From a virus (Duplodnaviria > Caudoviricetes): DNA of 24,150 nucleotides. The stretch is from positions 1 through 24,150 of the IMG/VR virus record IMGVR_UViG_3300033412_000062; one strand, given 5' to 3'. Every line of letters starts with the position of its first letter. The first letter of the stretch is position 1. Under the pieces are notes generated by a model. It saw only the letters and a list, made by a program, of their open reading frames with translations. It ran no database searches and was not told the DNA's origin. This document shows, in pieces, positions 1 through 24,150 of this stretch. A program made the translations under genes and the position numbers.

Positions 1-114
1 CCCGAAGGCCAACACCAGCACAAAGCTCACAATGCCAGCCATGATCACCCAGCCCCAGCTATAGAGACCGAGGAAGGGCTGATCTTCGCGGAGGAAGGCG
101 CGGAATCGGGTCAT
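1..114 (-). CDS. Small membrane protein, partial (runs off the window)
   Basis: ATGA overlap with the stop of 111..341. Translates MTRFRAFLREDQPFLGLYSWGWVIMAGIVSFVLVLAFG, with a hydrophobic stretch. Confidence 0.6.
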   Translation of the reverse strand, partial: MTRFRAFLREDQPFLGLYSWGWVIMAGIVSFVLVLAFG

Positions 115-341
115 GCGCAGCGCTCCTTAAGCATCGCGTCTGCCTGCTCATAGGCGAACCTGGCGCGCGCCGCTTGAATTTCAAAATCAAAAACCTTGCC
201 GCCGTCAGAGGCTTTGTAAGATGGAGTCCACGTCCCCATCGCGATAAGTGCCTGACCGGCGAAATAATCGCGTAGCGTCATGCCATAATCGACAACGCCG
301 TCGATGCCAGATACAAAAAATGCTTGTCCGCTATTGTCCAT
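111..341 (-). CDS. Conserved phage hypothetical protein (GMTLRDYFA family)
   Basis: GMTLRDYFAGQAL...AYEQADAML motif typical of small phage proteins; coupled to the next gene. Confidence 0.8.
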   Translation of the reverse strand: MDNSGQAFFVSGIDGVVDYGMTLRDYFAGQALIAMGTWTPSYKASDGGKVFDFEIQAARARFAYEQADAMLKERCA

Positions 342-371
342 GGCGCAATGCCTCGTTGAGGAGTGAGAGGG

Positions 372-521
372 TTACGACAAGAAGATCAGCAGCGGCATGC
401 AGAACCACAGCCACCACGCATCGGTCATGTAAAAGGCCATCCCGATTCCGAACGGGATGCAACCGGCGAGGGCGGCTACCAGGCAGTTCATTCCCCACGA
501 TACCAATCTGTCTTGCGTCAT
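372..521 (-). CDS. Small two-TM membrane protein (49 aa)
   Basis: ATGA overlap at 518-521; hydrophobic MTQDRLVSWG...WWLWFCMPLLIFLS. Confidence 0.6.
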   Translation of the reverse strand: MTQDRLVSWGMNCLVAALAGCIPFGIGMAFYMTDAWWLWFCMPLLIFLS

Positions 522-739
522 CGATCTCCCTCCGCTTCGCAGATAAAACCGCCTGCACCTGCACAGGTCTGGCAGGTGATGGCGTGAGCGCACGGCGGAT
601 CAATCGACCACTTGCTGACGCTCTCCCAGACCTCGATTGCGCCTTCGCCTTGGCAGTCCGCGCACTCTTCCCAGACCTCGGGAGGCTCGCCTGCGTTGAG
701 CATTTCAAGCTCTAAATCTCGTTCGAATGCGCGGCCCAT
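518..739 (-). CDS. DnaJ-type CxxCxGxG zinc-finger protein (73 aa)
   Basis: CADCQGEG and CQTCAGAG motifs. The ATG at 739 avoids overlap with the AAA gene. Confidence 0.7.
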   Translation of the reverse strand: MGRAFERDLELEMLNAGEPPEVWEECADCQGEGAIEVWESVSKWSIDPPCAHAITCQTCAGAGGFICEAEGDR

Positions 740-767
740 GGTCAGGTTCCGGCTGTGAGAAAGAAAC

Positions 768-1751
768 CTAGAAGCGGCGTTTGGCTTGGTGGATGAAGCC
801 GACGTTGCCGCGCTCTCCACCGAGGCCATCGGATTCGATACGGTTCTGTCGCATGCTGTCCAAGCGCTCGAATACCGCGTTCTCGTCCTGGTCGAAGCAC
901 TTGATGGCGATAATCACTTCCCGCAAATGAGCAATGCTGTAGTCCTCTGTCTGCTTCACCCAGCGATCCAGCGTCGCGTTATCAAGCGAGGGCTCTTTGG
1001 CCTTGAAGTAGACGCGCCGGGCCTGAGCTGACGGCATGCCAACGCGCATGATAGTGTCGAAGCGCGACGGGCGATCGACAAAGCGCCGGTCGAGATACTC
1101 GGGATAATTCGTCGTGGCGACGTGGACGACGTTCGAAATCTGGGTTTCGCCGTCGAGGAGTGCCAGAAAGCCATGGTCGCCATGGCGCTGAACGAGTGCG
1201 TCCAAATCCTCCATGATGGTGATCATGGGACGCTCTGGTTCAATCCTTCGAAGTAGGCCGACGCAAATGCTTGCAAGATTGGGGTCTTCAACGAAGACGA
1301 CGATGCCCCTGTGTAGCCTGACGAGGGCCTGCGTCATCTGCCAAATTGCGCTCGTCTTGCCGCTGCCGGGAGGTCCCCACATCAGCATGCCGCGTTTGAA
1401 CGTGAAGCCGCGATCAGAAAAATTGTTGCGAAGAGTCCAGAACTTCTTGAACTCGGCCAAGAGCGTTTCGACGGCGCTGTCCGGAAGCTCCAGAAGGCTA
1501 TCGATCTCGATCGGCATTTTCTCCAAGAATGGCCCCTGTTGAGAGGCCCGGCATCGGTATGCCCCCGGCGGAAGTTCGCTGACGACTTCAGAGACCGGGA
1601 AGAAGGCGTCACCGCTCTGAGCCCAGCAGCGCGCACTGGCGGCAATACTGGCCCAGTTGCTGTCTGGCATCGAAGTCGGCGCGACCTCAAGACCATGAGG
1701 ATTGCCAGCTCGGTTCGCCATTGTCCCTACGATCGCAGCAAAATCAGACAT
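768..1751 (-). CDS. AAA+ ATPase (classic AAA clade, BCS1/FtsH-like ATPase domain, no protease domain)
   Basis: Walker A GPPGSGKT, Walker B ITIMEDLD, SRH TTNYPEYLDRRFVDRPSRFD. Confidence 0.9.
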   Translation of the reverse strand: MSDFAAIVGTMANRAGNPHGLEVAPTSMPDSNWASIAASARCWAQSGDAFFPVSEVVSELPPGAYRCRASQQGPFLEKMPIEIDSLLELPDSAVETLLAEFKKFWTLRNNFSDRGFTFKRGMLMWGPPGSGKTSAIWQMTQALVRLHRGIVVFVEDPNLASICVGLLRRIEPERPMITIMEDLDALVQRHGDHGFLALLDGETQISNVVHVATTNYPEYLDRRFVDRPSRFDTIMRVGMPSAQARRVYFKAKEPSLDNATLDRWVKQTEDYSIAHLREVIIAIKCFDQDENAVFERLDSMRQNRIESDGLGGERGNVGFIHQAKRRF

Positions 1752-1806
1752 TCAATTCCCCTGTTGCAAAAATGAGATACGTGCACTGTTCATCCAGGAA
1801 TGCGGC

Positions 1807-2613
1807 CTAGTTTCCGCATATTCCTTCACATTCGTTGTTAAAAAGGTTGATCTGGTTATCGACCTTCGAAAGGTCGGCCTCGCCAAGAGGCACAGCCTGT
1901 CGATGCAGAAACGATGGCTTCTTGAACATCGCCAGCCCGTCTTCAGAACGAAGACGCGCGTCAATCTGGATGGCCCTTGCCCAGCCCTTCGGGTCTCCGT
2001 CGCGCAACGCCTGCCATTGCTTATTTGTTTTGTAGGGGCAGAAAACACACGACGACTTCGGGGGAATGGGATAGCCGTGATCTTGGAGCCAGTTCGTGCA
2101 ATCCCATCGGCTCATATGCTTCTCAATGAGCGGGTCGCGGCGGATGATATACCGTTGGCGAGAGGGGGTGACGCGAATGATCTCGTCGGTAGAAATGCCA
2201 ACCCAACTCTCGATTGTCCCAGGCGCGATGTAGCTGCGCGGCCCAACTTTGAGGAGTTCACGCAATTTGCGTCGGATCGGATCGAGCTTGTAGTTACGGG
2301 TGCATTGGCGTTGCAACATTCCCATGTCGCCGTGGGCCGGGATTCGAGCCTCCTTGTCGTCAAACAATCGATCGCCAAGGGGGCCGGTATTGATGACATG
2401 AACCGGGAAGGGCAGGACGTTGCCTGACATGAGCCAGCGAAGATGGTCATAGACGGCTTCCGGCTCCTCGCCAGTGTCGGCAAAGATCGCGCAATCCGGC
2501 ATCGGGCCGATCTCACCATGCGCAGCCATCAGAACAAGCGTCGTGCTTTGGACGCCAGCGCCAAGGCTGACGACGCGGAGCTTAACGGTAGATGGCGTCG
2601 AGGCATTTTGCAC
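1807..2613 (-). CDS. PAPS-reductase-like / adenine nucleotide alpha-hydrolase family phage protein
   Basis: PP-loop-like VVSLGAGVQST, FADTG, CTxxYK, SSCVFCPY and C-terminal ECEGICG. Confidence 0.8.
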   Translation of the reverse strand: MQNASTPSTVKLRVVSLGAGVQSTTLVLMAAHGEIGPMPDCAIFADTGEEPEAVYDHLRWLMSGNVLPFPVHVINTGPLGDRLFDDKEARIPAHGDMGMLQRQCTRNYKLDPIRRKLRELLKVGPRSYIAPGTIESWVGISTDEIIRVTPSRQRYIIRRDPLIEKHMSRWDCTNWLQDHGYPIPPKSSCVFCPYKTNKQWQALRDGDPKGWARAIQIDARLRSEDGLAMFKKPSFLHRQAVPLGEADLSKVDNQINLFNNECEGICGN

Positions 2614-2728
2614 AGGTAACGTCTTTCTCTTGTCTAGTCAGTGCTGCATCGCACTTGATGATCCGGCCGCAGAGCGCGCGTCGGCCAAGCGTGTAGTGAC
2701 CCCAATGAATCTTCATTCCCTTTGCCAT
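2582..2728 (-). CDS. Small putative zinc-binding protein (48 aa), not in the ORF track
   Basis: MAKGMKIHWGHYTLGRRALCGRIIKCDAALTRQEKDVTCAKCLDAIYR; H...C...CxxC pattern. Confidence 0.6.
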   Translation of the reverse strand: MAKGMKIHWGHYTLGRRALCGRIIKCDAALTRQEKDVTCAKCLDAIYR

Positions 2729-2755
2729 GGTCTCACTCACTCAGCGAGAGTGTCC

Positions 2756-2905
2756 CTATGCCACCGCGATCAGCTGATCAATTGCCGCGGCAACTTTCGT
2801 CTTCAGCGCGTCGAACGGATGCTCGTCGGTCCACCTGATGCATTCGCGGATCGCCTTCTGCGCATTCCACGTCGACTTGATCTGATCGGCGCGCGTCGCG
2901 GTCAA
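2756..2905 (-). CDS. Hypothetical protein (49 aa), not in the ORF track
   Basis: TTGA overlap with the stop of 2902..3510; GC3-rich codons; MTATRADQIKSTWNAQKAIRECIRW... Confidence 0.5.
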   Translation of the reverse strand: MTATRADQIKSTWNAQKAIRECIRWTDEHPFDALKTKVAAAIDQLIAVA

Positions 2906-3510
2906 TCATTGCCGCCCCCCTCGCTTGCGTCGTGCTCGATGTACCGCGGGGGCCGGCCCGCCTCGTCCAAATCCTTCATCAGCAGGCTGAGGACATTCCA
3001 CGGGCTATCCTGCCCGCCTGGTTGGTTCCCCGTCATCACAGCGGCAAGGCGAGGATGGCAGAACGGGGCACACCGAGCGGCCACATCGACGGTTAAGAGC
3101 GCGTATTCCTTAACCATTTGCTCGGAATGGGAAACGGCCGCTTCATAGACGGCGCGCTGCTCTGGCGTTTTTGCGGCCGCAGCGCGTTGCATATTTTCAC
3201 CCATAACCTGATGGTATTCGTGGGTGGTTTCCTCGAAATAGTGCATCATGCCGAGCATGACCTCCTTTGGGAGGCGCAGGTTCTCGCCCGAGGCCATCCG
3301 ATAGGCTTCCAGCTGCCGCTCGGTCTGGGCAGGAGGCACCTTGGCGCGGATCACACTGGCCAGGACCGGATCATCAAATGCCACCGGCTTGAGACCGGCC
3401 CGCTTCGCCGCCTTGCGGACGTTCGTATGCGGTCTGCCCGTCGGATGGGCCCGTTTTGGCCGATTCGGGTTAGCGCTGCCGCGCCGCTCGCCTTTCCTAC
3501 TTCCCGGCAT
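2902..3510 (-). CDS. Terminase small subunit-like protein
   Basis: Basic N-terminus KGERRG..NP..GRP and C-terminal AARCAPFCHPRLAAV, resembling the AAPYxHPRL motif of putative TerS proteins; RBS GGAGGG. Confidence 0.5.
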   Translation of the reverse strand: MPGSRKGERRGSANPNRPKRAHPTGRPHTNVRKAAKRAGLKPVAFDDPVLASVIRAKVPPAQTERQLEAYRMASGENLRLPKEVMLGMMHYFEETTHEYHQVMGENMQRAAAAKTPEQRAVYEAAVSHSEQMVKEYALLTVDVAARCAPFCHPRLAAVMTGNQPGGQDSPWNVLSLLMKDLDEAGRPPRYIEHDASEGGGND

Positions 3511-3575
3511 CTTCCCTCCGAACGACGCCCATTGATGCTTCTCCTACTCCTCTCGACCATCATGGCCGAGAAACC

Positions 3576-3671
3576 CTAATGCGTCCCGAAATACCAGAAC
3601 GCGACGACCGCGACCGCGACCAGCGCCGCCAGCAGCAGGATCACCGGCAGATCGGCGCCAGCGCGCGGCAT
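3576..3671 (-). CDS. Single-TM micro-protein (31 aa), not in the ORF track
   Basis: TAATG overlap with the HAD gene; MPRAGADLPVILLLAALVAVAVVAFWYFGTH. Confidence 0.6.
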   Translation of the reverse strand: MPRAGADLPVILLLAALVAVAVVAFWYFGTH

Positions 3672-4069
3672 TATCGCTTATTCCACGGCTTGAAATTGCG
3701 CAGATCCCCGATCGCCGGCCATTCGCCAGTAAACTGAATCGCCCGATCATCGATCGACACGAACGCGGCCGGCTTCTCCGTCGGCCACTGAATCATACCC
3801 CAGGTTCCGTGATCGAAGTCAGGCGCCATTCCGTGCACAGGATCCACCGACCACCGGCCGATATATTCGCGCATCGCCTGTTGCCCGCCCTCCTGATGCG
3901 ATCGAGAGCTAAAAATGGCGACCGTGAAAAACTCCGTTGCCGCAGCGAGGAATTGCAGCGCACCAGGCACCGGCGGATCCGGGATCACCGCCGCGCCCTT
4001 CCAACCGCTCGAATAGCTATGAATTACCCCGTCGAAATCGACACACAAAATCGGCTTGGACATGCTCAT
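3671..4069 (-). CDS. HAD-superfamily phosphatase (capless, phage PNK-phosphatase-like)
   Basis: Motif I VDFDGVI, motif II FSSR, Lys in TEKP, motif IV IDDRA. Confidence 0.85.
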   Translation of the reverse strand: MSMSKPILCVDFDGVIHSYSSGWKGAAVIPDPPVPGALQFLAAATEFFTVAIFSSRSHQEGGQQAMREYIGRWSVDPVHGMAPDFDHGTWGMIQWPTEKPAAFVSIDDRAIQFTGEWPAIGDLRNFKPWNKR

Positions 4070-4329
4070 GCTCCCTTGAGATTTTGTTCCGCTTGCTTGC
4101 GGAAAACGTCTGCACGCATCCGCTCGAGCTCACCCTGCACAGCCTCGATGATCTCGCCGACCGTGGTGCCGGGCGGCAAACCGATGCTGACGCGGCCGGT
4201 GATGATGCCATAGCAGGCCTGAAACCCGCCGACGAACGAGAGCTCGTCGACCGAAAGCCCCTGCCGACGCTGGACCTCGCAGAACACGTCGAAGGCCCGA
4301 TCAATCACGTTGTTTTCGACAACCATCAC
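4066..4329 (-). CDS. Hypothetical protein
   Basis: ATGA coupling to the HAD gene; fits operon packing. Confidence 0.7.
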   Translation of the reverse strand: MMVVENNVIDRAFDVFCEVQRRQGLSVDELSFVGGFQACYGIITGRVSIGLPPGTTVGEIIEAVQGELERMRADVFRKQAEQNLKGA

Positions 4330-4548
4330 TCACCTTTCCATGTCCGCACTATAGCATTTCCCGTCAGGCCGCGGCTTGAACCAGATCCCGCGCGCCCAGC
4401 ACATCGGAGAGCCGCCAGACAGGCCCTCGACAATCTCCGACGGTAGCGGCGCCGCCGAGACCTGCGGCCGCACATGCCGACGATCGGCGCGTGCCGCCAC
4501 GACCAGGATCACGCCGACAAAGATCGCCGCGACAATGGCCCCGCGCAC
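4330..4548 (-). CDS. Membrane-anchored or secreted small protein
   Basis: GTG just after the 4550 stop; hydrophobic N-terminus GAIVAAIFVGVILVV; two Cys. Confidence 0.55.
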   Translation of the reverse strand: MRGAIVAAIFVGVILVVAARADRRHVRPQVSAAPLPSEIVEGLSGGSPMCWARGIWFKPRPDGKCYSADMER

Positions 4549-4549
4549 A

Positions 4550-4771
4550 TCAGCGCCCGACCCACGCCGGATCGAAAACCTTGATGAACGAATTCGGCTC
4601 GCCGCGCCAAAGACGCCCTTTCTCATCCGCCCACACTCCCTGCAGCCTCAATTGCTGCATCGTGAACGGCCGGGATATCTCGACCCGATCCTCGCCGCGC
4701 CGCAGCGCCTCGATCGCCTCCCGTTCGTCCGCCTTTATTTGCGCCAGATGATCTACGGAGCCGCTGCTCAT
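4550..4771 (-). CDS. Hypothetical protein (73 aa)
   Basis: RBS GAGG upstream; fits operon packing. Confidence 0.6.
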   Translation of the reverse strand: MSSGSVDHLAQIKADEREAIEALRRGEDRVEISRPFTMQQLRLQGVWADEKGRLWRGEPNSFIKVFDPAWVGR

Positions 4772-5009
4772 TTTTCCTCGCCCTCAATTCCGGGTTGACC
4801 CAATAACTCACCGTCGACGGATGACAGCCGAGCAGTTTGCCAACCACGACGCATCCGATTTTCTCCGCCGCTGCTCGCCTGCAGACCGCCGCCCGAGCGC
4901 GCACGATCGAACGGCGCATCGAGCGGCTGCAAATATCGCGGCGCCCGATTTTGAACTTCTGCTCGACCTCGGCCAAAATCTCCCGAGCGCGCTGCCATTT
5001 GCGCGCCAT
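4623..5009 (-). CDS. DnaA C-terminal (domain IV)-like HTH protein
   Basis: EILAEVEQKFKIGRRDICSRSMRRSIVRAR...VGKLLGCHPSTVSY resembles Bac_DnaA_C. The 3' end overlaps the next gene by about 150 nt. Confidence 0.6.
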   Translation of the reverse strand: MARKWQRAREILAEVEQKFKIGRRDICSRSMRRSIVRARAAVCRRAAAEKIGCVVVGKLLGCHPSTVSYWVNPELRARKNEQRLRRSSGANKGGRTGGDRGAAARRGSGRDIPAVHDAAIEAAGSVGG

Positions 5010-5019
5010 TATCCCGCCC

Positions 5020-5253
5020 CTACGCCTCGCCATCAATAACCTCCGCCGGCGGAAAACGCCGGTATCGCTTCCAGTAGGCATGCAGTCGACCGAGCCGCTC
5101 CTGCAGATCGGCCGCCATGTTGCGCTCGCCGATCTCGACCAAGCGAATAGATTTGAACGTCTCGCGACCGCCCTTGTAGCCGAGCATAACACCAAGCTGG
5201 CGCCGACTCAGGCCCATTTCCCTCCGCGCGGCCGCGATCTCGTCGCCTGTCAT
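5020..5253 (-). CDS. XRE-family HTH protein
   Basis: MTGDEIAAARREMGLSRRQLGVMLG...IRLVEIGER; ATGA overlap at 5250-5253. Confidence 0.75.
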   Translation of the reverse strand: MTGDEIAAARREMGLSRRQLGVMLGYKGGRETFKSIRLVEIGERNMAADLQERLGRLHAYWKRYRRFPPAEVIDGEA

Positions 5254-5408
5254 TTCCACCACCAGATTTCCCAGAAATCGCGCATAGCGCCCCGAGCGAT
5301 CACAGAGGCCTCGCCAGCTGACCAGCCCTCACGGCGCGCGTTCGCATAGGCCGCGCTTCCGAGCGCTTGCGCCTTCACCCATAGCCAGCGGCATTGATGA
5401 TCCGTCAC
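5250..5408 (-). CDS. Hypothetical protein (52 aa, Trp-rich)
   Basis: GTGA and ATGA coupling on both sides. Confidence 0.55.
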   Translation of the reverse strand: MTDHQCRWLWVKAQALGSAAYANARREGWSAGEASVIARGAMRDFWEIWWWK

Positions 5409-5638
5409 CGCATGTGCTCCGCGCGATACTTCTGGCCTTCTGGCGTGCGCAGCCATTCGGCGAACTCGGCCTCGTCCTCCGCCGCCTCGTGCAGCGCGTC
5501 GATCGCCTCTTGCTCTGTTGCCCCATGGCCAATCGGGCAACCGGGCTCGTATCCGTCGAAGGTCGCCTGATAGTCGAACTGCCGGATTGGAATCGGAGGA
5601 TAGATAAATTCGCAATGGATGATGCGATAGCCGATCAT
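5405..5638 (-). CDS. Hypothetical phage protein
   Basis: Coupled overlaps; GHGATEQEAIDAL resembles a HicB-like N-terminal fold motif. Confidence 0.7.
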   Translation of the reverse strand: MIGYRIIHCEFIYPPIPIRQFDYQATFDGYEPGCPIGHGATEQEAIDALHEAAEDEAEFAEWLRTPEGQKYRAEHMR

Positions 5639-5841
5639 GCCAGCCTCCGCAGGCGCGAAATCACCTCGTCAATCGCCTCATTCTTGGCGATCTGCGCATC
5701 TTCATCGTCGCCACCAGCAAATGGCACGCGTTTTTCGAGCTCCGCCGCCTTGATGCAGGCCGTGATCGTGGAGGCCCTCACCGAGTCCGCCAGTTCGCGC
5801 AGAACCTTGTCGAGTTTTTCCTCGGAAATTTCGACCATCAC
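5635..5841 (-). CDS. Hypothetical protein
   Basis: ATGA overlaps on both sides. Confidence 0.7.
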   Translation of the reverse strand: MMVEISEEKLDKVLRELADSVRASTITACIKAAELEKRVPFAGGDDEDAQIAKNEAIDEVISRLRRLA

Positions 5842-6032
5842 ATCCCCCGCAGCCAGAGGAATTTGGGCGCTGCCGGCCGAGCCAGCGCCGCCGCCACGAA
5901 CCGATCCGTTTCGATTTTCGCGTAGACGCGGCGAAGGCCGAACACCATCGCCTCACGATAGGAAATGCGCTTGGCGGCGACGATCTTCCTCGCCTCCGCG
6001 TGCGCCGCTTTCATGATCTCGGAATTGGTCAT
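5838..6032 (-). CDS. Small basic phage protein
   Basis: MTNSEIMKAAH...ISYREAMVFGLR pattern common in early phage genes. Confidence 0.7.
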   Translation of the reverse strand: MTNSEIMKAAHAEARKIVAAKRISYREAMVFGLRRVYAKIETDRFVAAALARPAAPKFLWLRGM

Positions 6033-6035
6033 GGC

Positions 6036-6326
6036 TCAAGCCTCCGTCAGCACGCGGATGGAAATGGCGAGCGAATCCACCATATCGACATAGGTCAAAT
6101 CCTCCGGATTTTGATCGCGGAGAATGGCACCGACGAAATATTTGAGAGGCGATGCAATTACTCCCTCGACCTGACCAAAATCGAGAGAATCAGCGGTTTC
6201 AGCAAGCACGTTCAGCGCATCATCGCCAACGATCTCATAGCGATCTTCGCCGTTCCAGCGGTAATAGGCGCCGACGATTGCGAAGGCGAGAGCGAGAGCG
6301 CGGCGGGTTGGCGAAATATCAGACAT
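6036..6326 (-). CDS. Hypothetical protein, first gene after the leftward promoter
   Basis: RBS GGGAGA upstream of the ATG. Confidence 0.7.
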   Translation of the reverse strand: MSDISPTRRALALAFAIVGAYYRWNGEDRYEIVGDDALNVLAETADSLDFGQVEGVIASPLKYFVGAILRDQNPEDLTYVDMVDSLAISIRVLTEA

Positions 6327-6330
6327 CAGT

Positions 6331-6412
6331 TTCTCCCGAAGGTTAGGGCGCGGTGCCCTGCTGGAATACGGCCATCATAGGGGCCGTATCCGCAATGTCA
6401 ATATTTATTTTC
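6331..6412 (-). promoter_or_regulatory. Sigma70-type promoter plus conserved leader (copy 1)
   Basis: AT-rich UP-like element, TTGACA (6401-6396), 16 bp spacer, TATGAT (6379-6374). An 8-bp inverted repeat ATACGGCC/GGCCGTAT flanks the -10. Leader is CAGGGCACCGCGCCCTAACCTTCGGGAGA. Confidence 0.8.
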
Positions 6413-7943
6413 AGGGAATGGCGTCAACCATCGCAATACGCTGGCCAAGCCAGCGCATCACATTTACCGCCATACTATTTCCTAGCGACTTATAGCGCGG
6501 ACCATCCGGCGACCCGTTCTTGCCCCGCCACGGAATGTTGGTGAACCCATCCGGAAAACCTTGCAGTCGCTCGCATTCGGTCGGCGTCAGGCGCCGCACC
6601 ACCCACCGCGTCGCGATGTGCCACGGCTTCACCGTGTCGAGGGTGCCGGCGACATCTTCCATCGCCGTCGGCGCCCGCGTGTAGCCGCGGCCGTCATCGC
6701 CACGGAATCGATTCTGCCAGGCGAGCAGCGGCTCGACCTCATGAGCAATTGCGATCTGCCCACCACCGTTCGCATGCGATCCAGCGTGCCCCATCGCACG
6801 CAAAGTCGGCGCGATCTCGCTAGCATCGTTGCCGTAGTCCTTTTGGGAAAATGCTATCGTCGGCGGCCGCGCACCAGACGCCAGCGCATGCGACGGCGCG
6901 CCCGCCTGCGGCTGCGATCTGTTTTCCGGATGCGTGATCTGCGTCTCGTCGAAAACCAGTGGCTCGCCAATCATGGTTTGCCCCTCGTCCATCGTGGTGT
7001 TGACGCCCTTGTGCATCCGGGCTGTGAGAGGGTTTGCCACCTCTGGCGCAAGAACCGGCACGTAAGTTTCAAGATCGGCCGCATTCGCAGCAGCCCGACC
7101 TCGCGCCGCCGAAAGCGTCATCGACACCTCCGGCACCAGCGGCGTGCCGCGACCTGTGCCGTCCTCGCTCGCGTCGAATCCATCCGCCCGCAAGGCATGC
7201 GCAACGTCCGGAATCAATCCTCCATCGAGATCGAAGTCGGTACCGAGTCCGCCACTGCCTGTAGGGCGCGAGCTAATTGTTGGGGCAACTCTTTCCCCCG
7301 ATTGACGGCGCGGCGCAGGATTCCCCGACAGGCTTTCGCGCTCAAATAATACTGCGGCGGCACGCCGCCAGTCTCCAAGATATCCGACAACGAACACACG
7401 CCGTCGTCGTTGAGGGACAGCCCGTCCAAACCCGTCCACTCGGATAAACTGAGCGTCAAGCACGCGCCATGCGAGGCCGTACGCGCCTGCGTACCCTTCG
7501 ACAATCCCCGCAGACCGCCAGCCGTCTCGAGGGACTTCGACGCGGCGACCGGACAGGAGTCCCAGAAGGCTTGCAAAGCTGCGTCCTCCGTCGTCCGAAA
7601 GGACACCGGGGACGTTCTCCCACGCCAACCAGCGGGGGCGATACTTCCGAGCAATTGCGCCATAGGTAAGCATGAGCGAACCACGAGGGTCATCCAATCC
7701 CTCTCTGAGCCCGGCGACGGAGAACGACTGGCAGGGCGATCCGCCGACGAGAACATCGAGAGTTGCATCAGGCCATTCCTCGAATTTGGTGACGTCGCCA
7801 AGATTCGGCACGTCCGGATAATGAAACTTCAAGACCGCAGAGGGAAATTTGTCGCTTTCGGCATAGGCCCACGGCTGCCAGCCGAGCGGATGCCAGGCGG
7901 CCGTTGCCGCCTCGATGCCGCTAAACAGCGAAAGGTACCTCAT
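6411..7943 (-). CDS. dcm: DNA (cytosine-5)-methyltransferase
   Basis: Motif I LFSGIEA, IV GGSPCQSFS, VI WENVPG, VIII QRRRRVF, IX RRLTPTECERLQGFPD, X LGNSM. Start set at MRYLSL (ATGA overlap with 7940). Confidence 0.95.
   Translation of the reverse strand: MRYLSLFSGIEAATAAWHPLGWQPWAYAESDKFPSAVLKFHYPDVPNLGDVTKFEEWPDATLDVLVGGSPCQSFSVAGLREGLDDPRGSLMLTYGAIARKYRPRWLAWENVPGVLSDDGGRSFASLLGLLSGRRVEVPRDGWRSAGIVEGYAGAYGLAWRVLDAQFIRVDGFGRAVPQRRRRVFVVGYLGDWRRAAAVLFERESLSGNPAPRRQSGERVAPTISSRPTGSGGLGTDFDLDGGLIPDVAHALRADGFDASEDGTGRGTPLVPEVSMTLSAARGRAAANAADLETYVPVLAPEVANPLTARMHKGVNTTMDEGQTMIGEPLVFDETQITHPENRSQPQAGAPSHALASGARPPTIAFSQKDYGNDASEIAPTLRAMGHAGSHANGGGQIAIAHEVEPLLAWQNRFRGDDGRGYTRAPTAMEDVAGTLDTVKPWHIATRWVVRRLTPTECERLQGFPDGFTNIPWRGKNGSPDGPRYKSLGNSMAVNVMRWLGQRIAMVDAIP
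7214..7768 (-). CDS. Overprinted alternative-frame ORF inside the C5 MTase (M.EcoHK31I beta-like)
   Basis: 184-aa ORF with GAGGA upstream of MQLSMF; C-terminal CSLSDILETGGVPPQYYLSAKACRGILRRAVNRGKELP. Confidence 0.6.
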   Translation of the reverse strand: MQLSMFSSADRPASRSPSPGSERDWMTLVVRSCLPMAQLLGSIAPAGWRGRTSPVSFRTTEDAALQAFWDSCPVAASKSLETAGGLRGLSKGTQARTASHGACLTLSLSEWTGLDGLSLNDDGVCSLSDILETGGVPPQYYLSAKACRGILRRAVNRGKELPQQLARALQAVADSVPTSISMED

Positions 7944-8467
7944 AGCAGGCCATCCGGAATCAGGCAGTCCATCCGCCCAGGCGGCGGGCCCCATGCCGGA
8001 TTCCACTGCGCGCCCGCCTGGACGCGCTTGGCGATCGCGCGCCATGTCTCATCGGTGAATTTGGTCGGATCGTCGGGCGCCGCGGCAGGTTTGCCGTCCG
8101 CCGACGGCGTTGCGATCGGCCGCCCAGCGCGCTCGAGCATGGAGATGCACCAATTCCGCCACGTCGAATCCCACCGCATCTTGATCCCCTTCGCTCCGGA
8201 TTGCGCGGTCCAGTAGTTTTTGAACTTGGCCGCCTCGCGGCTCACCTCCGCAGGCCGCAACCCCACCCTGAGCGCGTAGTCACGCCACTCCGCCGGCAAA
8301 TCCCAATCATCCGGCAATCGCGTCCCGCGCACAGCCCGATCAGCTGCGCCCCCCTTTTTCGGTTTAGATATCCGCGCCTCCTCGAAAATCTCGAGGATGC
8401 GATCCTCAATGTCGGCGCCGAGATTGAGCGCGCGCAGTTTGCGGAGCGTTGTGGATGTGAATGTCAC
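7940..8467 (-). CDS. DnaT-like ssDNA-binding domain replication protein
   Basis: RGTRLPDDW...EAAKFKNYW...KMRWDSTWRNW resembles the C-terminal domain of phage replisome proteins and DnaT. Confidence 0.7.
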   Translation of the reverse strand: MTFTSTTLRKLRALNLGADIEDRILEIFEEARISKPKKGGAADRAVRGTRLPDDWDLPAEWRDYALRVGLRPAEVSREAAKFKNYWTAQSGAKGIKMRWDSTWRNWCISMLERAGRPIATPSADGKPAAAPDDPTKFTDETWRAIAKRVQAGAQWNPAWGPPPGRMDCLIPDGLL

Positions 8468-9519
8468 TTTGCACCTCTCGATTTGCGATAGTCTTTCATG
8501 AATTCCTGCACAGCGGCGTGCACCGCAGTCACTACCGGCTTATTGCAAGGCCCCTTGACCTGATCAGACAGCCACCACCCATTCTCCCAGCGCAGGCCGA
8601 ACGTCGCGAGCCGCTTGTCGCCGGTGCCGCGGATCGAAAAAACCGCATAGTTTCCCCCGATGCAGGCGCCCACATAGGTCGAGACGCAATGATGCATTGC
8701 GCGCCCCTCGTCGAACAGTTTTTCCCCCGAATCGACCGCGACAAACCGCAGCCCCATGAATTCCCATTCGACCGGCAGACCAGCGACCTTGAACGTCTCG
8801 CTGTATTCGATGCCGTGATTGGCCTTGAAGCGTTGCGAGGCGTTCATCCGACCGAGTTCGACGTGCCACCGCTCCATTGCTTGATGCGCCTGGTCGAAGG
8901 TCCAACGCGGATCGAACCGCCCCCAATGCGCCAAATCAACCAGATCGCTGACGACCCTCAATTGCTCCTGTTGCGTGAACCGGTTAAGCCTCGATGCGGC
9001 CCACTCCGGATATGGCACGGGATCGAATCCCCTCCGACGGATTGAAAACGACCACCACCGATCCATCGCAATCAGCCACAAATGCTGATGAAACGACTTT
9101 TCCGGAATTGATTGCGCCAGAATCGACGGGCCAACCTCGTGCGATATCGCGCCGATGATCCGCGCCTTGCCCGGCGACAGCGCCTTGCCGCTCAACCTGC
9201 GCAACTGCGGCGCGATCTTGTAATGTCGCATCACGTCGCGCAGTTTCGGCCCGCTCTCGACCCGATTGCGAAACATGCCCGCGATCTGGCCATATGCAGC
9301 CGCTCGCGTGATTTTCTTGGCGCCACAGGACAGCCCGAGCACGAGAACTGGCGCCACCGTCAGATATTCGAGGGCGCGCTCACTGCGATGAATCGCGGCC
9401 GCCGCGACCCGCACGAGGGCAATGTTCGAATAGAGCTTGCGAGCCTCACGATCCGGCCCCGCCAGATCACCGAGCTCCAATTGATCAAACTGGAAAAGCT
9501 TGTCATCGACCGTGATCAT
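8464..9519 (-). CDS. PcfJ-like domain protein
   Basis: LFDEGRAMHHCVSTY...VFSIR...QVKGPCN motif. Start MITVDD coupled to the dnaB stop. Confidence 0.8.
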   Translation of the reverse strand: MITVDDKLFQFDQLELGDLAGPDREARKLYSNIALVRVAAAAIHRSERALEYLTVAPVLVLGLSCGAKKITRAAAYGQIAGMFRNRVESGPKLRDVMRHYKIAPQLRRLSGKALSPGKARIIGAISHEVGPSILAQSIPEKSFHQHLWLIAMDRWWSFSIRRRGFDPVPYPEWAASRLNRFTQQEQLRVVSDLVDLAHWGRFDPRWTFDQAHQAMERWHVELGRMNASQRFKANHGIEYSETFKVAGLPVEWEFMGLRFVAVDSGEKLFDEGRAMHHCVSTYVGACIGGNYAVFSIRGTGDKRLATFGLRWENGWWLSDQVKGPCNKPVVTAVHAAVQEFMKDYRKSRGAK

Positions 9520-10928
9520 TTGAAATCCGCCGCCTCCGATAAATCCTGCCGCCGATCGTCCATCTCCGCGATCTCGTCCCGAACAACGTTGCAAGCGATG
9601 TCGCAGAACAGCCGCACCGTGCCGACCGGACCGCGACGCTGTTTCTCGATTGCCACCTCGAGCCGATGCTCGACCGATTCCATCTCTTTCGTCCAAATCA
9701 GGAATTCCGCACTTCCCGCCGGCGGCTCCTTTTTGGCCAGGTAATAGGCCGCCCGATAGAGGATCAAAACCGTGTCGGCATCCTGCTCGATGTCGCCGGA
9801 GTTGCGCAAATCAGCCAGCGTCGGCCGCTTGTCGTCGCGCGATTCTACGCCGCGGTTGATCTGGCAGAGCAGGAAAATTGGCACCTCGAGCTCTTTGGCC
9901 AGCGCCTTAAGCCCCGTTGTGATTTCGCCCGTCTCATTGACCTTGTTACCCGCATAGCGTCCGGAGGCCTTCACCAGCCCGAGATGGTCGACCACCATCG
10001 CTTTCAGGCCGTGCCGCCGCTTCCAATGTCGCGCACGCGCCGCGATGTCCGACACCATGAGGCCCGGCTGTTGCTCGATCCGGATCGGCAACTCGGCGAG
10101 CTCGCGCCCGGCATCCATCACCCGATGGAAAATGTTTTCGTGAAACCGACCCGACGCCATTTGCCAATACGTCATACGCTTGCCAGGTTGCCACATATGA
10201 TCGGCGATCATGCGCTGAGTCAGATCGACGTCGACCATCTCCGCGCTATAGAAAAACACCGAATGCCCGGCGAGGCCGATATTGCGCGCGATCCCGAGCG
10301 CCAACGCCGTTTTGCCCATGCCCGGCCGCCCAGCAATCACAATGAGTTCACCCGCCGCCGCGCCGAGCGTCCGATCATCTAGCGCCGCAAGGCCGTAGGA
10401 CAGCCCCCGCACCTTGCCGCTATTCTGGAAGGCGTGAGCCGTGGCATCGACCGCGCGCACCACCGATTCCCTCATCGTCACCGCCGGCGACCCAGAGGAC
10501 TGCCGAGCCGATACGATCCCATCGAGGGCCTCGACCGCCCAACTCGCCGCCTCCGCCGGATCTCCATTCGCCGAGCGGCCGAGTTCCTCCCCGATCGCCT
10601 TGAGCTCGCGCCGGTGCGCCATGTCGCGGATCGAATCGGCAAGTTGCACCGCCTCCGTCGGCAGGCATGCCGCGACCGCGCAGCGTGCAAGATAGTCCTT
10701 CACCGACAGATCATCGCGCCCCTTGATCTCCGCCGGCAGAAATTGCCGCAGCGTCACCGCCGAGGCTTTCTTGTCGGCGCCGACCAGATCGCCGATCACC
10801 TTCCAGATTTCTTGATGCAGCGGCTCGAAAAAGTCCTGCGGTAAAACCCGCGTCACCAGATGGCCCACCGAAGCGTTGTTCATCAGCGCGAAGCCGATCA
10901 CCATCTGCTCAGTTTCAATGTCATGCAT
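9516..10928 (-). CDS. dnaB: Replicative DNA helicase DnaB
   Basis: N-terminal ETEQMVIG..DFFEPLHQEIW, Walker A GRPGMGKT, SAEM, VVDHL, QINR, LADLRNSGDIEQDAD, KQRRGPVG. Confidence 0.95.
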   Translation of the reverse strand: MHDIETEQMVIGFALMNNASVGHLVTRVLPQDFFEPLHQEIWKVIGDLVGADKKASAVTLRQFLPAEIKGRDDLSVKDYLARCAVAACLPTEAVQLADSIRDMAHRRELKAIGEELGRSANGDPAEAASWAVEALDGIVSARQSSGSPAVTMRESVVRAVDATAHAFQNSGKVRGLSYGLAALDDRTLGAAAGELIVIAGRPGMGKTALALGIARNIGLAGHSVFFYSAEMVDVDLTQRMIADHMWQPGKRMTYWQMASGRFHENIFHRVMDAGRELAELPIRIEQQPGLMVSDIAARARHWKRRHGLKAMVVDHLGLVKASGRYAGNKVNETGEITTGLKALAKELEVPIFLLCQINRGVESRDDKRPTLADLRNSGDIEQDADTVLILYRAAYYLAKKEPPAGSAEFLIWTKEMESVEHRLEVAIEKQRRGPVGTVRLFCDIACNVVRDEIAEMDDRRQDLSEAADFK

Positions 10929-11292
10929 TGTTGCGCGACCCAGCAATTCCGAGGGCGACCTTAGCCGCGTGTCGCCGCTCCCATTCCGATTTTGGAATCG
11001 ACTTGACCCGATGAAATTCCTCGTCCGCCTCGAAATCGGCAGAGACGCTCATAACCTGCGCCAGGCATTCAAGCGTGATCTGGCATTGTCCGATTTCTTG
11101 TGGGATCACACCGGCCGGCCGCGAATAAACCCGCAGCGCGATCGACCGCACATCACCGATCGGCAGCCCCATTGCCTGCCCGAGCTCGATCGCCTCCTCA
11201 AGGAAACGCCGCGCGCGTTCCGTGTCGTCAGCTGCAATCTCGCCGAAATTCTCCACTGCCCAACTCAAGATTTCCGCCGGTCTATTCGCCAT
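10921..11292 (-). CDS. MazG-like all-alpha NTP pyrophosphohydrolase-fold protein
   Basis: RFLEEAIEL...QEIGQ (EExxE...ExxD-like, with the last Asp replaced); RBS AGGGGAG. Confidence 0.6.
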   Translation of the reverse strand: MANRPAEILSWAVENFGEIAADDTERARRFLEEAIELGQAMGLPIGDVRSIALRVYSRPAGVIPQEIGQCQITLECLAQVMSVSADFEADEEFHRVKSIPKSEWERRHAAKVALGIAGSRNNA

Positions 11293-11309
11293 CGTCGCTC
11301 CCCTGTTTC

Positions 11310-11822
11310 CACGATTCAGATTCTAGAATTCTTCCCTATTGATAGACTCTTTTCCCCTAACCTAGAGTTTCAGCCATTCAGCAACGCAAAGCGTTGTGAA
11401 TGGCGACACAGGCCACCCATAGGCAGGAGCGATTCCCGCCTACGGCTGCCGGGGCAATGTCGATTTTTCCGACCTCAATCGAGGGCGCAAAAACTAACAC
11501 GCACTTGCGACACGATGCCGGGGGCATCTCGGCCCGACCATTCGCGGAGTCTTGTTCGCGCCGAGGACGCGGATATCCGGGCTTTACTCCCAAGCCATGC
11601 CCGCCGGCCTCCGATATCAATCCATCCATCGGCCGGTTTTGGACGCGCGCAGGCGGATCGGTGTCCGCGTGACCTACGCACGCGACCGATTTTGCAACTT
11701 TGGCGCTTGTCAGGAGGGTTGACGGAAAGGGGTGAATTACCTATTTTCCGTTCCTGACCGATCGCCGCCAAGCAATCTCGGTCTTAGTTTCCGGCCCCGC
11801 AGTTTGTCGCTGCGGGGCCGTT
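11310..11822 (-). ncRNA. Candidate ~500-nt structured RNA (replication primer or leader-like)
   Basis: No convincing ORF. Hairpins at 11373-11404, 11420-11442, 11604-11636, 11644-11684 and 11709-11758; plus-strand A-C mismatches become G-U on the minus strand. Upstream TTGACG promoter. Confidence 0.5.
11719..11747 (+). promoter_or_regulatory. Sigma70-type promoter of the antisense RNA
   Basis: TTGACG, 17 bp spacer, TATTTT. Confidence 0.7.
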
Positions 11823-11828
11823 GTTTTT
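11754..11828 (+). ncRNA. ~75-nt counter-transcribed antisense RNA (ctRNA/RNAI-like)
   Basis: Promoter upstream, hairpin GACCGA...TCGGTC (11756-11783), then an intrinsic terminator; antisense to the replication operon. Confidence 0.65.
11792..11828 (+). terminator. Rho-independent terminator
   Basis: Perfect 11-bp stem CGGCCCCGCAG/CTGCGGGGCCG followed by TTGTTTTT. Confidence 0.85.
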
Positions 11829-11855
11829 GTATGCCTGTCATCCGGCATACGTCAA
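11826..11855 (-). promoter_or_regulatory. Candidate leftward promoter with overlapping inverted repeat
   Basis: TTGACG (11855-11850) with a weak -10 (CATACA at 16 bp or TACAAA at 18 bp); 7-bp IR GTATGCC/GGCATAC at 11829-11850. Confidence 0.45.
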
Positions 11856-11999
11856 TGGATATACGCCGAACGAGGTAACTAGGGCTTGTTGCTCAGACAG
11901 AGCGACACACCATACCTGCGATCTTCATGCTTTCGAGGGATGGAATTTAATTGTGAAAGAGCAGGCAAATCGCTGTTGACCCCACAGCGAATTGGAGTC

Positions 12000-12605
12000 C
12001 TATCGACTGAGTCGCGGGGCGAGAGGCTTCCAAGAGACGCGCCGCAACTCAGTCTGATTCGCCCACCCGCGACGCCAGCAGAACCAGGCAAAGGCCATCG
12101 TATTCGTCGACTTCGGCCCCGCCCAGCCGTCCCGATGCATCATCGGCAACCGATTGCGGAAAACATAGACGCGCGCGAGATCCCCGCCGTCCATAATGTC
12201 CGACCGCGACGACCCCTCTAGAAACGCCAGCCGCATCAGCATGTAAACGCGCGGACAGAGTTCGATCGCTTTCCGCGCGAACTCCGTGGCATTCTTGAAA
12301 GGTGGATTTGTCACGATCGCCTGAGCCCCGAGAGGCAATTGCCGCTCGAGCAGAAAATCCCACCCGGCCATATCTTGATCTGGCGAATCGTAGTCGACGA
12401 GATCCGTGGCGTAGACCTGCCGCCCAGCCGCGCGCAGCACCCGCACGATCGATCCCGGACCGCACGCCGGCTCCCAAATCAATTGCGGCACATCCTCGAC
12501 CTCGAGCAGCGCATGCACCGCCTCCGGAGGCGTCTCATAGAGTTGGTTTTTCGTCTCTTTCAACGCATGGCGCTTGTCGCCATTGCCCGAGGCCAACTGT
12601 TTCAA
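12000..12605 (-). CDS. Amino (N6-adenine-type) DNA methyltransferase, small phage type
   Basis: LYETP, SAM-binding WEPACGPG, TDL, catalytic IVTNPPF. Confidence 0.85.
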   Translation of the reverse strand: MKQLASGNGDKRHALKETKNQLYETPPEAVHALLEVEDVPQLIWEPACGPGSIVRVLRAAGRQVYATDLVDYDSPDQDMAGWDFLLERQLPLGAQAIVTNPPFKNATEFARKAIELCPRVYMLMRLAFLEGSSRSDIMDGGDLARVYVFRNRLPMMHRDGWAGPKSTNTMAFAWFCWRRGWANQTELRRVSWKPLAPRLSR

Positions 12606-13081
12606 ATCTGCATCTCCGGTTCGGAAGGTCCAACATCATCCCACCGCCAGGCCGAGACCCGCAGCCGCGGAAAATCACTGTAGCATTTCGAGATTTGCCA
12701 CATCACGATCAGGGAGTCGTCGACCCAACAGATTTTGTTCAAGGCGTCGCCAGCGATCTTCGCGTAATTGTCGCCGTCCGGTTTCGACGTCGCCGGAATA
12801 TCACCGGCCGCAGCTGCGGTCCGTTTCTTTATCGACCAGGATTCCGGTATCGGCACGAACGCCTCGACCATCACCGTCAAGGCCTCATCGAACGGCGCCC
12901 GCGCGCCCATCGCAACGCGCCCAGCCAGCGCCAGCGCCGATTCGTATGCCGCGCCAGCCGGATCGGGATAGGTTTGTACCCACGGCGCCCGGCCGTTCGG
13001 CGTCACCACCCGCGACCGATGGCGCTTTTTCCCCATCGGGACGCCGGGCAGCAGGATTGTCACTAACGGATCATTGCTCAC
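12602..13081 (-). CDS. rusA: Holliday junction resolvase RusA
   Basis: KPDGDNYAKIAGDALNKICWVDDSLIV catalytic motif. Confidence 0.92.
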   Translation of the reverse strand: MSNDPLVTILLPGVPMGKKRHRSRVVTPNGRAPWVQTYPDPAGAAYESALALAGRVAMGARAPFDEALTVMVEAFVPIPESWSIKKRTAAAAGDIPATSKPDGDNYAKIAGDALNKICWVDDSLIVMWQISKCYSDFPRLRVSAWRWDDVGPSEPEMQI

Positions 13082-13343
13082 GACTGCCCCGCATATATTT
13101 GAAAATCATCTCGGCCGTCGCGACTTCGGAGGCTTCCGCGATCGCTGGCCATCCGAGCTCGAGGATCACCGTTTTGTCATCCATCACGATTCCGACCTTG
13201 AACACACCGCGCGCCTTGGCATCGGCGATTTTGGCCGCGAATCCAGGATCAACGACCTCACCGCGCTCCGCCTGCTTGATCAGGCGCGCGATACTATTGG
13301 CTTGTGACCGCAGAACGCGCAGCGGCGATTGGGAAGTGGTCAT
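13071..13343 (-). CDS. Hypothetical protein (90 aa)
   Basis: Strong RBS AGGAGG before the ATG at 13343. Confidence 0.75.
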   Translation of the reverse strand: MTTSQSPLRVLRSQANSIARLIKQAERGEVVDPGFAAKIADAKARGVFKVGIVMDDKTVILELGWPAIAEASEVATAEMIFKYMRGSREQ

Positions 13344-13369
13344 TTTCAGCCCTCCTACCCTTAGACAAG

Positions 13370-13401
13370 CGAACGGCCCCGGGTTTCCCCGAGGCCGCCC
13401 G
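13370..13401 (-). terminator. GC-rich GAAA-tetraloop hairpin (terminator or processing stem)
   Basis: 14-bp stem with 3 G-U pairs on the minus strand and a GAAA loop; only a weak U-tract. Confidence 0.55.
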
Positions 13402-13433
13402 ATCTCGTCCCGCGCGCGCTCTTTTATCCACCG

Positions 13434-13505
13434 TGCCGGCACCGGGTTTTGCCGCTACCCGCAATTGCCCGTTAGGGCCGTCTTATAGCTTTAGACCATG
13501 CCGGC
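13434..13505 (-). ncRNA. tRNA-like cloverleaf RNA (non-canonical)
   Basis: GCCGGCA UG GUCU-AAAGCUAUA-AGAC G GCCC-UAAC-GGGC AAUUG CGGGU-AGCGGCAAA-ACCCG G UGCCGGC A. Confidence 0.6.
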
Positions 13506-13530
13506 TATTCGCGCGCGCCGCTGATTCTAG

Positions 13531-14340
13531 TTAGGCGTTGCCGGCAGGCTCGCTCCGCGTGAAGTAGCTTTCAGCCTCCTCGCGCGCGGCCTCTTTGCTG
13601 GCCTTCATGCTCGATCGCGTCGCCGGAACGGCCGCCGGGCGCCGAGGCGGGGCATCGTCGGCCTTGGGCGCGCGCGCCGTAGCCTTGGCGTCCTTCTCCG
13701 CCTTGGTGATCAAAGTGCGCTCAGAGCCAGCCGGAGGCTCCGCATTCGCCCCCTTTTTCCCCGAGCCAGGAGGCCGACCGCGCTTGCCGGCGCCACTCTT
13801 GCCAGCCTTGGCGTTCTCGGCGGCCTTCTTGGCATCCAGCTTGGAAATGCCGGACTTGATCTGCCGCTCCTGCTCCGCATAGAAGGCGTCCGACCAGGCC
13901 TTATATTGCGGTACCGAAGGATCATAGGGCGGATTGTGCGCCTCGTTGCGCATCGCCGCCTCTTGCCCTTCCTTCGCTGCACGGTCGACAGCCGGCACCC
14001 GCGGCTCGTCCAGGAACAGCGACAGTTGCTCGCCGATGTCCGCGCCGGAATAGGCGGCGGCGAGCATCCGATTCGCCATCTCGGCCTTGAACTCGGCCTC
14101 GCCCTCTGGCGTCGACAGCAGGATCGAATCCTTGACCATCTGCAGCTTGAAGCCGTCGGACTTGATTGTCTTGACGTAGGCCCGAAGCGTACCGCTGGCC
14201 TTGTCGAGCTTGGCTTTGAGCTCGGAATATTTGTCGCGGTGGACGAGGAATAGCGCCCTCGTTTCTGGATCCACCAGATTGTGCCCCTTCGCCTTTTTCG
14301 GCGCCTTGGCTTCGGTCTCAGACTTTTTTGGACGTGCCAT
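13531..14340 (-). CDS. GapR(DUF2312)-like protein with an RMF-like motif, AT-hook and basic tail
   Basis: GHN...LRAYVKTIKSDGFKLQMVK (GapR-like); AAKEGQEAAM...PPYDP..QYKAW (RMF-like); KRGRPPG. Confidence 0.6.
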   Translation of the reverse strand: MARPKKSETEAKAPKKAKGHNLVDPETRALFLVHRDKYSELKAKLDKASGTLRAYVKTIKSDGFKLQMVKDSILLSTPEGEAEFKAEMANRMLAAAYSGADIGEQLSLFLDEPRVPAVDRAAKEGQEAAMRNEAHNPPYDPSVPQYKAWSDAFYAEQERQIKSGISKLDAKKAAENAKAGKSGAGKRGRPPGSGKKGANAEPPAGSERTLITKAEKDAKATARAPKADDAPPRRPAAVPATRSSMKASKEAAREEAESYFTRSEPAGNA

Positions 14341-14566
14341 GAACGTGATCGCTCCGTGGAGTTAGGCGGCCATGCGCCGCGCAGTAGGAAGAACCGTTTA
14401 TTGCATCACGCGAACAAAAATGGAAATCAGGACTCATCACGTCTCCAATGGGGAAACGGCATTGCGATCCGATCGCACCAGGAGCACCGCGCAGCGCTGA
14501 GACGGCCGCGAATACGCCGCGCGGCGCCTCTTCCTCACACGACAACACAAAAGCGGCCAGACCCAT
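14318..14566 (-). CDS. GcrA C-terminal domain-only protein
   Basis: CRFPIGD...FHFC...GSSYCAAH matches the GcrA C-terminal signature; no N-terminal HTH. Confidence 0.75.
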   Translation of the reverse strand: MGLAAFVLSCEEEAPRGVFAAVSALRGAPGAIGSQCRFPIGDVMSPDFHFCSRDAINGSSYCAAHGRLTPRSDHVHGTSKKV

Positions 14567-14581
14567 CGGAGCACCAGATTT

Positions 14582-14827
14582 TCAAGGATTCGGGAGAATG
14601 TCCTTGGCTGGCCATCCTGTTATTTTTGAGATCGGCTCGACATATTTCCGGGGAATAGCCCGTTTGATGAACTCGCCGACGGCTTTCCGGTCGGCGCCGA
14701 GCTCGTCCGCCATCAGCTTCACGGCCCCATGCTCCCGGCCGTTTTTCTCGACAAAGAATGCCAGGACGCGCGCGGCGGCCGCGGCGTTTTCCTTTTGGGC
14801 GGTTTTGGACTTCACAGGTTTGGCCAT
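14582..14827 (-). CDS. Cro/YdaS-like HTH regulator
   Basis: GAVKLMADELGADRKAVGEF...IPRKYVEPISKITGWPAKDILP; first gene of the leftward arm. Confidence 0.7.
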   Translation of the reverse strand: MAKPVKSKTAQKENAAAAARVLAFFVEKNGREHGAVKLMADELGADRKAVGEFIKRAIPRKYVEPISKITGWPAKDILPNP

Positions 14828-14844
14828 GAATTCAACCTACACCC

Positions 14845-14922
14845 GAAAATAAATATTGACAATGGCAATTCGCGGGCGCATGGTCGCGACATCAGGGCAG
14901 CGCGCCCTAACCCTTCGGGAGA
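14845..14922 (+). promoter_or_regulatory. Sigma70-type promoter plus conserved leader (copy 2)
   Basis: GAAAATAAATATTGACA, 17 bp spacer, CATGGT; leader CAGGGCAGCGCGCCCTAACCCTTCGGGAGA. Confidence 0.75.
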
Positions 14923-14928
14923 TCGAAA

Positions 14929-15129
14929 ATGACCCAAGCCGAAAAGACATTTCTCAACCGCATGGTGCCGCACATGATGGCCGGGCTTTCTTTTGAGGAA
15001 GCCGGTCGCGCCGTATTGGCAGACGACGAGCGCATTTGGCTGGCAACCATGGCGCAGGACGATACCGGGCTCGCTATCCGCCAGAATATCACCACCCTCG
15101 TTTATGCAAATTTGCGCGCGAAGGCCTGA
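14929..15129 (+). CDS. Hypothetical early protein
   Basis: RBS GGGAGA; first gene of the rightward arm. Confidence 0.75.
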   Translation: MTQAEKTFLNRMVPHMMAGLSFEEAGRAVLADDERIWLATMAQDDTGLAIRQNITTLVYANLRAKA

Positions 15130-15132
15130 GCC

Positions 15133-15315
15133 ATGATCATCGAAACCTCCGACAATCGCTTTTACCGCGTCACCGAAACCGGTGACGCCAATCTCGCCCA
15201 TGTCTGGTACGGCGCCCGCGTCAAGAAGGACAAGAAAACCGGCGAATGGGTGCGCACCGGCAAATGGTCCGTCGAACTCGTCCGCAAGGCCGCAACTCGC
15301 GTGGTGGAGGCGTAA
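15133..15315 (+). CDS. Hypothetical protein
   Basis: Operon packing and codon usage. Confidence 0.7.
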   Translation: MIIETSDNRFYRVTETGDANLAHVWYGARVKKDKKTGEWVRTGKWSVELVRKAATRVVEA

Positions 15316-15639
15316 ATGCTCGATCTCACCGGACCACAATGGCTTGTCCTGCAAACTGCCGCGAAACGTGACCGCGGCAACGTTTGCCCAACTTTGAAAT
15401 TGCGCGGCACCGCGCAGGCGCTGGTATTGAACGCCCTCCTCGAGAAAGGACTCATCATCGGCGAAGGCGCTCCGTTCATCAGTGAATTCGGCCGGGTCGC
15501 CGTTAAACTGATCGAGGCCGAATGGCTGATCCGCGAACTCTGTGGCCACGAAGGCGCGGAGGGCTGGTCGGAATATTTGCGCAGGCGCCTTGATGCCTAC
15601 GAATTTGTCACTCCCGAGACGAAGGACGATGACAAATGA
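15316..15639 (+). CDS. Hypothetical protein, possibly winged helix
   Basis: LTGPQWLVL...VLNALLEKGLI...ISEFGR; RBS GGAGG. Confidence 0.7.
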   Translation: MLDLTGPQWLVLQTAAKRDRGNVCPTLKLRGTAQALVLNALLEKGLIIGEGAPFISEFGRVAVKLIEAEWLIRELCGHEGAEGWSEYLRRRLDAYEFVTPETKDDDK

Positions 15640-15725
15640 CCGCCACCGACCGCATCCAGTATTTCAGCATCGCCACCGCGCTCCTCTCGATCGCGTGGCT
15701 CATCTCGATCGGAGTTTTCCTGTGA
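15636..15725 (+). CDS. Single-TM micro-protein (29 aa), not in the ORF track
   Basis: ATGA and GTGA coupling; MTATDRIQYFSIATALLSIAWLISIGVFL. Confidence 0.55.
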   Translation: MTATDRIQYFSIATALLSIAWLISIGVFL

Positions 15726-15928
15726 CCATCACCTGCATCGGCTGCGGTAAGCAGCCCCACGAGCTCGCCGAATACGTCGAATATGCTGAGATCGAAGGCG
15801 TGACACCCGAGGAGTTCGTGCGCGTCGAGGAAGGCACGTTTAACTCCGACACCGGCCATTTCTGCTGCACACCCTGTTACATCGACAAGGGCATGCCGAC
15901 CTCACCGACTGGATGGAAAGCGCCATGA
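15722..15928 (+). CDS. Zinc-binding protein (68 aa)
   Basis: CIGC...CTPC; GTGA start overlap. Confidence 0.7.
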   Translation: MTITCIGCGKQPHELAEYVEYAEIEGVTPEEFVRVEEGTFNSDTGHFCCTPCYIDKGMPTSPTGWKAP

Positions 15929-16044
15929 AACCCGAACCGACCGCCACCGAGGCTGCCGCCTATGTCGGCATCAAGATCGCCGAATGGGCCGCCTACGGCA
16001 TCATCGTGTATTGCGTCTGCAAGGCGTGGATAATCCTGCCGTGA
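15925..16044 (+). CDS. Small TM protein (39 aa), not in the ORF track
   Basis: ATGA and GTGA coupling; MKPEPTATEAAAYVGIKIAEWAAYGIIVYCVCKAWIILP. Confidence 0.55.
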   Translation: MKPEPTATEAAAYVGIKIAEWAAYGIIVYCVCKAWIILP

Positions 16045-16271
16045 GCAATTGGTTTCACCAAACGCGCATTGCATGGATCAAAGAATCCGTCGAGATTTTC
16101 GGGTTCATCAATCGCGAGCACGTGCAAAGGAAATTTGGCGTCTCGACCCCGCAGGCCTCCTATGACATCCGCGATGCGATGAAGGCGTGGCCCGACCTCA
16201 TGCGCTACAACACCGCAACCAAACGATACGAGGCGCTCATACCCGAGACCTACATCGGAGAGCCGATATGA
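16041..16271 (+). CDS. Stand-alone CapW/BrxR-like winged-helix domain (no WYL)
   Basis: RIAWI...GFINREHVQRKFGVSTPQASYDI...MRYNTATKRY. Confidence 0.7.
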   Translation: MSNWFHQTRIAWIKESVEIFGFINREHVQRKFGVSTPQASYDIRDAMKAWPDLMRYNTATKRYEALIPETYIGEPI

Positions 16272-16453
16272 GCAAACAGCCACCCGGCCCGCGCGAGAAG
16301 GCGCTGCGCGAGATGCGTGAGGCGAACTACGCGCGTGCCACCACGCTCGTCGAGCTCGCGCCGATCCCGAAGAAAACCAAGCACGCGCTGAAAAAGGCGA
16401 TCGCCGAGGCCGCGAAGAAAACCGGCAAGGGCAGGAAGGCGAAGAAGAAATGA
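16268..16453 (+). CDS. Small Lys-rich basic protein
   Basis: ATGA overlaps on both sides; RBS GGAG. Confidence 0.7.
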   Translation: MSKQPPGPREKALREMREANYARATTLVELAPIPKKTKHALKKAIAEAAKKTGKGRKAKKK

Positions 16454-16878
16454 CCACCCGCCAGCGCGAGCCGCGGCTTCTCGACCCCGGCTTTCTCGCC
16501 TTCCTGCGCAAGCAGCGGTGTATCAGCTGCGGGCTCGCGCCCCCCGTCGAAGCCGCGCATATCCGCATGGGTAAGCCCTCGATCGGCAAACAGCCGACCG
16601 GAATGCAGGAAAAGCCGCATGATTTTTGGGCCGTCCCGCTCTGCGCATGGTGCCACCGCAACGCGCCGGACTCACAGCACAACATCGGCGAGGCGAAGTT
16701 CTGGGCGATTGCCCGCATCGATCCTTTCGCGCGCGCCCTTCAACTGTATGCCGAATATGGCGGCAAAGGCGGCCGCCCGAAGGCGCGACGCGCGCCGAAG
16801 TCCCGCAAACCGAAGGCGCAGCGCGCCAAGATGCAATCTCGACCCTTCCCCAAGACGCAAAGGAAATTCGGCCAATGA
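16450..16878 (+). CDS. DUF968/Ref-like His-Me finger (HNH-like) nuclease
   Basis: CISC, EAAHIR, KPHDFWAVPLCAWCH, SQH. Confidence 0.8.
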   Translation: MTTRQREPRLLDPGFLAFLRKQRCISCGLAPPVEAAHIRMGKPSIGKQPTGMQEKPHDFWAVPLCAWCHRNAPDSQHNIGEAKFWAIARIDPFARALQLYAEYGGKGGRPKARRAPKSRKPKAQRAKMQSRPFPKTQRKFGQ

Positions 16879-17855
16879 CCGCGATCATGGACAATTTTAC
16901 ATGGTGGAAAAACGCCCTCGCCGGCAACCGAGGCCCAATTTATGACGGCGAACCGCAGTCGGGATTCTACCGCCAGAAGCGCAAAGACGGGCAATATGAG
17001 GCCGTCGCATATTGGAAGGACAGCACCACCGGCGAGCAGCGCTGCCACGTCAACGGCCGCGCGCCAGATCCACAGCGCGCCCTCGAGATGTGGCCCTACG
17101 CGAGCAAGAACCCGATCACCACGGAAGCCTACTGGCACCGCATCGACACCGGATCATGGAATGACGTCGACCAGGGCGCGAACGACGCCGCCAAGGGGCC
17201 CGACATCGATCCGGCAATCGATCCGGCCGGATCGCTCAAGGCCGAGATCACCAAGGCCCGCGCCGGCCTCGCCGCCTATGCCTCGATCGATAGCGACGAG
17301 CAGTCCGCCAAGGCGCAGACCCTGCGCAGCGCGCTAACCGGGCTCAAGGGCAAAGCCGAAAAGGCCTATGAGGCCGAGAACCGCCCCCTGCTCGAGCAGC
17401 AGAAGAAATTGCGCGAAATCTGGTTTCCGCTCCGCGACGATGCCGCCGATGGCGCCAATGATCTGCGCAAGGCAATGGAGAAGTGGGAGGACATCAAGCG
17501 CGAGAACCAGCGCCGCGCCGACGAGGAGACCGCCAAGCGCCAGGCCGAGGCGGCCGCAGAGGCGGAGTGGAAAGGCGCCGAGCCCGGCGCGATCGCCAAG
17601 ACCGAGCCCGAACCGGTCAAGCCCGTGGTCCCGAACACCCCGCCGCCAGCTGCACAGATCCGGGGCGGATCAGGCCGAGCCGCATCGGTCGGAACGAAAA
17701 AGGTCGTGATCTCGATCGATCTGCTCAAGGCATGGGACCAATTCGGCGGCCAGCCCGAGGTTTATCGGCTGTTCATGGACCTCGCGCAGCGCGCCGTCGA
17801 CGCTGGCCTCGCGGTACCGTGCGCCACCGTCGAAGAAAAAGCCGTGGTGCGCTGA
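16875..17855 (+). CDS. Conserved phage coiled-coil protein of the recombination module
   Basis: Start MTAIMD by ATGA overlap; GEPQSGFYR N-terminal domain and long helical region. Confidence 0.8.
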   Translation: MTAIMDNFTWWKNALAGNRGPIYDGEPQSGFYRQKRKDGQYEAVAYWKDSTTGEQRCHVNGRAPDPQRALEMWPYASKNPITTEAYWHRIDTGSWNDVDQGANDAAKGPDIDPAIDPAGSLKAEITKARAGLAAYASIDSDEQSAKAQTLRSALTGLKGKAEKAYEAENRPLLEQQKKLREIWFPLRDDAADGANDLRKAMEKWEDIKRENQRRADEETAKRQAEAAAEAEWKGAEPGAIAKTEPEPVKPVVPNTPPPAAQIRGGSGRAASVGTKKVVISIDLLKAWDQFGGQPEVYRLFMDLAQRAVDAGLAVPCATVEEKAVVR

Positions 17856-17910
17856 GACCAAGATGCACCGCCGCAGACCAATCACAGACTACATCAGGAG
17901 ATTTTTCACC

Positions 17911-18231
17911 ATGAGCAGTTATTTAGACGGCGGCGAGGCTTTCCGATTGGTGCTCGACGAATTGCTTGAGAGCCGCCGCGCCTTTGGCGAACTGCAAAGC
18001 GACCTGAAAAAGGCGCAGAAGCATATTCAAGACCTCAACATCGAGCACGGCCTGCATTTGAGCGAGGCCGGTGATCACATCGCGCGGGAAAAGACCAAGA
18101 TCATTGATCTCGGTAGCAAACTCTACATGGCCGCGCACGCCGTCAAGGACGCCCTTGACAACGAGAAATTCCTGCGCCTGCGCGAGGCGCTGCATGAGTC
18201 CGCGAACACCTTCGACGAAATCCCGTTCTAA
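17911..18231 (+). CDS. Hypothetical coiled-coil protein
   Basis: RBS AGGAG; acidic SSB-like tail DEIPF. Confidence 0.7.
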   Translation: MSSYLDGGEAFRLVLDELLESRRAFGELQSDLKKAQKHIQDLNIEHGLHLSEAGDHIAREKTKIIDLGSKLYMAAHAVKDALDNEKFLRLREALHESANTFDEIPF

Positions 18232-18249
18232 CCGCATCAGGAGACCCAC

Positions 18250-19701
18250 ATGGGACCGAGAAAGACCGCCACCAAGACCGCCGAGACCACCGAGGAGATC
18301 GCCGACGAGGCGCAGTCAAAGGGCGAAGTCGCCATTTTCCAGCCGCCGCGGCTGCCCTATCACAACGCCATCGAGGAGAAATTTGGCGTCAACAAAGGAC
18401 AGTGGAAAGTCCTGGTCGAAGCCATCTTCCCCGCAGCCAAGAGCGTCGACGCGATCGTGATGGCGCTTTCCTACTGCCAGCAACGCAACCTCGACCCGTT
18501 CAAGCGGCCGGTTCATATCGTGCCCATGTACGACAGCGCGCGCGGCGGTTACGTCGAAACCGTCTGGCCCGGCATCAGCGAGCTCCGCACCACCGCCAGC
18601 CGCACCAAGGGCTATGCCGGTTGCGACGAGGCGCAATTCGGCGAGGAAGTCACCGAGAAATTCACCGGCCGCGTCAAGCGTGACGGCGCATGGAAGGACG
18701 AGGCGATTGAGGTGACATTCCCGGCATGGTGCCGGATCACCGTCTATCGCATCGTCGACGGCCAGCGCTGCAAATTTGTCGGCCCCAAGGTCGCATGGCT
18801 CGAAACCTATGCCACCCAGGGCGCCAGCAGCCTCCCCAACAAGATGTGGCAGGAGCGCCCGGAAGGGCAGCTTGAGAAGTGCGCCGAGGCGGCCGCGCTC
18901 CGCCGCGCCTTCCCCGAGGAGATCGGCAACGACCTGACCGCCGAGGAAATGGTCGGCCGGAACGTTCACGACGTGGTGACGACCGTGGAACCGGTGCTAA
19001 TCGTCGACCACGCCCGCGATACCCAGCCCCCGCGGGAGCCGAAGGCCGCCGAACAGGCCGCCCCGCCGCGCCAGGACGCCGCCAGCGAGGCGCGCGACGC
19101 CGCCCCTCCACGGACAGCCCCGAAGCCGGACCCCATCAGCAGCGGCCCCCAGCGCGACGTAGCGCCGCCTCGCCAGGCCACCGCGCCAGCGAAGAAGGAC
19201 GACGGCCCGAGCGACCCCGGCCCGCAGCCGCATCAGATCCCTGGAACCGGCGAAACTTTCGAAAGCTGGTGCGCCAAATACTGCGACTTGATCAAGACGT
19301 CGCTGGACACGGCCACCGTCTACAAATGGATTGACCTAAATCACAAGCCGCTCGAGCGCTTGCAGAAGGGCAAGCCGTCGGAATACGCCAAGGCAAAGAA
19401 GGCGGCCGAGGAGACCATGGAGCGGCTCAAGACGCCGGAGAAGCCGAAGGCCTCACCCAAGGCCGCCCCTGCTCAGATGGACGAGATGGACGACGGCCCG
19501 GGCGATTCCGGCGCCGGCGACACGAACCCCGAGGACATCCTCAAGCGCATCGACGAGGAACTCGCCGCCGTCGAGGATCCGGATCAACTGCAATCGGTGT
19601 GGGACAGCGCCATTGAGCCGATGCTCAAAGACCTGTTTCCGCCCGACGTCGACGAGGCGCAGGCCCTTTTCCGCAAGCATGAGAAGCGATTGGGTGCATG
19701 A
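18250..19701 (+). CDS. bet: Red-beta (Bet/RecT family) single-strand annealing recombinase with a long C-terminal extension
   Basis: YCQQRNLDPFKRPVHIVP, GISELRTTASRT..YAG, MWQERPEGQLEKCAEAAALRRAFPEE; RBS AGGAG. Confidence 0.9.
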   Translation: MGPRKTATKTAETTEEIADEAQSKGEVAIFQPPRLPYHNAIEEKFGVNKGQWKVLVEAIFPAAKSVDAIVMALSYCQQRNLDPFKRPVHIVPMYDSARGGYVETVWPGISELRTTASRTKGYAGCDEAQFGEEVTEKFTGRVKRDGAWKDEAIEVTFPAWCRITVYRIVDGQRCKFVGPKVAWLETYATQGASSLPNKMWQERPEGQLEKCAEAAALRRAFPEEIGNDLTAEEMVGRNVHDVVTTVEPVLIVDHARDTQPPREPKAAEQAAPPRQDAASEARDAAPPRTAPKPDPISSGPQRDVAPPRQATAPAKKDDGPSDPGPQPHQIPGTGETFESWCAKYCDLIKTSLDTATVYKWIDLNHKPLERLQKGKPSEYAKAKKAAEETMERLKTPEKPKASPKAAPAQMDEMDDGPGDSGAGDTNPEDILKRIDEELAAVEDPDQLQSVWDSAIEPMLKDLFPPDVDEAQALFRKHEKRLGA

Positions 19702-19913
19702 TGGCGGAACGTTGGGGCGGCATTTATTTCCTTCTGGACGGCAAACAACTCACCTTCCGCGCATGGGCGAACGTGCCCCGAGTCGGTGAATGGGTTGTGT
19801 TCTCCCTAACCGATGAACCGTTTGAAGTTGCTCGCGTGCTATGGCGCGAAACCGCGGACAAGCCGGTCACCCCCTATGCCGAGATTATTCTCAAAAAGGT
19901 GACAAGTGGCTGA
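19698..19913 (+). CDS. Hypothetical protein
   Basis: ATGA overlap; VPRVGEWV motif. Confidence 0.7.
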   Translation: MMAERWGGIYFLLDGKQLTFRAWANVPRVGEWVVFSLTDEPFEVARVLWRETADKPVTPYAEIILKKVTSG

Positions 19914-20454
19914 CCTCTCCGCCAAAGGATTCATCCGCCGGGGCAAATGCCTCGTCCCGGCGGATTTTGTCGCCGAGGAGTGGCTCGAGGCCATCCCCGA
20001 CGGCAAGGAGGTGTTGATCGATTGGCGCAAACCGCGCCATCCCGAGAACCACCGCCATTTCTTTGCGATCCTGCGGCTGGCATCCGAGCATCTGCCGGAT
20101 TATCCGGACACCGACTCGCTCCTGGATGCGCTCAAGATCGCGTGCGGCCATGTCAGACCCGTCATGAAGGCCGACGGCGAAATGATTTTCCTGCCCAAGA
20201 GCATTAATTTCGGCGCGATGGGCGAGGAGGAATTCAAGCGCTTCAAGAACCGCGCGCTCTACGTGCTTTCCCGGATCCTCGGATTCGACGCCGTGTCGCT
20301 TCTGCCCGAAATCGAGGCGCGCAACGCGCGGATGCCCTACGACATCGACGGCCAATATCACCGCGTCGATCGCTCCGCCCCGCAAATCGCCGCATCCGAG
20401 ATGGATGACCGCGAAGAACCGCCGATTGAGGCCTACGAGGACGACAATGGCTAG
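19906..20454 (+). CDS. DUF1367 (NinB-related) protein
   Basis: KPRHPENHRHFFAIL...PKSINFGAMGEEEF. Confidence 0.8.
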   Translation: MADLSAKGFIRRGKCLVPADFVAEEWLEAIPDGKEVLIDWRKPRHPENHRHFFAILRLASEHLPDYPDTDSLLDALKIACGHVRPVMKADGEMIFLPKSINFGAMGEEEFKRFKNRALYVLSRILGFDAVSLLPEIEARNARMPYDIDGQYHRVDRSAPQIAASEMDDREEPPIEAYEDDNG

Positions 20455-20911
20455 ATACGCATCAGGATCCGTTCCGTATGCAGGCGCCACCAGCGGCGCG
20501 ACCGCGCGCGACGACATCACCAAACTATTGCGCCGATTCGGCTGCGAATCTATCGGCTTTATGGACGATTTCGAGACAAATGAGGTAATGCTCGCCTTTG
20601 CTCACCGCGGCCGCAGGATGCAACTGCGCGCTAGCGCAAAAGGCTGGGCTGCACTTTACCTTAAAGAAAACCCGTGGACCTCTCGCCGGTTTGGCAATCG
20701 CGCCGAATACGAGCGCAAGGCCCTCACCCAAGGCCAGATCGCCGTTAATTCAATCCTACGGGATTGGGTCAAAGGGCAAGTTATGGCCGTGGAAACCGGC
20801 ATTCTCTCGTTTGAAGCGGTTTTCATGCCCTACATGCTGACCGAGAACGGAGAGACCGTGATCGATCGCATCGCATCCCTGAATCTGCTGCCACCCCCGG
20901 CAGCGCAATAG
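20447..20911 (+). CDS. Conserved phage hypothetical protein
   Basis: ILRDWVKGQVMAVETGILSFEAVFMPYML; RBS GAGGA before the ATG at 20447. Confidence 0.75.
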   Translation: MARYASGSVPYAGATSGATARDDITKLLRRFGCESIGFMDDFETNEVMLAFAHRGRRMQLRASAKGWAALYLKENPWTSRRFGNRAEYERKALTQGQIAVNSILRDWVKGQVMAVETGILSFEAVFMPYMLTENGETVIDRIASLNLLPPPAAQ

Positions 20912-20920
20912 GAGGCCATC

Positions 20921-21613
20921 ATGGCTGACATGGACGACCCACATCCCGGCTACGCCGTTTTCGACACGGAAGGAACCGGCCTTTTCGATTACAAGCAACC
21001 AGCCGACGCGCCAGGCCAACCGCGCATGGCGTCCCTCGCCATCGTCTATGTCAACGAGAAACTCGAGATCGAGCGCGAGATCAACATTTTCGTGCGCCCC
21101 GACGTGAACGACTATTTCATGTCGGAAGGCGCGCAGAAGGCGCACGGCCTCACCGTCGATTTTCTCAACGAGCACGGTGTGCCCGTGACGGAGGCCCTCA
21201 ACGAGTTCTGCAGCGCCGTCGACAACGGCCGGATTATGGTTGCCCATAATTCGCAACACGACATGAAGCAAATGCGCGCCGAACTCCGCCGCGCCGGCAT
21301 GCAGGACCGGTTCGAGGGATCGCCGAACATCTGCACCATGCGGGCCATGACCGACATCTGCAAGATCCCGCCACGCGGCAACCGCGGCGGCTACAAATGG
21401 CCAGCCCTCTCCGAAGCGCTGCTATTCATCGGCGAGACCGACCTCGGCGACCACTCCGCCATCAACGACGCAAAGGGCGCGCTTGCGCTGCTGCGCTACC
21501 TCAAACGCACCGGCAATCTGCCGGACGCGAAGGTGCACTACGCAAAACAGCCTCTCGGCGAACGGCATCCGCCGAATCAAACACCCATGATGCCAATGCC
21601 GGACAAAGACTGA
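20921..21613 (+). CDS. DEDDh 3'-5' exonuclease (DnaQ-like)
   Basis: ExoI FDTEGTG, ExoII AHNSQHD, ExoIII HSAINDA; RBS AGGAGG. Confidence 0.9.
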   Translation: MADMDDPHPGYAVFDTEGTGLFDYKQPADAPGQPRMASLAIVYVNEKLEIEREINIFVRPDVNDYFMSEGAQKAHGLTVDFLNEHGVPVTEALNEFCSAVDNGRIMVAHNSQHDMKQMRAELRRAGMQDRFEGSPNICTMRAMTDICKIPPRGNRGGYKWPALSEALLFIGETDLGDHSAINDAKGALALLRYLKRTGNLPDAKVHYAKQPLGERHPPNQTPMMPMPDKD

Positions 21614-21640
21614 TTTTGCCACCACAGGAGACGCATCCAA

Positions 21641-22321
21641 ATGACCGCTAGAAAACCAAAACCGTCACGCCGCCCGCGCGGCGAGAAACCGGCCACCACC
21701 ATCCGGCTGTTGCGCCGGCAGATCAATACCATGGAGGACATTATCGCCGGCCTGCGCCTCGCCATCGCCGACAAGGAGAAGGTGATCGCCGGTTATGACG
21801 TCCAGCTTGCCGAGACCAACGACGAAATCATGCGCAGGATCGACCGGACGAGCGAACAATCAATCAGGATCGGCCACCTGACCACCCAACTGCGCGACAC
21901 CATGAAGCAACTCGCATTCCTCTCAGGATATTATGCCAGATCACAGGAAGAACTTGGGGCCATGGCTCCGCGAGAAACTCTCACCCGCCGAAATCCTGGA
22001 AATTCGCCGACACCTGCGCATGCTAGCCAAGATCGCCAAGGGCCGCGGTTTGAAGGAAGCGCCGAAGGGCGGCCTAGCCCGGATCGCGGCTCACTACGGG
22101 ATTTCCAAGGAGTATCTTCGCTTGCTGCGTCATGGCAGACGGCGCCAGGGCGCGATTTCACCGCACTCACCCCGGAAGGCTTCGCGACCGCAACGGATAG
22201 CAGCATCGCGCTCACCGCGGAAGAAGAATCACTATTCGAGCAAATGAGGCCCGACAATGTGGGACCGGACCGAAGGCGGAGCGCGGATAAGCCGTATCGA
22301 GGAATTGACGGCCCGCTTTAG
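21641..22321 (+). CDS. Coiled-coil protein with a disordered C-terminal half
   Basis: RBS AGGAG; heptad-rich N-terminal half. Confidence 0.7.
   Translation: MTARKPKPSRRPRGEKPATTIRLLRRQINTMEDIIAGLRLAIADKEKVIAGYDVQLAETNDEIMRRIDRTSEQSIRIGHLTTQLRDTMKQLAFLSGYYARSQEELGAMAPRETLTRRNPGNSPTPAHASQDRQGPRFEGSAEGRPSPDRGSLRDFQGVSSLAASWQTAPGRDFTALTPEGFATATDSSIALTAEEESLFEQMRPDNVGPDRRRSADKPYRGIDGPL
21933..22247 (+). CDS. Nested HTH-like ORF in an alternative frame
   Basis: KLSPAEILEIRR...LARIAAHYGISKEYLRLLRHG; AGGA upstream. Confidence 0.55.
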   Translation: MPDHRKNLGPWLREKLSPAEILEIRRHLRMLAKIAKGRGLKEAPKGGLARIAAHYGISKEYLRLLRHGRRRQGAISPHSPRKASRPQRIAASRSPRKKNHYSSK

Positions 22322-22517
22322 AGACGACACCAGAACATTCACGGAGGCGGTTATGGCCGCCTCCCTGCACTGCGCCGGGCTGCGCGGCGACGACATCCGC
22401 AGCATCGTCAACCAGGAGCTAGAGCGCCGACATGAGCAAGAAAACTGCCGCCGAGGAATTCCAAGAGGACATTATCGGCCTCATCCGCAAACATTATCCC
22501 CGCGCCCTGCAAGGTGA
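22257..22517 (+). CDS. Hypothetical protein
   Basis: GAGG upstream; overlaps both neighbours. Confidence 0.45.
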   Translation: MWDRTEGGARISRIEELTARFRDDTRTFTEAVMAASLHCAGLRGDDIRSIVNQELERRHEQENCRRGIPRGHYRPHPQTLSPRPAR

Positions 22518-22716
22518 CATCACACAATCCGACGCATGCGCCGCCCAGATCGGCATGGCCCTCGGCGGCATGCTGGCGCAGGCCTATCGCCTCAATGGCG
22601 AAGTCATCGGCCGCGGCGTCTACCAGACCATCATGACCCGCATCGTCGAGACCGCATCCGCGATCGACGACACCGCCGGCGCCGCGATCCGCTCGCACGT
22701 TCCCAAAATCCAATGA
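22432..22716 (+). CDS. Hypothetical protein
   Basis: GC3-rich codons; coupled to the next gene. Confidence 0.7.
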   Translation: MSKKTAAEEFQEDIIGLIRKHYPRALQGDITQSDACAAQIGMALGGMLAQAYRLNGEVIGRGVYQTIMTRIVETASAIDDTAGAAIRSHVPKIQ

Positions 22717-23075
22717 CAGCACCCAACCCCGCCGGCGCCGAACTCCGCCGCCGTATCCGCAACATCGTCGCAGGATCCGGGCGACCAGGCACTCGCCTCC
22801 CACGCCGCCGATGCAAGCGCAGTGATGCGCGCGCCAAATGGGAGGGCGATGTTGCCGCCGCCCTCACCGACTTCGGGTTTTTCTGCAAGCGCCAGAAGCG
22901 GATGCAAATCTCGCCGCTCCCACTACAGGAAACCATCGGCCAGATTGCCGCCGGACGCCTCGAGATTCATTATATGCCGGTGATCCAGACAACGCGGCGC
23001 ATCGAGGCGATGTTCGGCAACCTCGCCGCGATCAAAATCGATCCGTGGGCACCGCCCCCACGGCGCAACGCGTGA
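22713..23075 (+). CDS. Hypothetical basic protein
   Basis: ATGA overlap start MTAPNP. Confidence 0.6.
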   Translation: MTAPNPAGAELRRRIRNIVAGSGRPGTRLPRRRCKRSDARAKWEGDVAAALTDFGFFCKRQKRMQISPLPLQETIGQIAAGRLEIHYMPVIQTTRRIEAMFGNLAAIKIDPWAPPPRRNA

Positions 23076-23340
23076 CCGAGGAAAGAGACAGATGGAAGAC
23101 ACAGAGTATGCACGGGGGTTCAAGGCTGGATGGGACGAGGCAATTCGCGTATCGCAAGCAATCAACAATACCGCACCCTTCGACCCTGAGAAGAAATACA
23201 CCAACCACCTATCGGTTTTGGTGGACGCTGTTGGCGGCGAAGGCATGAAACGGGTGAAGGCATTCCTCGATTTGACTGGCTACGCCATCTACAAAGAATC
23301 ACCGCCGCACTCTTGAGCAGCGCGAGACCGTGACCGAGGA
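23071..23340 (+). repeat. 12-bp direct repeat CGTGACCGAGGA flanking one gene
   Basis: Copies at 23071-23082 and 23329-23340. Confidence 0.7.
23092..23316 (+). CDS. Hypothetical protein
   Basis: YARGFKAGW motif; purine-rich RBS. Confidence 0.7.
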   Translation: MEDTEYARGFKAGWDEAIRVSQAINNTAPFDPEKKYTNHLSVLVDAVGGEGMKRVKAFLDLTGYAIYKESPPHS

Positions 23341-23370
23341 CCGCAACCCAGATTAACCTGGAGATAAACG

Positions 23371-23712
23371 ATGATCCTAGCCGAACTGCCGCGCCTCCAT
23401 AGAGCAATAGAATTGCTTGGTCTCGACAACGGAGCCGACCCGATATCGAAAGCGACAATCCCGCCGGATTGGGAAACTCGCGCCAGGATCGCAGAGGATG
23501 AACTACTGCGGCTTACGCCGGCCGAACTGGAAGACCTCGTCTATGGCGAAGAGAGCGATCAGAAAACGGTCGCTCCGCGCGCCCCAGCAGTCGACGAAAT
23601 CCTTAATGCGGCCTTTGACAGCGGCGAATTGGCCGAACTGTTTTTCGAACCTTGGCGCAACATATTCGACGCGAGGGCTGCCGAAGCTAGGCAGCGTTCC
23701 TTGAAGAAGTAG
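23371..23712 (+). CDS. Hypothetical acidic protein
   Basis: RBS GGAG. Confidence 0.7.
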   Translation: MILAELPRLHRAIELLGLDNGADPISKATIPPDWETRARIAEDELLRLTPAELEDLVYGEESDQKTVAPRAPAVDEILNAAFDSGELAELFFEPWRNIFDARAAEARQRSLKK

Positions 23713-23725
23713 TGTGAGGGACACG

Positions 23726-24067
23726 ATGAACCTAGCCGACCAAATCGAAGCCGCCCGCACTGAGGTTGCTCGCCTAGAGCGGCTGGCGGCACAAGCGACG
23801 TGCGCCGAACAGGGGCACGATTGGGCGTGCCTTGGCGGCGCAAACTGCGGCTGCCACGAATGGGCTTACTGCTCGGTGCCAGTTCACGAATGCCGCCGCT
23901 GCAAGGCGTGCGACTACGGCGATAACGCCGATGCTGCCGACATGCGCGCCCAGTGCGAGCACAAGACGCCACCAGCATGGGATGACGTTGAGGAAGGATT
24001 TGACGCCGGAGAGTGGAATAACCTCCCCTCCCCGCCCGCAGCCAACGGAGAGACGCGAGATGGGTAG
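23726..24067 (+). CDS. Cys-rich putative zinc-binding protein
   Basis: C...HDW...CGC...C...CRRC..CD; RBS GAGGGA. Confidence 0.7.
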   Translation: MNLADQIEAARTEVARLERLAAQATCAEQGHDWACLGGANCGCHEWAYCSVPVHECRRCKACDYGDNADAADMRAQCEHKTPPAWDDVEEGFDAGEWNNLPSPPAANGETRDG

Positions 24068-24150
24068 CAAGCCGTCAGGAAGGCCATACGACCAGATCGA
24101 GGCGTCGGCATTGAAAACGGCGGTCCTCGAATATCTCAGCGAATGCGACA
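24060..24150 (+). CDS. Hypothetical protein, partial
   Basis: RBS GGAGA; MGSKPSGRPYDQIEASALKTAVLEYLSECD runs off the window. Confidence 0.5.
   Translation, partial: MGSKPSGRPYDQIEASALKTAVLEYLSECD

Follow-up and report, generated by a model that had tools for sequence, protein, structure and literature searches.

The locus and its genes

The window analysed here is a whole virus contig of 24,150 nt that is ~37% complete, and its relatives are phages of 60–87 kb. It contains a non-coding gap, which an initial annotation had placed at 11293..11860 and interpreted as a candidate antisense-controlled origin of replication with a geometry like that of ColE1. The gap is present, but its true extent reaches 11999. 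Among the genes named beside it, dnaB and pcfJ were confirmed by Pfam, whereas the label "mazG" found no Pfam match and only PHROG matches of unknown function. The gene described as DnaT-like does match initiator PHROGs, but with the C-terminal half only. The features of the locus are collected in Table 1.

Table 1. Positions, strands and basis of the features of the window
Feature	Position	Strand	Basis
Short initiator, 175 aa; small helical N-terminus and DnaT-like domain	7940..8467	-	PHROG and N-terminal profile comparisons, predicted model
DnaB-like replicative helicase	9516..10946	-	PF03796, PF00772
Predicted long sense RNA (~530 nt): antisense target, switch, class A structured domain	11293..11820	-	Fold z, homologues, covariation
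Purine/AT-rich 3′ tract, ending in the ribosome-binding site of the next gene (11303-11298); candidate melting/hybrid zone	11293..11371	-	Composition (putative role)
Long-range helix, 11626-11619 with 11348-11341, closing a ~290-nt domain	11341..11626	-	8 pairs, 95% paired, 1 changed on both sides
Further hairpins in the ~290-nt domain	11502-11454, 11450-11411, 11404-11372	-	
Near-invariant 136-nt core	11497..11632	-	130/136 columns invariant in 5 phages
Helix 1 of the class A domain	11644..11682	-	11 pairs, 6 changed on both sides, 100% paired in 5 sequences
Switch arm beta, downstream partner of alpha	11684..11706	-	Inverted repeat I6; pairing tests
Antisense RNA promoter, TTGACG-17-TATTTT	11719..11747	+	Promoter scan; conservation
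Antisense (counter-transcribed) RNA, ~76 nt	11754..11829	+	Two-hairpin fold, conservation, terminator-arm pairing
Antisense recognition stem-loop; loop CGCCAA, 11766-11771	11756-11783	+	
Switch arm alpha: 5′ arm and UUGGCG loop of the antisense-targeted hairpin on the sense RNA	11763..11783	-	Predicted fold; cognate > non-cognate
Antisense terminator, then U-tail	11792-11820	+	
Predicted sense promoter: -35 TTGACG 11855-11850, -10-like TACAAA 11831-11826	11826..11855	-	Conserved -35

Several other elements of the window lie nearby. An 11-bp hairpin (11966-11994) is located between the upstream methyltransferase gene and the sense promoter, and possibly insulates the module. The C5 methyltransferase gene at 6411-8045 contains a 195-aa out-of-frame ORF without a family match (7214-7801, minus strand), an arrangement that we take to resemble that of methyltransferases in which a second subunit overlaps. 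The product of 13531-14340 (minus strand), a 269-aa protein without known function, is kept in 10 of 13 related genomes and marks the family. GC skew tracks transcription and marks no origin.

In the related genome G002, a PHROG scan of 92 picked ORFs identified portal, capsid, terminase, RecT-like and DnaB proteins, while polymerase, primase, integrase and RepC were absent from those ORFs. Searches for tyrosine integrase were positive in 0/5, 1/5 (weak, below the cut-off) and 0/4 of the records searched, the weak tyrosine-recombinase-like match (G009:C1:34258-34689) being the sole one among the 13 related genomes. ParA was found in none of five genomes, except for one weak match that is the P-loop of DnaB, and resolvase in none of the five genomes searched. 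Five complete genomes were also devoid of reverse transcriptase, so that no retron or other RT-linked RNA is indicated. A phage RNase H gene is carried by three of the 13 genomes, i.e., G002 (L045 6584-7048, among head genes), G003 and G012. The hosts are probably Hyphomicrobiales, as suggested by a GcrA-like gene and by the names on the relatives of one Rep protein (that of L063), which come from Bradyrhizobium, Labrenzia and Hyphomicrobiales.

An antisense cassette with two convergent promoters

The plus-strand promoter of the initial annotation was recovered in a scan that called two promoter-like sites, compared to 0.6 in shuffled sequences, and its -35 element, with TA exactly 17 nt on, recurs in 16/16 loci. 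The hairpin and terminator that were said to follow it are likewise present, the latter at 11792-11829; the terminator count alone (2 vs 1.8 in shuffles) is not above chance. Together, these elements had been thought to define an RNA of ~75 nt, and the predicted product is ~76 nt long with two hairpins (z = -4.95). On the opposite strand, the TTGACG proposed as a minus-strand -35 was found in place, and the same element lies 134–150 nt from the antisense -35 in 16/16 loci, reading TTGAC in 14 and TGGAC in two. Since these hexamers were sought in windows set by the HMM match, the evidence is their fixed spacing. The consensus scan did not call the sense promoter, the -10 of which (TACAAA) is without the last T; transcription from it would start near 11820.

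To fetch loci for comparison, 70 relatives of the 175-aa protein were aligned, and this alignment was used along with three DNA patterns and two further shared proteins. In the pattern scan, 16/27 matches were due to chance. A profile of the cassette, covering the upstream ~150 nt, yielded 16 loci and then four more. Following removal of L014, which is near-identical to L013, and with duplicates of the same contigs left out, the pair of convergent promoters and a ~80-nt, two-hairpin antisense RNA are present at 19 distinct related phage loci. Each of 13 genomes has one copy. More distant DnaB loci, including one with a full-length initiator (L083), gave no cassette match below E 0.2.

Across loci, the antisense RNA ranges in length from 78 to 94 nt and consists of a recognition stem-loop and a terminator with widely differing sequences. 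In 16 of the 19 cases, the best pairing is that between the two terminator arms of one and the same locus. The target loops of the sense strand, as read by eye, mostly begin with pyrimidine-U-N-purine, which we take to be a loop of the U-turn type.

RNA or initiator gene behind the cassette

The slot behind the cassette is occupied by an initiator gene in three of the 19 loci and by a non-coding stretch in the other 16. In the former (Rep-type) loci, L063, L169 and L173, the gene is found within about 60 nt. For example, the O-like Rep of L063 (PHROG 26426) starts 55 nt past the antisense promoter and has tblastn matches annotated as replication protein. In L169, the cassette is followed by a 117-aa initiator N-terminal domain (PHROG 3926) and then by a repeat-like non-coding stretch (5094-5610); this split initiator, consisting of a head only, is a possible intermediate between the Rep and RNA types. 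The weakest of the three assignments is L173 (2812-4959, minus strand), where a domain scoring 0.95 against a "putative Replication protein" cluster is fused to a superfamily 2 helicase. Because it drives real initiator genes in these three relatives, the cassette is tied to replication control.

In RNA-type loci, the non-coding slot measures 279–431 nt before the next gene and belongs to one of six sequence classes; several members are known for A, B, D and E. Fifteen of the sixteen encode C-terminal initiator halves only, and the other (L061) is cut off inside dnaB. A natural pair is provided by L063, with a whole Rep behind the cassette, and L062, with RNA in that place plus an 83-aa orphan that matches the C-terminus of the L063 Rep (53% identity, E 6e-18). 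The first gene behind the RNA varies from phage to phage, dnaB lies 0.3–4 kb away, and class D is found with two helicase systems, all of which fits a DNA-acting element better than the leader of one gene. Class B, in turn, occurs with two kinds of C-terminal domain. In L013, a ProQ/FinO gene (907-1245) directly follows the class C RNA, and its product could chaperone antisense pairing.

The Rep-type loci number only three and all are without DnaB, so that helicase type partly confounds the swap. A distribution of 8/10 RNA-type and 0/3 Rep-type genomes is seen only for DnaB, the short initiator and apparent opposite-frame ORFs over dnaB. In the genomes compared, no alternative initiator stands out, but the RNA type travels largely with DnaB, G005 and G007 excepted. 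A tree of a shared protein places the Rep-type G006 beside the class A G002 at 88/94, a weak result with no starred branch and with two Rep-type genomes missing.

Structure of the predicted long sense RNA

A structured minus-strand RNA had been foreseen, and folding bears this out, with -237 kcal/mol (z = -6.3) for 11293-11825 on the minus strand vs -212 kcal/mol (z = -3.9) on the plus strand. The sense strand folds better than the antisense strand in 14/16 leaders. Folding z values of the 15 leaders folded range from -5.3 to +1.2, and are above -1.1 in six.

The whole element of the window represents class A, which is known from five distinct phages and one partial locus. For comparison with its near-invariant core, dnaB of the same five phages is 65–88% identical with only 21% of third positions invariant, and the best 136-nt window of that gene has 89/136 invariant columns. 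Recent transfer seems a less likely cause of the invariant core, since conserved blocks alternate with variable, covarying hairpins. In the five-sequence alignment, 102 predicted pairs are 93.6% paired, and both-side changes affect 15 pairs vs 7.6 in shuffles (0/500), the structure having been derived from the same alignment as was used in the covariation test. Covariation among homologues, an expectation of the initial annotation, is thus seen in the flanking helices and is best supported by helix 1 (6/11 pairs compensatory); the core helices never vary and are therefore uninformative either way. Two-member alignments of classes D and E have 8 and 11 compensatory pairs, respectively. The class A fold also includes invariant G-U pairs, and ~50 nt separate the end of its long-range helix from the start codon that follows.

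The 3′ tract, originally described as purine/G-rich, is purine- and AT-rich in the relatives, but its G-runs are not conserved. Strong G-runs are confined to class C, and G-C skew is small (-0.04 to +0.11). In the class C locus L013 (~820-840), two G6 runs three bases apart near the 3′ end make a good candidate site for R-loop nucleation. Homology of the tract to the origin linkers of Rep-type loci was considered and rejected, the best p value being 0.02 among 32 comparisons. A hairpin like that at 11454-11502 is found by itself ahead of rusA in two phages of class B (L009 4748-4794 and L024 2542-2587), and is possibly a mobile or protein-binding element. In metatranscriptome runs X21 and X22, a class A relative is found on long contigs with even depth across divergent operons, a pattern that is compatible with DNA and carries no information on start or strand.

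Coding potential and known families

No conserved protein ORF crosses the gap, in agreement with the initial annotation. Classes A, B, D and E are without codon-phase bias in 22/22 pairs, and most pairs have frame-breaking indels. A hidden protein was considered and rejected. The length of an 83-aa minus-strand ORF varies from 53 to 139 aa among relatives, and all six variable bases of the core alter its amino acids, with third positions as fixed as the rest. Recoding is argued against by mixed stop codons.

The sequence matched no Rfam family at E<=10, including the Rfam ctRNAs, and blastn against 72,556 plasmids gave no match at E<=1. Similar DNA in cultured phages or plasmids was limited to chance matches or none, and both searches of genome contigs for prophage relatives were empty. 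In the literature, largely that outside subscription journals, no paper on such a phage module was found; catalogues in supplements could list the motifs unannotated. Judged by these comparisons, the module is real, conserved, antisense-gated and uncatalogued.

A predicted switch in the sense RNA

In the predicted fold, arm alpha of the antisense target pairs with the downstream arm beta. A similar relation exists in other loci, where the target arm pairs with the segment just past the antisense promoter better within its own locus than across loci. The cognate excess has p values of 0.001 (15 loci), 0.01 (seven loci, one per class) and 0.0002 (19 loci), which ignore relatedness among the loci and, in the 19-locus test, count one mis-picked alpha arm (L030). 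Three control windows in that test were without excess. The effect is collective, as the own partner ranked first for only 2/15 target arms.

At folding equilibrium, helix 1 persists whether or not the antisense RNA is there, and no downstream refolding is predicted. In Rep-type loci, predicted accessibility of the ribosome site barely shifts (0.36 to 0.26, 0.44 to 0.44 and 0.17 to 0.19), which gives no support to a translational switch there.

The short initiator and the search for a hidden one

The absence of a full-length initiator of the lambda O kind, claimed at the outset, was upheld in that the 175-aa protein has neither a winged-helix origin-binding domain nor a repeat linker. Its nearest long relatives have DUF1376 or HTH_36 heads in 12/24 scanned, a set that includes six short proteins. 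Foldseek with the model of the 175-aa protein (pLDDT 85.7) returned nothing at E<=0.001. The ~40-aa helical N-terminus of the short proteins recurs in some longer initiators, and might bind the origin.

Twenty-one initiator N-terminal profiles revealed no winged-helix head in ten RNA-type genomes, nine of which are 95–100% complete and one 76%. Across the 13 genomes, these profiles matched the Rep-type G006 and G012, while G013 was matched only by its own model; the winged-helix head of G012 was found by an independent profile. Matches in RNA-type genomes were to the helical N-terminus of G010's own short initiator and to a doubtful frame in G008 (E 0.006). The profiles also matched a ~20-residue motif in small proteins of RNA-type and Rep-type genomes alike.

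No repeat family of at least three copies occurs in 6400-14900, a weak test in which the Rep-type controls had none either, and exact DnaA-box or CtrA consensus sequences occur in 0/16 loci. RNase H is encoded in 2/10 RNA-type and 1/3 Rep-type genomes, and is not tied to the RNA type.

Proposed mechanism and rival explanations

Apparent from sequence comparison are the swap of RNA and initiator gene, the two-promoter cassette, the antisense RNA with a target loop of the U-turn type, the conserved non-coding structure and the covarying alpha-beta pairing. What the cassette controls in three phages is a protein initiator; most simply, then, the RNA would do the initiator's job in the other sixteen. 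The favoured reading, given somewhat better than even odds, is that a folded, antisense-controlled, non-coding RNA takes the slot of the initiator gene and opens or primes the phage origin in a manner that is ColE1-like, without membership in that family. In this role, it would most likely replace the origin-binding half of the phage initiator. Accordingly worded, the ColE1-like antisense geometry of the initial annotation survives in its layout and covarying structure, but not as a sequence relationship with ColE1 or a conserved G-rich tract.

The mechanism might be as follows. The ~530-nt sense transcript would fold co-transcriptionally, with alpha pairing with beta, and its 3′ part would stay hybridised to the template near the AT/purine-rich tract to form an R-loop. 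The short DnaT-like protein would then bind the displaced strand and load the phage DnaB, and host Pol I might use the RNA end as a primer and extend it. Binding of the antisense RNA to the alpha loop would block alpha-beta pairing and misfold the sense RNA, which could limit re-initiation or exclude phages of the same type. All steps from folding onward are inferred. Against an origin role stand the lack of a conserved G-cluster, the small skew, the independence of RNase H from RNA type and the absence of predicted refolding. The need for copy control is likewise left unexplained, with ParA, resolvase and a convincing integrase absent from the genomes searched.

Alternatively, the long RNA could be only the 5′ leader of the dnaB operon, with an antisense RNA that switches termination or translation, in the manner of repABC, IncI/IncB or pT181, and an origin elsewhere to which the short initiator or a host protein binds. 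This main rival is considered less likely, though it draws on several observations. An mRNA leader is what the cassette has to be at the three Rep-type loci, but those loci manage with ~150 nt, and 300–400 extra conserved nt in the RNA type go unexplained, as does the consistent lack of the initiator head in loci with the long RNA. The window has no terminator at the end of the sense RNA, so that this RNA probably reads into the operon, and the long-range helix stops just short of the next start codon, yet the next gene is highly variable. A hairpin with a U-tract is located near the 3′ end in both class D and both class E members, and in 8/16 leaders overall, but there is none in the window and no shared place for it in class A. 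In addition, ProQ/FinO is encoded beside the RNA in L013/L014, and repABC leaders offer a precedent, as described in the available part of PMC3155836. With their terminator-like ends, classes D and E may be where a leader role holds. Origin and leader roles could also coexist, the transcript probably reading into the operon.

It is improbable that the conserved block is a DNA origin, acting through hairpins on single-stranded DNA or the binding of a host or phage protein, with antisense-gated transcription only activating melting as at the lambda ori. Near-invariant sequence would suit protein or DNA recognition, and some classes fold little better than shuffles (the six leaders noted above), but preferential folding of the sense strand and invariant G-U pairs speak for an RNA, and the DnaA-box, CtrA and (weak) repeat searches were negative. 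A still smaller chance is given to an RNA that acts in trans or catalytically, as a scaffold or guide for the short initiator, a processive antiterminator or a primer-making ribozyme. Its multi-helix domain, long-range closing helix and invariant core would seem to resemble catalytic or RNP RNAs, whereas there is no Rfam match and the RNA class is not tied to initiator type, as seen in the two C-terminal domains of class B and the two helicases of class D.

Should the RNA act at the origin, as preferred here, the initiator itself may be a swappable cassette, in which one conserved antisense switch is combined with a protein initiator in some phages and with an RNA initiator in others. The RNA initiators, of at least six kinds and with no detectable relationship to ColE1, would open the origin and hand it to a headless DnaT-like loader, RNA-only origin recognition having arisen several times outside ColE1. 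This broader proposal is tentative, and falls somewhat short of an even chance. If true, protein and RNA initiators replace each other, with L062 vs L063 as natural minimal pairs, and Rep-free, tunable replicons with separate incompatibility loops could be had for Alphaproteobacteria. Even as a leader, the module would add an uncatalogued family of large structured phage RNAs and a new antisense RNA.

Comparison with known systems

The 175-aa protein is homologous to the C-terminal ~135 residues of lambdoid O-type initiators, which consist of a DUF1376/HTH_36 head, a linker and a DnaT-like tail. Unlike those proteins, which have an origin within the gene, it is without head and repeat linker, and the window lacks the full-length initiator and repeat array of a lambdoid iteron origin (by the weak repeat test). 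The proposed R-loop resembles the T4 R-loop origins and E. coli cSDR, in which replication is initiated at R-loops with helicase loading. DnaT is needed in cSDR, and the available part of PMC5333043 describes neither an antisense gate nor a large folded RNA domain in these systems.

The RNAI of I-complex plasmids (IncI/IncB/IncK) and CopA/CopT of R1 share with the module antisense control by kissing loops and a target loop that pairs downstream. The loop UUGGCG of the window is presumably linked to IncI, a link for which a literature search gave no paper. Those systems control rep translation through a leader peptide, unlike the module, which has no conserved leader ORF. A role of the I-complex loop in incompatibility is described in the part of PMC10724649 available.

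A short counter-transcript with its own promoter in a structured leader, and control of replication, are also features of the repABC ctRNA and repC leader of Alphaproteobacteria (available part of PMC3155836), the hosts of which are likely similar. In repABC, the ctRNA lies between repB and repC, and the origin is inside repC. In contrast to repABC, the module comes with no RepC-like or ParA gene in the genomes searched and no Rfam ctRNA match, and no initiator gene lies behind it in 16/19 loci. The ctRNA-induced intrinsic terminator of the repABC leader has no counterpart in the window, and has candidates in classes D and E.

Priming by an RNA under antisense control is known chiefly from plasmids of the ColE1 type. 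The module differs from these in having no sequence or covariance-model match to RNA I/RNA II, an antisense RNA of ~80 nt with two hairpins vs 108 nt, six sequence classes and no conserved counterpart of the G-rich stretch at which the persistent hybrid of ColE1 nucleates. It also differs in residing in phages of 60–87 kb, which provide both a helicase and the C-terminal half of an initiator themselves. Like ColE1, the module may do without an origin-binding Rep: no winged-helix head was found in the ten RNA-type genomes, but a short helical N-terminus remains and the window itself is 37% complete. In both, the antisense target arm pairs with a downstream segment, as in the alpha-beta switch model of ColE1. 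The long RNA is non-coding, structured (by prediction in the module) and of similar length. Its 5′ end, as predicted for the module from sequence and conservation, is matched by a complementary antisense RNA that is short, convergent and ends at the sense start. The module thereby matches the geometry of the general RNA I/RNA II mechanism, as outlined in the available part of PMC12361487.
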